64,000 nucleotides of DNA from Ruminococcus sp. (GCA_022768065.1 JALELS010000026.1:8961-72960), one strand, 5' to 3'; positions 1-64,000 are shown, counted from the stretch's first letter. Program-made: numbers and translations. Notes: generated by a model not told the origin, from the sequence alone.

Positions 1-913
1 TATAGCTGTGACCGTTGACTACGGCAAGCGAATTGTTGTCATAGTTTTCCTGGCTGACAAAGCCGCCGGGATTTTGGCAGAATGTACGCACCTTATTTGT
101 AAACGGTTCGGGATAACCTATAAGCTTTGACTCATACAGAGCCTCGTTTACGTCCTCCATTACCTCGTTTCTGACCTCGACCCTTACGCCGATGTCAACA
201 GTACCGGGAAGATGCTCGATATTATGCTTCTTGCACATATCCTCAAGCCAATCGGCGCCCTTTCTGCCCGTGGCTATAACCACGTTGTCTGCCGAAACGG
301 TAAATTTTTCGCTCTCCGGCTTGCCGCACGGAAGAAATACCGCACCTTTTGCCCTGCCGTCCTCAACAATCAAATCCACACATTCGGTTTTGAAGACTAT
401 TTCAACGCCGTTATCAGTAAGATATTTTTCGATTTTACCGTAAAGCTCCTGAGCCATTTCGGTGCCGAGATGACGTATGGGGCAATCCACGAGTTTTAAC
501 CCCGCTTGTATGGCACGAAGTCTTATTGCCTTTACTTTTTCGTCGTGACCGACGCCCTCAACCTTTTTATCCGCTCCGAACGAGAGATAGATTTTGTCGG
601 TGTATTCTATCATCTGCTGAGCAAATTCATGACCTATAAGGTCCGGAAGATTTCCTCCGACTTCACAGCTGAGCGAAAGCTTTCCGTCGGAAAACGCGCC
701 CGCACCCGAAAAACCCGTAGTAATATTGCAGTCCGGCTTGCAGTTTACGCATTTGCCGGTCTTTGCCTTGGGGCAATGTCTTTTTTCTACCGGGAGACCT
801 TTTTCAACGATCATTATTTTTTTCTTTGAACCGTTTTTCAGCATCTCAAGAGCGGTAAAAATACCCGAGGGACCTGCGCCGATGATCAATACATCCTTTT
901 TCAAAATACTCAT
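1..913 (-). CDS. FAD-dependent oxidoreductase, COG2509-like (N-terminal 304 codons; C-terminus lies beyond window start)
   Basis: Missing from the ORF track because it runs off the window edge. My reverse-strand translation from ATG 913-911 (or in-frame TTG 904-902) reads MSILKKDVLIIGAGPSGIFTALEM (GxGxxG Rossmann), then CPKAKTGKCVNCKPDCNITTGFSGAGAFSDGKLSL, then VVNGHSY. The frame is open to nt 1. The plus-strand track ORFs at 192-1016 are short antisense fragments. Confidence 0.8.
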   Translation of the reverse strand, partial: MSILKKDVLIIGAGPSGIFTALEMLKNGSKKKIMIVEKGLPVEKRHCPKAKTGKCVNCKPDCNITTGFSGAGAFSDGKLSLSCEVGGNLPDLIGHEFAQQMIEYTDKIYLSFGADKKVEGVGHDEKVKAIRLRAIQAGLKLVDCPIRHLGTEMAQELYGKIEKYLTDNGVEIVFKTECVDLIVEDGRAKGAVFLPCGKPESEKFTVSADNVVIATGRKGADWLEDMCKKHNIEHLPGTVDIGVRVEVRNEVMEDVNEALYESKLIGYPEPFTNKVRTFCQNPGGFVSQENYDNNSLAVVNGHSY

Positions 914-923
914 TCCTTTGCAT

Positions 924-967
924 AAAAAAACCGTAAATACCGGCTTACGTTTTCCGGCTATTTACGG
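924..967 (-). terminator. Terminator-like hairpin in the leader of the oxidoreductase gene (possible attenuator)
   Basis: Minus strand reads CCGTAAATAGCCGG-AAAACGTAAG-CCGGTATTTACGG followed by TTTTTTT. The hairpin lies between a consensus-like promoter (994-1022) and the start codon (913/904). Confidence 0.45.
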
Positions 968-993
968 TAATCAGTTATTACTAATTACATATT

Positions 994-1022
994 ATATTAG
1001 CACGGCTCGGCCGTAATGTCAA
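994..1022 (-). promoter_or_regulatory. Sigma-70-like promoter for the oxidoreductase gene
   Basis: Minus strand reads TTGACA (1022-1017), a 17-nt spacer, then TAATAT (999-994). Confidence 0.5.
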
Positions 1023-1028
1023 GCGGAC

Positions 1029-1066
1029 AAAAAAAGCGCCGCGCAAAGCTGAGCGTTGTGCGGCGC
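1029..1066 (-). terminator. Rho-independent terminator of the glutamate synthase operon
   Basis: Minus strand reads GCGCCGC-loop-GCGGCGC followed by TTTTTTT, about 25 nt after the stop of the 1092-1838 ORF. Confidence 0.6.
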
Positions 1067-1091
1067 AGATATGAAATTTGCATAGGTTTTA

Positions 1092-1838
1092 TCAGTTGGG
1101 TGTGTAGAGATTTGCATACGGGCGCGAAGTGGTTGGAACAAGCTTTGTGAACGGCACGGACATAATTTCGTCAAAACTTCTGCCGAATTTTTCACAGTAA
1201 GCGCGCACATGTCTTTGAAGATCCTCCGTGTCGCGGCTGTCAAGCTCTTTTACGGCGGTTATATGCTCCGAGATGTTTTCCTGCGGCACTTCTCCGCGTA
1301 TAAATATTCTGCCGCCGTGCATACCCGTGGCGCAGTGCGCGCCGACAACAGGCAGCTTGTCGGTATTGTCAAGCCCGAGAACTATGAGTATTCCGCCTGC
1401 CATATATTCGCCGAGGAATGCGCCTGCGACGCCTCCTATAACAACTACGGGCAAAAGCTCGTGAAACTCCTTCATATGAATTCCCGCTCTTGAGCCCGCG
1501 CGTTTTTCGACAAAAATCTCACCGTCGCGCATAGCGTAACCGAGAGTATCACCGACATGACCGTGTATTGTAACGGAGCCGCCGCCCATGGTGTTGCCGA
1601 CAGCCTCCTGGCCGTTCCCGTACACCTCGATATTGCCGCCGTTTAAATAAGCGCCCATATCGTTGCCGGGTGTTCCGTGTATTTCTATGGTCTTGCCCTT
1701 ATCGAGTGCGGCACCTATATACCGCTGACCGTTTACGTCTTCAACGCGTATCATATCTTCACTCAAAAGCATTCCGCGTATTTCATTATTTAATTCCTGA
1801 AAGCTGCGTTTTCCGGCTGTTATTATCATTTCAGGCAC
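1092..1838 (-). CDS. Glutamate synthase large-subunit domain 3 protein (GXGXG beta-helix domain), stand-alone
   Basis: The 248-aa translation has repeated G-x-G-x-G turns (HGTPGNDMGAYLNGGNIEVYGNGQEAVGNTMGGGSVTIHGHVGD) typical of the GltB C-terminal domain. It is the last gene of a 3-gene split GltB set. Confidence 0.88.
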   Translation of the reverse strand: MPEMIITAGKRSFQELNNEIRGMLLSEDMIRVEDVNGQRYIGAALDKGKTIEIHGTPGNDMGAYLNGGNIEVYGNGQEAVGNTMGGGSVTIHGHVGDTLGYAMRDGEIFVEKRAGSRAGIHMKEFHELLPVVVIGGVAGAFLGEYMAGGILIVLGLDNTDKLPVVGAHCATGMHGGRIFIRGEVPQENISEHITAVKELDSRDTEDLQRHVRAYCEKFGRSFDEIMSVPFTKLVPTTSRPYANLYTPN

Positions 1839-1861
1839 CTCCGGTTAAATTTCTCAATCAC

Positions 1862-3361
1862 TTATTCGCCTGCGTGACGAATTCCGAGTATTTCAAGTTC
1901 TTTGTCGCTGAGGCCGATACCGCGCAGCATAAGCCTGTTGCCCCTTAAAGAATCTATCGAGTTAAGCCCCATTCCGCCGAGCATTTCTTTTATCTCGTGG
2001 TTCCACGCGTTTACGAGATTTACCACGCGCGGAGTCATTTCGTCGGGGTCAAGCCTTTTTGTAAGTTCGGGACGCTGAGTTGCAATACCCCAGTTGCACT
2101 TGCCCGTGTGGCATTGCTGGCACATATGGCAACCCATGGCAATCAGCGGTGCTGTTGCAACATATACGGCGTCGGCTCCGAGGGCAATGGCCTTGACAAC
2201 GTCCGCCGAATTTCTGAAAGAACCCGATACAACAAGCGAAACCGAATTTCTTATGCTCTCGTCCCTGAGCCTTTGGTCTACCGCCGCCAGAGCAAGCTCA
2301 ATGGGTATACCCACATTATCCCTTATCCTTGTGGGAGCCGCTCCCGTACCTCCGCGGAAGCCGTCCATAACTATTATGTCGGCGCCTGCACGCGCAACGC
2401 CCGAAACTATCGCCGAGCAATTGTGTACGGCGGCTATTTTTACCGCGACGGGCTTTTTATACTGAGTAGCCTCTTTTAAAGACCAGATAAGCTGCCGCAA
2501 ATCCTCTATCGAATATATATCGTGGTGCGGAGCCGGAGAAATGGCGTCCGAACCGGGCGGTATCATACGCGCATTGCTTACCTCCACGGTAACCTTTTCG
2601 CCCGGAAGATGTCCGCCGATACCCGGCTTTGCGCCCTGACCTATCTTTATTTCGATAAACCGACAGTTATTTAAATACTGTTTGTGTACGCCGAATCTGC
2701 CCGACGCAACCTGCACTGCGGCGTAGTCGGTAAAATCGGCGAGCCCCGGGTGAAGTCCGCCCTCACCGGTATTGAAAATCGTTCCGAGCTCTTTTGCCGC
2801 CATGGCAAGTGTTTTTTGAGCGTTGAACGAAATCGAGCCGAAAGACATTGCCGAAAACATAATCGGCGTTTCGAGCTTTACCTGCGGCGGCATAACGGTT
2901 TTGAGTCTGCCGTCATCGGTAAACTCTATCTTATCGGGCTTTCTGCCGAGAAAGGTTCTTATCTCCATGGGCTCTCGTAACGGGTCTATGGAGGGGTTTG
3001 TTACCTGACTCGCATTTAAAAGCATTTTGTCCCAATAAATCGGGTACGGTTTGTTGTTTGACATACCCGAAAGCAAAACGCCGCCCGTAGTCGCCTGCTT
3101 TATAATTTCTTTCTGTGCCGTCGGAGTCCAGTTAGCGTGGTCGCGGTACGCCATATCGTATTTTACGATTTTTATTGCGTGCGTGGGGCAAATCACGGCA
3201 CAGCGGTGGCAAGCCACGCACTTTCTCTCGTCGGCCAAAACGGCTTTTTTATCTTTTGAGAAGAAGTGAACCTTGTACGAGCACTCTTTAACGCACGCGC
3301 CGCACAGTATGCAGCGGTCACGGTTTCTCTCTATATCAAATTCGGGAACGGTAAAATCCAT
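1862..3361 (-). CDS. Glutamate synthase FMN-binding (domain 2) subunit with N-terminal 2x[4Fe-4S] ferredoxin domain
   Basis: 499 aa. The N-terminus has CILCGACVKEC...CVACHRCAVICP. The core has the GltB FMN/Fe-S domain hallmarks (GEGG, IKIGQGAKPGIGGHLPG, ISPAPHHDIYSIEDL, DGFRGGTGAAP). Its start overlaps the upstream stop by 1 nt (TAATG). Confidence 0.9.
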   Translation of the reverse strand: MDFTVPEFDIERNRDRCILCGACVKECSYKVHFFSKDKKAVLADERKCVACHRCAVICPTHAIKIVKYDMAYRDHANWTPTAQKEIIKQATTGGVLLSGMSNNKPYPIYWDKMLLNASQVTNPSIDPLREPMEIRTFLGRKPDKIEFTDDGRLKTVMPPQVKLETPIMFSAMSFGSISFNAQKTLAMAAKELGTIFNTGEGGLHPGLADFTDYAAVQVASGRFGVHKQYLNNCRFIEIKIGQGAKPGIGGHLPGEKVTVEVSNARMIPPGSDAISPAPHHDIYSIEDLRQLIWSLKEATQYKKPVAVKIAAVHNCSAIVSGVARAGADIIVMDGFRGGTGAAPTRIRDNVGIPIELALAAVDQRLRDESIRNSVSLVVSGSFRNSADVVKAIALGADAVYVATAPLIAMGCHMCQQCHTGKCNWGIATQRPELTKRLDPDEMTPRVVNLVNAWNHEIKEMLGGMGLNSIDSLRGNRLMLRGIGLSDKELEILGIRHAGE

Positions 3362-4458
3362 TATCGGTCGCCCTCCCTTGCAAACGGAATAAATATCGGA
3401 GTGCCGCCGTCAACCGCGGCTATTTTTTCGGGGTCGGGGCAAATTATACGTATAGCCGATTCCTCGGACGCAAAATATGTTTTGTTACCCTTTTCCGCGG
3501 TGATAAGCGAGCGCAGCTTAAGCCTGTCGTTAAGTGCGAGCAAGCCGTGCTTTGAGCCTACCAGTATCGAGAACGGTCCGTTTATCAGCGCACTTGAATA
3601 TGCCGCTCTGAGAACCGTATATACCTTTCGTTTTTCCTCGGGCATACGGTCTATAACGTCCCATTCGGGCGCCGCCAATATCTGCGCTGCCGTATCGAGC
3701 CTTAAGCCCTGACGCCTTACAAGCAAATCAAAAAGATAGGTTATGACCTCGGTATCCGTCTGCAAATTGCAACGGTAGCCGAATTGCTCAACGTAACGAC
3801 GGTTTGCGTCATAACTCGAAATCTCGCCGTTATGCACTATCGACCAATCTAGCAGCGTAAACGGGTGCGCGCCGCCCCACCAGCCCGGTGTGTTTGTGGG
3901 AAATCTGCCGTGGGCGGTCCAGGTATGCGCCTTGTAATTTTCAAGCATATAGTATTCGCCGACGTCCTCGGGGTAGCCGACGGCTTTAAAAGCGCCCATA
4001 TTTTTTCCGCTTGAAAAGACAAACGCGCCTTCAATTTCGTTGTTTATTCTTATAACACAGCGAGCCGTGTACTCATCCTCGTCAAAGTCGTTCTTTTTTA
4101 TTTTGCTTGCCGGGACGGCTCCGAAATAGCGCCAGATAAGCGGCGCATGACTTATGGACTTCACCTTGCGCGTGGGTATCTGCTCAAAATTTTCTATATC
4201 GAAGTGGCGGAAAAGGAACTCCTCTGTTTTAATTCGCGCGTCATTGTCGTCATAGAAAATATGGAAAGCAAACAGATCCTCATAGTCGGGATAAATCCCG
4301 TAAGCCGCAAATCCGCCGCCGAGACCGTTTGAGCGGTCGTGCATAAGCGCAATGCAGTCTATTATATCCGTGCCGTCAAAGCGTTCGCCCGTTCTGTCGG
4401 TTATCGCCGCAATGGCGCAGCCGGACGGTATGCGTACTTCGCCTTCTTTTTTGAGCAT
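3361..4458 (-). CDS. Class II (Ntn-type) glutamine amidotransferase subunit of split glutamate synthase (domain 1)
   Basis: The translation contains GATase_2-like motifs (SGCAIAAI near the N-terminus, HGRFPTNTPGWWGGAHPF, SIVHNGEISSY). I prefer the ATG at 4458 (GGAG 8 nt upstream) over the track's TTG at 4494. Confidence 0.82.
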   Translation of the reverse strand: MLKKEGEVRIPSGCAIAAITDRTGERFDGTDIIDCIALMHDRSNGLGGGFAAYGIYPDYEDLFAFHIFYDDNDARIKTEEFLFRHFDIENFEQIPTRKVKSISHAPLIWRYFGAVPASKIKKNDFDEDEYTARCVIRINNEIEGAFVFSSGKNMGAFKAVGYPEDVGEYYMLENYKAHTWTAHGRFPTNTPGWWGGAHPFTLLDWSIVHNGEISSYDANRRYVEQFGYRCNLQTDTEVITYLFDLLVRRQGLRLDTAAQILAAPEWDVIDRMPEEKRKVYTVLRAAYSSALINGPFSILVGSKHGLLALNDRLKLRSLITAEKGNKTYFASEESAIRIICPDPEKIAAVDGGTPIFIPFAREGDR

Positions 4459-4490
4459 AAAAACATCTCCGGTTTGATTTATTGCAATTC

Positions 4491-4531
4491 GCAAAAAATG
4501 AAAGTTATACGATTAAGACTTTCACTTTTGC
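4491..4531 (-). promoter_or_regulatory. Long leader hairpin / possible attenuator upstream of the glutamate synthase operon
   Basis: Minus strand reads GCAAAAGTGAAAGT-CTTAATCGTATA-ACTTTCATTTTTTGC, a 14-bp stem with one bulge and a U-rich 3' side. It ends about 30 nt before the SD/ATG at 4458. Confidence 0.35.
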
Positions 4532-4863
4532 GCAAATATGAAAAATATTTTATATCGGATTTTGACTTTTTTCAAGTGAATTTGCCCTTATTTTTCAACA
4601 TTCGCGCAGAAAAAGCAGATTGTAATAACACTCTTTTTGATTTTTGCGATTTTTATATATTTTGACTAAATATTTTTTATAAAATTCATTTTCGGGATTT
4701 TAAAGTGAATTTTGGTTCACCAAAAACCCGCAAGTGCCGACAAAAAACGCCGAAAAATATTATGTAATTGTTAAATTTTGCCGTATTCTTTGATTTTTTT
4801 ACCGTAATGTGATTTAATATTTAATTATATAAAACTTTAAAATCTCTTACGGGAGGTATTTTT

Positions 4864-5706
4864 ATGATAGGAATAGTCGATGTCGGCGGAGGTATGCGCG
4901 GCGTTTTCGGATGCGGCGTTACCGACTTTCTCATGGACAAGGGCATAGTTTTCGACTACTGTCTGGGCGTGTCCGCCGGCAGTGCCAATCTCGCCTCTTA
5001 TGTATCGGGTCAGCGCGGCAGAAATTACAGATATTACACCAAATATTCGCTGCGCCCCGAATATATGAGCGCATTTAATTTCGCTACAAAGCACTCGTTT
5101 TTTGACCTTGACTATGTTTACTCCGTACTGTCTAATTCCGACGGAGAAGACCCCATGGATTTTTCGCATTTTACGGCGTCAAAACAAATCTTTAAGGCTG
5201 TTGCCACAAGCGGCGTTACGGGTGAAGCTCACTACTTCACGAAAGACGATTTTCACCGTGACGATTACGCGCCCTTAAAGGCGTCAAGCGCCATTCCCGG
5301 CGTTTTCAAGCCCGTAAACATAGGCGGTATAGATTATTTTGACGGCGGAGTTTCGGACCCGATACCCGTGGAAAAGGCGCTTTCGGACGGCTGCGACCAC
5401 GTTGCTCTTGTGCTTACAAAGCCCATAGACTTTGTAAAGAAGCCCGAAATGTTCAAAACCGCCTACACCAAGGTTTTGAAAAATTATCCTGCCGTGGTCG
5501 AAAAACTCAACATACGCCACAACACATACAACAACGGCATAAAAAAAGCCCTAGAGCTGTCGCAAAAGGGCCTTGTTTCGATAATAGCACCGGACGACGG
5601 CTATTCCGTCACCGCATTCACACGAAACGTCCGCGAATTAAACCACCTTTACAACGAGGGCTATATGAAGGCGGGCGAAATTCTCGGAAAAGACGGGTAC
5701 CTATAA
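4864..5706 (+). CDS. Patatin-like phospholipase family protein
   Basis: 280 aa with an oxyanion GGGMRG motif, a GVSAG (GxSxG) nucleophile elbow and a downstream DGG motif. SD GGGAGG lies 7 nt upstream. Confidence 0.85.
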   Translation: MIGIVDVGGGMRGVFGCGVTDFLMDKGIVFDYCLGVSAGSANLASYVSGQRGRNYRYYTKYSLRPEYMSAFNFATKHSFFDLDYVYSVLSNSDGEDPMDFSHFTASKQIFKAVATSGVTGEAHYFTKDDFHRDDYAPLKASSAIPGVFKPVNIGGIDYFDGGVSDPIPVEKALSDGCDHVALVLTKPIDFVKKPEMFKTAYTKVLKNYPAVVEKLNIRHNTYNNGIKKALELSQKGLVSIIAPDDGYSVTAFTRNVRELNHLYNEGYMKAGEILGKDGYL

Positions 5707-5835
5707 AATTTTGTCTATATCGCTGAAATATTATTAGTTGCTTTGTTACTGTTGAAATTTGCTTAATATTAGTATAATATATACAAACGGAGATTAAAAA
5801 AACGTATTTTTTCTCATTTTATTTGGAGGATTTGT

Positions 5836-8424
5836 ATGAATTATTCACTTTCTAAGAAGAAAGCAAAAGAGCTCGTTGAGGCAAAGCTTTCTCATTTTAT
5901 GGGCGTATCGCCCGAAGAAGCTACCGACGAGCAATATTATAAGGCTATTGCTCTTATCGTCCGCGATATGATGAGCCAGGGCAGAGCGGAATTTTCGGAA
6001 AAGGCCGCAAAGGCAGGAACGAAAAAGGTCTATTATCTCTGCATGGAATTCCTCATGGGACGTTCTCTCAAAAATAACCTTTACAATCTTAACCTCACGG
6101 ACGTTTTTGCGAGCGTTCTCGCCGACTACGGCGTTAAGCTTGAAAACCTCTATGAGTGCGAGCCCGACGCAGGTCTCGGCAACGGCGGTCTCGGCAGACT
6201 TGCCGCCTGCTATCTTGACGCGCTCGCAACCGACGGATACCCCGCAAGAGGTTATTCCATACTTTACGAATGCGGAATTTTTAAGCAGAAGCTTGTTGAC
6301 GGCTGGCAGACCGAGCTTCCGGACTTCTGGCTTCCGGGCGGCGAAGTATGGCTTGTTCCCCACGAAGAGAGCGCGCTTGAAGTTCGCTTTGAGGGTAACG
6401 TAAACGAATCGTGGGACGGCGACTTCCACCGCGTAGACGTTGAGAACTACAAGCCCGTACAGGCGGTTCCGTATGATATGTATGTTTCGGGTAAAGACGG
6501 AAAGGGCATTTCCGTGCTTCGCCTTTGGGCGGCAAAGGCTCCGGCTCTTGATATGACGCTCTTTAATCAGGGCGACTATATGCGCGCTATGGAGCAAAAC
6601 GCCATGGCAGAGGTAATTTCAAAGGTTCTCTACCCTGCCGACAATCACCCCGAGGGCAAAAGCCTTCGTCTTCGCCAGCAGTATTTCCTTGTATCGGCGT
6701 CAATTCAGGATATAGTTCACAGACATCTGCGCGTATTCGGCACAATGGATAACTTCCCCGAAAAGGTTGCAATCCACATAAACGACACTCACCCGACGCT
6801 TGCAATACCCGAGCTTATGAGAATACTCCTCGACGAATGCGGCTACGGCTGGGACGATGCGTGGAAGATAGTTACAAAATCCGTAGCTTATACCAACCAC
6901 ACCGTTATGAAAGAGGCTCTCGAATGCTGGCCCGAGGATATTTACAGCCGCCTGCTTCCGAGAATTTATCAGATAACAAAAGAGATAGACAATCGTCTGC
7001 GCTCATTTGTATGGCAGGCAACAAACAATGCCGACCAGGTTGAGCGAATGGCTGTTGTTTCAAACGGCGTTATACGAATGGCTAACCTCTGCGTTGCCTC
7101 CTCGCACAGCGTAAACGGCGTTTCGGCGCTCCACAGCGAAATACTTAAAGAGACCGTATTCCACGATTTCTACACGCTCACGCCCGACAAATTCAAAAAC
7201 GTCACAAACGGCATTGCTCACAGACGTTGGCTTTGCCAGTCTAACCCCGAGCTCACCGCGCTTCTCACCGAGCTTATCGGCGGCGGCTTTGTATATGACG
7301 CAAACGAGCTTTTGAAGCTCCGCGAATTCAAAGACAACGATGAAGTTCTTGAAAAACTGCGTGAAATCAAGACCCACAACAAGGAGCGTTTTGCCGCACT
7401 CGTTAAGAAAAATACCGGCATAGAGCTTGACCCGACATCAATATTTGACGTACAGGTAAAGAGACTCCACGAATACAAGCGTCAGCATCTCAACGCGCTC
7501 AACATTCTTGCCGATTACCTTATGATTAAGGCAAATCCGAGCATTGAATACACTCCGCACACCTATATATTCGGCGCAAAGGCAGCCGCAGGCTACTATA
7601 TGGCGAAAAAGATAATCAGCTTTATATGCGCTCTCGGCGAAATGATCAATAACGACCCCGATGTAAAAGGCAGACTCAAGGTTGTTTACGTTGAGGATTA
7701 CAACGTAACAATGGCTGAAAAGCTTATGCCTGCCGCCGACATTTCGGAGCAAATCTCTCTTGCCGGCACAGAGGCAAGCGGCACGGGCAATATGAAGCTT
7801 ATGCTCAACGGTGCTGTCACCCTCGGCACGATGGACGGCGCAAACATTGAAATTCACGACGCCGTAGGCAGCGACAACATCTTTATTTTCGGTATGAAAA
7901 CACCGGAGGTTAACGAGCTTAAGCGTCGCGGCTACAACCCGATGAACTATTACAACAACAATCAGGAACTGCACAATGTTATTGACTTCATAGCGAAGAA
8001 CGATATAGCCGGCAAGCGTTTCCCCGAAATTGCCAACATCGTCAACAACGACCCGTATATGGTGCTTGCGGACTTTGCCGATTACAGACGTATGCAGCAG
8101 TATGCCGTTTCTGTTTGGGCGGATAAGAAAAAGTGGCAGCAGATGTCGCTTATGAACATCTCCGGTGCAGGCATCTTCTCGGCAGACAGGGCAATACACG
8201 AGTATGCCGAAAATATTTGGCACACCAAATCAGCCTTTAAAGGAGAAAAATACCCGGCGACCGAGCCCGTAAAGGCTAAAGAAGAAGCAGCCGAGCAGCC
8301 CTCGGAAAAAGCTTCCGAAAAAAAAGTTTCCGAAAAAAAAGCGGCAGAAAAAAAGCCGGCCGCAAAAACAGCTGCAAAAGCAGCCGCTCCCGCAGGCAAA
8401 AAGGCTAAGAAAAAGAAAAAATAA
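5836..8424 (+). CDS. glgP: Glycogen/maltodextrin phosphorylase with Lys/Ala-rich C-terminal tail
   Basis: 862 aa with GT35 hallmarks (LGNGGLGRLAAC, EASGTGNMKLMLNGA carrying the PLP lysine, RLHEYKRQ). SD GGAGG is upstream. The last ~60 aa are low-complexity K/A/E/P. Confidence 0.95.
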   Translation: MNYSLSKKKAKELVEAKLSHFMGVSPEEATDEQYYKAIALIVRDMMSQGRAEFSEKAAKAGTKKVYYLCMEFLMGRSLKNNLYNLNLTDVFASVLADYGVKLENLYECEPDAGLGNGGLGRLAACYLDALATDGYPARGYSILYECGIFKQKLVDGWQTELPDFWLPGGEVWLVPHEESALEVRFEGNVNESWDGDFHRVDVENYKPVQAVPYDMYVSGKDGKGISVLRLWAAKAPALDMTLFNQGDYMRAMEQNAMAEVISKVLYPADNHPEGKSLRLRQQYFLVSASIQDIVHRHLRVFGTMDNFPEKVAIHINDTHPTLAIPELMRILLDECGYGWDDAWKIVTKSVAYTNHTVMKEALECWPEDIYSRLLPRIYQITKEIDNRLRSFVWQATNNADQVERMAVVSNGVIRMANLCVASSHSVNGVSALHSEILKETVFHDFYTLTPDKFKNVTNGIAHRRWLCQSNPELTALLTELIGGGFVYDANELLKLREFKDNDEVLEKLREIKTHNKERFAALVKKNTGIELDPTSIFDVQVKRLHEYKRQHLNALNILADYLMIKANPSIEYTPHTYIFGAKAAAGYYMAKKIISFICALGEMINNDPDVKGRLKVVYVEDYNVTMAEKLMPAADISEQISLAGTEASGTGNMKLMLNGAVTLGTMDGANIEIHDAVGSDNIFIFGMKTPEVNELKRRGYNPMNYYNNNQELHNVIDFIAKNDIAGKRFPEIANIVNNDPYMVLADFADYRRMQQYAVSVWADKKKWQQMSLMNISGAGIFSADRAIHEYAENIWHTKSAFKGEKYPATEPVKAKEEAAEQPSEKASEKKVSEKKAAEKKPAAKTAAKAAAPAGKKAKKKKK

Positions 8425-8443
8425 AATTTCGGCGTTACAACGT

Positions 8444-8483
8444 AAAAGACGTCATCAAGCAGATGTTTGATGACGTCTTTTTA
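8444..8483. terminator. Bidirectional rho-independent terminator between convergent glgP and the TSCPD gene
   Basis: AAAAGACGTCATCAA-GCAGATGT-TTGATGACGTCTTTT, a perfect 15-bp stem flanked by an A-run and a T-run. Confidence 0.75.
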
Positions 8484-8509
8484 TTTATTATAATTTTTTC
8501 TGTTTCGGA

Positions 8510-8764
8510 TTATTTGCCCTCGTGAGCCTTGGCTTCTTTCAGAGCACAGACGAGCTGGTCGGGACAAGATGTGTTTTTAAATCCGCACTTGATTCCCGAA
8601 AAAGCCTTTTCGACCTCTTCCACGGTTTTACCGCGGACTATCGCCGAAATTCCCTGAAGATTTCCGTTGCATCCGCCGTAGAACTTAACGTCTTTAATAA
8701 TATCTCCGTCAAGCTCCACATCTATCTGCCTTGAGCAGGTTCCTTTAGTCTTATAGCTATACAT
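8510..8764 (-). CDS. TSCPD domain protein (TIGR03905-like, RNR-related small protein)
   Basis: 84 aa: MYSYKTKGTCSRQIDVELDGDIIKDVKFYGGCNGNLQGIS...TSCPDQL, which includes the eponymous TSCPD motif. Its start overlaps the rsmA stop (TGATG). Confidence 0.8.
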   Translation of the reverse strand: MYSYKTKGTCSRQIDVELDGDIIKDVKFYGGCNGNLQGISAIVRGKTVEEVEKAFSGIKCGFKNTSCPDQLVCALKEAKAHEGK

Positions 8765-9633
8765 CAGTTAAGTTCCTTTCCTATTTCATCGGAGAGCCGT
8801 GAAAGTTCTTTCATTGAGAGCTTTTCCGCTCTCACCGTAGGTGACAGCCCCGCGCGCTCTATTGCCGCCGCGGCTTTTTCCTTAGGTATGCAAAGTCCGC
8901 CCGACAAGCCGTTTACAGCCGTTTTACGGCGCATTGAAAATGCCGCTTTGACCGTATTAAAAAATACTTTTTCACTCTTTGGGGTCACCCTTTTACCGTC
9001 AAGAAGCGTTAATTCAATCACTGCGCTGTCAACCTTAGGGCTGGGTATAAAGCTCTCTCTCGGGACGGGGAACAAAAGCCTTGCATCGGCATAATAATTT
9101 ACGCCTACCGTTACCGCGCCCGAATTTTTACCGCCGACTTCGGCACAAAATCTGTCTGCAGCCTCTTTTTGAACCATAACCACGATTTTTTTAAGAGGCA
9201 GCTGCTCGGACAGCAGCTTCATAATTACGGGCGAAGTGATATAATACGGCAAATTCGCACACACCGTCACTTCGCTGCAATCGGCAAACTTCTCGGATAT
9301 AAGCTTTTTTAAATCAAGCTTTAAAATATCGTCGTTTACTATTTCCACATTATTGCAGTCACCGAGCGTTTCGTAAAGCACCGGCAAGAGCCGCTTGTCA
9401 AGCTCTACCGAGACAACCTTTTTGGCGCGCTTTGAAAGCTCGCTCGTCAGCACCCCTATACCGGGGCCCACTTCAAGCACTCCGCAAGACTTGTCTTTTG
9501 CCGCGGCGTCCGCCATACGCGGACAAACGCTGCCGTCGATTAAAAAGTTTTGCCCGAGGGCTTTGGAAAACGCAAAACCGTGCCGCGAGAGAACGGACTT
9601 TACCGTATTTATATCGGCTAAATCAATAGACAT
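8764..9633 (-). CDS. rsmA: 16S rRNA (adenine1518/1519-N6)-dimethyltransferase
   Basis: KsgA motifs are present (FSKALGQNFL, VLEVGPGIGVLT, ANLPYYITSP). The ATG at 9633 avoids overlap with the upstream gene; the track start at 9681 is an extension. Confidence 0.9.
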   Translation of the reverse strand: MSIDLADINTVKSVLSRHGFAFSKALGQNFLIDGSVCPRMADAAAKDKSCGVLEVGPGIGVLTSELSKRAKKVVSVELDKRLLPVLYETLGDCNNVEIVNDDILKLDLKKLISEKFADCSEVTVCANLPYYITSPVIMKLLSEQLPLKKIVVMVQKEAADRFCAEVGGKNSGAVTVGVNYYADARLLFPVPRESFIPSPKVDSAVIELTLLDGKRVTPKSEKVFFNTVKAAFSMRRKTAVNGLSGGLCIPKEKAAAAIERAGLSPTVRAEKLSMKELSRLSDEIGKELN

Positions 9634-10834
9634 CTTTTTTAACCTTTTCGAGTCTTTCCATACCGAGTACGATATTTTCATCGGAGGGTGTGGTGTAATT
9701 CATACGGAAGCAGTTAGTGGTATCTCCGTCCTCCACCATAAATGCGGTGCCGGGAACAACAGCCACCTTTTCCTTAATGGCGCGCTTGACGAAGTCGAGC
9801 ATATCGATTTTTTCGGGAAGCTCGCACCAAACGAACATTCCGCCCTCGGGACGTACATACGAAACGAAGTCGCCGAGCTTTTCATCTATGAGGTCGCACA
9901 TAAGAGTCATCTTGCGGCGATAAATATCGCGGATTTTGCCTATATGTGCTTCAAAATCGGTGGTGCTCATCCACTCGTATACAAGCATCTGATTAAACAT
10001 TGCCGTGTGAACGTCCTGGCCCTGTTTGCAGACGGTCATTTTTGAGACTATCGGCTCGGGAGCTATTACGTAGGCAACACGAATACCGGGTGCCAAGACC
10101 TTTGAGAAAGAACCGGCGTATATAACGATACCGTCCTCATCCATACTCTTGACAGAGGGGATATTTTCACCCGACACGCGCAAATCGCCGTAGGGATTGT
10201 CCTCCAAAATCAATACGCCGTATTTTTTTGCAAGGGCATATAAAGTCTTTCTCTTTTCGAGCGACATGGTTCTGCCCGACGGATTTTGAAAATTGGGTAT
10301 AGTGTAAATGAAACGCACATTTTTATTTTCTTTAAGCACTTTTTCAAGGGCGTTCATATCCATTCCGTCAGCCTCAACAGGCACGCCCTTGAGTTTGCAG
10401 CCGTAAGAGCGAAAACAGTTAAGCGAGCCGATAAACGAGGGATTTTCACATACGATTATATCGCCGAAATTACAGAGTGATTTTGTAGCCAAGTCCATAA
10501 CCTGAGTAGCGCCGGAGGTTATGATAAGTTTATCGAAATCTCTTCCTATGTTGTTCTTTTTCTTCATATAATCGGCGACGGTTTTTCTGAGCGGCTCATA
10601 GCCCTCGGTAACGCCGTACTGAAGCGCCGTTATAGGCTCATCCTCAAAAATTTTTGCACTGATACGCCTTACATCGTCTACGGGGAACGCCGCGACGTCG
10701 GGATTTCCTGCGGCAAACGGAATTATTGCGGGGTCTGCCGTAGCCTTTAATATTTCACGGATTGCGGACGGCTGAAGAGCCGAAACCCTGTCTGAAAATA
10801 CATATTCCATAATATTTTGCATCTCCTTTGACAT
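9623..10834 (-). CDS. PLP-dependent aminotransferase (class I/II fold, 2-aminoadipate/aromatic aminotransferase-like)
   Basis: 403 aa with NPSGRT and the SFSK PLP-lysine motif (YAGSFSKVLAPGIRV). No N-terminal GntR HTH. Confidence 0.85.
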   Translation of the reverse strand: MSKEMQNIMEYVFSDRVSALQPSAIREILKATADPAIIPFAAGNPDVAAFPVDDVRRISAKIFEDEPITALQYGVTEGYEPLRKTVADYMKKKNNIGRDFDKLIITSGATQVMDLATKSLCNFGDIIVCENPSFIGSLNCFRSYGCKLKGVPVEADGMDMNALEKVLKENKNVRFIYTIPNFQNPSGRTMSLEKRKTLYALAKKYGVLILEDNPYGDLRVSGENIPSVKSMDEDGIVIYAGSFSKVLAPGIRVAYVIAPEPIVSKMTVCKQGQDVHTAMFNQMLVYEWMSTTDFEAHIGKIRDIYRRKMTLMCDLIDEKLGDFVSYVRPEGGMFVWCELPEKIDMLDFVKRAIKEKVAVVPGTAFMVEDGDTTNCFRMNYTTPSDENIVLGMERLEKVKKDVY

Positions 10835-10877
10835 TGATTATAACATAACGTGCCGAATATAACAAGCGCGGCGCGCA

Positions 10878-12128
10878 TTATTTAAGATACACCGAAAAGG
10901 TAATAAAGCCCTTTTCGGAGCAATCCGCCGAAATACTCCCCTTGTGCCCCTCGGCAATGCTTTTTGCCACGGACAGCCCTATGCCGAAGCCGCCCGTGGA
11001 AGCCGAACGGGATTTGTCGGGACGGTAAAATCTGTCGAACAGCTTTTCGCAATCACCCTCGCTTATATCATCACATCTGTTGCGTGTTTTTATAATTACG
11101 CCCTTTTTATGCCGTGCAACCGAAATATCAATTTCGGAGTTATCCGCAGCATATTTAACGGCATTGTCGAGCAGTATAGAGACCAACTGTCTTACGGCGT
11201 ATTCGTCGCCGTTATACATAATGCCGTTTTCCGCACTTATATTCAGCTTATGATTTTTTTGCTCGGCAAAATCCGAAAACGACTCGGCGGTTTCAAGAAC
11301 AGCCGAGCTTATATCAAATTCCGAAAACTTCAGCATCTCCTGTTCCTCGTCCGCCTTAGAAAGCGTCACGAGCGAATTGACAAGCTCCGTAAGCTTTTCT
11401 GTCTGGGAGCGTGCTTTATCTATCCATTTGTTGCTGCCTATCTCCATTTCGAGAACGGAGAGACTTGTTGCTATCACGGTTATCGGCGTTTTGAGCTCAT
11501 GGCCGGCATCCGTCACAAACTGTTTTTGGCGCAAAGAGCTTTTTACAACGGGGTCAATGGCTCTGCGCGACGAGAGCACCACGGTAACATACACGATAAG
11601 AATACATACTGCCGCCGCCGCCAAGGAAATCGCCGCCGTGGAGTATACGGAACGCATATCTTGGTAGCAGTCGAGAAAGATTGCCATATTTCGGTTTTCG
11701 CCCACGGACAGCACATAAAACTTATATCCCTTGAAGCGTGAAAAGCCGCTGCCCTTTTTAAGCGCGGCATCGAGGTACTCGCCGGTATCGTCCGCGGTTA
11801 CGGACGCTATGTTTGAGAGCTCCGCACGGGTTAAATTGCCGTCGTTGTCAAATCTCAATATAAAATAGCGTGTCGTATACGGCGTTTCCGCGGTAAATTG
11901 TCCTTTTTTCGGCTCTTCCGTCGGTTCTTTGCCGTGTTCGTCTTTTGCGCCCGGCGGTGCGGACGGCACTCTGCCGCTGTTTTCACTTATTGCGGTCAGC
12001 ATTTTCTTTTCCTCGGAGTTAACCGATATAAAGTTCGCAATATTTACCGTAAGGCATAGCAAAAGCATTACCGCCGTTACTGACAGCATGGTTATGCGTA
12101 TGAATTTTTTACGTAGTTTCTTTATCAT
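10878..12128 (-). CDS. Sensor histidine kinase (2 TM, HisKA + HATPase_c)
   Basis: H-box DAGHELKTPIT, N-box LLDNAVKYA, G-boxes DRFYR and GGFGIGLSVA, and two hydrophobic segments. Overlaps the response regulator gene by 20 nt. Confidence 0.9.
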   Translation of the reverse strand: MIKKLRKKFIRITMLSVTAVMLLLCLTVNIANFISVNSEEKKMLTAISENSGRVPSAPPGAKDEHGKEPTEEPKKGQFTAETPYTTRYFILRFDNDGNLTRAELSNIASVTADDTGEYLDAALKKGSGFSRFKGYKFYVLSVGENRNMAIFLDCYQDMRSVYSTAAISLAAAAVCILIVYVTVVLSSRRAIDPVVKSSLRQKQFVTDAGHELKTPITVIATSLSVLEMEIGSNKWIDKARSQTEKLTELVNSLVTLSKADEEQEMLKFSEFDISSAVLETAESFSDFAEQKNHKLNISAENGIMYNGDEYAVRQLVSILLDNAVKYAADNSEIDISVARHKKGVIIKTRNRCDDISEGDCEKLFDRFYRPDKSRSASTGGFGIGLSVAKSIAEGHKGSISADCSEKGFITFSVYLK

Positions 12129-12798
12129 TGTTTTCCTCTAACACATAGCCGAGACCGCGGTTTGCGCGTATAGTCACGGCGGAATTTACGGCGTTCATTT
12201 TTTTGCGCAAATTTGAAATATGCACCCAAACGACGTTGATTTCGGCGTCGCTCGCATATCCCCACACGCGCTCCATTATTCGCTCCGCGGAGAACACCTG
12301 TTTCGGCGACAGCATAAACAATTCCATAACGCGAAATTCCCTGCCGCTCAGTCTTACGCTCTTATCTTTGCAGAAAAGCTCGCCGCTTGAGGTATCGAGC
12401 TTTAAATCGCCGAAAGACAGCACGTCGGGCTTATAGTTGCCGCCGCGCCGCATCATAGCTCTGACTCTGCAAATCAGCTCGTCAGGTTCAAAGGGCTTCG
12501 GCAGATAATCGTCGGCGCCTGCATTAAAGCCTGTTATCCTGTCATCCTTGGCATTTTTTGCCGTAAGCATCATAACGGGAGCATTAACGCCCTCGTCACG
12601 AAGTTTTTGAAGCACCTCAAATCCGTCCATTTTAGGCATCATAACGTCTAAAATCACGGCGTCATAGTCGCCCGATACGGCATATTCGTAGGCGGAAAAG
12701 CCGTCGTTTACCGTATCAACGGCGAATCCGTTTTTTTCAAAAAATACGGTGAGAGCCTCTGCAAGGTCGGGCTCATCCTCCGCTATTAAAAGCTGCAT
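12109..12798 (-). CDS. OmpR-family response regulator
   Basis: Receiver domain (LLIAEDEPDL, ILDVMMPKMDG, LTAK) plus a winged-helix C-terminus (LSGREFRVMELF, IRANRGLGY). ATG at 12798 with AAAGGAG 8 nt upstream. Confidence 0.9.
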   Translation of the reverse strand: MQLLIAEDEPDLAEALTVFFEKNGFAVDTVNDGFSAYEYAVSGDYDAVILDVMMPKMDGFEVLQKLRDEGVNAPVMMLTAKNAKDDRITGFNAGADDYLPKPFEPDELICRVRAMMRRGGNYKPDVLSFGDLKLDTSSGELFCKDKSVRLSGREFRVMELFMLSPKQVFSAERIMERVWGYASDAEINVVWVHISNLRKKMNAVNSAVTIRANRGLGYVLEENNDKETT

Positions 12799-12991
12799 AA
12801 TACGCACTCCTTTAAAATCCGAAAAACGCTGCGGTTTTTACCTGCCGCAACGGACGGGCAGAATACTTTTATATATTGTATGGGAACTACCTTAAGCGAA
12901 CCTAAAGAAAATAAATTTATCTCTTTAAGTAAATTTTAGTTTCGGCTTATATTCTTGTGTTGCAAAGCAAAGATGAAAGGAGCTGTGCACC

Positions 12992-14824
12992 ATGAAAAAA
13001 GCAATCTCAATTATATGCACATTACTGTTACTCGCCTTTACGCTGTCCTCCTGCACAAAGGCAAACACCGAATATGCGGGAAAGACCGTGACAGGCAAAA
13101 TAACCTCAATCGACAAAAGCACCGTTACGCTGGCTCTCGGTGAAATAAGCGAAAATACCGAGATGCCGTCGCCGCCGAGCGATGGCGGTCAAAGCGATAA
13201 CGGACAGGGCGACAGCAAAGCACCGCCCGAAAAACCCGACAACGATTCGCAAAACGGAGAAACTCCTCCCGAAAAGCCCGACGGCGATTCGCAAAACGGG
13301 GAAACTCCTCCCGAAAAGCCCAGCGGCGATTCTTCGGATTCATCCGCCGACAAAAACGCACCGAACGGCGACACAGACAATGCACCGAGCGGCGGCGCTC
13401 CGGGCGGAAATGTTCCCGGCACGGGCGCACCCGGCAAAGCCGTATTTACCGAAAGCGGCGAAACGGCAGAAGTAAGCCTCAAAAAAGCCACCGTCACCGA
13501 GGCTTCGCAAAATATTGAAATAAGCGCCCTCTCCGTAGGCGATATTATAACCGTCACATTTGACGACAAAGGCAAAGCGACAAGTGCCGAAAAAGTAAAT
13601 TCCGAAAACGGCAATTCGTCTTCCGCAGCCGACAGCACCGCAAAAAGCGCCAATACCATAGACTCCGACGGCACATACTCCGATACGGCGTATTATTCCG
13701 TGGGCGATGACGAAAATGCGCTTTTGATTGACGGCAAAACTGTAACGCTTGAAAATATCACCGTCAACAAATCGGCAGGCGCCTCGTCAAATACGGAAAA
13801 CGGTGATTTTTACGGTATAAACGCGGCCGTGCTCGTAAAGGGCGGCGCAGTTGTCGACATTAAAAACGCCACAGTAAGCTCTTCGGCACAAAACGGCAAC
13901 GGTGTATTTTGCTACGGCAGCGGCACGACGGTCAATATTTCCGATTCGACCATAACAACCACAGCCGATAATTCCGGCGGAATCCAGACTACGGGCGGCG
14001 GAACGACAAATGCCGAAAACCTGACCGTAAGCACCGCCGGCAACTCCTCGGCTGCCATTCGCTCCGACCGCGGCGGCGGAACGGTCAACGTTACGGGCGG
14101 CACATACAAAAGCAGCGGCTACAATTCGCCTGCGGTATATTCAACAGCCGCCATCACCGTAAAAGACGCTGTTCTGACAGCCGAAAACTCCGAGGCGCTC
14201 GTTATAGAGGGCGAAAACTCCATCTCTCTTACAAACTGCACCGTGAGCGGAAATATGAGCGATACCAAAGGCACAAGTTCCGATGAAAACGTGCACAATG
14301 TTATGATATATCAGTCGATGTCGGGCGACGCAAATGTAGGCACTTCGTCTTTTGCGATGGACGGCGGAACGCTGACATCATATAACGGCGATATGTTTTA
14401 CATCACAAACACGGTCTGCAAAATGTCTCTTTCGGGAGTAACCCTCACTAACAACGACCCCGACGCCCTTTTAATGAATGTGACCGGCAACTCCGCTTCG
14501 CACGGCTGGGGTACAGCAGGCAAAAACGGCGCGGACGTCACATTTACCGCGAACGCGCAAGTCTTAGAGGGCAAAATAAGAGTAGACACAATATCAAAGC
14601 TCAATATGACCCTTTCGGGCGGCAGTATATTTACGGGTTCTGTAAATATAGAAAACAACAATGAGGGCGGCGAAGCCGTCGCAAACAATGCGGTAATTAC
14701 AATTGACAGCGGATGCACGTGGAATCTCACCGCCGACTGCACCGTAACGAGCCTTACAAACAACGGCACGATAAACTTTAACGGCCACACAATCACTCTT
14801 GCCGACGGAACTGTTCTCTCATAA
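12992..14824 (+). CDS. Secreted lipoprotein with tandem acidic/proline repeats and C-terminal parallel beta-helix-like domain
   Basis: Signal peptide plus lipobox (LLLAFTLSSC). Contains a PPEKPDxDSQNGET repeat. The C-terminal ~400 aa is rich in short G/N/T/S-rich beta-strand repeats (TVNISDSTITT, GGTVNVTGGTY and similar). Confidence 0.75.
   Translation: MKKAISIICTLLLLAFTLSSCTKANTEYAGKTVTGKITSIDKSTVTLALGEISENTEMPSPPSDGGQSDNGQGDSKAPPEKPDNDSQNGETPPEKPDGDSQNGETPPEKPSGDSSDSSADKNAPNGDTDNAPSGGAPGGNVPGTGAPGKAVFTESGETAEVSLKKATVTEASQNIEISALSVGDIITVTFDDKGKATSAEKVNSENGNSSSAADSTAKSANTIDSDGTYSDTAYYSVGDDENALLIDGKTVTLENITVNKSAGASSNTENGDFYGINAAVLVKGGAVVDIKNATVSSSAQNGNGVFCYGSGTTVNISDSTITTTADNSGGIQTTGGGTTNAENLTVSTAGNSSAAIRSDRGGGTVNVTGGTYKSSGYNSPAVYSTAAITVKDAVLTAENSEALVIEGENSISLTNCTVSGNMSDTKGTSSDENVHNVMIYQSMSGDANVGTSSFAMDGGTLTSYNGDMFYITNTVCKMSLSGVTLTNNDPDALLMNVTGNSASHGWGTAGKNGADVTFTANAQVLEGKIRVDTISKLNMTLSGGSIFTGSVNIENNNEGGEAVANNAVITIDSGCTWNLTADCTVTSLTNNGTINFNGHTITLADGTVLS
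13223..13333 (+). repeat. 42-bp tandem coding repeat (about 2.6 copies) inside the lipoprotein gene
   Basis: The unit CCGCCCGAAAAACCCGACAACGATTCGCAAAACGGAGAAACT is repeated with a few substitutions, encoding PPEKPDNDSQNGET / PPEKPDGDSQNGET / PPEKPSGDSSDSS. Confidence 0.85.
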
Positions 14825-14857
14825 AAATGCGGTATCCGACAATTTCTTCGGATACTG

Positions 14858-14900
14858 AAAAGACGGATGCAAAACATCGGTTTTTCATCCGTCTTTTTTT
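14858..14900. terminator. Bidirectional terminator between the lipoprotein gene and nrdG
   Basis: AAAAGACGGATG-loop-CATCCGTCTTTTTTT. A second small hairpin lies at 14832-14855 (GTATCCGA...TCGGATAC). Confidence 0.7.
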
Positions 14901-15417
14901 ATTTGTCCCACAGGACTATTTTACCCTCTTTTCGCGTTTTGTTCATATCAATAAGCCTTTGATTTTCACTTCCGCGAAATCTTAATGAGATATTTCTTTT
15001 TTCCTCTACGAATTCGCCGTCAACAAGCACGTCGAGCATCGAGAGAATTTCTTTTGTGACCTCGCACACGGCGCGGCTGTCGCCCGTCAGCTCTTCATAG
15101 GTGTAACCCGAAAAGCTCCACACGGTCTTTTGCGGCAATTCTTTTTTTATGCGCCGAAGCAGCTTTACTATCTCGCGCTGATTTTCCGGCTCAAACGGTT
15201 CGCCGCCGAGAAGAGTTATGCCGTCAACATAATCGGGCTTTAAGGACTCAATTATTTCGTCCTCGGTCTCTTTTGTGTACTTTTCGCCGTAATCGAAATT
15301 CCACGTTTCGGGTTGAAAGCAGCCCTTGCAGTGGTGTGTACAGCCCGATACAAAAAGCACCGTCCGCACACCCACTCCGTTTGCGATGTCACATTTTTTT
15401 ATAGCACCGTAATTCAT
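14899..15417 (-). CDS. nrdG: Anaerobic ribonucleoside-triphosphate reductase activating protein (radical SAM)
   Basis: 172 aa with a CTHHCKGCFQ radical-SAM cluster motif. Sits directly downstream of nrdD; its start overlaps the nrdD stop. Confidence 0.9.
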   Translation of the reverse strand: MNYGAIKKCDIANGVGVRTVLFVSGCTHHCKGCFQPETWNFDYGEKYTKETEDEIIESLKPDYVDGITLLGGEPFEPENQREIVKLLRRIKKELPQKTVWSFSGYTYEELTGDSRAVCEVTKEILSMLDVLVDGEFVEEKRNISLRFRGSENQRLIDMNKTRKEGKIVLWDK

Positions 15418-17600
15418 TACAGATGAAGCACTCTCTCTTTGATTTCCTGAGTTCTGCCCTGATTCCAGAACTGAGAACCGATATAGCCGCAGGTACGTCT
15501 TGCGACATTCATCTTTGACTGATCTTCATTGCCGCAGTTGGGGCAGCGCCACACAAGCTTGCCGTCCTCCTCGACTATCTGTATTTCTCCGTCATAGCCG
15601 CACACCTGGCAATAATCCGACTTTGTATTAAGCTCGGCGTACATAATATTGTTGTAAATAAATTTCATTACCTCAAGTACCGCCGGGATATTCTGCTGCA
15701 TATTGGGCACCTCGACATACGAAATGGCGCCGCCCGGTGAGAGCTTTTGGAATTTGGATTCGAGCGCGAGCTTGCTGAATGCGTCTATTTTTTCGGTAAC
15801 GTGGATGTGATAGGAATTTGTAATGTAGTTCCTGTCGGTAACGCCCTTTATAATTCCGAAACGCTTCTGAAGGCATTTGGCGAATTTGTATGTTGTGGAT
15901 TCAAGAGGCGTGCCGTAAATCGAATAGTCTATATTCTCTGCGGCTTTCCACTCGGCGCAGGCGTCATTAAGCCTTTGCATAACGCGCAGACCGAACTCCT
16001 CGCCCTCTTTTTCGGTTAATTTTTTGCCTGTTATCTCGTAAACGCACTCCCAAAGACCCGCATAGCCGAGCGAAAGCGTTGAGTAACCGCCGTGAAGCAG
16101 TTTATCGATGGGCTCGCCCTTTTTAAGTCTTGCAAGCGCGCCGTACTGCCAAAGAATGGGCGCCGCGTCGGAGAGAGTTCCCTCAAGTCTTTCATGGCGG
16201 CACTGAAGGGCTCTGTGGCAAAGCTCAAGTCTTTCATCGAGAACTTTCCAGAATTTTTCTTCGTCCTTACCGCCGCGGCAGGCTGTGCAGGCAACATCGA
16301 CAAGGTTTATGGTTACGACGCCCTGATTGAATCTGCCGTAATACTTGGGCTTGCCGTTTTCATCGACATACGGAGTTAAGAAGCTGCGGCATCCCATGCA
16401 GGTATAGCAGTTGCCGTTTCCGTTTTTATCGATTTTAAGTTCAAGCATAATTTTTTCCGAAATGTAGTCGGGAACCATTCTCTTTGCGGTACATTCAGCC
16501 GCAAGCTTTGTGAGATACCAGAATCTCGAATCCTCGGAAATATTATCTTCTTCAAGCACGTAAATAAGCTTCGGGAACGCGGGAGTAACCCAAACGCCCA
16601 CCTCATTTTTGGTGCCTTTGATGCGCTGTTTTAAAACTTCCTCGATTATTATTGCAAGGTCCTTTTTCTCCTGCTCGTTTTTAGCCTCGTTAAGATACAT
16701 AAACACGGTTACAAACGGTGCCTGACCGTTTGTGGTGAGGAGAGTTACAACCTGGTACTGTATGGTCTGAACGCCTCGTTTAATCTCGTCGCGCACGCGT
16801 TTTTCGACAAGGCTTTTAACCTGCTCGTCATCTGCTTCAATGCCGAATTCTTCCATCTCGGCTCTTACCTGACGCGTTATCTTTTCGCGTGAAATCTGGA
16901 CGAACGGAGCCAGATGCGCAAGCGAAATAGACTGACCGCCGTACTGATTTGAAGCGACCTGAGCTATTATTTGCGTAGCTATATTGCACGCCGTGGAGAA
17001 CGAATGGGGTTTTTCTATCATGGTGCCCGAAATAACCGTTCCGTTCTGAAGCATATCCTCCAAATTTACAAGGTCGCAGTTGTGCATATGCTGAGCGAAA
17101 TAGTCGGCGTCGTGGAAGTGAATAAGGCCCTCTTCGTGAGCCTTTACTATATCTTCGGGAAGAAGGATTCTCTTGGTTAAATCCTTGCTGACTTCGCCTG
17201 CCATATAGTCACGCTGAACCGAGTTTACGGTAGGGTTCTTATTTGAATTTTCCTGTTTAACCTCTTCATTGTTGCACTCGATAAGAGATAATATCTGATT
17301 GTCGGTGGTATTTGAGGCACGGGCAAGGTTTCTGGTGAAACGATAGCGGATATATCTCTTGGCGGTTTCGGGCGCGCCCTGCAAAATGATGTGTGTTTCA
17401 ACAAGCTCCTGTATTTCTTCTACGGAGAGCGCACGGTTCATTTCGTTGCAGTGATCCTCTATAACAAGAGAGATATAATCTATCTGCCTGTCGGTAAGCT
17501 CCGGTGTGCCGTCGGTCTCGTTATTCGCCTTGGCTATGGCGTCTTTTATCTTTTGACGGTCAAATGTCTCTTCGGCGCCGTTTCTCTTAATGATTTTCAT
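15417..17600 (-). CDS. nrdD: Anaerobic ribonucleoside-triphosphate reductase (class III)
   Basis: 727 aa with an N-terminal ATP-cone (MKIIKRNGAEETFDRQKI), a C-terminal Zn ribbon (CQVCGY...CPNCG) and the glycyl-radical motif RRTCGYIG. Confidence 0.95.
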   Translation of the reverse strand: MKIIKRNGAEETFDRQKIKDAIAKANNETDGTPELTDRQIDYISLVIEDHCNEMNRALSVEEIQELVETHIILQGAPETAKRYIRYRFTRNLARASNTTDNQILSLIECNNEEVKQENSNKNPTVNSVQRDYMAGEVSKDLTKRILLPEDIVKAHEEGLIHFHDADYFAQHMHNCDLVNLEDMLQNGTVISGTMIEKPHSFSTACNIATQIIAQVASNQYGGQSISLAHLAPFVQISREKITRQVRAEMEEFGIEADDEQVKSLVEKRVRDEIKRGVQTIQYQVVTLLTTNGQAPFVTVFMYLNEAKNEQEKKDLAIIIEEVLKQRIKGTKNEVGVWVTPAFPKLIYVLEEDNISEDSRFWYLTKLAAECTAKRMVPDYISEKIMLELKIDKNGNGNCYTCMGCRSFLTPYVDENGKPKYYGRFNQGVVTINLVDVACTACRGGKDEEKFWKVLDERLELCHRALQCRHERLEGTLSDAAPILWQYGALARLKKGEPIDKLLHGGYSTLSLGYAGLWECVYEITGKKLTEKEGEEFGLRVMQRLNDACAEWKAAENIDYSIYGTPLESTTYKFAKCLQKRFGIIKGVTDRNYITNSYHIHVTEKIDAFSKLALESKFQKLSPGGAISYVEVPNMQQNIPAVLEVMKFIYNNIMYAELNTKSDYCQVCGYDGEIQIVEEDGKLVWRCPNCGNEDQSKMNVARRTCGYIGSQFWNQGRTQEIKERVLHL

Positions 17601-17714
17601 TATTCCTGCCCCTTTTGCGATTGGTTTATATACATTTATTTTCGCGCAGTTATATATTTTGTCGCGTTACAGTTATATATATTACTACACGTGATTTCTT
17701 TTTGCAATAGTAAA

Positions 17715-17771
17715 ACACAATATCTATGATTTTTTTGAGGATTTTTCAGTTTTAACAACTATATATTGTGA
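17715..17771 (-). promoter_or_regulatory. Two candidate NrdR boxes upstream of nrdD
   Basis: In gene orientation, TCACAATATATAGTTG (17771-17756) matches the published 16-bp NrdR-box consensus acaCwAtATaTwGtgt at 13/16 positions, and ATCATAGATATTGTGT (17730-17715) matches at 12/16. The starts are 41 bp apart, about 4 helical turns. Confidence 0.5.
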
Positions 17772-17891
17772 TAGTTTTTAACTAAAATCACTCTTTGCAC
17801 AAAAATGTAAAACACCTTTTGTGCAACATAAACATTAAAATTCGACAATGTTTTCGCCGCATTAAAAGTGTCGCAAAAAGAAAAATCGGAC

Positions 17892-17920
17892 AAAAAAAGA
17901 GCCGCCCAAAGGCGGCTCTC
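17892..17920 (-). terminator. Rho-independent terminator of fba
   Basis: Minus strand reads GAGCCGCC-TTTG-GGCGGCTC followed by TTTTTTT, 14 nt after the fba stop. Confidence 0.78.
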
Positions 17921-17933
17921 GATTTTTCTGAAA

Positions 17934-18869
17934 TTACGCTTTGTCTGCGCAGCCGAGAACTGTCTCAATCTTATGAGAAACGACCTCTTCAATAAGGTCT
18001 CTTGCGGGAGCAAGATACTTACGGGGATCGAAATCGCCGGGCTTCTCAACAAAGTGCTTACGGATAGCAGCCGTCATAGCGATACGGATATCGGAGTCTA
18101 CATTGATTTTGCAGACAGCCATTTTAGCAGCCTCGCGGAGCATATCCTCGGGAATACCGATAGCGTCGGGCATCTGTCCGCCGTACTCATTGATCATCTT
18201 GATATGGTCCTGATTTACAGAGCTTGCGCCGTGGAGTACGATCGGGAAACCGGGGAGCTTTTTGCCGACTTCTTCAAGGATGTCGAAACGGAGCTGCGGC
18301 TTCTGACCGGGCTTAAATTTGTATGCGCCGTGGCTTGTGCCTATGGCTATGGCAAGCGAATCAACGCCTGTTCTCGTAACGAAGTCAAGAACCTGCTCGG
18401 GTCTTGTGTAAGAAGCATCCTCGGCGCTTACGTTAACTGCGTCCTCAATGCCTGCGAGAGTACCGAGCTCGCCCTCAACAACTACGCCGTGAGCGTGAGC
18501 ATATTCAACTACCATCTTGGTGAGTGCGATATTCTCCTCATACGGAAGAGAAGAACCGTCTATCATAACCGAAGTAAATCCGCCGTCTATGCACGCCTTG
18601 CAGGTCTCGAAATCGGGGCCGTGGTCAAGGTGAAGAGCTATCGGAAGACCGGTCTCCTCTGCGGCAGCCTTTACCATAGCTACAAGATAGTTATGGGAAG
18701 CATATTTTCTTGCGCCTGCGGAAACCTGAAGAATTACGGGTGCATTGTGCTTTTTGCAAGCTCTTGTGATACCCTGAATAATCTCCATATTGTTGACGTT
18801 GAAAGCGCCTATTGCATAGCCGCCCTCATAAGCCTTTTTGAACATTTCTGTCGTTGTTACCAATGGCAT
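17934..18869 (-). CDS. fba: Class II fructose-1,6-bisphosphate aldolase
   Basis: 311 aa with class II aldolase signatures (GYAIGAFNVNNME, LHLDHG, HGASS). The long plus-strand ORF at 17868-18872 is its antisense shadow. Confidence 0.95.
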   Translation of the reverse strand: MPLVTTTEMFKKAYEGGYAIGAFNVNNMEIIQGITRACKKHNAPVILQVSAGARKYASHNYLVAMVKAAAEETGLPIALHLDHGPDFETCKACIDGGFTSVMIDGSSLPYEENIALTKMVVEYAHAHGVVVEGELGTLAGIEDAVNVSAEDASYTRPEQVLDFVTRTGVDSLAIAIGTSHGAYKFKPGQKPQLRFDILEEVGKKLPGFPIVLHGASSVNQDHIKMINEYGGQMPDAIGIPEDMLREAAKMAVCKINVDSDIRIAMTAAIRKHFVEKPGDFDPRKYLAPARDLIEEVVSHKIETVLGCADKA

Positions 18870-18949
18870 TGAAAGTCACTCCTTGAGTTTTTATATTATT
18901 TGATTTATTGTTTCTTCAGCATTTCGGAAATTCCCCGAATTGCGAACAT

Positions 18950-18978
18950 ATTATAACGCACAGTATCAAATATGTCAA
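18950..18978 (-). promoter_or_regulatory. Consensus sigma-70 promoter of fba
   Basis: Minus strand reads TTGACA (18978-18973), a 17-nt spacer, then TATAAT (18955-18950). Both hexamers are perfect. Confidence 0.65.
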
Positions 18979-19098
18979 ATCATAATCTTTAAAAGCAGCG
19001 GTATTTTGCGGATTATCCGTCCGAAGCAAAACGGCAAAATACCGCCGCTGTAACAGGAGACGGCGCTTTCTCATATTATGGCAAAAGGAGGCGATAGC

Positions 19099-20112
19099 AT
19101 GAAAAGTATGCTTTTGCCGGGCGATATGCGCTCCGGACTGTTCCCCGAAAAAGATGACGGCACATACATATTTCTTTGCGGCGGCACGGGTCTTTTGCGC
19201 CGTGAGACGCTGCGCATTTTAAAGAACTGCTTTGCCCGCGAATGCGACGAATTTTATTCGATATACGGCGGCAATGAGCTTTGCGCTCTTAACATACCGC
19301 AAAAAAGCGCCGTAATTGCCGACAGTGTTTATTTTGGCTTTCACGGCGGCAATTACCCGAAACCGAATGTGATTTTTTTAAGTCTGGACGATTTTTCCGA
19401 TGTTCGTCCGAAATTTGAAACGCCCGAAACAAATAAAAGCAAAAACGCATTTGCGGTTTTTAACGAGAACTGTAAAAGATACCTGTGTGCCTCGGCTGCG
19501 GCAAAAAAGGTTCTCAATACCGAAGCCGAAAAAAGCCTTGACAAGCGCCGTATTGTCGATTATGCCGTGCGATTTTTGAAACGAAGCGGCACAGTAGTCA
19601 CCGAAAAGAAAAGCAGACCGAAGTTATTAAGAGCAAGCGCCGTAACCCCGTGGGGTGTTGAATGCGTATACGATGAATTTGAAACATGCGAAACGGTTTT
19701 TGTAATAAAAGACGAGTGCGGCGCGCTGTCAAACGAGCTTATATCGGCAATATGCGGCAGGCTTCAAAAATTCGGTGAAAATTATCAGGTTTATTTCTGT
19801 TCGCTCAGCTCTCTTGCGGAGCATCTTATCATACCGTCTCTTTCCGTCGGATTTTTTACGGAAAACAGCTCGCACAAATACGATTTTCGGAACCGCCGAA
19901 ATTTATCCGCCTCACGGTTTTTGCCGCCGCAGTCCGAATTATTAAAGACAGAAGCGATACCGTCGGCTCTTTTGAGTGAATTTCTCGACGAGGCTGTTTT
20001 TTCGCTTTTTGAAGCGACGCGTAATATGTTTTCGGCGGAAAAGGAATTGTCGAAGGGCAGAGAAAATGCTTCACTGCTGTGCGCCGAGAAAATAATCACA
20101 AGCTTTTTCTGA
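19099..20112 (+). CDS. Hypothetical protein (no domain recognised)
   Basis: Long open frame. AAAGGAGG lies 7 nt upstream of the ATG at 19099, so the track start at 19078 is probably an extension. I recognise no motif; Cys-rich, no TM segment or signal peptide. Confidence 0.55.
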   Translation: MKSMLLPGDMRSGLFPEKDDGTYIFLCGGTGLLRRETLRILKNCFARECDEFYSIYGGNELCALNIPQKSAVIADSVYFGFHGGNYPKPNVIFLSLDDFSDVRPKFETPETNKSKNAFAVFNENCKRYLCASAAAKKVLNTEAEKSLDKRRIVDYAVRFLKRSGTVVTEKKSRPKLLRASAVTPWGVECVYDEFETCETVFVIKDECGALSNELISAICGRLQKFGENYQVYFCSLSSLAEHLIIPSLSVGFFTENSSHKYDFRNRRNLSASRFLPPQSELLKTEAIPSALLSEFLDEAVFSLFEATRNMFSAEKELSKGRENASLLCAEKIITSFF

Positions 20113-20170
20113 AATTCCGTATGATATGAATATTTGAGGATTTGGAATTTTAAGACGCAAAGCACAAAAT

Positions 20171-20200
20171 AAAACGGCAAAGCCAAGGCTTCGCCGTTTT
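20171..20200. terminator. Bidirectional terminator between the hypothetical gene and the fucosidase gene
   Basis: AAAACGGCAAAGCC-AA-GGCTTCGCCGTTTT, a 12-bp stem with one G-U pair, flanked by A and T runs. Confidence 0.65.
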
Positions 20201-20294
20201 ACAAATCGGATTATTAAATTTACTCCCGAAACGGTTTGTTTTCCGCAAAAACGCCGCAAATCGAGTCTGAGCGTTTTCTTTAGGAGTTCCGAGC

Positions 20295-21719
20295 TTATTC
20301 GGAAAGGTAAGCCTCGGCTTTCAGCAGAGTCGCCTTTACTCTGTATGAGGTTATTACGATTTTTATCCTGCGGGCGGTCTTTGCACGCTTTAAAAGGCAA
20401 ATTTTCTTATAACCTATAACAGTGCCCTTATACAGCTTTTTCCATTTGCCGTTTTTCTCGTAATAAATCTTAAACGACTCTATCTGCTGACCGGTTGCTA
20501 TATTTTCCTGAAGAACCAGCTTGTCGAAATTTATGCTCTTTCCGAAGTCTATTACAATCTCCGGCTCTTCGTCGTCCGACGCCGCCTGCCAATAAAGCGA
20601 GTCGTCGTCCTCTATTATATTTTTGGCAAGATGCTCGCTGTCGGTCTCGCTTGACGAAGTAGCTTTGGCATTTGCCGCCAGATTTTCGGGGAACTGACGT
20701 TTTAAAAGTCTGCCGAAGCTGTCGAGCGTGAGTTCGTCCGTCTTTGCTATCTTACCGCGTCTGTCGGGCGGAATATTGAGGAGCAAGGCGGCGTTTCCGC
20801 CTACCGATTTCACATAAACATCGTAGAGTTTCTTTAAGGATTTGACCTTTGTATCCTCGTTTTCGTGGTAAAACCAGCCGGGGCGGATTGAGACGTCCAC
20901 TTCGGCAGGATACCATATAAAGGCTGTTTCGCCTTTTATCGCCTTGCGCGAACCGAGGTCAAGGGTCATCTCGTTATGCTTTTTGCGGAACTTCTCGTCG
21001 TCAACCTTTTGCGATTTTTCGGCGATATAGTCGTTTTTGGAAAGCCATGCCGGCACAACACTCCACTCGGACGAACGGCACACGCCCGCTTCGTTGCCTA
21101 TCCAGCGGACGTCGGGTCCGCTGACGCAGATAACCGCGTTCGGCTGAAGCTCGCGGACAAGGGAATAGTAACCGTTCCAATCGTACTTCTGAACCTTGCC
21201 GTTGGGACCCTCTCCGCACGCGCCGTCAAGCCATACGCAAAAGATGTCGCCGTAGTTTGTGAGAAGCTCACGGAGCTGATTTTTATAATACGTGTTGTAT
21301 TCGGCTCCGCTGCCGTAGGTCTTTTCGTGTCTGTCCCACGGGGACAGGTATACGCCGAAGCCCAAAGAGTATTTGCGGCAAGCCTCTGCGACCTCCTTTA
21401 CAATGTCGCCGTTTCCGTCTTTAAACGGGCTGTTCTTAACGGAATAGTCCGTGTACTCGGACGGCCAAAGGCAAAAACCGTCATGATGCTTGCAGGTTAA
21501 TATCAGCGCCTTCATCCCGGCGCTCTTTACCGACATTGCCCATTGTTCGGCGTCAAAATCGGTGGGATTAAAAACCTCGGGCGGCGTTTTGCCGTCGCCC
21601 CATTCTTTACCCGTAAACGTATTCATTCCGAAATGACAAAAAGCGTAAAATTCGGTTTTTTGCCACTTTAACTGTCTTTCCTCCGGGACTATACCGGCAG
21701 CTTTTTCAAAATCCTGCAT
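20295..21719 (-). CDS. Alpha-L-fucosidase (GH29) with C-terminal F5/8 type C (discoidin) domain
   Basis: The N-terminal region is GH29-like (FYAFCHFGMNTF, KHHDGFCLWPS, WLDGACGEG). The C-terminal ~130 aa look like a discoidin/CBM32 domain. No signal peptide. Confidence 0.88.
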   Translation of the reverse strand: MQDFEKAAGIVPEERQLKWQKTEFYAFCHFGMNTFTGKEWGDGKTPPEVFNPTDFDAEQWAMSVKSAGMKALILTCKHHDGFCLWPSEYTDYSVKNSPFKDGNGDIVKEVAEACRKYSLGFGVYLSPWDRHEKTYGSGAEYNTYYKNQLRELLTNYGDIFCVWLDGACGEGPNGKVQKYDWNGYYSLVRELQPNAVICVSGPDVRWIGNEAGVCRSSEWSVVPAWLSKNDYIAEKSQKVDDEKFRKKHNEMTLDLGSRKAIKGETAFIWYPAEVDVSIRPGWFYHENEDTKVKSLKKLYDVYVKSVGGNAALLLNIPPDRRGKIAKTDELTLDSFGRLLKRQFPENLAANAKATSSSETDSEHLAKNIIEDDDSLYWQAASDDEEPEIVIDFGKSINFDKLVLQENIATGQQIESFKIYYEKNGKWKKLYKGTVIGYKKICLLKRAKTARRIKIVITSYRVKATLLKAEAYLSE

Positions 21720-21738
21720 TAAGATATCCTTCCGATGA

Positions 21739-22548
21739 TTATGATTTTCCGAGCGTAACTATATGTATTGCGCCTGTCGGGCAGCCGGCGGCACACTTTC
21801 CGCAGCCGACACACTTATCGTAATCCACGTGCGCCGTGTTGTTTTCAACTGTAACCGCGCCTACGGGGCAAACCTTTTGGCACTTCATACAGCCTATGCA
21901 GCCGACCTTGCATTCTTTTCTTGTGAATGCGCCCTTGTTGTGATTTTTACAGGTTACCGCAGCCTTTTTTTCGTACAGCGGTAAAAGCTCGATAAGCCCC
22001 TTAGGGCAGGTATTTATGCATTTTTTACAAGCTCTGCAAAGAAGCGGATCAACTCTCGCGACACCGTCGCAAATGCTTATTGCGCCGTACTCGCAGACGT
22101 TTACGCAATCGCCGTAGCCTATGCAGCCGTATACGCAGTCCTTGGGTCCTCCGAAGAGCTGATTTGCCATCTTACAGCTTCTTTGACCCTCATAGTTAAG
22201 TTTTAACTTACTGTTTTCGTGAGTACCGTTGCAGTGAACGAACGCCGCCATGGGCTTTATGTCGCCTGCCTCTACACCGAGTACAGCCGCTATGCCTTTT
22301 GCGGCGTCGGCTCCGCCCGGAGCGCAGAGGTTAGTCTCTTTTGTCTTGCCCTCGGAAAGCGCCGCTGCATAACCGTCGCAGCCCGAAAAGCCGCAGGCGC
22401 CGCAGTTGGCTCCGGGGAGACATTCTCTTATTTTTTCGGCTGTTTCGTCCTTGGGATCAGCCATAACTATGCTCGCCACAGCAAGACCGAGTCCGCATAT
22501 CAGGCCTATGCCTGCAACAAGGATAACAGCTAATAAAATCGTGTTCAT
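21739..22548 (-). CDS. rnfB: Rnf electron transport complex subunit B (polyferredoxin)
   Basis: N-terminal TM helix, a CxxCGxxGC motif (CGACGFSGCDGY), and several CxxCxxCxxxCP 4Fe-4S motifs. Confidence 0.9.
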   Translation of the reverse strand: MNTILLAVILVAGIGLICGLGLAVASIVMADPKDETAEKIRECLPGANCGACGFSGCDGYAAALSEGKTKETNLCAPGGADAAKGIAAVLGVEAGDIKPMAAFVHCNGTHENSKLKLNYEGQRSCKMANQLFGGPKDCVYGCIGYGDCVNVCEYGAISICDGVARVDPLLCRACKKCINTCPKGLIELLPLYEKKAAVTCKNHNKGAFTRKECKVGCIGCMKCQKVCPVGAVTVENNTAHVDYDKCVGCGKCAAGCPTGAIHIVTLGKS

Positions 22549-22561
22549 TTAAAAGCCTCCC

Positions 22562-23149
22562 TTATGCAAATATGCCTTCGACAAGGCCGGAAAAGCCGAG
22601 GAACGAAAGAGAAGTAAGGCTCGCGGCAACGAGTGTTATGGGCAAGCCCTGCAAAAATTTCGGTATATCCGCGGTTTCAAGCTTTTCTCTGACTCCTGCG
22701 AACATTACCATAGCCACAAGGAAGCCTACGCCCGAACCGAAAGAATTGACAAGACCCTCAAGGAAGGTATAGCCCTCGGTTATGTTGAGTATGGTAACGC
22801 CGAGCACGGCGCAGTTTGTTGTTATAAGCGGAAGATATATGCCGAGCGCCTTATAAAGCGACGGTATATATTTTTTTAATGTTATCTCAATAAGCTGAAC
22901 AAGAGCGGCTATTACAAGAATAAACACTATGGTCTGAAGATAGCCGAGCCCGTGATTATCAAGAAATGTATTTAAGGGGTAAGTAACCGCCGAAGAAATG
23001 ACCATTACGAAAATTACCGCAAGGCTCATACCGACGGCTGTATTGAGTTTTTTGGATACGCCGAGGAACGGGCATATACCGAGGAATTTTGAGAGTATGT
23101 AGTTGTTTGTAAGAATAGCGGTCAAAATTATGGATAAATATATTTTCAT
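22562..23149 (-). CDS. rnfA: Rnf complex subunit A
   Basis: 195-aa polytopic membrane protein with an RnfA/NqrE-type N-terminus (NNYILSKFLGICPFLGVSKK). Confidence 0.93.
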   Translation of the reverse strand: MKIYLSIILTAILTNNYILSKFLGICPFLGVSKKLNTAVGMSLAVIFVMVISSAVTYPLNTFLDNHGLGYLQTIVFILVIAALVQLIEITLKKYIPSLYKALGIYLPLITTNCAVLGVTILNITEGYTFLEGLVNSFGSGVGFLVAMVMFAGVREKLETADIPKFLQGLPITLVAASLTSLSFLGFSGLVEGIFA

Positions 23150-23862
23150 TATTCAGCCGCCTCCTTTTTCTCGTTTTCGCACTTGTCGTCGCTGTCTTTA
23201 AGACTGCACGAAGCCGCCATGGGGCAGCTGCAGCACGAATGGAGCTCCGCTTTCGGTTTGCCTTTCTTTTCGGCAAGGCGGTTTGCACACGCCATAACTA
23301 TACCGAATACGAAGAATCCGCCGGGAGCCAATACAAATATCGTCATAGGCGGTATGGTTTCGGGGAGCACTTGGAAGCCCAAAAGCTTGCCTGCACCGAG
23401 AAGCTCTCTGATACCGCCCATTATTATGAGCGCACAGGTAAAGCCTATGCCCATACCGAGGCCGTCGGCAGCCGAACGTATAACGCTGTTTTTGCCTGCG
23501 AACGCCTCGGCTCTGCCGAGAATTATACAGTTGACGACTATAAGCGGCAAATACACGCCGAGCATATCGTTAAGCGCCGGCAAATAAGCCTTAACAAGCA
23601 TTTGTACTATCGTTACAAAGCCGGCTATGACGACTATGTAGCAGGGAATTCTTACCTTTGACGGAATTACCTTGCGAAGTGCCGAAATTACTATGTTTGA
23701 GCAAACCAAAACTATGGCAGCCGAAAGGCCCATACCTATGGCGCTCTCAAGCGATGTGGTGGTGGCGAGTGTGGGACACGTTCCGAGAACAAGTCTCAAA
23801 ACCGGGTTTTCCTTTAAAAGTCCCTTGGAAAACTCCTGAAATATCGTTTTCTTTTCAGCCAA
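23149..23862 (-). CDS. rnfE: Rnf complex subunit E with Cys-rich C-terminal extension
   Basis: RnfE/NqrD-type sequence (ENPVLRLVLGTCPTLATTTS) plus an extra tail, HSCCSCPMAASCSLKDSDDKCENEKKEAAE. Confidence 0.9.
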   Translation of the reverse strand: MAEKKTIFQEFSKGLLKENPVLRLVLGTCPTLATTTSLESAIGMGLSAAIVLVCSNIVISALRKVIPSKVRIPCYIVVIAGFVTIVQMLVKAYLPALNDMLGVYLPLIVVNCIILGRAEAFAGKNSVIRSAADGLGMGIGFTCALIIMGGIRELLGAGKLLGFQVLPETIPPMTIFVLAPGGFFVFGIVMACANRLAEKKGKPKAELHSCCSCPMAASCSLKDSDDKCENEKKEAAE

Positions 23863-24436
23863 CTTTCTCGCCTCCTATCTGTGAATAAAGACTGAGCGCC
23901 GTGTTTACCGCCGACGTTACCGCCTTTGATGTTATCGTGGCTCCCGTAAGAGCCTGAATTTCGGTATCGGACGCACCGTTTTTGGAAACGCCTATCGTAC
24001 CGGACTTTCCTATGTACTGATTTATAAAGCTCTCGTTTTTGGCGTTCATACCGAGACCTGCCGTCTCGCTTATAGAGAGTATTGACACACCCGTAACTTT
24101 TCCGCTTGTATCAATGCCAACCATAAGGTCAATGTCGCCGCCGTAGCCCTTTGCCGAGGTTTTGAACACATAACCTATTGTGTCGCCGGAGGCGGTTCCC
24201 ACATAGTAGGTGTAGTCATTGCCGTCGGCGCTCACCGTGAGAGCGTCCGAAAATTCGTCTGCCGAGGCTAAGACCTCTGCCTTTGTTTTATCCTCTGTCT
24301 CTTTTGACAGCTTTTGTATCTGCGGAGCCGTAAGCATATTTGTGACCGCCAGAAGAGCGGTGACCACAAGGCAAATCACAAAGAGTGAAACGGTAGGAAC
24401 CAAAATGTCCTTTGCGGTGAATTTCTTTTTCATCAC
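23855..24436 (-). CDS. rnfG: Rnf complex subunit G (FMN-binding)
   Basis: N-terminal TM anchor and an FMN_bind domain with the flavinylation motif context GATITSKAV (S/T acceptor). Confidence 0.9.
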   Translation of the reverse strand: MMKKKFTAKDILVPTVSLFVICLVVTALLAVTNMLTAPQIQKLSKETEDKTKAEVLASADEFSDALTVSADGNDYTYYVGTASGDTIGYVFKTSAKGYGGDIDLMVGIDTSGKVTGVSILSISETAGLGMNAKNESFINQYIGKSGTIGVSKNGASDTEIQALTGATITSKAVTSAVNTALSLYSQIGGEKVG

Positions 24437-25455
24437 GCTGCCGCCTCCTTTTTCTCTTTTTTCTCCTTGAGAGTTCCGAAAGGCTTGGGAGTTGTGAGAT
24501 GCTCAATATGCGGAACGAGAATGTTCATAAGGATTATCGAGAATGAAACGCCCTCGGGCAGATTTCCGAATATTCTTATGAGAGATGTTACAATTCCGCA
24601 GCCCACGGCAAATATTATTTTGCCCTTTGTGCTTATCGGCGAGGTAGTGTAATCGGTAGCCATAAATATTGCACCGAGCAAAAGTCCGCCCGACAAGAGC
24701 TGATATGCCGTAAAGGTAAGGCTGCCCTTGCCCGCTATCAGCATTATTACGGCAACCGTGCCGACGAAGCAAAGCGGAATTACGGGGGATATTACCTTAC
24801 GTATTAAAAGATAGATAAATCCGAGAAGCAGCGCTACGGCGCACGTTTCGCCGAGGCAGCCCTCTCTTACGCCGAAGAACATATTTGTGAGCGTGGGAAG
24901 CCCTGCGGCATTTATTGCCGCGTCTATATCGCCTGCTTTATACACGCTTGTCATCTGTGAAAGAGGCGTTGCGGACGTAACCGCGTCCACAGCTATATTT
25001 CTCCACGCAAACGGAGCCGGATAGTCCGACATCGCATTTGCAAACGACGTCATGAGCACGATTCTGCCGGCAAGCGCGGGGTTTACGAAGTTCTGACCTA
25101 TGCCGCCGAAGAACTGTTTTGCAACGATAATCGCAACTGCGTCGCCGATTATTACCATCCAAATCGGCATTGTGGACGGCAAATTGAAAGCCAAAAGTAT
25201 ACCCGTTACCACGGCGCTTAAATCGCCTATGGTATTATCTCTTTTCATAACCTTGCGCGCTATGTATTCAAACAGAACGCACGAGAGAACGCTCACCGCC
25301 GTAACGAGGAGCGAACGGAACCCGAACAGCACCACCGACATTATAAGCGCCGGCATAAGGGCGATAATTACGTCGAGCATTATGCTTCTTGTTGTATCGA
25401 CTGAACGCTTGTGAGGCGACGGAGATACGGTAAGCTTTATATTTTCTTCACTCAT
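24433..25455 (-). CDS. rnfD: Rnf complex subunit D
   Basis: 340-aa polytopic NqrB/RnfD-type protein (SPSPHKRS, DAVTSATPL flavinylation region). Confidence 0.93.
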   Translation of the reverse strand: MSEENIKLTVSPSPHKRSVDTTRSIMLDVIIALMPALIMSVVLFGFRSLLVTAVSVLSCVLFEYIARKVMKRDNTIGDLSAVVTGILLAFNLPSTMPIWMVIIGDAVAIIVAKQFFGGIGQNFVNPALAGRIVLMTSFANAMSDYPAPFAWRNIAVDAVTSATPLSQMTSVYKAGDIDAAINAAGLPTLTNMFFGVREGCLGETCAVALLLGFIYLLIRKVISPVIPLCFVGTVAVIMLIAGKGSLTFTAYQLLSGGLLLGAIFMATDYTTSPISTKGKIIFAVGCGIVTSLIRIFGNLPEGVSFSIILMNILVPHIEHLTTPKPFGTLKEKKEKKEAAA

Positions 25456-26786
25456 TTTTTCTGCGCCTCCGATCTTACGATTGATTTTGCGTCACGCATA
25501 AACTGAACAAGCGGTTTGCCGGCAGGGCACGTATATGCGCACGAACCGCACTCCATACAAACCATTGCGCCTGCCTTTAAAAGACTCTTTACGTCCTTTT
25601 GAACCGCATATTTATGTATTACCGTCGGCTGAAGATACATGGGGCATACCTTTGCGCATCTGCCGCAATGTATGCAAGCCGTTTCTTTTTTTATGCTGCG
25701 GTCCTTATCGGTAAACGCCAAAATTGCGTTATTGCATTTTAATATCGGGTGGTGCGTATCGACTATCGAGGTTCCCATCATAGGTCCGCCGGTAATTATT
25801 TTAACCGGGGGCTCGCGGAAGCCGCCGCACGCCTTGATTATATAATCTATCTCGGTGCCTATCGGAACGCGCACGTTCTGCGGAGCGGTTATGGCAGAGC
25901 CGTCAACCGTAAGCGAACGCGAAACAAGCGGTTTGCCCGATTTTACATAACGTGAAATAAATGCCGCGGAGGTTACGTTCATAACAACGCATCCTACGTC
26001 CGAGGGAAGCTTTCCGGGGGGAACGCGTCTGCCCGTTGCGGAAAGTATCATCATTTTTTCTGCGCCCTGCGGATATTTGGAGCGAAGCGGCATAACCTTG
26101 ATTATGTCGTCGGGGTCGTCTTTTTCGGCTATTCTCTCAAGAATTTTTATGGCGTCGGGCTTATTGTCCTCAACAGCTATTATAACTCTCTTGAAATTCA
26201 GCAAGTCCTTTAAAAGATGTACTCCGCTCATTACGTCCCACGAATTGTCGAGACATTCGCGGTAGTCAACCGTTATATACGGCTCACATTCCGCCGCGTT
26301 TATTATGAGTGTGTCAACGCTGCCGTCCTGCGGGAAATTGAGCTTTACGTGAGTCGGGAAGCCCGCTCCGCCGAGTCCTACCGCGCCGGAAGCTCTGACA
26401 GCCTTTATCAGGTCATCGTGATTTTCTACCTTAGGCGGTGTAAATTCCGCCTCTTCCATAAGCCCGTCATTTTCGATAATTACAGCCTGAGATACAAGCC
26501 CTGTGGCGGTGCGTATTTCTTTCACAGCCGTAACCTTACCAGATACGGACGCGTGCACGGGTGCGCTTACGTACTTATCGGTATCACCTACTACCTGACC
26601 CACCAGAACTCTGTCGCCGACCTTAACGGTGGGCGTGCACGGTGCACCTATGTGCTGGCTCATCGGAAGCGTGACCGTTTCCGGAGCCGGAATGCGTTTT
26701 GCCTGCATATCCTTGGTATGCTTCTCATGCGAGACATTTACGCCGCCTCTGACTTTTTTTACGGGTTTTATTATTTCAGAGTGCAT
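25452..26786 (-). CDS. rnfC: Rnf complex subunit C (NADH-binding, 2x[4Fe-4S])
   Basis: 444 aa with GLGGAGFPTHVK, an SLBB-type region, and CIHCGRCAKVCP...CMECGSCAYTCP. Confidence 0.95.
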   Translation of the reverse strand: MHSEIIKPVKKVRGGVNVSHEKHTKDMQAKRIPAPETVTLPMSQHIGAPCTPTVKVGDRVLVGQVVGDTDKYVSAPVHASVSGKVTAVKEIRTATGLVSQAVIIENDGLMEEAEFTPPKVENHDDLIKAVRASGAVGLGGAGFPTHVKLNFPQDGSVDTLIINAAECEPYITVDYRECLDNSWDVMSGVHLLKDLLNFKRVIIAVEDNKPDAIKILERIAEKDDPDDIIKVMPLRSKYPQGAEKMMILSATGRRVPPGKLPSDVGCVVMNVTSAAFISRYVKSGKPLVSRSLTVDGSAITAPQNVRVPIGTEIDYIIKACGGFREPPVKIITGGPMMGTSIVDTHHPILKCNNAILAFTDKDRSIKKETACIHCGRCAKVCPMYLQPTVIHKYAVQKDVKSLLKAGAMVCMECGSCAYTCPAGKPLVQFMRDAKSIVRSEAQKK

Positions 26787-27317
26787 TCATCTTCCTCCCT
26801 TGACATCTTTATCTATATTATGGAGCTTCGGCATAACCGCCTTCAGTATGCTGCCCGTGACGGCACCCGTAACGAGAGCCGATAAAAGAAGCACGGGGGC
26901 GTATCCTACAACGGATGTTCCCAAGACCATAACCGCGGCAACCGAAAATTGCCCCGCGTTATGAGCCAAAGCCGATAAAATACCTATTTCTATATATCCG
27001 ACATTTTTTGAAAAACGGAATAACAAATACATTACAAGAGTGCTCAGCACTCCGCCGGCAAGCGACATAAAAAATGCCGTGGCACCGCGCGTAAGAAAAA
27101 CGAACAGCGACTTTAAAAGCGCCACAGAAAGCGCCGGCAAAAGCCCCAGCTCGGACGCGGCAAACATAACGGCTATATTTGAAAATCCCGCCTTTGCCCC
27201 GGGCGGCATAAACACCGCAGTCGGTATGAGCCCCTCAAGAAAAGAGAGAGTTATTGCCACAGCCGCGGTTATACCCGTAAATGCTGCCTTATATGATTTT
27301 GTATTCGTTATCTTCAT
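26787..27317 (-). CDS. Gx transporter family membrane protein (Hpre_diP_synt_I-like, function unknown)
   Basis: 176 aa with ~5 TM segments and the family-typical motif PPGAKAGFSNIAVMF. Packed 0 nt from rnfC and 1 nt from the upstream ORF. Confidence 0.72.
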   Translation of the reverse strand: MKITNTKSYKAAFTGITAAVAITLSFLEGLIPTAVFMPPGAKAGFSNIAVMFAASELGLLPALSVALLKSLFVFLTRGATAFFMSLAGGVLSTLVMYLLFRFSKNVGYIEIGILSALAHNAGQFSVAAVMVLGTSVVGYAPVLLLSALVTGAVTGSILKAVMPKLHNIDKDVKGGR

Positions 27318-27318
27318 A

Positions 27319-27702
27319 TCAGTATGTAATCACGTCTATATTTTCGGAAGCGCCTTTTACGCTTACAACCGTTTTAAGCGGCACACACACAGCACTTTCC
27401 CCCGAACGGTTCAGTTTTCCCGTTCTCATACATATCTTGTCTTTACACGGGGCGCTTTCAACCCATATTTCGCCGTTTTCGGCGGCTATTACCATACCGT
27501 TGTCGAGAGTGAACTCGCGTTTTTCCTTAACCTCGTCGAGAGACAGCGACAAAACCGTTGCGCCGTCCGACGTGACAACGGCGGTAAGCGATGTTTTTGC
27601 CCTCGTATATTTATACGCCGTCAGCGCCGCAATTACTATAACAGTAAAAATTATAAGCGCCGCGCCGTGCTTTCCCAAAAGCTTTCTTTCCATATCAGAC
27701 AA
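27319..27702 (-). CDS. NusG domain II-containing protein (DUF1312-like), membrane anchored
   Basis: 127 aa with an N-terminal TM helix and the characteristic CKDKICMRTGKL...AVCVPLK pattern of NusG_II proteins. Overlaps apbE by 8 nt. Confidence 0.72.
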   Translation of the reverse strand: MSDMERKLLGKHGAALIIFTVIVIAALTAYKYTRAKTSLTAVVTSDGATVLSLSLDEVKEKREFTLDNGMVIAAENGEIWVESAPCKDKICMRTGKLNRSGESAVCVPLKTVVSVKGASENIDVITY

Positions 27703-28735
27703 AAGAGTAATCGCTGTTTGTTATTTTCACATACGGCTTTATGCCGTCCGTCGCAAAAACGGTTTTATCCTTATAAACAAACACCGCGTCCGCATTGTAC
27801 TTTTCAAGTATCGGCAGAGACTCTTCCTTTCCGAGAATAAAACAGAGCGTTGACAGAGCGTCGCTCAAAAGCCCCGTGGGAGCCTTTACCGTAACGCTTG
27901 TAAGCTCCGTTTGCACCGGATAGCCGGTGGTCAAATCCAAAATGTGAAAATATGTTTTTCCGTCCTCGGCGGTAAATCTTTTTTCGTAATCGCCCGAGGT
28001 GGATATGAAAGCGTCGTTAAGCGACAGTACCGCAAAATAATCGTTTTCCGATTTGTACGGGTCGCGTATTCCGACAGACCACGTCTTGCTTTTTTGCGGC
28101 AAACCGTATGTTGCAACGCTGCCGCCGACGGAAATTACGGCGCCTGTTATTTTGCCGCCCTGCGAATTTATTTCGTTTATCCTGTTCACCGCTTCGTCAA
28201 GGGCTATTCCCTTGCCGGCAGAACCGAGATTGAGCTTTGCGCCGTCGGGGATATAAACCGTGTTGCCGTCGCCGAAAATCAGCTTGTCGTCACCGCATTT
28301 TTCCTTTGCGGATAAAATTTCATCTTCGCTCGGGAGTCGAAAATCGTCCGTATCAAAGCCCCAAAGCTCCGTCAGCGCACCAGACAAAACGGCAGCTTTT
28401 TCGTGAGACGCAGAATACACCGAAGCAACGCTTTTAAGTTCGTCGTAAGTCTCTTTGCTCACCGCTGCTCCGCGTTCACCCGAGGAATTTACTCTGTATA
28501 TATCGCTGCCCTCATGATTTTTTGAAATGCGCTCGTCCGTTTTAACCACTTCAGCCAAAAGGTTTGCATTTTCCAAAGCCGAAGCGTCTTTTCCGTACAG
28601 CTTTATACCGACAAAAGAGCCCATGGAAAATCCCGTCTGCTCCGCCGATTTTGTATTTGCCGAGCACGAAGACAGCTCAAACAGCAAAACAAGGCAAAAC
28701 ACAGCGGCAATAAGTTTTTTAAACGACCTTGCCAA
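27695..28735 (-). CDS. apbE: FAD:protein FMN transferase (ApbE family) lipoprotein
   Basis: Lipobox LFELSSC. ApbE-like core (LNLGSAGKGIALDEA, AVISVGGSV, AFISTSGDYEK, HILDLTTGYP). TTG start with GAGGTG 7 nt upstream. Confidence 0.9.
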   Translation of the reverse strand: MARSFKKLIAAVFCLVLLFELSSCSANTKSAEQTGFSMGSFVGIKLYGKDASALENANLLAEVVKTDERISKNHEGSDIYRVNSSGERGAAVSKETYDELKSVASVYSASHEKAAVLSGALTELWGFDTDDFRLPSEDEILSAKEKCGDDKLIFGDGNTVYIPDGAKLNLGSAGKGIALDEAVNRINEINSQGGKITGAVISVGGSVATYGLPQKSKTWSVGIRDPYKSENDYFAVLSLNDAFISTSGDYEKRFTAEDGKTYFHILDLTTGYPVQTELTSVTVKAPTGLLSDALSTLCFILGKEESLPILEKYNADAVFVYKDKTVFATDGIKPYVKITNSDYSFV

Positions 28736-28780
28736 GCTTGTTTCACCTCACAGTTGCCTAATGTGACGACACTACAATTA

Positions 28781-28809
28781 AATATACAATATTTCGCGGA
28801 TTAGTTCAA
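28781..28809 (-). promoter_or_regulatory. Candidate promoter of the apbE-rnf operon
   Basis: Minus strand reads TTGAAC (28809-28804), a 17-nt spacer, then TATATT (28786-28781). Confidence 0.45.
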
Positions 28810-28810
28810 G

Positions 28811-28836
28811 CAAAGTTTGAAAATTAACAAAGTTTG
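28811..28836. promoter_or_regulatory. Two copies of near-palindromic box CAAAGTTTG, 17-bp period, abutting the -35 element
   Basis: Exact 9-mers at 28811-28819 and 28828-28836. Confidence 0.35.
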
Positions 28837-28870
28837 CGTTGTAAAACTTTTCCTTTTGTCTTAAGCAAAC

Positions 28871-28918
28871 AAAATTTTCGGGGAAACAAAGCACAAGGCA
28901 ATGTTCCCCCGAAAAAAA
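28871..28918 (-). terminator. Terminator of the ABC exporter operon
   Basis: Minus strand reads TTTCGGGGGAAC-loop-GTTTCCCCGAAAATTTTGTTT, starting 12 nt after the stop at 28930. Confidence 0.55.
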
Positions 28919-28929
28919 TTACGGATATT

Positions 28930-30825
28930 TTATGACAATTCAAACTGACCGGTATACAGCTGATAATATTTACCGTGCTGTTTAATCAGGTCGTCATGAC
29001 TGCCGCGCTCTATTATTTTACCGTGTTCAAGCACCATTATGGCGTCCGCATTGCGTACCGTGGATAATCTGTGAGCTATTACAAAGGTGGTTCTGCCCTT
29101 CATCAGCTTATCCATACCTTTTTCTATAAGGTGCTCGGTGCGGGTATCTATGGAGCTTGTAGCCTCGTCGAGTACGAGTACGGGCGGATCCGCCACAGCC
29201 GCTCTCGCAATCGCAAGGAGCTGTCTTTGACCCTGGCTCAGGTTTGCGCCGTCGCCGGTTATAACCGTATCGTAACCGTCGGGAAGTCTCGTTATAAACG
29301 AATCGGCGTTGGCGAGCTTTGCGGCGTTCACAACCTCTTCGTGAGTCGCGTCAAGCTTGCCGTAGCGGATATTGTCTTCGATTGTACCCGTAAACAGGTG
29401 TGTGTCCTGAAGTACCATCGAGAGCGAGGAGCGAAGATCGCTCTTGCATATTTTTTGGATATTTATTCCGTCATAACGGATTTTGCCCTTTTGTATTTCA
29501 TAAAAACGGTTGAGCAAATTGGTTATTGTGGTTTTGCCTGCGCCCGTGGAGCCGACAAACGCAATTTTCTGACCGGGTTTTGCATAGAGCGAAACATCGT
29601 CGAGAACCGTCTTTTTGCCGTCATAGCTGAAGTACACGTCCTCAAACACAACGTCGCCCTCAAGCTTCTGATAGGTTACGGTGTTGTCGCCGCTGTGCGG
29701 ATGCTTCCATGCCCAAAGACCCGTATGCTCTTTGCACTCGGTTAAATTTCCGTTCTCGTCGTATTTTGCGTTTACGAGCTTTACATAACCGTTATCCTCT
29801 TCCGGCTTGCTGTCGATAACGTCAAATATACGCTCGGCACCTGCCAAAGCCGCAAGTATATTATTTACCTGCTGAGAGAGGTTTGATATGGGCTGTGAAA
29901 ACGATCTTGAATACTGTAAAAACGAACTTATTGTACCGATTGTGGTAAAGCCGCCTATGCAGAGAAGTCCGCCTGTCATGGCAATTACGGCATAATTGAT
30001 ATTTGAGAGGTTACCCATTATGGGCATCAAAACGCTCGCAAAGGTATTTGCGTTGGTTGAGGAATGTTTAAGCGCATTGTTAAGCACGGCAAATTCCTCT
30101 TTGACGTTTTCCTCGTGATTGAATACCTTTATGACCTTTTGACCCTCTATTGTCTCTTCGATGTAGCCGTTTGCCGCTCCGATATCTTTTTGCTGTTTCT
30201 TGAAGTACAGCGCGCTCTTGCCGCCTATAACCTTGATAACAATCAGCATAATTATAAGCATCAGAATTACGAGAAGCGTGAGCTGCCAGCTGAGATACAG
30301 CATCATGGCAAATGTTGAGATAACGCTGATAACCGAGGAAATCACCTGCACAAAACCGTTGCTCAGGAAATTTCGAACGGTATCGACGTCGTTTGTATAA
30401 CGGCTCATAAGGTCGCCATGGGTGTGAGTGTCAAAATAGCTTATCGGCAAATCCTGCATCTTATCGAAGAGGTCGCGCCTTATCGTGTTTACCGTACCCT
30501 GTGACACCTGTATCATAAGTCTTGCATACACGTAGGTGGCTGCCGAACTGAATACAAACAACAGCGCCATTTTCAGAAGCGTTTTTGCTATGGCGCCGAT
30601 ATCGGGTGCCATGGTTCCGTTTGTCATGGGAACAAGATAGTTATCTATGATTATTTTTATAAAATATGAGGACGCAACCATTCCGGCAGAGCTTAAAAGG
30701 ACAAAGATTACAACAAGAATCAGAAGTCCTTTTGACTTGCCGAGGTAAGAGCCGAGTTTTGAAACTGTCTTACCGAGATTTTTCGGCTTTTGGAAGCTGC
30801 CCTGTCCCCTTTGAGGTTTCGGCAT
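28930..30825 (-). CDS. ABC exporter, fused permease/ATPase (heterodimer partner B)
   Basis: 631 aa with a 6-TM type I exporter domain and an NBD carrying Walker A GSTGAGKTT, signature LSQGQRQ and Walker B LVLDEATS. Confidence 0.9.
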   Translation of the reverse strand: MPKPQRGQGSFQKPKNLGKTVSKLGSYLGKSKGLLILVVIFVLLSSAGMVASSYFIKIIIDNYLVPMTNGTMAPDIGAIAKTLLKMALLFVFSSAATYVYARLMIQVSQGTVNTIRRDLFDKMQDLPISYFDTHTHGDLMSRYTNDVDTVRNFLSNGFVQVISSVISVISTFAMMLYLSWQLTLLVILMLIIMLIVIKVIGGKSALYFKKQQKDIGAANGYIEETIEGQKVIKVFNHEENVKEEFAVLNNALKHSSTNANTFASVLMPIMGNLSNINYAVIAMTGGLLCIGGFTTIGTISSFLQYSRSFSQPISNLSQQVNNILAALAGAERIFDVIDSKPEEDNGYVKLVNAKYDENGNLTECKEHTGLWAWKHPHSGDNTVTYQKLEGDVVFEDVYFSYDGKKTVLDDVSLYAKPGQKIAFVGSTGAGKTTITNLLNRFYEIQKGKIRYDGINIQKICKSDLRSSLSMVLQDTHLFTGTIEDNIRYGKLDATHEEVVNAAKLANADSFITRLPDGYDTVITGDGANLSQGQRQLLAIARAAVADPPVLVLDEATSSIDTRTEHLIEKGMDKLMKGRTTFVIAHRLSTVRNADAIMVLEHGKIIERGSHDDLIKQHGKYYQLYTGQFELS

Positions 30826-32567
30826 CAGTTCTCGCCTCCTTCGTCTTTATTGCCCTTCTGCTGAGAAGTATATACTTCGCGGTATATTTCGCTTCGCTCC
30901 ATAAGCTCCGAATGCGAGCCTATATCGGTTATCTTGCCGTCGTCGAGGACTATGATTTTGTCGGCGTCCTCAACGGAGCTTATTCTCTGGGCAATTATTA
31001 TCTTTGTGGTATTCGGTATATCATTTTTGAACGCCTCGCGGATTTTGGAATCCGTAAACGTATCTACCGCGCTCGTGGAGTCGTCAAGAATGAGTATTTT
31101 GGGTTTCTTTAAGAGAGCACGCGCAATGCAAAGGCGCTGTTTCTGACCGCCCGATACATTGACGCCGCCCTGACCGAGGTCGGTATTGTAGCCGTCAGGG
31201 AAGTTCATTACGAAGTCGTGAGCCTGAGCTGCCTTACAGGCGTCTATTACCTCCTGCTCGGTGGCGTTTTCGTCGCCCCAGCGGAGGTTATCCATAATAG
31301 TGCCCGAGAAAAGTACGTTTTTCTGAAGCACCATGCTTACCGCCTCGCGAAGTTCAAACAGCTTGTATTTTTTTACGTTTTCGCCGCCTACAAGAACCTC
31401 GCCGTCCGTTACGTCGTAAAGTCTCGGAATAAGGCTTACGAGCGTTGTTTTTGCGCTTCCCGTTCCGCCTATAACGCCAACGGTTTCGCCGGGATTTATC
31501 TTGAAGTTTGCACCGTCTATGACATTCTTTTTACCGTCGGCTCTGTATTTGAAGCTTACGTTTCTGAATTCTACGGAACCGTCCTTAACTTTAAGGTCGG
31601 GCAGAGCGTCGTCGTCATTTATGTCGGGTTTTTCTTCGAGCACCTCGGCGATACGTGCCGCGGCAGCTCTTGACATAACATACTGTACCAATATCATGGC
31701 TATCATTATGACGGACATAAGTATCATCATAACGTAGGTCGTAAGAGTACTGAATTTTCCTATCTCCATATTACCCTTTAATATGAGCTTTGAGCTGATA
31801 TAGGTAATTGTGAGTATGGTGCCGTACATCAAAAACATCATCAGCGGCTGCGCCATTACCATCATTTTTTCGGCGCTTACGGACGCTTCCATAAGGTCGT
31901 CGTTTGCCTTTTTAAACTTTTTCTTTTCGTAATCCTCGCGGACAAACGCCTTTACTACGCGCATTGCGATAAGGTTTTCCTGAACCGAAGCATTGAGCCC
32001 GTCGAACATATTAAACACCTTTTTAAAGCGCTTTATCGCAACAGGTCCGAATATTACAAGGAATATTATAATTACCGGAACAACCACGAGGAAGGTATTT
32101 GATACCGTTTTGCTTATTTTAAAGCTCATTGTGAGCGCGATTATAAACATAAGCGGCGCTCTGAAAAAGATTCGCAGCATCATCATATACATATTCTGTA
32201 TCTGCGTAACGTCGGTAGTCATTCGCGTTACGAGAGAAGCTGTGCTGAACTTGTCGATATTCGAGAACGAGAAATTCTGAATACTCTCATACATAGCAGT
32301 GCGAAGATTTGTACCGAAGCCCATACTTGCAACGGACGCGAGCCTTGCCGCGGTGGCGCCGCAGAAAAGCGAGCCTATCGCCATAAGTACCATTTTAAGG
32401 CCTATTTCGATAATGTACTTTTTGTCGCCGTTCGGTATGCCTACGTCGATTATATACGACATATAAAACGGCAGCATAAGCTCGAGCACTACTTCGCCGG
32501 TCATAAGTATAGGACAGATTATCGACTGCCAAGTATACTGCTTTGCGTATTTCATAAGTTTACGCAT
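30825..32567 (-). CDS. ABC exporter, fused permease/ATPase (heterodimer partner A)
   Basis: 580 aa with Walker A GGTGSAKTT, signature VSGGQKQR and Walker B ILILDDSTS. Its stop overlaps the downstream start. Confidence 0.9.
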   Translation of the reverse strand: MRKLMKYAKQYTWQSIICPILMTGEVVLELMLPFYMSYIIDVGIPNGDKKYIIEIGLKMVLMAIGSLFCGATAARLASVASMGFGTNLRTAMYESIQNFSFSNIDKFSTASLVTRMTTDVTQIQNMYMMMLRIFFRAPLMFIIALTMSFKISKTVSNTFLVVVPVIIIFLVIFGPVAIKRFKKVFNMFDGLNASVQENLIAMRVVKAFVREDYEKKKFKKANDDLMEASVSAEKMMVMAQPLMMFLMYGTILTITYISSKLILKGNMEIGKFSTLTTYVMMILMSVIMIAMILVQYVMSRAAAARIAEVLEEKPDINDDDALPDLKVKDGSVEFRNVSFKYRADGKKNVIDGANFKINPGETVGVIGGTGSAKTTLVSLIPRLYDVTDGEVLVGGENVKKYKLFELREAVSMVLQKNVLFSGTIMDNLRWGDENATEQEVIDACKAAQAHDFVMNFPDGYNTDLGQGGVNVSGGQKQRLCIARALLKKPKILILDDSTSAVDTFTDSKIREAFKNDIPNTTKIIIAQRISSVEDADKIIVLDDGKITDIGSHSELMERSEIYREVYTSQQKGNKDEGGEN

Positions 32568-33057
32568 TGCCGTCGCCTCCTTTTTCGTGTGATCTCATCA
32601 TCATTTCCATAATAGCTTTTTCGCTCGGAACATCGTCCGAAATATTGTCAATAAGACGGTCAAGGAAATTGTTAAGAAGTGAAAGCTCCTCTTTTGAAAA
32701 GCCGCCGAACATTCTCTTATCCATCTTATCGAACTGACAGTGTATATATTCGGTACGCTGCATACCCTTTTCGGTGAGAGCTATCCTGTTGCAGCGCAGG
32801 TCGTTTTCATCTGAAATTTTTGTGATAAGCCCGCTCTTTTGCATTCGTTTTACGGATACGGCAACCGAGGACGGCGAAACATTTATACCGTCGGAAAGCT
32901 CCTTTTGCGTGCATTTGCCGTGCTCGCTTAAATAATCGAGCACCGGCGGCTGACCGAAATACACACCGCTGTCACGAAGCATTTTATGCATGGCATAGCG
33001 CTTGTAACAGTCGAGTTTGTTCATCTTAAAGACCAATTCTTTAAGTTCTGAAGCCAA
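32560..33057 (-). CDS. MarR family transcriptional regulator
   Basis: 165 aa with a winged-HTH (CTQKELSDGINVSPSSVAVSVKRMQKSGLI...DLRCNRIALTEKG). Overlaps the ABC gene by 8 nt. Confidence 0.9.
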   Translation of the reverse strand: MASELKELVFKMNKLDCYKRYAMHKMLRDSGVYFGQPPVLDYLSEHGKCTQKELSDGINVSPSSVAVSVKRMQKSGLITKISDENDLRCNRIALTEKGMQRTEYIHCQFDKMDKRMFGGFSKEELSLLNNFLDRLIDNISDDVPSEKAIMEMMMRSHEKGGDGNA

Positions 33058-33120
33058 AGCTTTTTTCCTCCTTTCGTATAATCAAACAAAGCCGCGCAAG
33101 ATTGCGGCATTAAAATAAAC

Positions 33121-33172
33121 CGGTTTATAATTAGTCGGTTTATAATCAATCGGTTTACTTATTGTAATACCG
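33121..33172. promoter_or_regulatory. Phased CGGTTTA direct repeats (candidate MarR operator array)
   Basis: CGGTTTA starts at 33121, 33136 and 33151, an exact 15-bp period. An inverted partial copy (TACCG) lies at 33168-33172. The array sits 64-115 nt upstream of the marR start. Confidence 0.45.
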
Positions 33173-33303
33173 ATTTTTTTTATTGTCAACAAAAAGTTTA
33201 AAAATTAAAACAATTTACAAGTCCGCCTGTATCAATGCCCGTGGGACTTTAATAGACATTTTGTCCGTAAGTGTCGTACCCAATTCGGAACAATGCGCTT
33301 TTT

Positions 33304-33332
33304 TTGACGGTATGTATGAAAAAACTTATACA
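33304..33332 (+). promoter_or_regulatory. Candidate sigma-70 promoter in front of the phage-like head module
   Basis: TTGACG (33304-33309), a 17-nt spacer, then TATACA (33327-33332). Confidence 0.4.
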
Positions 33333-33400
33333 AAAATCACAAGGACAAAAACAAAGCGGCGTCTTTCTTTTTAAAGCGCACCGCAAAGGGAGGAATTTTT

Positions 33401-33892
33401 ACGGACAGGCAAAGTCTTAAAAAACGCGAAAAGGATTTCTGCCGCGAATACATATACTGCGGAAATCCAAAGGAGGCAGCGCAAAATGCGGGGTACACGG
33501 TTTTTCCGCAGCTGTGCGGCATACGGCTGCTCACCGACAGAAGAATTAAAGCCGAAATAGCCGCGCTCGAAAAGCAGGCGGCAGCCACAAGAGCCGAGGC
33601 GCTCAGGGGCTATCGCCGAATAGCATTCGGCAGTATAGCGGACGCGGTAAAGCTTGTTTTGCTCAGTGACGGTGAGCCTTGCGATGCCGAAAAGCTCGAC
33701 CTTTTTAATGTGGCAGAAATCAAGAAGCCGCGCGGCGGAGGAATGGAAATCAAGTTTTTTGACCGACTGAAAGCACTTGAGAGAATAGAAGTGCTTTCCT
33801 CCGCCGAGAGCGACAAATCCTCTATGTCGCTTTACAGAGCTATTGAAAATTCGGCAAGGGCATCCTCCGGGGGACAAGAAGATGACTGTTGA
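33401..33892 (+). CDS. terS: Phage terminase small subunit (HTH type) with no canonical start codon
   Basis: The frame is open from 33320. My translation (TDRQSLKKREKDFCREYIYCGNPKEAAQNAGYT...DRLKALERIEVL) fits Terminase_2-type TerS. There is no in-frame ATG/GTG/TTG before 33659. GGGAGG (33388-33393) sits 7 nt upstream of the ACG at 33401. The track only reports the C-terminal 77 aa. Confidence 0.62.
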   Translation, partial: TDRQSLKKREKDFCREYIYCGNPKEAAQNAGYTVFPQLCGIRLLTDRRIKAEIAALEKQAAATRAEALRGYRRIAFGSIADAVKLVLLSDGEPCDAEKLDLFNVAEIKKPRGGGMEIKFFDRLKALERIEVLSSAESDKSSMSLYRAIENSARASSGGQEDDC

Positions 33893-35132
33893 TTCATTCA
33901 AAAGTTTTTCAAAAAAGCAGCTTGTTTTACTTAACTGGTGGACCGACTCTTCGCCGTATAAAGACCGCGACGCGATAATCTGCGACGGCTCCGTGAGAAG
34001 CGGCAAAACGGTATGTATGTTTCTCTCATTTATATTTTGGGCATTTTATATGTTTTCAGACAGCGACTTTGCCATCTGCGGCAAAACCATAGCCTCTCTG
34101 CGGCGAAACATAATAACGCCCATGCTGCCCATGCTGCGTTCGCTCGGCTTTAACTACGATAACAGCTTATCAAAAAACAAGATAATCATAAAAAAAGACG
34201 GGCGCGAAAACCGTTTTTATATTTTCGGCGGAAAAGATGAAAGTTCTGCGGCGCTGATACAGGGTATGACTCTTTCGGGCGTTATGCTCGACGAGACGGC
34301 GCTTATGCCGCGCTCCTTTTGCGAACAGGCAATAGCGCGCTGTTCCGTTGACAATTCGCGTCTTTGGTTTAACTGCAATCCCGAAAATCCGTCGCATTGG
34401 TTCTATACGGAATGGATAAAAAAGGCGGTAGATAAAAACTGTCTATACCTGCACTTTACCATGGACGACAATCCCTCGCTGTCGGAAGAAATTAAACAGC
34501 GCTATAAAAATCTTTACAGCGGCTCATTTTACAAGAGATTTATCGAGGGCAAATGGGTCAGTTGCGACGGCGCGGTTTACCCTTTTTTCGACAGCTCATA
34601 TATATACGACGTGCCCGCGGGGATTACGAAATATTTTGTATCCTGCGACTACGGCACGGTAAATCCGACATCTATGGGGCTTTGGGGTGAAAAAGACGGC
34701 ACCTTTTTCAGAGTGGATGAATTCTACCACGATTCAAGGCAGAAAGGCTTTCAGATGACCGATGAGGAATATTACCGTTCGCTTACAACTCTCATCGGCG
34801 ACAAAAAAGTGGATTACGCGGTAGTTGACCCCTCAGCCGCAAGCTTCATTGAATGTATAAAAAGGCACGGGAAAATACGTGTGGTGCGTGCCGACAACGA
34901 CGTTGTAAAAGGCATACGCAAAACGTCGGACGCGCTGAAATCCGGCAGGATAAAAATCTGCAAACCGTGCCGCGACACCATACGTGAGTTTTCATTATAT
35001 CGCTGGGACGAGAGTGCAAAATACGACGCCCCGCGCAAGGAAAATGACCACGCTATGGACGACATACGATATTTCGTTATGTCACTCGAAAACTCCGCCG
35101 ACGGCTTTTTTGCCGTTTCGGTGGAACGGTGA
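33882..35132 (+). CDS. terL: Phage terminase large subunit (PBSX-like)
   Basis: Walker A GSVRSGKT, Walker B-like GVMLDETA, and a C-terminal RNaseH-like nuclease region (VDPSAASFI, HAMDDIRY). The ATG at 33882 overlaps the terS end by 11 nt. Confidence 0.9.
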   Translation: MTVDSFKSFSKKQLVLLNWWTDSSPYKDRDAIICDGSVRSGKTVCMFLSFIFWAFYMFSDSDFAICGKTIASLRRNIITPMLPMLRSLGFNYDNSLSKNKIIIKKDGRENRFYIFGGKDESSAALIQGMTLSGVMLDETALMPRSFCEQAIARCSVDNSRLWFNCNPENPSHWFYTEWIKKAVDKNCLYLHFTMDDNPSLSEEIKQRYKNLYSGSFYKRFIEGKWVSCDGAVYPFFDSSYIYDVPAGITKYFVSCDYGTVNPTSMGLWGEKDGTFFRVDEFYHDSRQKGFQMTDEEYYRSLTTLIGDKKVDYAVVDPSAASFIECIKRHGKIRVVRADNDVVKGIRKTSDALKSGRIKICKPCRDTIREFSLYRWDESAKYDAPRKENDHAMDDIRYFVMSLENSADGFFAVSVER

Positions 35133-35148
35133 AAGGAGGAAATTATGC

Positions 35149-36288
35149 TTGAAGCTATTCAGAAGCGGCAAACACATTGAAGCACCGGTAACCGCCGCAA
35201 CGCAGGGAACGTCCTCGGGACTCTTCCCCGCCGTTAACAACTACACGCCTCTTGTGCTGTGTCAAAACACACTTTACAAAAGCCTCATGGAGGCGGTTCC
35301 CGTAATAAACGCGGCGGTTCACAAAATAATACGCCTGACGGGCGGCTTTACGGTTGAAACGGGAAATGACGCTTACGATAAAATCCTTGCCGAATTTCTT
35401 TCGGACGTACCGTGCGACGCCGGCGAAAAAAGCGTTTATTCGTTTTTGGACACCTATTTTGAGCAGCTTTTGATTTACGGCACGGCAGTCGGCGAAATGC
35501 TTACTGACGAGTACGGAAACATACGCTATCTCTACAATGCAAGACCCGACGACATCAGTCTTTTAAGAGATCCGCGCGATTTTTCAAAAGTTCTTGTATG
35601 CCGCGCAGACACGGTACCGACTCCGGTAAAGCATCAGGAAAGAATACTGTTTACGGCACTTGACGCAGAGCCCGGCTCGCTCTACGGCACCTCGGTGCTT
35701 TACGGTCTGCCGTTTGTAAGCTCGGTACTGCTTAAAATATTTGAAGCCACCAAGTCCAACTGGGACAGGGTCGGCAATGTGCGATTTGCCGTAACCTATA
35801 AGCCCGACGGCGAGGCTCTGTCGAAATCATTTGCCAAGGAGCGCGCCGAGCTTATAGCGAACGAATGGAGCGAGGCTATGAAGAGCGGCAGCGTAAAAGA
35901 CTTTGTCTCTGTGGGCGACGTCGATATAAAGGTTATAGGCGCCGACAATCAAATTCCCGACAGCGAAGTTCCCGTGCGCGAGCTGCTTGAACAGATAGTG
36001 GCAAAACTCGGTATACCGCCGTTTTTGCTCGGGCTTTCGTGGTCAACCACCGAGACTATGTCAAAGGTGGAGACGGACGTTTTGACTACGGAGCTTTGGC
36101 ATTACAGAAGACATCTGACGCCGGTTATAGAAAAGATTTGCTCAACATTTCTTCGCAATATAGGCTCTTCTTTAAAGCCGTGTGTTGTGTGGGACGACAT
36201 CACGCTTCAGGACGAAGTCGAAAACGCCAAAGCAAGGCTTTATTCGGCGCAGGCAAAGGCACTTGAAAAGGAGGAAAAAACCGATTGA
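35149..36288 (+). CDS. Phage portal protein (HK97-type)
   Basis: The translation resembles Phage_portal family proteins (GIPPFLLGLSWSTTETMS clip/stem region). TTG at 35149 lies 9 nt after AAGGAGG. The track start at 34984 would overlap terL by 149 nt. Confidence 0.82.
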   Translation: MKLFRSGKHIEAPVTAATQGTSSGLFPAVNNYTPLVLCQNTLYKSLMEAVPVINAAVHKIIRLTGGFTVETGNDAYDKILAEFLSDVPCDAGEKSVYSFLDTYFEQLLIYGTAVGEMLTDEYGNIRYLYNARPDDISLLRDPRDFSKVLVCRADTVPTPVKHQERILFTALDAEPGSLYGTSVLYGLPFVSSVLLKIFEATKSNWDRVGNVRFAVTYKPDGEALSKSFAKERAELIANEWSEAMKSGSVKDFVSVGDVDIKVIGADNQIPDSEVPVRELLEQIVAKLGIPPFLLGLSWSTTETMSKVETDVLTTELWHYRRHLTPVIEKICSTFLRNIGSSLKPCVVWDDITLQDEVENAKARLYSAQAKALEKEEKTD

Positions 36289-37199
36289 ACAAATCATTTG
36301 AAAGTCAGGCGGACGAAAATGAGCTGTCAAAAGAGGATCTGGCGCTCATAAACACATTCACCCAAAAGGAAATGACGAAGGACGAGGTATTCACCTTCAG
36401 CGTAATACTCTGCGACAATGAGATAGACCGCGACTACGAACGCTTCACCGAAAAATCGCTGTCGGTTCTTGCCGACTTTTTCGTAGGCAAAACCGCAATA
36501 CGCGATCACAGTATGAAAAGCGCCGATCAGAGCGCAAGGACGTACAAGACAAAGGTAATAAAGGACAGCACGCGCAAAAATTCTCTCGGCGAGGACTATG
36601 TATATTTAAAGGCCTGGTGTTATATGCCGAAGATAAAGAAAAACGAAGAGCTCATTGAGGAAATCAAGGCAGGCATCGTAAAAGAAGTGAGCGTGGGCTG
36701 CGCCGTTAAAAACTGCGTCTGCTCCGTCTGCGGAAAAGAGCTGGGCAAAAGCGAATGTTCACACGTCAGAGGCGGCGTTTACGACGGCAAGCTCTGTTAC
36801 GGTGAACTGCAAAATCCCACCGACGCATACGAGTGGTCGTTTGTCGCCGTACCTGCGCAGAAAAACGCGGGTATCACAAAAAAATTCGGTTTCACCGCAG
36901 ACAGTGACGCAACCCGGCAGCTGACGTTCTTAAAAAGTGAAAACGAACGTCTGAAAAGTCTTGCTAAAGCAGGAGAGCTGTACCGCACCGAAAAGCGGAC
37001 GGAGCTTGTAAAAGCATTTATCGCCGCTTTCCCGTCGCTCGGCGACAAGGTATGCGAAAAAATGGCGGAGTGTCTCGAAACGGACGAGCTTTGCGCCGCG
37101 GCAAAGGCCGTGAGCAAAAACAATTTTACTTTGAGCTCTCCGCAGCTCGCACCGGCAAAAAAAGCCGAAGCAAATTCAAATTCGCAGTTCAGACTGTAA
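36285..37199 (+). CDS. Prohead protease (HK97/S78-like) fused to C-terminal scaffold-like coiled coil, with Cys4/His insertion
   Basis: Protease-like motifs (VGKTAIRDHS, KEVSVGC, EWSFVAVPAQ). The C-terminal ~100 aa are helical and charged. The TTG start overlaps the portal stop (TTGA), with AAGGAGG 10 nt upstream. Confidence 0.7.
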   Translation: MNKSFESQADENELSKEDLALINTFTQKEMTKDEVFTFSVILCDNEIDRDYERFTEKSLSVLADFFVGKTAIRDHSMKSADQSARTYKTKVIKDSTRKNSLGEDYVYLKAWCYMPKIKKNEELIEEIKAGIVKEVSVGCAVKNCVCSVCGKELGKSECSHVRGGVYDGKLCYGELQNPTDAYEWSFVAVPAQKNAGITKKFGFTADSDATRQLTFLKSENERLKSLAKAGELYRTEKRTELVKAFIAAFPSLGDKVCEKMAECLETDELCAAAKAVSKNNFTLSSPQLAPAKKAEANSNSQFRL

Positions 37200-37217
37200 A
37201 AAGAAAGGATAAAACAA

Positions 37218-38231
37218 ATGGCAATTTACGAAAACATCAAACTTGACAAGGGTCTTTACGGAACTTCAAAGGGCTTTCTCGCAGAGCTTGAGAGCATTGA
37301 CCCCTCCGAAAATTACAAGGGCACCTCTCTTGAGGGTCTCGACGCATTTGAACGTCAGCTCAAGCGTTTTGACATAAAGGTGAGCGGCAAGATGTCAAGT
37401 CCCGTCGAAAAGTTCTTTGCAACCACCGACAGCGCCGCTCTTTTCCCCGAATACATCTCAAGAGCGGTAAGAACCGGACTTGAAAGCGCAGATGTACTCT
37501 CTGAAATCATCGCCGCAAGAACGGTTATCGACGGTCTTGACTACCGCCCGATAACCTCTGTTCTCACAGACGACGACAAGGCTCTTAAAGAGACAGCCGA
37601 GGGTACCGCTATACCCGAAACCGCGGTTAAAACTCAGGAAAATCTCGTAAAACTCAAGAAGCGCGGCAGAATGTTATGCGCGTCATACGAGGCTATACGC
37701 TTCCAGAAGCTCGACCTGTTTACCGTCACCTTAAAGCAGATAGGCGCATACATTTCGAGAGCGCTCTTTAAAGACGCGGTAAGCGTTTTATCGCTCGGCG
37801 ACGGCAACAAAAACCCTGCGACCACGGTCAAGGTGGCCTCTTCCGGCAAGCTCACATATTCCGACCTCGTTTCATTCTGGAACGGCTTTGACCCGTATGA
37901 GCTCAACACCGTTATAGCCTCGCCCGACATCGCCGCAGCCATACTCAATATGACCGAAATGCGCGACGCCGCGGCAGGGCTCAACTTCCATGCAACCGGC
38001 AAAACCGTAACGCCGCTTGGTGCAAATATGCTGAAAAGCAGCGCCGTAACCGCGGGCACACTTATAGGTCTTGATAAAAACTGTGCCCTCGAAATGGTTG
38101 AGGCAGGCGGTATTCTCACGGAATACGACAAGCTGATCGACCGCCAGATAGAGCGCGCAGCCATTACCCAGACCGCAGGCTTTGCAAAAATATTTACCGA
38201 CGCGTCAAAAATCCTTTCGACAAAGGCGTGA
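37218..38231 (+). CDS. Major capsid protein (HK97 fold, no delta domain)
   Basis: 337 aa. Position after the protease, size and sequence character all fit phage MCPs. The assignment rests on my own recognition plus synteny and was not tested by any search. Confidence 0.75.
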   Translation: MAIYENIKLDKGLYGTSKGFLAELESIDPSENYKGTSLEGLDAFERQLKRFDIKVSGKMSSPVEKFFATTDSAALFPEYISRAVRTGLESADVLSEIIAARTVIDGLDYRPITSVLTDDDKALKETAEGTAIPETAVKTQENLVKLKKRGRMLCASYEAIRFQKLDLFTVTLKQIGAYISRALFKDAVSVLSLGDGNKNPATTVKVASSGKLTYSDLVSFWNGFDPYELNTVIASPDIAAAILNMTEMRDAAAGLNFHATGKTVTPLGANMLKSSAVTAGTLIGLDKNCALEMVEAGGILTEYDKLIDRQIERAAITQTAGFAKIFTDASKILSTKA

Positions 38232-38273
38232 TAAATCATAATAAATGAGACTCGCAAAGGGAGCGAACGAAAA

Positions 38274-38636
38274 ATGATAAACGAAAATGCAGTTCTTTAC
38301 AAGGCGAAAAGTCTTTTCGGCTTAGATAACACCGTACTCGCCCCTCTCTATTGCGTATGCCATCTGTTTTGCCTTGAACTCTACTCTCGGTTAAAGGACA
38401 AAAAAGATGCAAACGACGAGAGAATAATTTACCTTGCGGCGGTAAACTGCCTTTATTACAGCATACTTGAAAGCACCGACAGCGGCTGTTCGGTGGAGTC
38501 GGTAAAGGCAGGCGACGTCACCGTAAAAGAGGACGCGTCAATGCCTCTTAAAAAAGCGGTCGAATTAAAGAACGAAGCCGAAAGACTTGCGTCGCCGCTC
38601 CTTCTTGACGACGGATTTGTTTTTATGGGGGTGTGA
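38274..38636 (+). CDS. Head-tail connector (gp6-like) candidate
   Basis: 120 aa, first small ORF after the MCP. Assigned by synteny and size only. Confidence 0.45.
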   Translation: MINENAVLYKAKSLFGLDNTVLAPLYCVCHLFCLELYSRLKDKKDANDERIIYLAAVNCLYYSILESTDSGCSVESVKAGDVTVKEDASMPLKKAVELKNEAERLASPLLLDDGFVFMGV

Positions 38637-38637
38637 T

Positions 38638-38973
38638 ATGAAGTTTTCCGATGTATCCGCAAGGATAGGCAAAGATGTGTTTATCACAAACAGCACTGGC
38701 TGGCAATCCCCCGTATTCCGCGCGGCAATACAGCCGCTCCGCTATAAAAACAAGATGTATCTCGGCGGAGTTTACACCGAGGTCGGCAAAGCGAAATACG
38801 ACTACTTTTTGTATATAGGTCCGCCCGATCACGATATAAGCCGCCTCTCGGCGGATTCGAGGATAATCGACTCAAGCGGCAGGGGCTTTACGGTAGATCA
38901 CTGTGAAACGGTGTACTATAAAAACACGCCGTTTTATATATGGGCCATAGTAAGGGAGACGAACGGAATATAA
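38638..38973 (+). CDS. Head closure / head-tail adaptor candidate
   Basis: 111 aa. ATG at 38638, 1 nt after the upstream stop. Assigned by synteny and size only. Confidence 0.45.
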   Translation: MKFSDVSARIGKDVFITNSTGWQSPVFRAAIQPLRYKNKMYLGGVYTEVGKAKYDYFLYIGPPDHDISRLSADSRIIDSSGRGFTVDHCETVYYKNTPFYIWAIVRETNGI

Positions 38974-39411
38974 ATGTTTTTTGCAGTTGTTGCTCCGAGC
39001 GATATTCTCGGGTTCCTGTCCTCAAAGAGCGACATCACACGGAACTGCGAATTAACGCTCGCATACGAAAATGAAATCAAACCCACGCCCATGAAAAAAG
39101 CAATAGTTGCCCTGGGCGTGGAAAAGATGACCGTCGGCGATTATCTCACCGAAACCGCCAGCGACGGGTCTGTTACGGTGACCACAAACAGGCAGGCGGA
39201 TTTGGTTTTGAAAATATCAATATTCGCCCCATACAGCTACGGCTCATACGAGACGCATAAAATACTCGACAAAATAGCCACGGCTATGCTGTATTCGCAA
39301 AAGCTGTATACGGTCACAAACTTTGAGAGCGGCGGTGTGCACTATGTACGCGATACGGGCGCGCTCGTACTCGACACATACTTTACGCTCAGCAAAGTTT
39401 TTTCCGAATAG
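38974..39411 (+). CDS. Neck / tail-completion-like protein candidate (last gene of the module)
   Basis: 145 aa, starting immediately after the upstream stop. Assigned by position only. Confidence 0.4.
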   Translation: MFFAVVAPSDILGFLSSKSDITRNCELTLAYENEIKPTPMKKAIVALGVEKMTVGDYLTETASDGSVTVTTNRQADLVLKISIFAPYSYGSYETHKILDKIATAMLYSQKLYTVTNFESGGVHYVRDTGALVLDTYFTLSKVFSE

Positions 39412-39420
39412 GCACACACA

Positions 39421-39454
39421 AAAAGGGACTGTAACAAAAGTTACTGTCCCTTTT
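39421..39454. terminator. Bidirectional terminator between the phage-like module and ohyA
   Basis: AAAAGGGACTGTAAC-AAAA-GTTACTGTCCCTTTT, a perfect 15-bp stem. Confidence 0.8.
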
Positions 39455-39467
39455 AAATTGCCGACTC

Positions 39468-41261
39468 TTACTTTATAAGTCCGCTCTCTTCAAGAAGCAG
39501 CTCAATATCGGTGCCCTTAACCTTTTTCATAACAATTTTAAGAAGTTCCTTTTCTTTGAAGGAAAGCTTAATATCGGTTATGGGCTTTTTGTCTATGGCG
39601 TAATAGCAAGCACGCAAAAGCTCTCTAACGTCGTATTTGCTGCCCCATACCTCGGGAACGCCGCGGTCTACATTGAGAAGAGTGTATACCGATTCCATAC
39701 CGGTGCGCATAGAATATTCGGTTGTGAATATGGTGTCGCGCGGAGTTTCTGCGAACTGACCTATAAAGGCGAAGTTTACGGCGCCGTCCGGTACAACCTT
39801 AGGTCTGTCCTCATTTTTTCTCGGCTGGAAAAATGCGTTAATGTAAGGCATAAAGCAGGTTGTGGTGTTGCAGGCGTTCTTTGCCAAATCTTTTATCTCG
39901 CTCTCGGGAACTCCGATATGATAGAGCCACTCGCTGCAAACCTCTTCGCCCGTGCAGTTACGCATTGCCTTTTTAACGAAGTTGCCCTCTTTGTTTGTAT
40001 TCAGCGAATAGAGCCAAATGAGCACGGCGTTTTTATCCTGTGATTTAAACTGCGGCTGACGGTTTATGGTCCAAGAGAGATACCAGTTTTCGGTGCTGTC
40101 CTTTACGGTGACTATGCCGCCTGTTGTAACCTTGCCGTCTCGCGGGTCACGCTTACAGATGTTCATTATATGGCGTATGATTTCTTCGTTTGACGTCTCA
40201 ACCGTGGCGCTCATCCAGTTTGTCGCCTCAACATCGCTGCAGAACGCGTCGGGGTTGCCGAATTCGCCGTGTGCCGCCTGCTTTGCGATATTTTTCCACA
40301 TATCCCACGATTCGCCTGCGCCGTTTTTAATTTCTGAAAGGTCGGGGGCGTGCGTCTGGTCACCGTAGCACGAAGTATCGGTGCAGCAGCCGTTTGTGAT
40401 GAACACAAGGTCGTCCTCAACAAGGTCTATTGTCTGCTCATTGCCGTCCTTTACATAAACTATCTGCTTTGCGATTTTTTTGTCGCCGACGGTTTCGATT
40501 ATTACGTTTTTGACGTCCATACCGTACTCAATTTTTACATTGTGAGCTTCGAGGTATTTTACAAGCGGCAAAATCATACTCTCGTACTGATTATATTTTG
40601 TAAAGCGAAGTGCGCTGAAATCGGGAAGTCCGTCAATGTGATGAACATAGCGGCAAAGGTAACGCTTCATCTCAAGCGCGCTTGACCAACGCTGAAAAGC
40701 GAACATTGTCTGCCAGTAAAGCCAGAAGTTTGTGCTCCAGAACGAGTCGGGAAGTATATCGGATATTTTCTTATCCTCAAGTTCCTTTTCCGTTGTGAGG
40801 AACAGCTTTGAAAGAGCCATTGCCGACTCTTTATCGAGAGTAAATTTTTTGTCGGTGTGGGCGTCCTTGCCGCATTTTACTGTGGCACGGCAGAGCGAAT
40901 AGTTGGGGTCGTGCTTGTTAAGCCAGTAGTATTCGTCAAGTACCGATACGCCCGGAGTCTCTATCGACGGAACGTCGCGGAAGGTATCCCACATTACTTC
41001 AAAGTGGTTGTCCATTTCACGACCGCCGCGCATAAAGAAGCCCTTTGTCACATCCTTGCGACCGTCACAGCTGCCGCCGGCAAGCTCGTGCTTTTCAAGC
41101 AGATGAATGTGCTCACCTTTCATCTGACCGTCGCGGACGAGGTAAAACGCCGCAGTCAGACCGGCAAGACCGGTACCGATGATATACGCCGACTTTTTAT
41201 CTACATCCTTCGGTTTTTCGGGATGTGCAAACGATTCATAAGTTCCTGCAGAATAATACAT
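39468..41261 (-). CDS. ohyA: Oleate hydratase (MCRA family, FAD-dependent)
   Basis: 597 aa with an N-terminal FAD motif (AYIIGTGLAGLTAAFYL...GG) and typical MCRA blocks (GGREMDNHFE, MFAFQRWSSALEMKRY). Confidence 0.93.
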   Translation of the reverse strand: MYYSAGTYESFAHPEKPKDVDKKSAYIIGTGLAGLTAAFYLVRDGQMKGEHIHLLEKHELAGGSCDGRKDVTKGFFMRGGREMDNHFEVMWDTFRDVPSIETPGVSVLDEYYWLNKHDPNYSLCRATVKCGKDAHTDKKFTLDKESAMALSKLFLTTEKELEDKKISDILPDSFWSTNFWLYWQTMFAFQRWSSALEMKRYLCRYVHHIDGLPDFSALRFTKYNQYESMILPLVKYLEAHNVKIEYGMDVKNVIIETVGDKKIAKQIVYVKDGNEQTIDLVEDDLVFITNGCCTDTSCYGDQTHAPDLSEIKNGAGESWDMWKNIAKQAAHGEFGNPDAFCSDVEATNWMSATVETSNEEIIRHIMNICKRDPRDGKVTTGGIVTVKDSTENWYLSWTINRQPQFKSQDKNAVLIWLYSLNTNKEGNFVKKAMRNCTGEEVCSEWLYHIGVPESEIKDLAKNACNTTTCFMPYINAFFQPRKNEDRPKVVPDGAVNFAFIGQFAETPRDTIFTTEYSMRTGMESVYTLLNVDRGVPEVWGSKYDVRELLRACYYAIDKKPITDIKLSFKEKELLKIVMKKVKGTDIELLLEESGLIK

Positions 41262-41339
41262 AAAAGGTTCCTCCGTTTTTTAACATAAGCTCTTTGCGAA
41301 TTTATCGCTCGGTTCTTATGTTTTTTATTTTGTGTCTAT

Positions 41340-41368
41340 ATTTTAATTTGATACCGTAAATGTTTCAA
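41340..41368 (-). promoter_or_regulatory. Candidate ohyA promoter
   Basis: Minus strand reads TTGAAA (41368-41363), a 17-nt spacer, then TAAAAT (41345-41340). Confidence 0.45.
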
Positions 41369-41373
41369 TCGAC

Positions 41374-41409
41374 AAAAAAACCGCTGTGTCCGAAAATTTG
41401 ACACAACGG
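41374..41409 (-). terminator. Terminator downstream of tetR
   Basis: Minus strand reads CCGTTGTGTC-AAATTTTCG-GACACAGCGG followed by TTTTTTT. Confidence 0.65.
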
Positions 41410-41468
41410 TTAAAGTGTATTATTTTTTGACAAACACGGCAAAGTGTATAAAAAGCCGTAACCTTTAA

Positions 41469-42038
41469 TCAATGCCCTTGTCTGTCTGTGCGGAATCTCT
41501 CAAGAGCGCGGTTTACGTCTCCCTTAATAAGCACCGAAAGTCTCTCTATAAGGTTTTCGGGCTGCTCCCTCATACCCTTTTTTATCCAATCTATGGTGAG
41601 ACCGACAAAGGCATATTTGTAAAAGTCGATTATAAATTTCTCGTCCTCTTCGCGTATCGAAACTTCCTTTGCCTCTTCCTCAACAACGCCGCGCAACAGG
41701 TCATATGTCATAGCATACAAAAAATTCTCAACCTGCTCACGGCTCAGAGAATTATATGCGTTCATTATGAGCTTGCGGTTTTTGAGAATGCCGTAGAGTA
41801 TCTGAGTAAAGCCCTGCTGCCAGGTCTCATATGTCTCTTTACCCTCAAGATACTCCGACGCCATTTGCAGAAATATCCAGTCCACGAGGTCATAAATATC
41901 TTTAAAATGATAGTAAAAGGTCTGACGGTTTACGCCGCAATCCTCGATAATATCCTTTACCGTTACCTTATCGAGCGGCTTTTGCGAAAGAAGCTTTATC
42001 AAAGACGCTGCAAGCGCCCTTTTTGTGACCTGCGACAT
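41469..42038 (-). CDS. TetR/AcrR family transcriptional regulator
   Basis: N-terminal HTH (VTVKDIIEDCGVNRQTFYYHFKDIYDL). The plus-strand ORF at 41472-42062 is its antisense shadow. Confidence 0.9.
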   Translation of the reverse strand: MSQVTKRALAASLIKLLSQKPLDKVTVKDIIEDCGVNRQTFYYHFKDIYDLVDWIFLQMASEYLEGKETYETWQQGFTQILYGILKNRKLIMNAYNSLSREQVENFLYAMTYDLLRGVVEEEAKEVSIREEDEKFIIDFYKYAFVGLTIDWIKKGMREQPENLIERLSVLIKGDVNRALERFRTDRQGH

Positions 42039-42058
42039 TCAATTACTCCTCCGAGATG

Positions 42059-42784
42059 CTAATCGACATAGATGTCGACAACATTTTCATCAGCGCGTAT
42101 GGTGGAAATTATCATATTGAGAGACTCATCGCTCTTCGGGAAAATCAAAGCCTTTATGGTTGAAGTGTTTTTCTTCTTACGTAATTTTGAATCGCTGTCG
42201 TAGAGTATTTCCATGGAATGTATAACAGCACCCGAACGTCTGATTATTTTTGAGAGCTGCGGCACTTCGTCGGCAAGGTCCTTAACCTCTATATAAAGTG
42301 CTTTTCCTGCGTGGCCTCTTGCAACAACCTTTTTAAGGGAATTGAGCGTAAGATATATTACAAATGTCGCAACGAGCGCGCCTACAAAGAAGCCCGCGCC
42401 GACTGCAAGCCCGACGCACGATACCGCCCAAAGACTTGCGGCTGTCGTAAGGCCTTTAACGGAAAAGCCCTCGCGGAGAATTGTTCCGGCACCGAGGAAG
42501 CCTATGCCGCTGACTACCTGTGCAGGCATTCTTGACATATCGAGCTTGTCAGGGTATCTCTCTATCATATACACAGACGTCAGCATAACAACAGCCGAGC
42601 CGACTGCCACAAGAATATGAGTTCTGAAGCCTGCCGGTCTGTGCGAATGTTCACGCTCATAGCCTATTATACCGCCGAGCAATGCCGCGAGGCCCAAACG
42701 TACTATTGATATAATTGTATATTTTACGGGACTTATAGCCCACAGCCATTCGGCCGCGTTCCTTATCCACTCCAATATTATCAA
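42059..42784 (-). CDS. mgtC: MgtC/SapB family membrane protein
   Basis: 241 aa with MgtC signature blocks (GGIIGYEREHSHRPAGFRTHILV, GIGFLGAGTIL, GLTTAASLW) and a C-terminal ACT-like soluble domain. Confidence 0.9.
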   Translation of the reverse strand: MIILEWIRNAAEWLWAISPVKYTIISIVRLGLAALLGGIIGYEREHSHRPAGFRTHILVAVGSAVVMLTSVYMIERYPDKLDMSRMPAQVVSGIGFLGAGTILREGFSVKGLTTAASLWAVSCVGLAVGAGFFVGALVATFVIYLTLNSLKKVVARGHAGKALYIEVKDLADEVPQLSKIIRRSGAVIHSMEILYDSDSKLRKKKNTSTIKALIFPKSDESLNMIISTIRADENVVDIYVD

Positions 42785-42800
42785 CTCATTTCCGTATGAA

Positions 42801-45800
42801 TTACGGTTTTTTAAACCGCGGTATAAAAATCACAAGTGCCGTCCAAATAAGGACGAACAGCATTATCTGAAGAGCGCCCGCCTGGCTGAGACCCGAGGTG
42901 AACGCCATAGCGGCAACGGCAAGTATTCCTATGCCGACGCCTATATACTGAAGAATCGAGGAAAGCCTGAATTTGTCGGTTATCAGGAATGCGGCGGCAA
43001 ACGACTTTAACAGCGTATAGACGCTGCCGTCGTGTATTACCTTGCAATCCCCCGACGGCTTAACCGTCTCGTAAAGGTCTTTAAACATCTTGCCGGCAAC
43101 GGGGCTTATAACCTTGACAAAACCGTGGGGCAAATCAAAATACTGCTCGATAAGCTCCTCGGTGATGTTCGGGTCTGTCGTTCTGACAAGCACGCTCACA
43201 CCGTATTTTTCAAGTTTATTCAAATACTTTGCGGTGTCGCCGTTCGGTTTGTATTCAACCGAGAAGCCTGCCGCCGTTTTACCCTCGACGGCAAGATAGA
43301 GCACCTGCCTGCCGGAAGAGAGGAACTTGCTCTCTTCTTCCTCGGAGGGCGGCGTTACATTGTGCTTTGAAAGCAAATCACGGTTACCCACAAGCACGCG
43401 CTGATTGTTTATCCAGCAGGAACAGCCGAGTTTTTCCTCATAGACAAGAGATTCCACGGGCGGCAGAATATCGCGTTTTGAAAGTATGACGCTGTCGAAA
43501 ACATCTGCGAGTGCGCCGCCGCTTTTAATAACGACAGCCGCCGTATAGAGAAACGCATCGTCTATACGCATTGAATTATAGAGCTTGAATCCGTGCAAAC
43601 TGCATCCGCCGTAGAGGAAAAGATCCGACGCATCTATAACCACCGCATTTGCGGTAGAGGCGTCCTCGGCGGCGTAATAGCCGGAAACCAACGAACCCGA
43701 ACGTCTGAGAAACTTATTTGTCCCTTTAAGTATATCAAACGCCGACAGGCACGACGACACGGGAAGTCCTATAAGAGTGACTGCGGTAAACGCCGACACG
43801 GCGTAAATCAAATTCTTTGAAATGACTCCGGCTACAACAGCCGTGAGCACCGCCGCCGCAAGTACGGCAGGCAGCGAAAGCGCGTAAACATCGTCAGACG
43901 GGTCGCGGCGGAGAGTCATCTCCACAAACTTTGACGGGAAACCGATTTTAGCACTGTATCTTATATCGGGATCGCCGAGCAAAAGCCCTCTGCCTATTTC
44001 AAAGGCTTCGCCCTCATCCTCTATCTTGCTTACGCTGTAAAGCTCCTCGGGGTGCTTCACTATGTACTCAAAATTTGCAATATCGTTTTTGGCGCGCGCC
44101 TTATCCGCGGCAGCCGTAAATATGAGCGGAATAAATACCGCAGGGGCATAAATATGAATATTATCCGGTAACGCCCCGTGCCCCGAAAAAGCTGCAATAC
44201 ACTGCAAAACGCCCGCAAACAAAGCGACGGTGACGCACAGCGAACGCGTAATCTTTTTTCGTCCGAGAAGTGAAAAGCTCTTTTTGATTTCTCCGAAGTC
44301 AATCAGCGCCGCAATCAAAAGCAACACGAGATTGACGCCCAAAAAGGCATATTCGCTGTTCCCGAAAGCCGACAGATCCGACAATACGGTTTTGACCGTG
44401 GAAAACAGCGTGAGAACCACAAGGAAAATCACAAATATAATTATCTTTGCGGTCGCTTTTCTCTTATTGCCCATCATTATATCATAGACGGCCTTTGCGT
44501 CCTTGTTACTGTAATATTCGCGCGCTATTCTTATCGGCTCATCGTCCGCCTTGGATTTTTCGCGATTTCGGCGGCTGCGTTTTTTCTTCGGCTCAAAATC
44601 CTCGCCGTCGTCCTCGTCGTAAGCGGACTCGTCTATAATATCGCCGTTTTCGTCCTCCTCGGGGAGATCGTCGAGAATACGAATATTTTTTCTTATCTTT
44701 TCCGCAGTCTTGTTTTCTTCGTCCGAATCGCTCTCTTCCGGCTCGCTGCGGCGAACTTCCTCTTTTTCGGTCTGCCTGAATGCAGGCTGTAATTTAAAAC
44801 TCTTTGCTTTTTTGTTTCTCCTGCCCAAAAGCTCAATTTCAGCCTCGTATTCGTCCACCGTTTCCGGCTTATCCTCTTCCTCAAAGCCGTCAAGCTTTAT
44901 CTGATTTTGCAGCTGCTGTGTATCTTCGTCCGCGGAATTCTTTTTGGCAAGAGATTTAAGCTCGCCGGTACGATATTTTTCGGCATTGCTTTTTTGAACC
45001 TTCAGCTCGTCCTCAGCCGAAATTATTGTGGGAACGGGCATAAGCCCCTCTTCACTCGTCTTTTCGCCGTCGGGCTTTTTCACTATAACGCCGAACTTCT
45101 CAATGGTTTTTGGCGGAAGCGACGACATAAGCTTTTCGTGCTCACGCGTTTTTTCCATATCAAGCTTAGGCTTATTTAGAAATCTCTCGCGGTATTTATC
45201 CGTCTCCATGCCTTTTTTAACGGCAGGTGCTTTTTTGTCGGTAAATTCCGAAGATGTTGTTCTGGTTATTTTTTTGCCTATATGGTGTTCGATTTTTTCG
45301 CTGTGAATTGCTCTCGCGTCAACTTCATTGAAAACGCGCGTCTTTTCAAGCGAAATTTGACCGGGAACCGATTTGTCTTCGGACTGCACGGGCGAATTTT
45401 CATTATCGCCGGTAAGGCTTGGGGTTGTCCCTTCAAAAAGAGGATTTTCGGGCAGTACCTCTGAGGCAAATTCGCTGTCATGCGAAATCTTATCCGCCGA
45501 TTTTTCTTCAGCGAAAGATTTTTCCGCGGTTTTTGTTTCCGCTTCAGTATTTTTCGATTTTTTATCCTCGTTTTTCTCTTTGTGCCTGCCGCCCGAAAGA
45601 ATTTCATCAAAAATGGCGGGGTCTATGGAAAAGCTGTCATTTGACTTCTTGTCGGGCTCTTTTTTTGATATATGCAAAACGGGCGCCTCGTCGGTTTTTT
45701 CTTCGGCGAAATCGTATTTTTTCTCTGCGTGTTCGACCTTTTTTTCGGATTCGCCGATTTGTTCACCGTGAGTTTCTTCGGGCTCGGACAGTCCCTCGTC

Positions 45801-45923
45801 CGCTAAAAGGGCGTCAATCTCCGCAAGCGACCAGAGCTTGCCCGGCGCTTTTTCTGTATCTTTTTCGGTTTCGCTGAGAATATCGTCAAGAGAAAATCCC
45901 GACGACATATTACGGTCTGCCAT
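42801..45923 (-). CDS. Large membrane protein: ~470-aa disordered acidic/lysine-rich N-terminus fused to a degenerate P1B-type ATPase-like body
   Basis: By eye, the C-terminal ~560 aa align with heavy-metal P-type ATPases (VLVGNRDLL, GRQVLYLAVEGKTAAGFSV, GVSVLVRTTDPN). The catalytic motifs are degenerate: DKTGT is DASDL, TGDN is TTDP, GDGxND is HDGSVY. There is no TGES and no CPC. Confidence 0.6.
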   Translation of the reverse strand: MADRNMSSGFSLDDILSETEKDTEKAPGKLWSLAEIDALLADEGLSEPEETHGEQIGESEKKVEHAEKKYDFAEEKTDEAPVLHISKKEPDKKSNDSFSIDPAIFDEILSGGRHKEKNEDKKSKNTEAETKTAEKSFAEEKSADKISHDSEFASEVLPENPLFEGTTPSLTGDNENSPVQSEDKSVPGQISLEKTRVFNEVDARAIHSEKIEHHIGKKITRTTSSEFTDKKAPAVKKGMETDKYRERFLNKPKLDMEKTREHEKLMSSLPPKTIEKFGVIVKKPDGEKTSEEGLMPVPTIISAEDELKVQKSNAEKYRTGELKSLAKKNSADEDTQQLQNQIKLDGFEEEDKPETVDEYEAEIELLGRRNKKAKSFKLQPAFRQTEKEEVRRSEPEESDSDEENKTAEKIRKNIRILDDLPEEDENGDIIDESAYDEDDGEDFEPKKKRSRRNREKSKADDEPIRIAREYYSNKDAKAVYDIMMGNKRKATAKIIIFVIFLVVLTLFSTVKTVLSDLSAFGNSEYAFLGVNLVLLLIAALIDFGEIKKSFSLLGRKKITRSLCVTVALFAGVLQCIAAFSGHGALPDNIHIYAPAVFIPLIFTAAADKARAKNDIANFEYIVKHPEELYSVSKIEDEGEAFEIGRGLLLGDPDIRYSAKIGFPSKFVEMTLRRDPSDDVYALSLPAVLAAAVLTAVVAGVISKNLIYAVSAFTAVTLIGLPVSSCLSAFDILKGTNKFLRRSGSLVSGYYAAEDASTANAVVIDASDLFLYGGCSLHGFKLYNSMRIDDAFLYTAAVVIKSGGALADVFDSVILSKRDILPPVESLVYEEKLGCSCWINNQRVLVGNRDLLSKHNVTPPSEEEESKFLSSGRQVLYLAVEGKTAAGFSVEYKPNGDTAKYLNKLEKYGVSVLVRTTDPNITEELIEQYFDLPHGFVKVISPVAGKMFKDLYETVKPSGDCKVIHDGSVYTLLKSFAAAFLITDKFRLSSILQYIGVGIGILAVAAMAFTSGLSQAGALQIMLFVLIWTALVIFIPRFKKP

Positions 45924-45940
45924 TTTTCACACCCCAATTT

Positions 45941-46687
45941 TTATCTGTGCGACGCCACCTCATACATAAGTATACCTGCCGCCACAGAAGCGTTCAATGA
46001 GTTTATTTTTCCCTTCATGGGAAGCGAGACGATAAAATCGCACTTTTCACGGACAAGACGGCTCATACCGTGTCCCTCGGAACCGATTATCAGAGCGACT
46101 CCGCCGGAATAATCCGTGGACTTATAGTCGCTGCCGTACATATCGGCACCGTATATCCAAATGTTTTTTTCTTTAAGCTCGTCAATGGTCGACGCGAGAT
46201 TTGCGACCCTCGCAACCGGCACATATTCGAGTGCGCCTGCAGAGGTCTTACCTACGGTAAAATTCAGAGAAGCACTGCGGCGCTTCGGTATAATTACACC
46301 GTGCGCGCCTGCCGCATCGGCGGTTCTTATTACAGCGCCGAGATTATGCGTATCCTCTACGCCGTCACAAATTATGATAAACGGCTTCTCGTTTTTCTCG
46401 GCCGCTTTATTTAAAATATCCTCAACGGTAGAGTATTCGTGCGCCGCCGCCGAAAGCGCCACACCCTGGTGCACACCGCCGCCGCACATAAAATCAAGCT
46501 TTTTTGAGTCAACCTCTTTTATGACTGCGCCTTTCTCACGCGCCATTGAGATTAACCTCTTAACCGCAGGGTTTTGCTCGCCGCGCTGAACAAACAGGCG
46601 GTCTACCTCGCGGCCCGATTTAATTGCCTCAAATACCGCGTTTCTGCCGATAATTAAGTCGTTTTGGTCTTTCTTAGCTTCGTCCAT
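45941..46687 (-). CDS. rlmB: 23S rRNA (guanosine-2'-O)-methyltransferase, SpoU/TrmH family
   Basis: SpoU motifs are present (LDGVEDTHNLGAVIRTADAAGAHGVI, LIIGSEGHGM, IPMKGKINSLNASVAAGI-like). The ATG at 46687 has GGAGAG 6 nt upstream; the track start at 46783 is an extension. Confidence 0.85.
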   Translation of the reverse strand: MDEAKKDQNDLIIGRNAVFEAIKSGREVDRLFVQRGEQNPAVKRLISMAREKGAVIKEVDSKKLDFMCGGGVHQGVALSAAAHEYSTVEDILNKAAEKNEKPFIIICDGVEDTHNLGAVIRTADAAGAHGVIIPKRRSASLNFTVGKTSAGALEYVPVARVANLASTIDELKEKNIWIYGADMYGSDYKSTDYSGGVALIIGSEGHGMSRLVREKCDFIVSLPMKGKINSLNASVAAGILMYEVASHR

Positions 46688-46806
46688 TAAATACTCTCCG
46701 GTAAACGTCAATAAATTATATATATTATATTGTAACATAACTTTGCCTGTTTTTACAATAGAATTATCAAGTTTCAGCCGCACCGAACGGGAAAAAAGCC
46801 CACAAT

Positions 46807-46840
46807 TTAAAAAAACCGCAAAAAATCCGTGCGGTTTTTC
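46807..46840 (-). terminator. Terminator region downstream of rplQ (one of 2-3 hairpins in 46807-46965)
   Basis: AAACCGC-loop-GCGGTTT flanked by A/T runs. A second, AT-rich long hairpin lies at 46924-46965. Confidence 0.45.
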
Positions 46841-46987
46841 TTAAAAACGGGCTTTAATATTGTGCGGTAAATGCTTTGGAAGGTAAAAAATCCGTTTTCC
46901 GGTTTCGGACGCATTCCAAATCCAAAAGGGATTGTAAAAAACACAAGTTTTTCACAACCCCTTTGCGAATAAATATATTACGATATA

Positions 46988-47476
46988 TTATTCTTTTGCT
47001 TCGGCTTTCTCTTCAGCCTTAGCGTCTTTTTTCTCTGCCTTGGGAGCAGATTTTTTAGCTGCGGGCTTTTTGGCAGCGGGCTTCTTTGCAGCTTTCTTAG
47101 CTGCGGCAGCCTTAGCTTCAAGCTCAGCCTTAGTCTCAACAAGCTCTATAATGCACATTTCTGCTGCGTCGCCGCGGCGTGTGCGGGTCTTGGTGATTCT
47201 TGTATATCCGCCGTTAACAGCTGCGTATCTGGGCGCAATAACGTCGAAGAGATTTTTAACAACGTCCTCTTTAGTAACGTAAGCTAAAACCTGTCTTCTT
47301 GCGTGTAAGGAGTTATCCTTAGCAATGGTGATCATTTTTTCTGCCATTGCTCTAACTTCCTTAGCCCTTGTAACGGTCGTTTCAACTTTTCCGTTTTCAA
47401 ACAGGTAAGTTACCATTCCGCGAAGCATTGCCTTGCGGTGATCGGTAGTCCTGCCGAGTTTTCTTGTTCCGGGCAT
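46988..47476 (-). CDS. rplQ: 50S ribosomal protein L17 with Lys/Ala-rich C-terminal extension
   Basis: L17 core ([17 protein letters not shown]) plus a ~45-aa tail, [42 protein letters not shown]. Confidence 0.95.
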
Positions 47477-47494
47477 CTATAACACTCCTTCTGA

Positions 47495-48445
47495 TTATTC
47501 GTCATCCTTGCGGAGAGTGAAGTTGAGCGACTCAAGCTTGGCAATAACCTCTTCAAGAGACTTTCTGCCAAGGTTTCTCACCTTCATCATATCGTCTTCT
47601 GACTTGCTTATTAAATCTTCAACCGTGTTGATTCCTGCTCTCTTCAGGCAGTTGAAAGAACGTACCGAAAGGTCAAGCTCCTCAATGGTCATCTCCAGAG
47701 CCTTTTCCTTGCCGTTGTCGTCTTTAACGACCATAACCTCAGTATTGCCTGCTTCATCCGAAAGCTCAATAAAGAGATTGAGGTGCTCATTGAGAATCTT
47801 AGCTGCGAGAGAAACTGCTTCCTTTGCAGAAATAGTACCGTTGGTCCAAATCTCAATGGAAAGCTTATCATAGTCGGTGATCTGCCCTACGCGGGTGTTT
47901 TCAACCGTATAATTAACTTTCAACACGGGTGTGTAGATAGAGTCGATAGCAATAACGCCGATAACAGGCTTCATTATCTGCTTGTTTCTCTCTGCGGAAA
48001 CATATCCTCTGCCTCTGTCGCAGGTCATCTCCATGCTGAGAGTTGCACCGTCTGACAGAGTAGCGATGAGATGATCGGGGTTGAGAATTTCAACGTCCGA
48101 ATCTGTTTTTATGTCGCCTGCCGTAACAGAGCATTTGCCACTCGCTTCTATATAGATAGTCTTGGGACCGTCGCCGTGTATTTTAAGGATAACGCCTTTA
48201 AGATTAAGAACAATCTCGGTTACGTCCTCTTTAACACCGGGAATGGTCGAAAATTCGTGAAGTACGCCGTCAATCTTAACCGATGTAATAGCGTATCCCG
48301 GAAGAGAAGACAGTAAAACTCTGCGGAGACTGTTTCCTATTGTTGTACCGTATCCTCTTTCGAGCGGCTCCATTACGAACTTGCCGTAGGTGCCGTCTTC
48401 CGACAAATCGAGTGCTTCAATGCTGGGCTTATCAATTCCTATCAT
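47495..48445 (-). CDS. rpoA: DNA-directed RNA polymerase subunit alpha
   Basis: 316 aa with a typical NTD and a CTD ([17 protein letters not shown]). Sits in the alpha-operon position. Confidence 0.97.
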
Positions 48446-48524
48446 TCAAAACCCTCCTAATTGTGGGTTCGGGCTAAGCCCGACTGTAGTTTGTATTCGT
48501 ATGAAAAGTAATGCAGCGAGCCTA

Positions 48525-49124
48525 TTATTTTGAGTAGAACTCAACGATAAGATGCTCTTCAACGGGATAGTCGATATCCTCGCGCTCGGGGAGAGCCACT
48601 ACCTTTGCGGTGAGCTCGGCAGCGTTGACTTCAAGCCACTTCGGAGAAACGCCGAAAACGCCCTCTTCCTTAACAGCTTTAAATCTTGCATTATCTTTGC
48701 TTGTCTCTGCAACTGCGATTACATCGCCTTCTTTAACAAGGTACGACGGGATGTTTACTCTCTTGCCGTTTACAGTGAAATGGCCGTGAGAAACTGCCTG
48801 TCTTGCCTCGCGGCGGGTCTTGCAGAAACCTGTTCTGAAAGCTACGTTATCAAGGCGGGTCTCGATCATTGTAAGAAGTACAACGCCGGTCTGGCCCTGA
48901 GCCTTAGCAGCCTTTTCGTAATATGAGTGGAACTGCTTTTCGAGAATACCGTAGATGAACTTAACCTTCTGCTTCTCGTTAAGCTGCATAGCGTACTCAC
49001 TCTTTTTACGGCGGCCTTTAGTATAGGAATTTCTGGTAGTTTCCTTATTGGTATAACCCATAACGGCCGGTGAAATACCGAGCGCCTTGCAGCGCTTTGC
49101 TACGGGTTCCGTATTCTTTGCCAT
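48525..49124 (-). CDS. rpsD: 30S ribosomal protein S4
   Basis: The translation is typical S4 (S4 RNA-binding domain RLDNVAFR). Canonical position. Confidence 0.96.
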   Translation of the reverse strand: MAKNTEPVAKRCKALGISPAVMGYTNKETTRNSYTKGRRKKSEYAMQLNEKQKVKFIYGILEKQFHSYYEKAAKAQGQTGVVLLTMIETRLDNVAFRTGFCKTRREARQAVSHGHFTVNGKRVNIPSYLVKEGDVIAVAETSKDNARFKAVKEEGVFGVSPKWLEVNAAELTAKVVALPEREDIDYPVEEHLIVEFYSK

Positions 49125-49142
49125 AAAAATTACACCTCCGAA

Positions 49143-49547
49143 TTAAACTCTTCTTCTCTTGGGCGGACGGCATCCGTTGTGAGGAATAGGAGTAACGTCT
49201 TTAATCATAGTTACTTCGAGTCCTGCTGTCTGAAGCGCACGGATTGCTGCCTCACGTCCCGAACCGGGACCCTTGACGTAAACTTCAACGGTCTTCATTC
49301 CGTGGTCAACCGCAACTTTAGCAGCGGTTTCGGCAGCGGTCTGAGCTGCGAACGGAGTTGATTTCTTGGAACCTCTGAAGCCCATTTCGCCTGAGCTTGC
49401 CCAAGATACTGCGTTACCCTGTACGTCGGTGATGGTCACGATAGTGTTATTGAAGGTGGATTGAATATGAGCTGCACCTTTGTCGATATTCTTGCGTTCA
49501 CGACGCTTGCGAGAAGCAGCGCCTTTTGCTGTTGCTTTGGTAGCCAT
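49143..49547 (-). CDS. rpsK: 30S ribosomal protein S11
   Basis: Typical S11 ([18 protein letters not shown]...[13 protein letters not shown]). Confidence 0.97.
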
Positions 49548-49562
49548 TTACTAATCCCTCCC

Positions 49563-49931
49563 TTATTTCTTCTTATTTGCAATGGTCTTCTTCGGACCCT
49601 TGCGTGTACGGGCATTGTTCTTAGAGGTCTGACCTCTTACGGGCAAGCCCTTGCGGTGACGGATACCGCGGTATGAACCTATTTCGATAAGTCTCTTGAT
49701 GTCAAATGCTGTATCGCGGCGAAGGTCGCCCTCTACCTTTACGTGATGGTCGATATACTCACGAAGCTTAGCGACATCTTCTTCGGTCAAATCCTTTACA
49801 CGAGTGTCGGGATTTACACCTGTTGCTGCGATAATATCGCTTGCAGTTTTTCTGCCGATACCGTAGATGTATGTGAGGCCGATTTCGACTCTCTTATCTC
49901 TCGGTAAATCAACACCTGAAATACGTGCCAT
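49563..49931 (-). CDS. rpsM: 30S ribosomal protein S13
   Basis: Typical S13 ([26 protein letters not shown]). Confidence 0.97.
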
Positions 49932-50006
49932 TTACAGTTGCACCTCCATTTTTGATGCGGCGGCAACTCTGACCGCCATTGAAAAGCTTTTACAAAAAGA
50001 GCAAGC

Positions 50007-50033
50007 ATCGTTGTTTAGATCTTTAACAACGAT
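50007..50033 (-). promoter_or_regulatory. Perfect 9-bp hairpin between rpmJ and rpsM (possible internal attenuator or processing site)
   Basis: Minus strand reads ATCGTTGTT-AAAGATCTA-AACAACGAT, followed 8 nt later by CTTTTT. Confidence 0.35.
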
Positions 50034-50041
50034 ACGGGCAA

Positions 50042-50155
50042 TCAGCCCTGGCGCTGCTTATGCTTCGGGTTTTCACAGATTACCATGACTTTACCCTTGC
50101 GCTTGATTATCTTGCACTTTTCGCACATTTTCTTGACAGAAGGTCTGACTTTCAT
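50042..50155 (-). CDS. rpmJ: 50S ribosomal protein L36 (zinc-binding form)
   Basis: Below the track size cutoff. My reverse translation gives [37 protein letters not shown] (37 aa, C-C-C-H). Confidence 0.93.
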
Positions 50156-50213
50156 TGGAATACCTCCTTAAAAAAGAACTTCTATTGTCTTACTTACAAA
50201 GCGAAAAATTCGC

Positions 50214-50432
50214 TTATTTTGAACGCCATGTTATACGCCCGCGAGTGAGGTCATATGGCGACATTTCGACCGTCACTTTATCGCCCGGAAGAATGCGGAT
50301 GTAATTCATACGCAGCTTACCGGAAATATGGGCCAAGATTTTGTGTCCGTTTTCAAGCTCAACCTGAAATGTTGCATTCGGGAGAGCCTCAACGACTGTA
50401 CCTTCAATTTCTATCATATCCTGTTTTGACAT
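50214..50432 (-). CDS. infA: Translation initiation factor IF-1
   Basis: 72-aa S1-like OB fold ([30 protein letters not shown]). Confidence 0.97.
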
Positions 50433-50499
50433 AGAAGAAGCCTCACTAACTTTAATAATGCTTTTAGTCCTGAACCGGGAACCTTCGGGGAAACCTCAG

Positions 50500-51249
50500 T
50501 TACGCTTGTGTTAAGATGAGCGGACCGTTTGCTGTTATTGCCACGGTGTGCTCGAAATGAGCTGATAGCTTTCCGTCTCTTGTTTTGACGGTCCAACCGT
50601 CGGGCATCTGTTTGATTGCCGCCGTGCCCTCGTTTATCATAGGCTCAATGGCAATTACCATGCCCGGCAACAGGCGCACACCCCTGCCGGGAGTGCCGAA
50701 ATTCGGTACGCTGGGATCCTCATGGAGTTTTGTACCTACGCCGTGACCGGTATACTCTCTCACGACGCCGTAGCCTCTGTCCTCGCAATAGCTTTGCACC
50801 GCGTGGCCTATATCGCCGAGTCTGCCGCCAGCGACAGCCGCTTCGATGCCTTTATAAAGGCTCTCTTTGGTGGTGTCGCACAGCCGCTTCGCTTCGTCGG
50901 AAATTTTTCCGGCAGCGAAAGTAGCGGCATTGTCGCCGTTGTAGCCGTGAATTTTTGCTCCAAGGTCAATACTGACTATGTCGCCCTCACGGATAACACG
51001 CTTTTTGCTCGGAATACCGTGAATGATCTCATCATTTATGGAAATGCATGCGGTGGCAGGGAAACCGTAAAGATGTAAGAAATTGGGCTCAGCGCCCTGT
51101 TTCTTTATATACTCATACGCGATGTGGTCAATTTCCCAGGTAGTAACGCCCGGTTTAACCGCCTCGCCTGCCACTTTTAATGCCTCCGCTGAAATACGGC
51201 AAGCTTCTTTCATAAGCTCGATCTCTTTCGCGGTCTTCAGCACTATCAT
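50500..51249 (-). CDS. map: Type I methionine aminopeptidase
   Basis: 249 aa with the metal ligand pattern (D...D...H...E...E) and YTGHGVG. Confidence 0.95.
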   Translation of the reverse strand: MIVLKTAKEIELMKEACRISAEALKVAGEAVKPGVTTWEIDHIAYEYIKKQGAEPNFLHLYGFPATACISINDEIIHGIPSKKRVIREGDIVSIDLGAKIHGYNGDNAATFAAGKISDEAKRLCDTTKESLYKGIEAAVAGGRLGDIGHAVQSYCEDRGYGVVREYTGHGVGTKLHEDPSVPNFGTPGRGVRLLPGMVIAIEPMINEGTAAIKQMPDGWTVKTRDGKLSAHFEHTVAITANGPLILTQA

Positions 51250-51251
51250 GC

Positions 51252-51884
51252 TTAATCCTCCAATGCTTTGAAGGTGAGAGCTGTGGTATCGGCCACATCT
51301 TCCTGACCTTCCACTACGCGGAGAATACCTTTCTTCTCGTAGTAACCCTTTAACGGTTCGGTTTGCTCATGATAGGTTTTAAGCCTGTCGAGTACCGTCT
51401 CGGGCATATCGTCCTTTCTCTGGACGAGTTTTTCGCCGCAGACGTCGCAAATGCCGTCCGTCTTCGGTTTTTTGTACTCGGTGTGATAAGTAGCGCCGCA
51501 CTTGAGGCAGACTCTTCTGCCGGAAAGTCTTGCGGTTATCTTTTCATCCGGTACGTAAATTTCGAGGACGCGGTCTATTCTGACGCCCATTTTGTCAAGC
51601 GCCTCTGCCTGAGGAATAGTCCTCGGGAAACCGTCAAGGATGAAACCGTTTTTGCAGTCATCAGCCTTGAGTCTGTCCTCTATAATACCGATAACTACCT
51701 CGTCGGGGACGAGCTTACCGGCATCGATATAGGACTTAGCTTTAAGTCCCATTTCGGTTTTAGCCGCCATTGCTTCACGAAGGATATTGCCCGTAGAAAT
51801 AGCGGGAATTGAAAGCTTTGCACAGATTTTTTCAGCCTGTGTGCCCTTGCCTGCGCCGGGGGCGCCGAGAAGTATAAGATTCAT
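51252..51884 (-). CDS. adk: Adenylate kinase (Zn-lid form)
   Basis: MNLILLGAPGAGKGTQ P-loop and lid CLKCG...CDVCG. The ATG at 51884 has GGAGG upstream; the track start overlaps secY. Confidence 0.95.
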   Translation of the reverse strand: MNLILLGAPGAGKGTQAEKICAKLSIPAISTGNILREAMAAKTEMGLKAKSYIDAGKLVPDEVVIGIIEDRLKADDCKNGFILDGFPRTIPQAEALDKMGVRIDRVLEIYVPDEKITARLSGRRVCLKCGATYHTEYKKPKTDGICDVCGEKLVQRKDDMPETVLDRLKTYHEQTEPLKGYYEKKGILRVVEGQEDVADTTALTFKALED

Positions 51885-51900
51885 TCTTTTCCTCCGTATC

Positions 51901-53217
51901 TTAATCAAGGAATCCTTTGTAATGACGCATCATCATCTGAGATTCAAGCTGTTTAACCGTTTCAAGAGCAACACCAACCATAATGATTATGGAAGTACCG
52001 CCGAGTGAAAGGTTTACCTGATGATGGAACGCACCCGTAATCTGTGAAAAGAGAAGCGGGAAGAGCGCAACTACCGACAAAAGAAGAGCGCCGAGCAATG
52101 TAAGTCTTGACAATATCTTGGTGATATAATCCGACGTGGGCTTGCCGGGACGGATGCCGGGGATGGCACCGCTGTTCTTGCGGATGTTGTTCGCCATTTC
52201 GATAGGATTGTACTGAATGGCTGCATAGAAATATGCGAAGAATATGATCAACACAAAGTACATAATTCCGTATGCCCAATGCGTTGTTTCAAAGATTTTG
52301 AAGAAGCCTGCCCAGAAGCCGCCCTCTTTAACGGTGACGAACATCTGAATTGTAGGCGGAAGAGAAAGTATTGACGAAGCGAAGATTATGGGAAGAACGC
52401 CGCACATATTTACCTTAATCGGAATGTGAGTGTTCTGACCGCCGTACATCTTGCGTCCTACAACTCTCTTTGCATACTGAACGGGGATTCTTCTTTCGGC
52501 GTTATCCATCCATACTATGAAGCCTATCATAAGTATGAGTGATACAAACGCTATGGGAGCAAGTGCATAGTAAGCACCGCCCTTATCCATATAGGAGTAG
52601 AGGCTGTATAACGTGGTAGGCATTCTTGAAACGATACCTGCGAAAAGGATTATTGAAATACCGTTGCCGATACCCTTTTCGTTAATCTGTTCACCGAGCC
52701 ACATAATGAGCGAGGCGCCTGCCGTGTAGCAGAAGATAATCGTTATTGCCTGAAGCACTGCGAAGAAACCGGTAAATTTATTGCCGTTTGCATCGAGTGT
52801 GAGGTAGTTCTGAGAACGGATATAGAAGTAATAAGCCGTGCTCTGCATAAGTGCGAGAACTACCGAAGAGTACCTCGTTATAGTGGAAATCTTTTTGCGG
52901 CCCTCTTCGCCCTCTTTTGCGAGTCTTTCAAGAGCCGGGATAGCTACTGTGAGCAATTCAATGATGATGGACGCGTTGATGTACGGGGTTATCGACATTG
53001 CGAACAACGTACCGTAATTAAAAGCGTCACCTGTCATCATGCTAAGGTATGTCATAAAGTTGTTTGCGTTCTGATCAGAGATGAGTCCACCGCTGATATT
53101 AACAAACGGAACGGGAAGAGCGGCACCGAGTCTGAATATAAAGACGATAAGCGCCGTAAAGAGCATCTTTTTGCGAAGATCCGCAATCTTCCAAGCGTTT
53201 ATGATCGTTTTAAACAC
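51901..53217 (-). CDS. secY: Preprotein translocase subunit SecY
   Basis: 438-aa 10-TM protein with SecY signatures. Canonical position. Confidence 0.97.
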   Translation of the reverse strand: MFKTIINAWKIADLRKKMLFTALIVFIFRLGAALPVPFVNISGGLISDQNANNFMTYLSMMTGDAFNYGTLFAMSITPYINASIIIELLTVAIPALERLAKEGEEGRKKISTITRYSSVVLALMQSTAYYFYIRSQNYLTLDANGNKFTGFFAVLQAITIIFCYTAGASLIMWLGEQINEKGIGNGISIILFAGIVSRMPTTLYSLYSYMDKGGAYYALAPIAFVSLILMIGFIVWMDNAERRIPVQYAKRVVGRKMYGGQNTHIPIKVNMCGVLPIIFASSILSLPPTIQMFVTVKEGGFWAGFFKIFETTHWAYGIMYFVLIIFFAYFYAAIQYNPIEMANNIRKNSGAIPGIRPGKPTSDYITKILSRLTLLGALLLSVVALFPLLFSQITGAFHHQVNLSLGGTSIIIMVGVALETVKQLESQMMMRHYKGFLD

Positions 53218-53219
53218 CC

Positions 53220-53663
53220 TTAGATCACCTCAGCCTTTCCGCCGGCTGCTTCGATCTTCTGCTTAGCCGAGTCGGAATAAGCATTAACCTTAACAGTAAG
53301 CTTTTTGCTGATTTCGCCGTTTCCGAGAATTTTAACACCGTCAAGAGCCTTCTTGATAAGACCCTTTTCGATCAATGCGTTTACATCAACGACTGCGCCG
53401 TCTTCAAACGCCTTGTCAAGAGCTGATACATTAACAGCAGCGATTTCCTTAGCGAAGATATTGTTAAATCCTCTCTTGGGAATACGTCTCTGTAAAGGCA
53501 TCTGGCCGCCTTCAAATCCGGGGCGCATACCTCTGCCTGCGCGAGCCTTCTGACCCTTATGGCCTTTGCCCGCTGTCTTACCCTGACCGGATGCAGGACC
53601 TCTGCCGATACGCTTTACAGCCTTCTTGGAGCCCTCTGCCGGTGAAAGTTCGTGCAATTTCAT
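53220..53663 (-). CDS. rplO: 50S ribosomal protein L15
   Basis: Typical L15 N-terminus ([22 protein letters not shown]). Confidence 0.96.
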
Positions 53664-53675
53664 TTTCGCACCTCC

Positions 53676-53855
53676 TTACGCTTTCGTGACCTCGATAAGA
53701 TGAGAAATCTTCTTTATCTTACCCTGTGTCTGCGGGTTGTCGGGCTGTGTTGCCTTGTCCCCGATCTTGCGAAGACCAAGGGAAGAAGCAGTAGCAATCT
53801 GGTCTTTTTTGCTTCCGATAAGGCTCTTAACGAGCTTTACTTCTAAATTTGCCAT
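53676..53855 (-). CDS. rpmD: 50S ribosomal protein L30
   Basis: Below the track cutoff. My reverse translation gives MANLEVKLVKSLIGSKKDQIATASSLGLRKIGDKATQPDNPQTQGKIKKISHLIEVTKA (59 aa). Confidence 0.9.
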   Translation of the reverse strand: MANLEVKLVKSLIGSKKDQIATASSLGLRKIGDKATQPDNPQTQGKIKKISHLIEVTKA

Positions 53856-53868
53856 TGTAAGCCCTCCC

Positions 53869-54372
53869 TTAATCTAAAATTTCTTTAACTGTTTTGCCAC
53901 GTACGGCAGCAACTTCATCAGCATTGCGAAGCTTTGAAAGTCCGTCGATAGTAGCTCTTACTACGTTGCAGGGGTTGTTAGAACGAAGAGCCTTCGATCT
54001 GATGTCTCTGATGCCGACTGTTTCAACAACGGCACGTACGGGACCGCCTGCGATAACGCCGGTACCGGGAGCAGCGGGTTTAAGAAGAACTACACCTGCG
54101 CCGAATTTACCGGTGATCTCATGGGGAATTGTCGTTCCTTTGAGAGCAACATTGATAATGTTCTTTTTAGCGTCTTCGATACCCTTGCGGATAGCGTCCG
54201 GAACTTCGCCGGATTTGCCTATACCGAAGCCGACTCTGCCTTTACCGTCACCAACAACAACAAGAGCGGAGAACTTGTATATACGACCGCCCTTAACGGT
54301 TTTGGATACACGGTTGATAGTAACGACTCTCTCCTGGAATTCCTGATCTGCGGAATCGTTTTTATAAGCCAT
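53869..54372 (-). CDS. rpsE: 30S ribosomal protein S5
   Basis: Typical S5 ([22 protein letters not shown]). Confidence 0.97.
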
Positions 54373-54389
54373 TTCTTTGTTCTCCTTTC

Positions 54390-54749
54390 TTAGAAGTTGA
54401 GGCCGCCCTCACGGGCGCCTTCGGCAAGAGCAGCAACTCTGCCGTGATATACATAACCGCCGCGGTCAAAGACAACGTCTTTGATGTTCTTTTCTGCGGC
54501 TCTTTCTGCCAACTTTTTGCCAACTGCTTTTGCAGCGTCAATGTTTCCGCCGTAATCTTTAAAATCTTTCTCTGTCGTTGACGCAGAAACGAGTGTTACA
54601 CCGTTTACATCGTCAATGAGCTGAGCATAGATGTTCTGAAGTGAACGGAAAACATCAAGGCGAGGACACTCAGCTGTTCCGGAGATCTTTGAGCGGACTC
54701 TTGTGTGGCGTTTAAGTCTTGCCTTTTTGCTGTCAGGCCTTGTAACCAT
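54390..54749 (-). CDS. rplR: 50S ribosomal protein L18
   Basis: Typical L18 ([18 protein letters not shown]...[12 protein letters not shown]). Confidence 0.97.
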
Positions 54750-54764
54750 TTAAAACACTCCTTT

Positions 54765-55310
54765 TTATTTTCCGCCTTTACCGGCTTTACCTTCTTTGCG
54801 GCGGATATGCTCGTCAGCGTATTTGATGCCCTTGCCCTTATAAGGCTCCGGCGGACGCTTTTCGCGAACCTCGGCTGCGAACTGACCTACCTGCTGCTTG
54901 TCGGGACCGGAAATTACGATTTTGTTAGGTGCCGGTACCTCTATTGTGATACCGTCAACCTCGGGAACGATTACCTGATGTGAATAACCTATATTCATAA
55001 CAAGGTCGCTGCCCTGCTTAGCTGCACGGTAACCTACGCCGTTTATCTCAAGCTCCTTCTTGAAGCCGACGGTAACGCCGACAACCATGTTGTGGATAAG
55101 AGTACGGGTAAGACCGTGAAGTGATTTGTTAAGGTTTGACTCGTCGGGACGAGTAACCACGATTTCGCCGTTTTCCATAGCGACGTTCATATTGCTGTGT
55201 ACGGTTCTGGTAAGAGTGCCCTTGGGACCCTTAACGGTAACAGTACTGCCGTCAATAGTAACGTCTACGCCAGCGGGAATGGCAATCGGATGTTTGCCGA
55301 TTCTTGACAT
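54765..55310 (-). CDS. rplF: 50S ribosomal protein L6
   Basis: Typical L6 ([17 protein letters not shown]). Confidence 0.97.
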
Positions 55311-55322
55311 ACTGAAACCTCC

Positions 55323-55721
55323 TTACCAGATGAATGCGAGAACTTCGCCGCCTACATTGGCTTTGCGAGCTGCTCTGTCAGTCATAACGCCCTTTGAAGT
55401 TGAAAGGATAGCAACGCCGAGGCCCTTCATGACCTTAGGCATATCCTCGCAGTTTGTGTATATACGCAGACCGGGCTTTGATACTCTGCGGATACCGGTG
55501 ATGACAGACGATTTATTGGGGCCGTATTTGAGATCCATCTCAATGATGCCCTGCTTGCCGTCTTCAACAACCTTAAAGCTTTTTATATAGCCCTCATCAA
55601 CAAGAATCTGAGCAATCGCCTTCTTCATGTTAGATGCGGGAACGCTCACCGTTTCATGCTTAGCAGAATTCGCGTTGCGGATTCTTGTAAGCATATCACC
55701 GATGGAATCAGTAATTTGCAT
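55323..55721 (-). CDS. rpsH: 30S ribosomal protein S8
   Basis: Typical S8 ([14 protein letters not shown]). Confidence 0.97.
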
Positions 55722-55751
55722 ACTGTTTACCTCCTTTGCAATTGCTCGTAA

Positions 55752-55937
55752 TTACCAGCTGGCCTTCTTAACGCCGGGGATCTGACCCTTGTGAGCTAAC
55801 TCACGGAAGCAGATACGGCATACTCCGTACTTGCGGAGATAAGCATGCGGCCTACCGCAGATCTTACATCTGTTGTACTGTCTTGTTGAATACTTAGCAG
55901 GAGAAGCCTGCTTAACCTTCATTGATTTCTTTGCCAC
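55752..55937 (-). CDS. rpsZ: 30S ribosomal protein S14 type Z (zinc-binding, 61 aa)
   Basis: [21 protein letters not shown], a CxxC...CxxC pattern. Confidence 0.96.
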
Positions 55938-55950
55938 TGTTTATCCCTCC

Positions 55951-56493
55951 TTATTTGGCGAACGGAGCGCCCATGAGCGTAAGCAGCTCTTTGGCTTCTT
56001 CGTCGGTTTCGGCAGTCGTTACGAAGCAAATGTCCATACCGCGAACTGCGTCTATCTTATCGTACTCGATTTCGGGGAATATGAGCTGCTCTTTAATACC
56101 CATAGCATAGTTGCCTCTGCCGTCAAAAGAGTTGCCGTTGATTCCTCTGAAGTCACGAACTCTCGGAAGAGCGAGATTGAAGAGTCTGTCCATAAACTCA
56201 TACATTCTGTCTCCTCTGAGTGTGACCTTAACGCCTATCGTCATGCCCTCACGGAGCTTGAAGTTTGCGACTGACTTTTTAGCCTTGCACTCAACCGGTT
56301 TCTGACCGGTGATGGTAGCGAGGTCTGTCATTATAGCGTCAACAACCTTTGAGTTGTCTTTAGCTTCGCCGCAGCCTACATTGATAACGATTTTGTCGAA
56401 TTTCGGGATCTGCATAACGCTCTTGTAGCCGAACTTCTTCTGAAGCGCCGGAGCAACTTCCGAAACGTACATTTCTTTAAGTCTTGCTGCCAT
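55951..56493 (-). CDS. rplE: 50S ribosomal protein L5
   Basis: Typical L5 ([20 protein letters not shown]). Confidence 0.97.
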
Positions 56494-56510
56494 GTTGTTA
56501 TGTCCCTCCC

Positions 56511-56843
56511 TTATTCAAACTGTGCGCCGCATTTTTTGCATACGCGCATCGAAATGGTTTTGCCGTTTTTGTTTTCAACCTTGGTGTGGCCTACTCTTGT
56601 AGCAGCACCGCACTTGGGGCAAACGAGCTGAACCTTTGAAGCGTAAAGAGCGCTCTCAGCCTTAACAAGGCCGCCCTCTTCGCCCATCTTTTTAGGTTTA
56701 ACGTGCTTTGTGACTACGTTTACGCCCTCAACGATTACCTTATCCTCGGCGGGAGAGACCTGCATGACCTTTCCTTTTCTGCCGCGGTTTTTACCGTTGA
56801 TGACTACGACGGTATCACCTGTTTTAACGTGAACTTTATTCAT
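56511..56843 (-). CDS. rplX: 50S ribosomal protein L24 (with CxxC...CxxC C-terminal ribbon)
   Basis: [29 protein letters not shown] motif. The C-terminus reads [14 protein letters not shown]...[10 protein letters not shown]. The ATG at 56843 has GGGAGG 9 nt upstream. Confidence 0.93.
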
Positions 56844-56859
56844 CTCATTGCACCTCCCA

Positions 56860-57228
56860 TTAAAGCACTTCGGGAGCAAGTGACAAGATCTTCATGTAAT
56901 CCTTATCACGAAGCTCTCTTGCTACCGGCCCGAAAATACGAGTGCCTCTCGGGGTTTTGTCTTCTTTTATCAATACCGCTGCATTCTCATCGAAACGGAT
57001 ATAAGTTCCGTCGTCTCTGCGAACGCCGCTTACTGTTCTTACAACGACCGCTTTTACAACATCGCCCTTTTTAACAACGCCGCCGGGTGCTGCCTTTTTG
57101 ACCGAAGCTACAATAACGTCGCCGATATTTGCATACCTTCTGCCTGAACCACCGAGTACGCGAATGCACATAATTTCTTTCGCACCGGTGTTGTCGGCTA
57201 CTTTGAGGTAAGTCTGTTGCTGTATCAC
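56860..57228 (-). CDS. rplN: 50S ribosomal protein L14
   Basis: [27 protein letters not shown]. Confidence 0.98.
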
Positions 57229-57249
57229 AGTTATAGCCTCCTTAGAAAA

Positions 57250-57507
57250 TTATTTCGCTTTCTCGATGATCTCGACTACACGCCATCTCTTATCCTTTGA
57301 GAGGGGACGTGTTTCCATAACAAGAACTCTGTCGCCTATTCCGCACTCATTGTTCTCGTCATGAGCCTTGATTTTAACTGTACGGTTAATGATCTTATTG
57401 TAAAGCGGATGCTTAACTCTGTCCTTGATTGAAACAACGACGGTCTTCTGCATCTTATCGCTTGTTACGATACCAACCTGAGTTTTTCTGAGGTTTCTTT
57501 CACTCAT
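57250..57507 (-). CDS. rpsQ: 30S ribosomal protein S17
   Basis: Typical S17 ([16 protein letters not shown]). Confidence 0.97.
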
Positions 57508-57527
57508 TTTAAAAGTCCTCCCTTTCC

Positions 57528-57731
57528 TTAGCCTTGAGCGCCGTGTAATTCAACATCGCGCATAACGGTTTTGATTCTTGCGATGTCTTTTTTAACGGCA
57601 CTTATGCGCATTGGATTATCGAGTTGGTTGATGGCCTGCTGGAAGCGTAATTTGAAAAGCTCATCCTTAAGCTCTGTGAGTTTAGCATCCAACTCGGAGG
57701 GGGAGAGTTTTTTGATTTCTTTTGCTTTCAT
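57528..57731 (-). CDS. rpmC: 50S ribosomal protein L29
   Basis: Typical L29 ([17 protein letters not shown]). Confidence 0.96.
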
Positions 57732-58162
57732 TACTGCTCACCATCCTCTGACTGATCTGCCTTTGCGACAAATTTGCATTTGATCGGAAGCTTGTTAGCC
57801 GCAAGACGCATAGCCTCACGAGCTGCTTCCTCGGGAACGCCGGCAATTTCAAAAAGAACTCTGCCGGGCTTAACTACTGCTACCCAATATTCGGGAGAAC
57901 CTTTACCGGAACCCATTCGGGTTTCAGCCGGTTTTTCTGTAATCGGCTTATCCGGGAAGATTTTTATCCAAACCTGGCCGCCGCGCTTAATGTATCTTGT
58001 CATAGCGATACGGGCTGCCTCTATCTGGTTTGCGGTTATCCATGCGGGTTCGGTTGCTACAAGGCCGAAGTCACCGTAAGTTACTTTATTTCCTCTTAAA
58101 GCCTTACCGGTAAGACGTCCTCTCTGAACTCTGCGGTATTTAACTCTCTTAGGTAATAACAT
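57731..58162 (-). CDS. rplP: 50S ribosomal protein L16
   Basis: [16 protein letters not shown]. Confidence 0.98.
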
Positions 58163-58839
58163 TATTTAGTGCCTCCTTCCTTTTCTTTGCGAGGCCTGCG
58201 GTTGTCGTGAAGGACTTCGCCTTTATAAAGCCAAACCTTTACGCCGACACGACCGTAAGTCGTTTTAGCCTCTGCGAAGCCGTAATCAATGTCAGCGCGC
58301 ATAGTCTGAAGCGGAATGGTACCCTCGTGGTACTGCTCGGTACGTGCGATTTCAGCACCGCCGAGACGGCCGCTTACCTGAATTTTAATACCCTTTGCAC
58401 CGAGCTTCATTGTTCTGCCGATAGCCTGTTTAAGAGCGCGGCGGAAAGAAACTCGTCTTTCAAGCTGACCTGCAATGTTCTCTGCTACGAGCTGAGAATC
58501 AAGGTCGGGCTGCTTGATTTCTACGATGTTGATGAAAACGTCTTTGTCTTCACCGAGTTTTGCTTTGCATACATCCTTGAGCTTCTCGATCTCAGCACCG
58601 CCCTTACCGATAACCATACCGGGCTTAGCGCAGTGAATGTTGATGCGGACTCTCTTGGGATCTCTTTCGATTTCGACCTTCGGAACGCCTGCGGGAGCAA
58701 GAGTGCTGAGTAGGTAGTTACGAAGCTCATAGTCCGAAATAAGAGTGTTGCCGAAGTCCTTTTTGCCGGCGTACCAGCGGGACTCCCAATCCTTTATAAC
58801 GCCGACACGGAAGCCGGTAGGATTTATTTTCTGGCCCAT
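58162..58839 (-). CDS. rpsC: 30S ribosomal protein S3
   Basis: [24 protein letters not shown] with a KH domain. Confidence 0.98.
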
Positions 58840-58858
58840 TTTATTACCTCCTCCTTAC

Positions 58859-59191
58859 TTACTCTGCTTCTTTAACCACAAGGGTTATATGCGAGGTTTT
58901 CTTGTTTATTCTGTATGCACGGCCATGATCTCTCGGACGAATACGTTTAAGAGTCGGACCCTGGTCTACCTTGCACTCCGAAACGAAGAGCGATGAGGTA
59001 TCCATATCTTTGTTTTCTGCATTAGCCATTGCAGACTTCAAAAGCTTTTCAAGCGGTTCACACGCAGCCTTCGGTGTGTACTTGAGAATAGCTAATGCTT
59101 CGTCGCAAGGCTTATTTCTGATAAGATCAAGTACGATCTGCACCTTACGGGGAGCGATGCGTACGTGAGTTGCCTTAGCAGTTGCTTCCAT
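58859..59191 (-). CDS. rplV: 50S ribosomal protein L22
   Basis: Typical L22 ([18 protein letters not shown]). Confidence 0.97.
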
Positions 59192-59215
59192 TAGTTAATA
59201 CACTCCTTTCGCTGA

Positions 59216-59488
59216 TTAGTTTGTTGTCTTTGATCCGCTGTGACCTCTGAAGGTTCTTGTCGGAGCAAATTCACCAAGCTTGTGACCAACCATATCCTCT
59301 GTAACATAAACCGGAACGTGCTTGCGGCCGTCGTGAACTGCAAACGTGTGTCCGACGAAGTCCGGGAATATAGTCGAGCTGCGGCTCCATGTTTTGAGAA
59401 CGATCTTTTCGCCGTTCTTGTTCATTTCTTCAACCTTGCGAAGCAGTTTCGGTGCAACGTAAGGGCCTTTTTTAGTACTTCTGCTCAT
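59216..59488 (-). CDS. rpsS: 30S ribosomal protein S19
   Basis: [19 protein letters not shown]...[23 protein letters not shown]. Confidence 0.98.
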
Positions 59489-59507
59489 AATCTACACTCC
59501 TTTCGAC

Positions 59508-60338
59508 TTACTTGCTGTTACGGCGCTTAACTATAAGCTTATCCGAACGGTTCTTCTTAGCTCTGGTCTTATAACCGAGAGCGGGCTTGCCCCACGGTGT
59601 GCAGGGACCGGGACGTCCTACCGGAGCCTTACCTTCACCACCGCCGTGCGGGTGGTCGTTCGGGTTCATTACAGAACCGCGGACTGTCGGGCGGATACCG
59701 AGGTGACGGGTGCGTCCTGCTTTACCGAGCTTGACATTTTCATGGTCGGTGTTGCCGACTGTGCCTACTGTTGCCATGCAGGTTGCGGGAACATTTCTGA
59801 GCTCGCCCGAGGGTAAACGAAGGAGCGCATATACGCCCTCTTTAGCCATAAGCTGAGCGGAGTTACCTGCCGAACGTGCGAGCTGGCCGCCGCGTCCGGG
59901 ATAAAGCTCAACGTTGTGAACTACGGTACCGGTCGGGATATTTGTAAGAGGAAGTGCGTTGCCGGTTTTGATGTCGGCATCTGCGCCTGCCTCAACTTTA
60001 TCGCCTACTTTGAGGCCTACCGGAGCGAGGATGTATCTCTTCTCGCCGTCGGCATACTGGATAAGAGCGATATGAGACGAACGGTTGGGGTCGTACTCAA
60101 GTGTGAGGACTGTTGCCTCGCCTGCCTTATCTCTCTTGAAGTCGATCACGCGGTACTTTCTGCGGTTTCCGCCGCCGCGATGACGGACTGTGATTCTTCC
60201 GTAGCTGTTTCTGCCGGCATTCTTTGAAAGAGGCTCTAAGAGGCTTCTCTCGGGAGCTACCTTTGAAAGCTCGGAATAATCTGTTACCGACATATTTCTT
60301 CTTGAGTTAATTGTCGGCTTATAGACTTTTATAGACAT
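59508..60338 (-). CDS. rplB: 50S ribosomal protein L2
   Basis: [17 protein letters not shown]...[13 protein letters not shown]. The ATG at 60338 has AAGGAG upstream; the track start is an extension. Confidence 0.97.
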
Positions 60339-60429
60339 TTTTTCACTCTCCTTGATCCGGTTTAGCGGAGTATGTCGGACTCCATACATTGCCAGATGGA
60401 TAAATCAAATTTAATTACTGCCGGTAAAA

Positions 60430-60723
60430 TTACATCATATTGTCGAAGAATTCAATTGTTTTTGAATCCTCGGTAAGTGTAACTATTGCTTTCTTCCAAG
60501 CTGAAGTATAACCTTCGTTATTGCCGTATCTTCTCTTCTGGCCTCTGACGTTCATGGTGTTGACAGCCTTAACTTTTACGTCGAAGAGCTTTTCAACAGC
60601 CTCTCTGATCTCGGGCTTTGTTGCCGTTTTGGCAACGCAGAAAACGTATTTCTTTTCGGCGATACCGGGCATTGTTTCCTCTGTTATTACCGGACGGAGG
60701 ATTATGTCTTGTGCAAGTTTCAT
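60430..60723 (-). CDS. rplW: 50S ribosomal protein L23
   Basis: Typical L23 (ILRPVITEETM...KKAIVTL). Confidence 0.96.
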   Translation of the reverse strand: MKLAQDIILRPVITEETMPGIAEKKYVFCVAKTATKPEIREAVEKLFDVKVKAVNTMNVRGQKRRYGNNEGYTSAWKKAIVTLTEDSKTIEFFDNMM

Positions 60724-61346
60724 TATGCGTAAACCTCCTCTATCTTAGCAACGGCATCTTTAAGAACAACGATTGTGTTGCAGTTGAGAATGTCGTATAC
60801 GTTGAGCGTGTTTACAAGAGAAACGTTGGTGCCCTCAATGTTGCGGGCGCTCTTGTAAAGGACATCGTTCTTTTCGGGGAGAACGATAAGAGTCTTTTTG
60901 CCTGCTTTTACGGCTGAGAGGATGTTTGCCATCTCTTTTGTCTTGATAGCGTCCATTGAGAAATCGTCAACAACGATCATCTCGTCGGCAGCCACCTTTG
61001 AAGAAAGCGCAGACTTCATAGCGAGTCTTCTTACCTTCTTATTTACATCAAAACCGTAATCACGCGGCTTCGGGCCGAGTGCGATACCGCCGTGAGTCCA
61101 CTGCGGAGCTCTCGTTGAACCCTGTCTTGCGCGGCCGGTGCCCTTCTGCTTCCAGGGCTTTTTGCCGCCGCCGGAGACCTCAGAACGAGTAAGTGTTGAC
61201 TGAGTGCCCTGACGCTGATTTGCGAGATAATTGACGACTACAAGATGCATAGCCGATTTGTTGGGCTCGATAGCGAATATTTCGTCTTTAAGCTCGATAT
61301 CCGATACTTTCTTGCCTGTTTTATCAAGTACTGCTAATTTAGCCAT
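60723..61346 (-). CDS. rplD: 50S ribosomal protein L4
   Basis: Typical L4 (GGGKKPWKQKGTGRARQGSTRAPQW). Confidence 0.97.
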   Translation of the reverse strand: MAKLAVLDKTGKKVSDIELKDEIFAIEPNKSAMHLVVVNYLANQRQGTQSTLTRSEVSGGGKKPWKQKGTGRARQGSTRAPQWTHGGIALGPKPRDYGFDVNKKVRRLAMKSALSSKVAADEMIVVDDFSMDAIKTKEMANILSAVKAGKKTLIVLPEKNDVLYKSARNIEGTNVSLVNTLNVYDILNCNTIVVLKDAVAKIEEVYA

Positions 61347-61363
61347 TATTCAACACTCCTTTC

Positions 61364-61999
61364 TTACTTACTCTTAACTGTATCTGCGAGAACGACGATT
61401 CCGCCCTTCGGGCCGGGAATTGCGCCCTTGACAGCTATAAGATTGTTTTCTGCGTCGACCTTTACGATGTCAAGATTCTGAACCGTAACTCTCTCCGCAC
61501 CGAGATGACCTGCAAGCTTCTTGCCCTTGAATACTCTTGAAGGATCGGAGCAAGCACCGAGTGAACCGGCATGTCTTGCAACAGGACCCGAACCGTGAGT
61601 TTCTTTAAGGCGTGAGAAGTTCCATCTCTTGATGGCACCTGCCGTGCCCTTACCTTTGCTTGTGCCGACAACGTCAACTCTGTCGCCGACTGCGAATACG
61701 TCAGCCTTGAGAATGTCGCCGACGTTCAAAGTGCTTGTATCTGCGAGTCTGAACTCTTTAAGCACTTTCTTCGGTGCTACATCAGCTTTTTTGAAGTGAC
61801 CTGCCTGCGGCTTGTTCACACGGCTGATTTTAACCTCACCGAAACCTACCTGAACAGCTTCGTAACCGTCGTTTTCAACGGTTTTCTTCTGAACTACTGT
61901 GCAGGGACCGGCCTCAACTACTGTTACCGGGATAACGTTTCCGTTATCGTCGAAGATCTGTGTCATACCGATCTTCTTACCAATAAGACCTTTTTGCAT
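61364..61999 (-). CDS. rplC: 50S ribosomal protein L3
   Basis: Typical L3 ([13 protein letters not shown]...[17 protein letters not shown]). Confidence 0.97.
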
Positions 62000-62065
62000 T
62001 TTTATTTTCCTCCTTTGGTTATTGGTCGGCTCTCACCGACTTGACCTGTAAGCGCAAAATCAAAA

Positions 62066-62383
62066 TCAGAGTTTGATTTCGATGTCTACGCCTGCGGGAA
62101 GCTCGAGACTCGTCAGAGCTTCAACGGTTTTGTTTGAAGGTCTGAGTATGTCGATAAGCCTTTTGTGTGTTCTCTGCTCAAACTGCTCACGGCTGTACTT
62201 ATACTTATGAACAGCGCGGAGGATTGTAACTACTTCCTTGTCTGTGGGAAGCGGAACGGGGCCTGAAACCTGAGCGCCTGTGCGCTTTGCGGTCTCAACG
62301 ATCTTTTCCGAAGCCTTGTCAACAAGGTCATGATCGTAGCCTTTGAGCCTGATTCTGATTTTCTTTCCTTTTGCGGTAGCCAT
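62066..62383 (-). CDS. rpsJ: 30S ribosomal protein S10
   Basis: [40 protein letters not shown]. Confidence 0.98.
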
Positions 62384-62686
62384 TTTTTGCCTCCTTGATA
62401 TTTAGGGCAAGCTTTTTTGCAACCCTGCCGGGTGTTTCCACCTTTCTCTTTTTAAAATCCGAAAAACCAATGTTTTCCGGACGGCACAAAAAAGCACACA
62501 GCATCCTTATTTCACGGCAGAGGTTGGGTTCTCGGCCGGAAAAAGAAGCTTATTAGTTCGCCCGGTTTTAAAATCGGACATACTCCGCGGTAATTCCCTG
62601 CATCAAAGTGCAGCCACCTACCGCATCATCGCATATCAAGCTGCGTATAAAAAGGCATAATACGCCCTTTTCACGCGTGCTAAAGT

Positions 62687-62715
62687 AGTTTAACACAAAA
62701 GACCGGCAAATGCAA
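62687..62715 (-). promoter_or_regulatory. Candidate S10-operon promoter (about 300-nt leader)
   Basis: Minus strand reads TTGCAT (62715-62710), a 17-nt spacer, then TAAACT (62692-62687) with TGT immediately upstream (extended -10-like). Confidence 0.4.
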
Positions 62716-62981
62716 CAACTTTTTTCAAAAAAGTTCATTAAAAAAGCTGAAATTTTTTTGTCATCCGTTCCGCGTGTTCGCGCTATACAATATATAGTGT
62801 TTTTAGCCCTATATCGGTGAATACACAAACTTTTTCTCCGCAAAAATTCCGATTTTACCGACGCCGCATATTATATATAATAGTATAGTGTTTTGCGGCA
62901 TAAAAAGCAAAATATTTACGCGTCGTCAATATTTATGAAAACATATGCGGGTTAATCATCTTTTCTGCACGTTCTTGTCGG

Positions 62982-63010
62982 TTGACATTCGGTAAAGAAT
63001 ACTATAAAAT
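62982..63010 (+). promoter_or_regulatory. Candidate glyQS promoter
   Basis: TTGACA (62982-62987), a 17-nt spacer, then TAAAAT (63005-63010). Confidence 0.45.
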
Positions 63011-63071
63011 GATGTATTGACGTTTTCGCGCACAGCCGGTGCGCTAAATACTTTTAAAGGGTGATACCAAT

Positions 63072-64000
63072 ATGAAAAACACAGAAAAGACCATGGATCA
63101 AATAGTTACTCTCTGCAAAAGCAGAGGTTTCGTTTATCCCGGCAGCGAAATTTACGGCGGCCTTTCAAACTCCTGGGACTACGGCCCGCTCGGCGTTGAA
63201 TTCAAAAACAACGTCAAAAGAGCTTGGTGGAAGAAGTTTGTTCAGGAAAATCCGCACAACGTAGGTCTTGACTCGGCAATACTTATGAACCCCGAGGTTT
63301 GGGTTGCCACGGGTCACGTAGGCGGCTTCTCGGACCCGCTTATGGACTGCCGCGACTGCAAAACAAGGCACAGAGCCGACAAGCTTATTGAGGACTTCAG
63401 CGGTCAGTCGGCAGACGGCTGGACCAACGAAGAGATGAAAAAATACATTGAGGATCACGGCATAACCTGCCCGAACTGCGGTTCAAAGAACTTTACCGAT
63501 ATCCGTCAGTTCAACCTTATGTTCAATACGTTCCAGGGCGTAACAGAGGACGCGAAGAGCCAAATCTATTTAAGACCCGAAACGGCTCAGGGCATATTCG
63601 TAAACTTCCAGAATATCCAGAGAACCACAAGAAAAAAGGTTCCCTTCGGCGTCTGCCAGGTAGGTAAATCCTTCAGAAACGAGATAACTCCCGGCAACTT
63701 CATATTCAGAATACGTGAATTTGAGCAGATGGAGTGCGAATTCTTCTGCAAGCCCGACACCGACCTCGAATGGTTTGATTATTGGAGAAGTTATTGCCAC
63801 AACTGGCTCCTTAACCTCGGACTCCACGACGACAATCTCCGTCTGCGCGACCACGCAAAAGAGGAGCTGTCGTTTTACTCAAAAGCCACAACCGACATAG
63901 AATATCTCTTCCCGTTCGGCTGGGGCGAGCTTTGGGGCATTGCCGACAGAACCGACTACGACCTCACGAGACATCAGGAGCATTCGGGCAAAGACCTCTC
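63072..64000 (+). CDS. glyQS: Glycine--tRNA ligase (alpha2 dimeric GlyQS type), N-terminal 309 codons; continues past window end
   Basis: Missing from the track because no stop lies in the window. My translation from ATG 63072 reads [53 protein letters not shown]...[14 protein letters not shown]...[21 protein letters not shown], carrying class II motifs 2 and 3. Confidence 0.92.

Follow-up and report, generated by a model that had tools for sequence, protein, structure and literature searches.

We identified, in the genome of an uncultured Oscillospirales bacterium (a MAG labeled 'Ruminococcus sp.' at NCBI), a 6.1-kb phage head cassette that we read, with a probability of about 55%, as the domesticated capsid and packaging core of a PBSX-type, GTA-like system, ancient, vertically inherited, and fixed in the chromosome. 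It is probably a minimal GTA-like system and not a dying prophage, because it is inherited vertically and kept intact by selection. The eight genes run in one direction from 33401 to 39411 (+) of the window, i.e., the whole 64-kb stretch of DNA that was analyzed, and code for head, packaging, and neck proteins in the order TerS, PBSX-family TerL, portal, XkdF-like protease/scaffold, HK97-fold capsid protein, and three neck proteins. A preliminary description made from the sequence alone had placed a codirectional head module of eight ORFs here, and both its position and its junctions were confirmed: terS and terL overlap by 11 nt (33882-33892), the capsid gene and g6 are separated by 42 nt, and the remaining junctions vary, from 4 nt of overlap to gaps of up to 18 nt. 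The G+C content is like that of the surrounding DNA. The features of the region are the following:

33304..33332, + strand: promoter-like TTGACG-17-TATACA, read in the sequence and kept in the relatives L007 and L005
33311-33323, + strand: family-wide box TATGTATGAAAAA, overlapping the putative promoter
33401..33892, + strand: g1, terS, small terminase, 163 codons (Terminase_2, 1e-14; phrog_51, 1e-17)
33882..35132, + strand: g2, terL, large terminase, PBSX family (TIGR01547 and Terminase_6N/3/6C)
35149..36288, + strand: g3, portal (phrog_30703, 3e-116; Phage_portal, 2e-9)
36285..37199, + strand: g4, putative XkdF-like prohead protease with a C-terminal scaffold-like region, a weak call (Peptidase_S78_2, 0.0016, below cutoff)
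37218..38231, + strand: g5, major capsid protein, HK97 fold (PF25209, 4e-17; phrog_3922, 4e-96)
38274..38636, + strand: g6, probable head-tail adaptor (position and size only)
38638..38973, + strand: g7, predicted head-closure 'stopper', SPP1 gp16-like (AlphaFold2 and Foldseek)
38974..39411, + strand: g8, predicted tail-terminator-fold protein, lambda gpU-like (AlphaFold2 and Foldseek)
39421..39454, both strands: bidirectional intrinsic terminator, common to the convergent ohyA (folding energy and z)

The cassette is predicted to encode a prohead set (portal, protease/scaffold, and capsid protein), the proteins for DNA filling (TerL and a TerS with a DNA-binding N terminus), and those for sealing (adaptor, stopper, and tail terminator). 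Profile searches and predicted folds back the terminase, portal, capsid, and neck assignments.

The Terminase_2 match of TerS (1e-14) spans the N-terminal DNA-binding part of the profile; an HTH-type N terminus had been described earlier. The start codon of terS is irregular, as had also been noticed: there is no ATG, GTG, or TTG before 33659, and a near-cognate ACG at 33401, 7 nt after the Shine-Dalgarno sequence GGGAGGA (33388-33394), aligns exactly with the ATG of relatives. Compared with the syntenic relative L007, terS has a dN/dS of 0.089 and a dS of 1.49, three times that of its neighbors, which could be due to recombination or to a partial loss of function. GTA TerS proteins in the literature lack the DNA-binding domain (PMC12946183); as the TerS of the cassette keeps it, packaging may be site directed and not random. 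TerL had been called PBSX-like with a Walker A motif, GSVRSGKT; the motif is present, and the protein scores 205 bits against TIGR01547 'PBSX family' (cutoff, 105). The gene starts at ATG 33882, with an upstream TTG (33843) also open, and has a dN/dS of 0.058 (versus L007).

The portal call stands on phrog_30703 (3e-116), with the Pfam Phage_portal match at 37.5 bits, slightly below the cutoff of 39.1; its start codon, 9 nt after GGAGG, is a TTG, as in relatives. The HK97-fold capsid protein is borne out by PF25209 and phrog_3922, and its dN/dS is 0.041 (versus L007). For g4, proposed to be an S78-like protease, the profile evidence is weak, as the Peptidase_S78_2/XkdF (PF14550) match, at 18.9 bits, stays below the cutoff of 24 and is shared by just 3 of the 38 family members; the protein also matches phrog_16951 (5e-95), annotated as of unknown function. 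H75, S136, and four cysteines are invariant, and this His/Ser pair with a 4-Cys cluster is consistent with a protease.

The last three genes had been taken for neck or connector proteins. This fits g7, with its predicted stopper fold, whereas g8 is by its Foldseek matches a tail terminator, i.e., a tail-side protein. No match to g6 was found in Pfam, PHROG, NCBIfam, or PDB; its position is kept in all loci mapped, and its dN/dS is 0.10 (versus L007). The AlphaFold2 model of g7 (pLDDT 82) has SPP1 gp16 (7z4w) as its top Foldseek match (E 2e-3, probability 1.0), with further phage connector chains ranking behind it, and the gene has a dN/dS of 0.005 (versus L007). The g8 model (pLDDT 79, pTM 0.72) has 35 matches at an E value of ≤1e-3, largely tail terminator, gateway, or collar proteins, including lambda gpU, T5 p142, and RcGTA 6tba (chain 6tba_4A). 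On these models, g7 is a predicted stopper and g8 a predicted tail terminator.

The host-type promoter described before terS is present as a sequence and is kept in L007 as TTGCCG-17-TATACA, but it fails the consensus rule of the promoter scan, where it is not listed, and the region has no more promoter-like sites than would arise by chance (6 versus 6.4 expected). The overlapping box is enriched upstream of terS (53 of 102 loci, versus 8.6 expected from shuffles). At the other end, the bidirectional terminator is strong on both strands (dG of -19.3 kcal/mol [+] and -20.8 kcal/mol [-]; z of -6.3 [+] and -4.9 [-]), although not perfect as described: 14 paired positions surround one internal T-T mismatch.

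ORF and repeat searches of the 64 kb found, like the earlier account, neither an integrase or repressor gene nor genes for replication, tail, or lysis in the window, and no direct repeats bracketing the cassette. Integrase/recombinase, alpA regulation, and replication modules are absent within 33 kb upstream and 25 kb downstream, no HNH endonuclease occurs among the eight cassette proteins, and four window ORFs have no family match. In gene content, the cassette thus agrees with the definition of a GTA, structural and packaging genes without integration, excision, or replication genes.

The capsid protein has at least 8,000 homologs; relatives occur in the genomes of at least 595 Oscillospirales species and on 565 IMG/VR contigs, and the 90%-identity cluster that holds the window's protein has 1,475 members. 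The tail-less cassette is found between differing host genes in dozens of species, and a dozen species of the window's clade have the same architecture in intact form. Host genes flank both sides in the 80 species loci mapped, a serine recombinase lies near only a few, and the neighbors glyQS and SpoU are seen again in other genera. At the marR-ABC junction, related genomes also have the tail-less cassette and no full prophage. Across 12 genomes, divergence of the cassette tracks that of the neighboring ABC transporter genes (r = 0.92; Mantel p = 2e-4).

Compared with L007, dN/dS is 0.005 to 0.10 across all eight genes, far from 1, with a dS of 0.39 to 0.71 for the seven genes other than terS; flanking host genes have a dS of 0.24 to 0.73 and a dN/dS of 0.04 to 0.12, so purifying selection on the eight genes is as strong as that on neighboring housekeeping genes. 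Of 63 species loci assessed, 56 have intact orthologous copies, with TerL, portal, g4, and MCP all full length. In its vertical inheritance and purifying selection, the cassette again agrees with the definition of a GTA; such selection tells that the proteins matter and says nothing on DNA transfer. The dN/dS values, the junction comparison, the intact copies, and the profiles support the suggestion, already made in the preliminary description, of a domesticated, nonautonomous capsid/packaging system. A recent prophage deletion scar is largely refuted by the wide distribution of the family, the tail-less cassette in dozens of species and at the same junction in relatives, the intact copies, the codivergence, and the low dN/dS.

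The family forms a series that goes from head, neck, sheath/tube, and baseplate to baseplate only, then to a terminator fused to a receptor-binding-like domain, and finally to the terminator alone, and the window cassette is its most reduced step. The baseplate genes of the longer relatives are Baseplate_J, Mu gp45/48-like, hub, and LysM; a sheath is found only in some relatives and a tape measure in no family member seen. Every one of the 80 relatives of the family's Baseplate_J in metagenomes adjoins head genes, and none is a stand-alone tail locus. In most tail-less forms, g8 is fused to a domain of the terminal fiber-like protein, a fusion missing in the window clade, where domain comparison shows g8 without the C-terminal receptor-binding-like domain. 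One tail-less subclade has a regulator, an XhlA-like protein, an endolysin, and a holin directly after g8, which suggests that its particles are meant for release, and fiber-like genes also adjoin its cassette; these accessory proteins have no match within the 64-kb window. As the window clade lacks the receptor-binding-like domain and no lysis or tail genes were found, a means of leaving the cell and entering a recipient is missing.

The phage source is best read as PBSX-type and contractile-tailed. The cassette shares with the xtmA-xkdJ segment of PBSX, a defective prophage of Bacillus subtilis, a TIGR01547 TerL, g4 has a weak, below-cutoff match to the XkdF type, and we take the two to be collinear gene by gene. 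The longer relatives continue in PBSX order with sheath, tube, LysM, hub, Baseplate_J, Mu gp48-like, and XhlA-like lysis protein. PBSX works as a tailocin and retains, besides its lysis cassette, a complete contractile tail including the tape measure, whereas the cassette ends at its tail terminator. The contractile tail and lysis cassette of a PBSX-like defective phage are absent from the 64-kb window.

Packaging of short fragments and GTA capsids that look tail-less are prominent among gut Ruminococcaceae and Oscillospiraceae, where such GTA loci outside Faecalibacterium have not yet been identified (PMC12946183). FpGTA of Faecalibacterium prausnitzii (Borodovich et al., Nat Commun 2026; PMC12946183) is the closest published analog, although with another capsid family. 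Like the cassette, it is a chromosomal TerS-TerL-portal-maturation protein-capsid operon of gut Oscillospirales without replication or integration genes, with tail-related and lysis functions outside the head operon, and its near ubiquity in its genus is comparable to the wide spread of the cassette. Its particles look tail-less and measure 40 nm with 8.4 to 8.9 kb of DNA (PMC12946183), whereas the cassette is known from its genes alone. By its annotation, FpGTA combines an N4-gp56-family capsid with a cysteine protease of the Prp type (proteomics table, PMC12946183), in contrast to the PF25209 capsid, XkdF-like protein, and PBSX-family TerL found here, and its TerS lacks the DNA-binding domain, whereas ours keeps the Terminase_2 N terminus. 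Membership in the FpGTA family was rejected, since the capsid and protease families, set apart by protein names and annotations, differ. RcGTA of Rhodobacter capsulatus has a similar vertically inherited and selected head-neck order ending in adaptor, stopper, and terminator (g8 resembling 6tba_4A), but tube, tape measure, and baseplate follow in the same cluster, and this alphaproteobacterial system has no sequence-level kinship with the cassette.

Under the preferred reading, a weak promoter would drive the operon in a fraction of the cells, with TerS made at a low level through the near-cognate ACG start. Headful packaging would load chromosomal DNA into small capsids, possibly beginning in situ near terS, after which the stopper would close the neck and the terminator ring would cap it. 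With the neck closed and capped in this way, the particles could act like a tail-less-looking GTA, as is reported for FpGTA. Release and delivery would need functions from outside the cassette, for which borrowed phage tails, DNA uptake by competent recipients, or genes for lysis and receptor binding at other sites of the genome are candidates. More tentatively, the Oscillospirales family of at least 595 species (Acutalibacteraceae and Ruminococcus-type MAGs) might carry a vertically inherited, PBSX-derived element that was whittled stepwise from a contractile-tailed particle, the window holding its end point, a working 'head-only GTA', and this family might be the machinery behind the GTA-like packaging of short fragments (~4.6 kb) that has been reported from human stool for Ruminococcus. 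If true, heads capped by a terminator ring would export chromosomal DNA and reach recipients with no tail of their own.

A possible but doubtful alternative is a split-locus GTA, with the cassette as the head/neck locus and the receptor-binding, lysis, and regulatory genes elsewhere, as in FpGTA or RcGTA. The two loci of FpGTA lie 125 kb apart (PMC12946183), a terminator without anything to terminate, if the g8 model is right, suggests absent partners, and the regulator, fiber-like genes, endolysin, and holin adjoining the cassette in one tail-less subclade argue that these functions belong to the system. However, none of the 80 Baseplate_J relatives stands alone, and the accessory proteins are unmatched in the window. 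Such an arrangement would refine the domesticated GTA-like core and does not contradict it.

cf-PICIs also encode a terminase, portal, protease, capsid, adaptor, and connector of their own without tail or lysis genes, and the capsids that they release are tail-less and filled with DNA (Alqurainy et al. 2023; bioRxiv 10.1101/2025.02.11.637232). They are, though, mobile islands of 10 to 18 kb that have an integrase, alpA/regulation, replication, and an HNH endonuclease and package themselves, while the cassette is immobile, vertically inherited, and equipped with a tail terminator. The likeness to cf-PICIs and split GTAs drawn earlier is apt as an analogy; membership in the cf-PICIs fails, because the integrase, replication, and regulation modules are absent. 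The same comparison makes tail piracy by a fixed element, whose tail-less capsids would carry host DNA and dock on free tails of coresident or environmental phages, improbable: the gene set is that of a cf-PICI packaging module, and release of tail-less capsids has been shown for those islands, but integrase, replication, regulation, and HNH endonuclease are missing from a cassette of only 6.1 kb, and its vertical codivergence contradicts a satellite lifestyle. It also encodes its own tail terminator and, as a terminator normally caps the finished tail, a phage tail already bearing one should not fit.

Equally unlikely is an exaptation beyond DNA transfer, such as phage interference by capsid or terminase hijack, DNA disposal or storage in sporulation or stress, or a protein nanocompartment. 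Selection is shown and transfer is not, the delivery apparatus was lost stepwise while the heads were retained, and a GerA-family spore germination gene is the conserved neighbor in Ruminococcus-type loci; this GerA link is, however, one of synteny only and absent from the 64-kb window, and the conserved TerS, TerL, portal, stopper, and terminator make sense only for packaging and retaining DNA. A functionless prophage remnant, a left arm whose right arm was deleted and which is drifting to loss, is very improbable, for although the genes break off right at the boundary between head and tail, terS has no canonical start codon, and g1 to g6 are missing on one low-coverage contig of the sister strain L091, dN/dS stays at 0.005 to 0.10 in all eight genes with a dS of about 0.5, the architecture is intact in the dozen clade species and most of the 63 species loci, the cassette codiverges with its flanks, and no related genome has a full prophage at this junction.

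The one indirect hint that particles might carry random pieces of host DNA too short to encode the element comes from MT835508.1, a syntenic chromosomal scaffold of 46.7 kb that is filed among 'Bacteriophage sp.' scaffolds described as human fecal samples from Mexico. It fits a study of DNase-treated fecal VLPs (PMC8361208), a link that is unconfirmed, and the same deposit holds other bacterial scaffolds.

Judged by its gene content, the 64 kb are an ordinary bacterial chromosome, in which the cassette has marR-ABC-ABC as its divergent neighbour on one side and ohyA, for an oleate hydratase (MCRA family match, 7.6e-211), as its convergent neighbour on the other. Its G+C content (0.44 to 0.51) is in line with that of its surroundings. 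The features are as follows, in window coordinates.

14.9-17.6 kb: nrdDG
21.7-26.8 kb: Rnf complex
33401-33892, + strand: g1 (terS), small terminase; Terminase_2, 1e-14, profile positions 3-126
33882-35132, + strand: g2 (terL), large terminase; TIGR01547 "PBSX family", 205 bits (cutoff, 105 bits); Walker A GSVRSGKT
35149-36288, + strand: g3, portal; phrog_30703, 3e-116
36285-37199, + strand: g4, protease/scaffold (weak call); phrog_16951, 5e-95, and a weak XkdF/S78_2 match
37218-38231, + strand: g5, capsid protein (MCP); PF25209, 4e-17, and phrog_3922, 4e-96
38274-39411, + strand: g6, g7, and g8, small proteins without any family match
39421-39454, both strands: bidirectional terminator, 14 pairs around one mismatch; dG of -19.3 and -20.8 kcal/mol, z of -6.3 and -4.9
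46-62 kb: S10/spc/alpha ribosomal protein operons
63 kb: glyQS

The ORF reading bears out the eight co-directional genes that the preliminary description placed between marR-ABC and ohyA, and family matches support its assignments of TerS, TerL, portal, and capsid, while the proposed protease g4 is matched only weakly. As the Terminase_2 match spans profile positions 3 to 126, the DNA-binding N-terminus of TerS is retained. The terminator, described as perfect, is indeed bidirectional but has one mismatch in addition to its 14 pairs. Among the ORFs of the window there are no integrase, repressor, replication, tail, or lysis genes, and a repeat search found no att-like direct repeats bracketing the cassette, so that all these absences, already noted from the sequence, hold. 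An Rfam search gave no known RNA element near the cassette, its sole match being an S10 leader at 62.6 kb.

For the neck proteins, profile searches against PDB sequences (g6, g7, and g8, together with the capsid family and g4) returned no significant match. The alignments of g7 and g8 for structure prediction were built by profile search; a single-sequence search with g8 recovered near-identical proteins only, and a concatenated g7+g8 profile was needed. The AlphaFold2 model of g8 (pLDDT 79, pTM 0.72) has 35 Foldseek matches in the PDB at an E value of 1e-3 or lower, largely tail terminators or their myovirus and tailocin equivalents, including lambda gpU, T5 p142, the RcGTA particle (6tba), the "gateway" of E217 and Pa193, and the diffocin and pyocin collars. 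The g7 model (pLDDT 82) is closest to the SPP1 stopper gp16 (7z4w, E value of 2e-3, probability of 1.0), and its next matches are connector chains from other siphoviruses and myoviruses. As g6 lies ahead of g7 and g8 in every locus, it is, from position alone, most likely the adaptor. With these predicted folds for g7 and g8, the cassette would extend one protein past the head, including the ring that normally caps the tail tube.

The capsid protein has at least 8,000 homologues, and its relatives occur in at least 595 genomes of a one-per-species set and on 565 IMG/VR contigs. Among the matches listed, all the relatives belong to Oscillospirales (Acutalibacteraceae, "Ca. Fimenecus," Acutalibacter, Ruminococcus, and Oscillospiraceae MAGs). 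The exact capsid sequence of the window has a database entry under "MAG: Ruminococcus sp." and belongs to a 90%-identity cluster of 1,475 members. We distinguish a short form, in which g1 to g8 are followed at once by host genes, and a long form with about eight further genes. Acutalibacteraceae and genomes of the Fimenecus type have the short form, as does the window, and an Acutalibacter isolate is among its carriers; Ruminococcus-type genomes have the long form, for example the cultured Ruminococcus sp. JE7B6 (NZ_CP162391.1). Short forms are flanked by hydrogenase and glycogen operons in locus L001, by marR-ABC and fucosidase-Rnf genes in locus L005, and by marR-ABC and ohyA in both the window and its syntenic relative L007 (GenBank MT835508.1), and distant loci still have other neighbours of the window close by, such as glyQS and the SpoU methylase. 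Synteny between L007 and the window extends beyond 40 kb, and L007 carries the same tail-less cassette at the marR-ohyA junction, the comparison that the preliminary description had proposed for this site.

Relative to L007, the eight cassette genes have dN/dS values of 0.005 to 0.10 and, in seven of them, dS values of 0.39 to 0.71, similar to those of the flanking host genes (dS of 0.24 to 0.73, dN/dS of 0.04 to 0.12); only terS departs from this, with a dS of 1.49. In the 12 genomes with the marR-ABC flank, cassette distances follow those of the ABC transporter (r = 0.92, Mantel p = 2e-4), and both fall into the same three clades. TerL, portal, g4, and MCP are all full-length in 56 of the 63 species loci with enough sequence, most of the remaining seven being ORF-picking artefacts. 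The cassette is thus vertically inherited and under purifying selection. The null hypothesis of the preliminary description, the left arm of a prophage left behind as a deletion scar, is contradicted by this distribution, selection, co-divergence, and intactness, and we consider a merely decaying remnant very improbable. The reading that we favor, with a probability only slightly better than even (roughly 55%), is that of a selected, domesticated capsid and packaging core with a GTA-like role.

Contig L091 (ENA ERZ501599 NODE_2300, coverage of 1.5x; positions 1-1700) is 99% identical to L007 from the start of g7 onward, with g1 to g6 absent and the ORF of a membrane-anchored GH25 muramidase fused in frame upstream of g7. 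Either this strain has lost most of the cassette or the low-coverage contig is a chimera. Several larger IMG/VR viral contigs of 56 to 114 kb (L194, L208, L234-L236, L241, L242, L247, and L251) code for capsid proteins 59 to 62% identical to that of the window and mostly for a g4-like protein, but their terminase and portal genes differ and they have numerous small ORFs. They are probably free-living phage relatives of the domesticated family.

The gene maps of the relatives form a reduction series. In the long form, the genes that come after g8 code for a small tube-like protein, a LysM/DNA_circ_N protein, a baseplate hub, a Mu gp45-like spike, a gp46/W-like wedge, Baseplate_J (2e-50), a Mu gp48-like protein, and a fibre-like protein of roughly 160 to 180 aa. 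In some long forms, the stretch from g8 to the tube also holds a short tail sheath gene (Phage_sheath_1 and 1C) and two genes of chaperone size; carriers of sheath (348 to 395 aa), tube, and chaperone-sized genes are L110 (5507-7846), L125 (6012-7805), L112, L123, L128, L129, L132, and L138. A tape measure gene is absent from all loci of the family, including the sheath-bearing ones, which implies that their contractile device has a minimal or undefined length. The g8 protein of most short forms has about 280 aa, with the terminator domain as its N-terminal half. Its C-terminal half, a putative receptor-binding domain, has its homologue in the C-terminal portion of the terminal fibre-like protein of the long form. 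In the clade of the window g8 has 143 to 145 aa and lacks this domain. From the gene maps and the g8 domains, the order runs from sheath, tube, and baseplate to tube and baseplate, then to terminator fused to the putative receptor-binding domain, and finally to terminator alone, and the window is the last step.

In one short-form subclade, g8 is directly followed by genes for a Sigma70_r4+HTH protein, fibre-like proteins, a CBM_5_12 protein, DUF6275, an XhlA-like protein, a CW_7 endolysin, and a holin (L187 6610-11457; L186; in part L072, L189, L190, L222, and L224). The g8 of this subclade carries the putative receptor-binding domain. The position of these lysis genes indicates that tail-less forms can be complete release-competent units. 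The lysis, regulator, and fibre proteins of the subclade have no match in the 64-kb window. A second, stand-alone tail or baseplate locus was also sought through Baseplate_J relatives in metagenome contigs, and the clusters recovered all adjoin head genes. In Ruminococcus-type genomes, the conserved neighbour on the upstream side is a GerA-family spore germination gene (1e-134), located on the minus strand directly ahead of terS in many long-form loci (e.g., L081 4168-5655). This may reflect synteny alone or indicate that the element is tied to sporulation or germination.

The start of terS is unusual. There is no ATG, GTG, or TTG ahead of 33659, and the position aligned with the ATG of relatives is an ACG at 33401, 7 nt after GGAGG, which L007 shares (start region at 33388-33403 in the window and 16175-16190 in L007). 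Near-cognate starts recur in at least seven further loci (ATA in L063, L069, and L070; ATC in L008, L054, L060, and L079) and TTG in about 13 further ones, each of these weak starts being located 6 to 9 nt after a good Shine-Dalgarno sequence. With a dN/dS of 0.089, terS is evidently translated. The recurrence points to selection that keeps TerS translation low or IF3-sensitive, and we infer that the start is deliberately weak, limiting TerS.

Upstream, the candidate promoter proposed earlier (TTGACG-17-TATACA) can be read in the window and recurs in close relatives; it lacks statistical support. A semi-conserved TATnnnTGArAGG box with a short hairpin about 67 nt upstream of terS occurs in 53 of 102 distinct loci, against 8.6 in shuffles. 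Its NTG is always ATG, GTG, or TTG, and the hairpin arms that follow vary from locus to locus. In the window (33311-33323), the ATG at 33316 opens a 34-codon ORF overlapping the terS start in another frame. The box could act as the -10/+1 region of a promoter, with the stem-loop stabilising the 5' end, or it could be the start of a small upstream ORF. Four Ruminococcus-type long forms (L069, L075, L077, and L079) also have a palindrome, ATTGCATA-N4-5-TATGCAAT, about 45 to 70 nt upstream of the box, degenerate in L009 and L080, which looks like an operator for a dimeric regulator.

GTA-like packaging of 4.6- to 8.9-kb fragments, detected by long-read sequencing of fecal VLPs, is prominent in gut Ruminococcaceae and Oscillospiraceae, and the only gene cluster tied to it is the FpGTA of Faecalibacterium, with a head operon, a baseplate, fibre, and lysis operon 125 kb away, and particles with 40-nm capsids and no visible tails; no loci were found for Ruminococcus callidus (4.6-kb fragments) or Gemmiger (PMC12946183, Borodovich et al.). 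The cassette follows the same logic as FpGTA, and at first we suspected that it was FpGTA itself. We rejected this because the annotations of the FpGTA capsid (N4-gp56) and protease (Prp) place them in other families. With cf-PICIs it shares the idea of a tail-less capsid; however, the features that define those islands (modules for integrase, regulation, and replication, plus an HNH endonuclease) are all absent here. PBSX has the same TerL family, and its tail gene order is also that of the long-form relatives, but it possesses a full tail and the cassette none. Given these differences, we place the cassette with GTA-like domesticated phages, as a member of none of the three.

Under a GTA-like role, the products of the operon would assemble proheads and package chromosomal DNA by headful, perhaps beginning in situ at a site in or near terS, since TerS retains its DNA-binding domain, and the stopper and terminator ring would then seal the head. 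Together with its relatives, the cassette forms a second candidate family for GTA-like packaging in the gut, unrelated to FpGTA and far more widespread. The graded loss of the tail in this family opens an old question to direct test, namely how far a domesticated phage can shrink and still move DNA.

The family is also a warning that chromosomal loci of this kind end up labelled as phages in prophage and virome pipelines, as in MT835508.1, a 46.7-kb "UNVERIFIED: Bacteriophage sp." record that includes part of the ribosomal protein operons. This record and MT836604.1, MT835952.1, MT835769.1, MT838310.1, MT835564.1, and MT835834.1, from human fecal samples from Mexico, are bacterial chromosomal scaffolds. 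Their likely source study used DNase-treated fecal VLP preparations (PMC8361208). If VLP-derived, MT835508.1 is compatible with packaging of its chromosome, and we rejected this origin as decisive evidence because the same deposit contains other bacterial scaffolds.

Elsewhere in the window, four sizeable ORFs have no Pfam or PHROG family: 12992-14824 (610 aa), 17868-18872 (334 aa), 19078-20112 (344 aa), and 42801-45923 (1,040 aa). The last one adjoins the SpoU methylase in L007 too, and in L009 the same position is occupied by a gene of similar size (916 aa). Next to the cassette, at 33121-33175, three direct copies of CGGTTTA(T/C) and an inverted ACCGATT lie beside a near-consensus minus-strand promoter-like site (TTGACA-17-TACAAT, 33189-33161). 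This arrangement, conserved in L007 and L005, is probably the operator through which MarR acts on the divergent marR-ABC-ABC operon.
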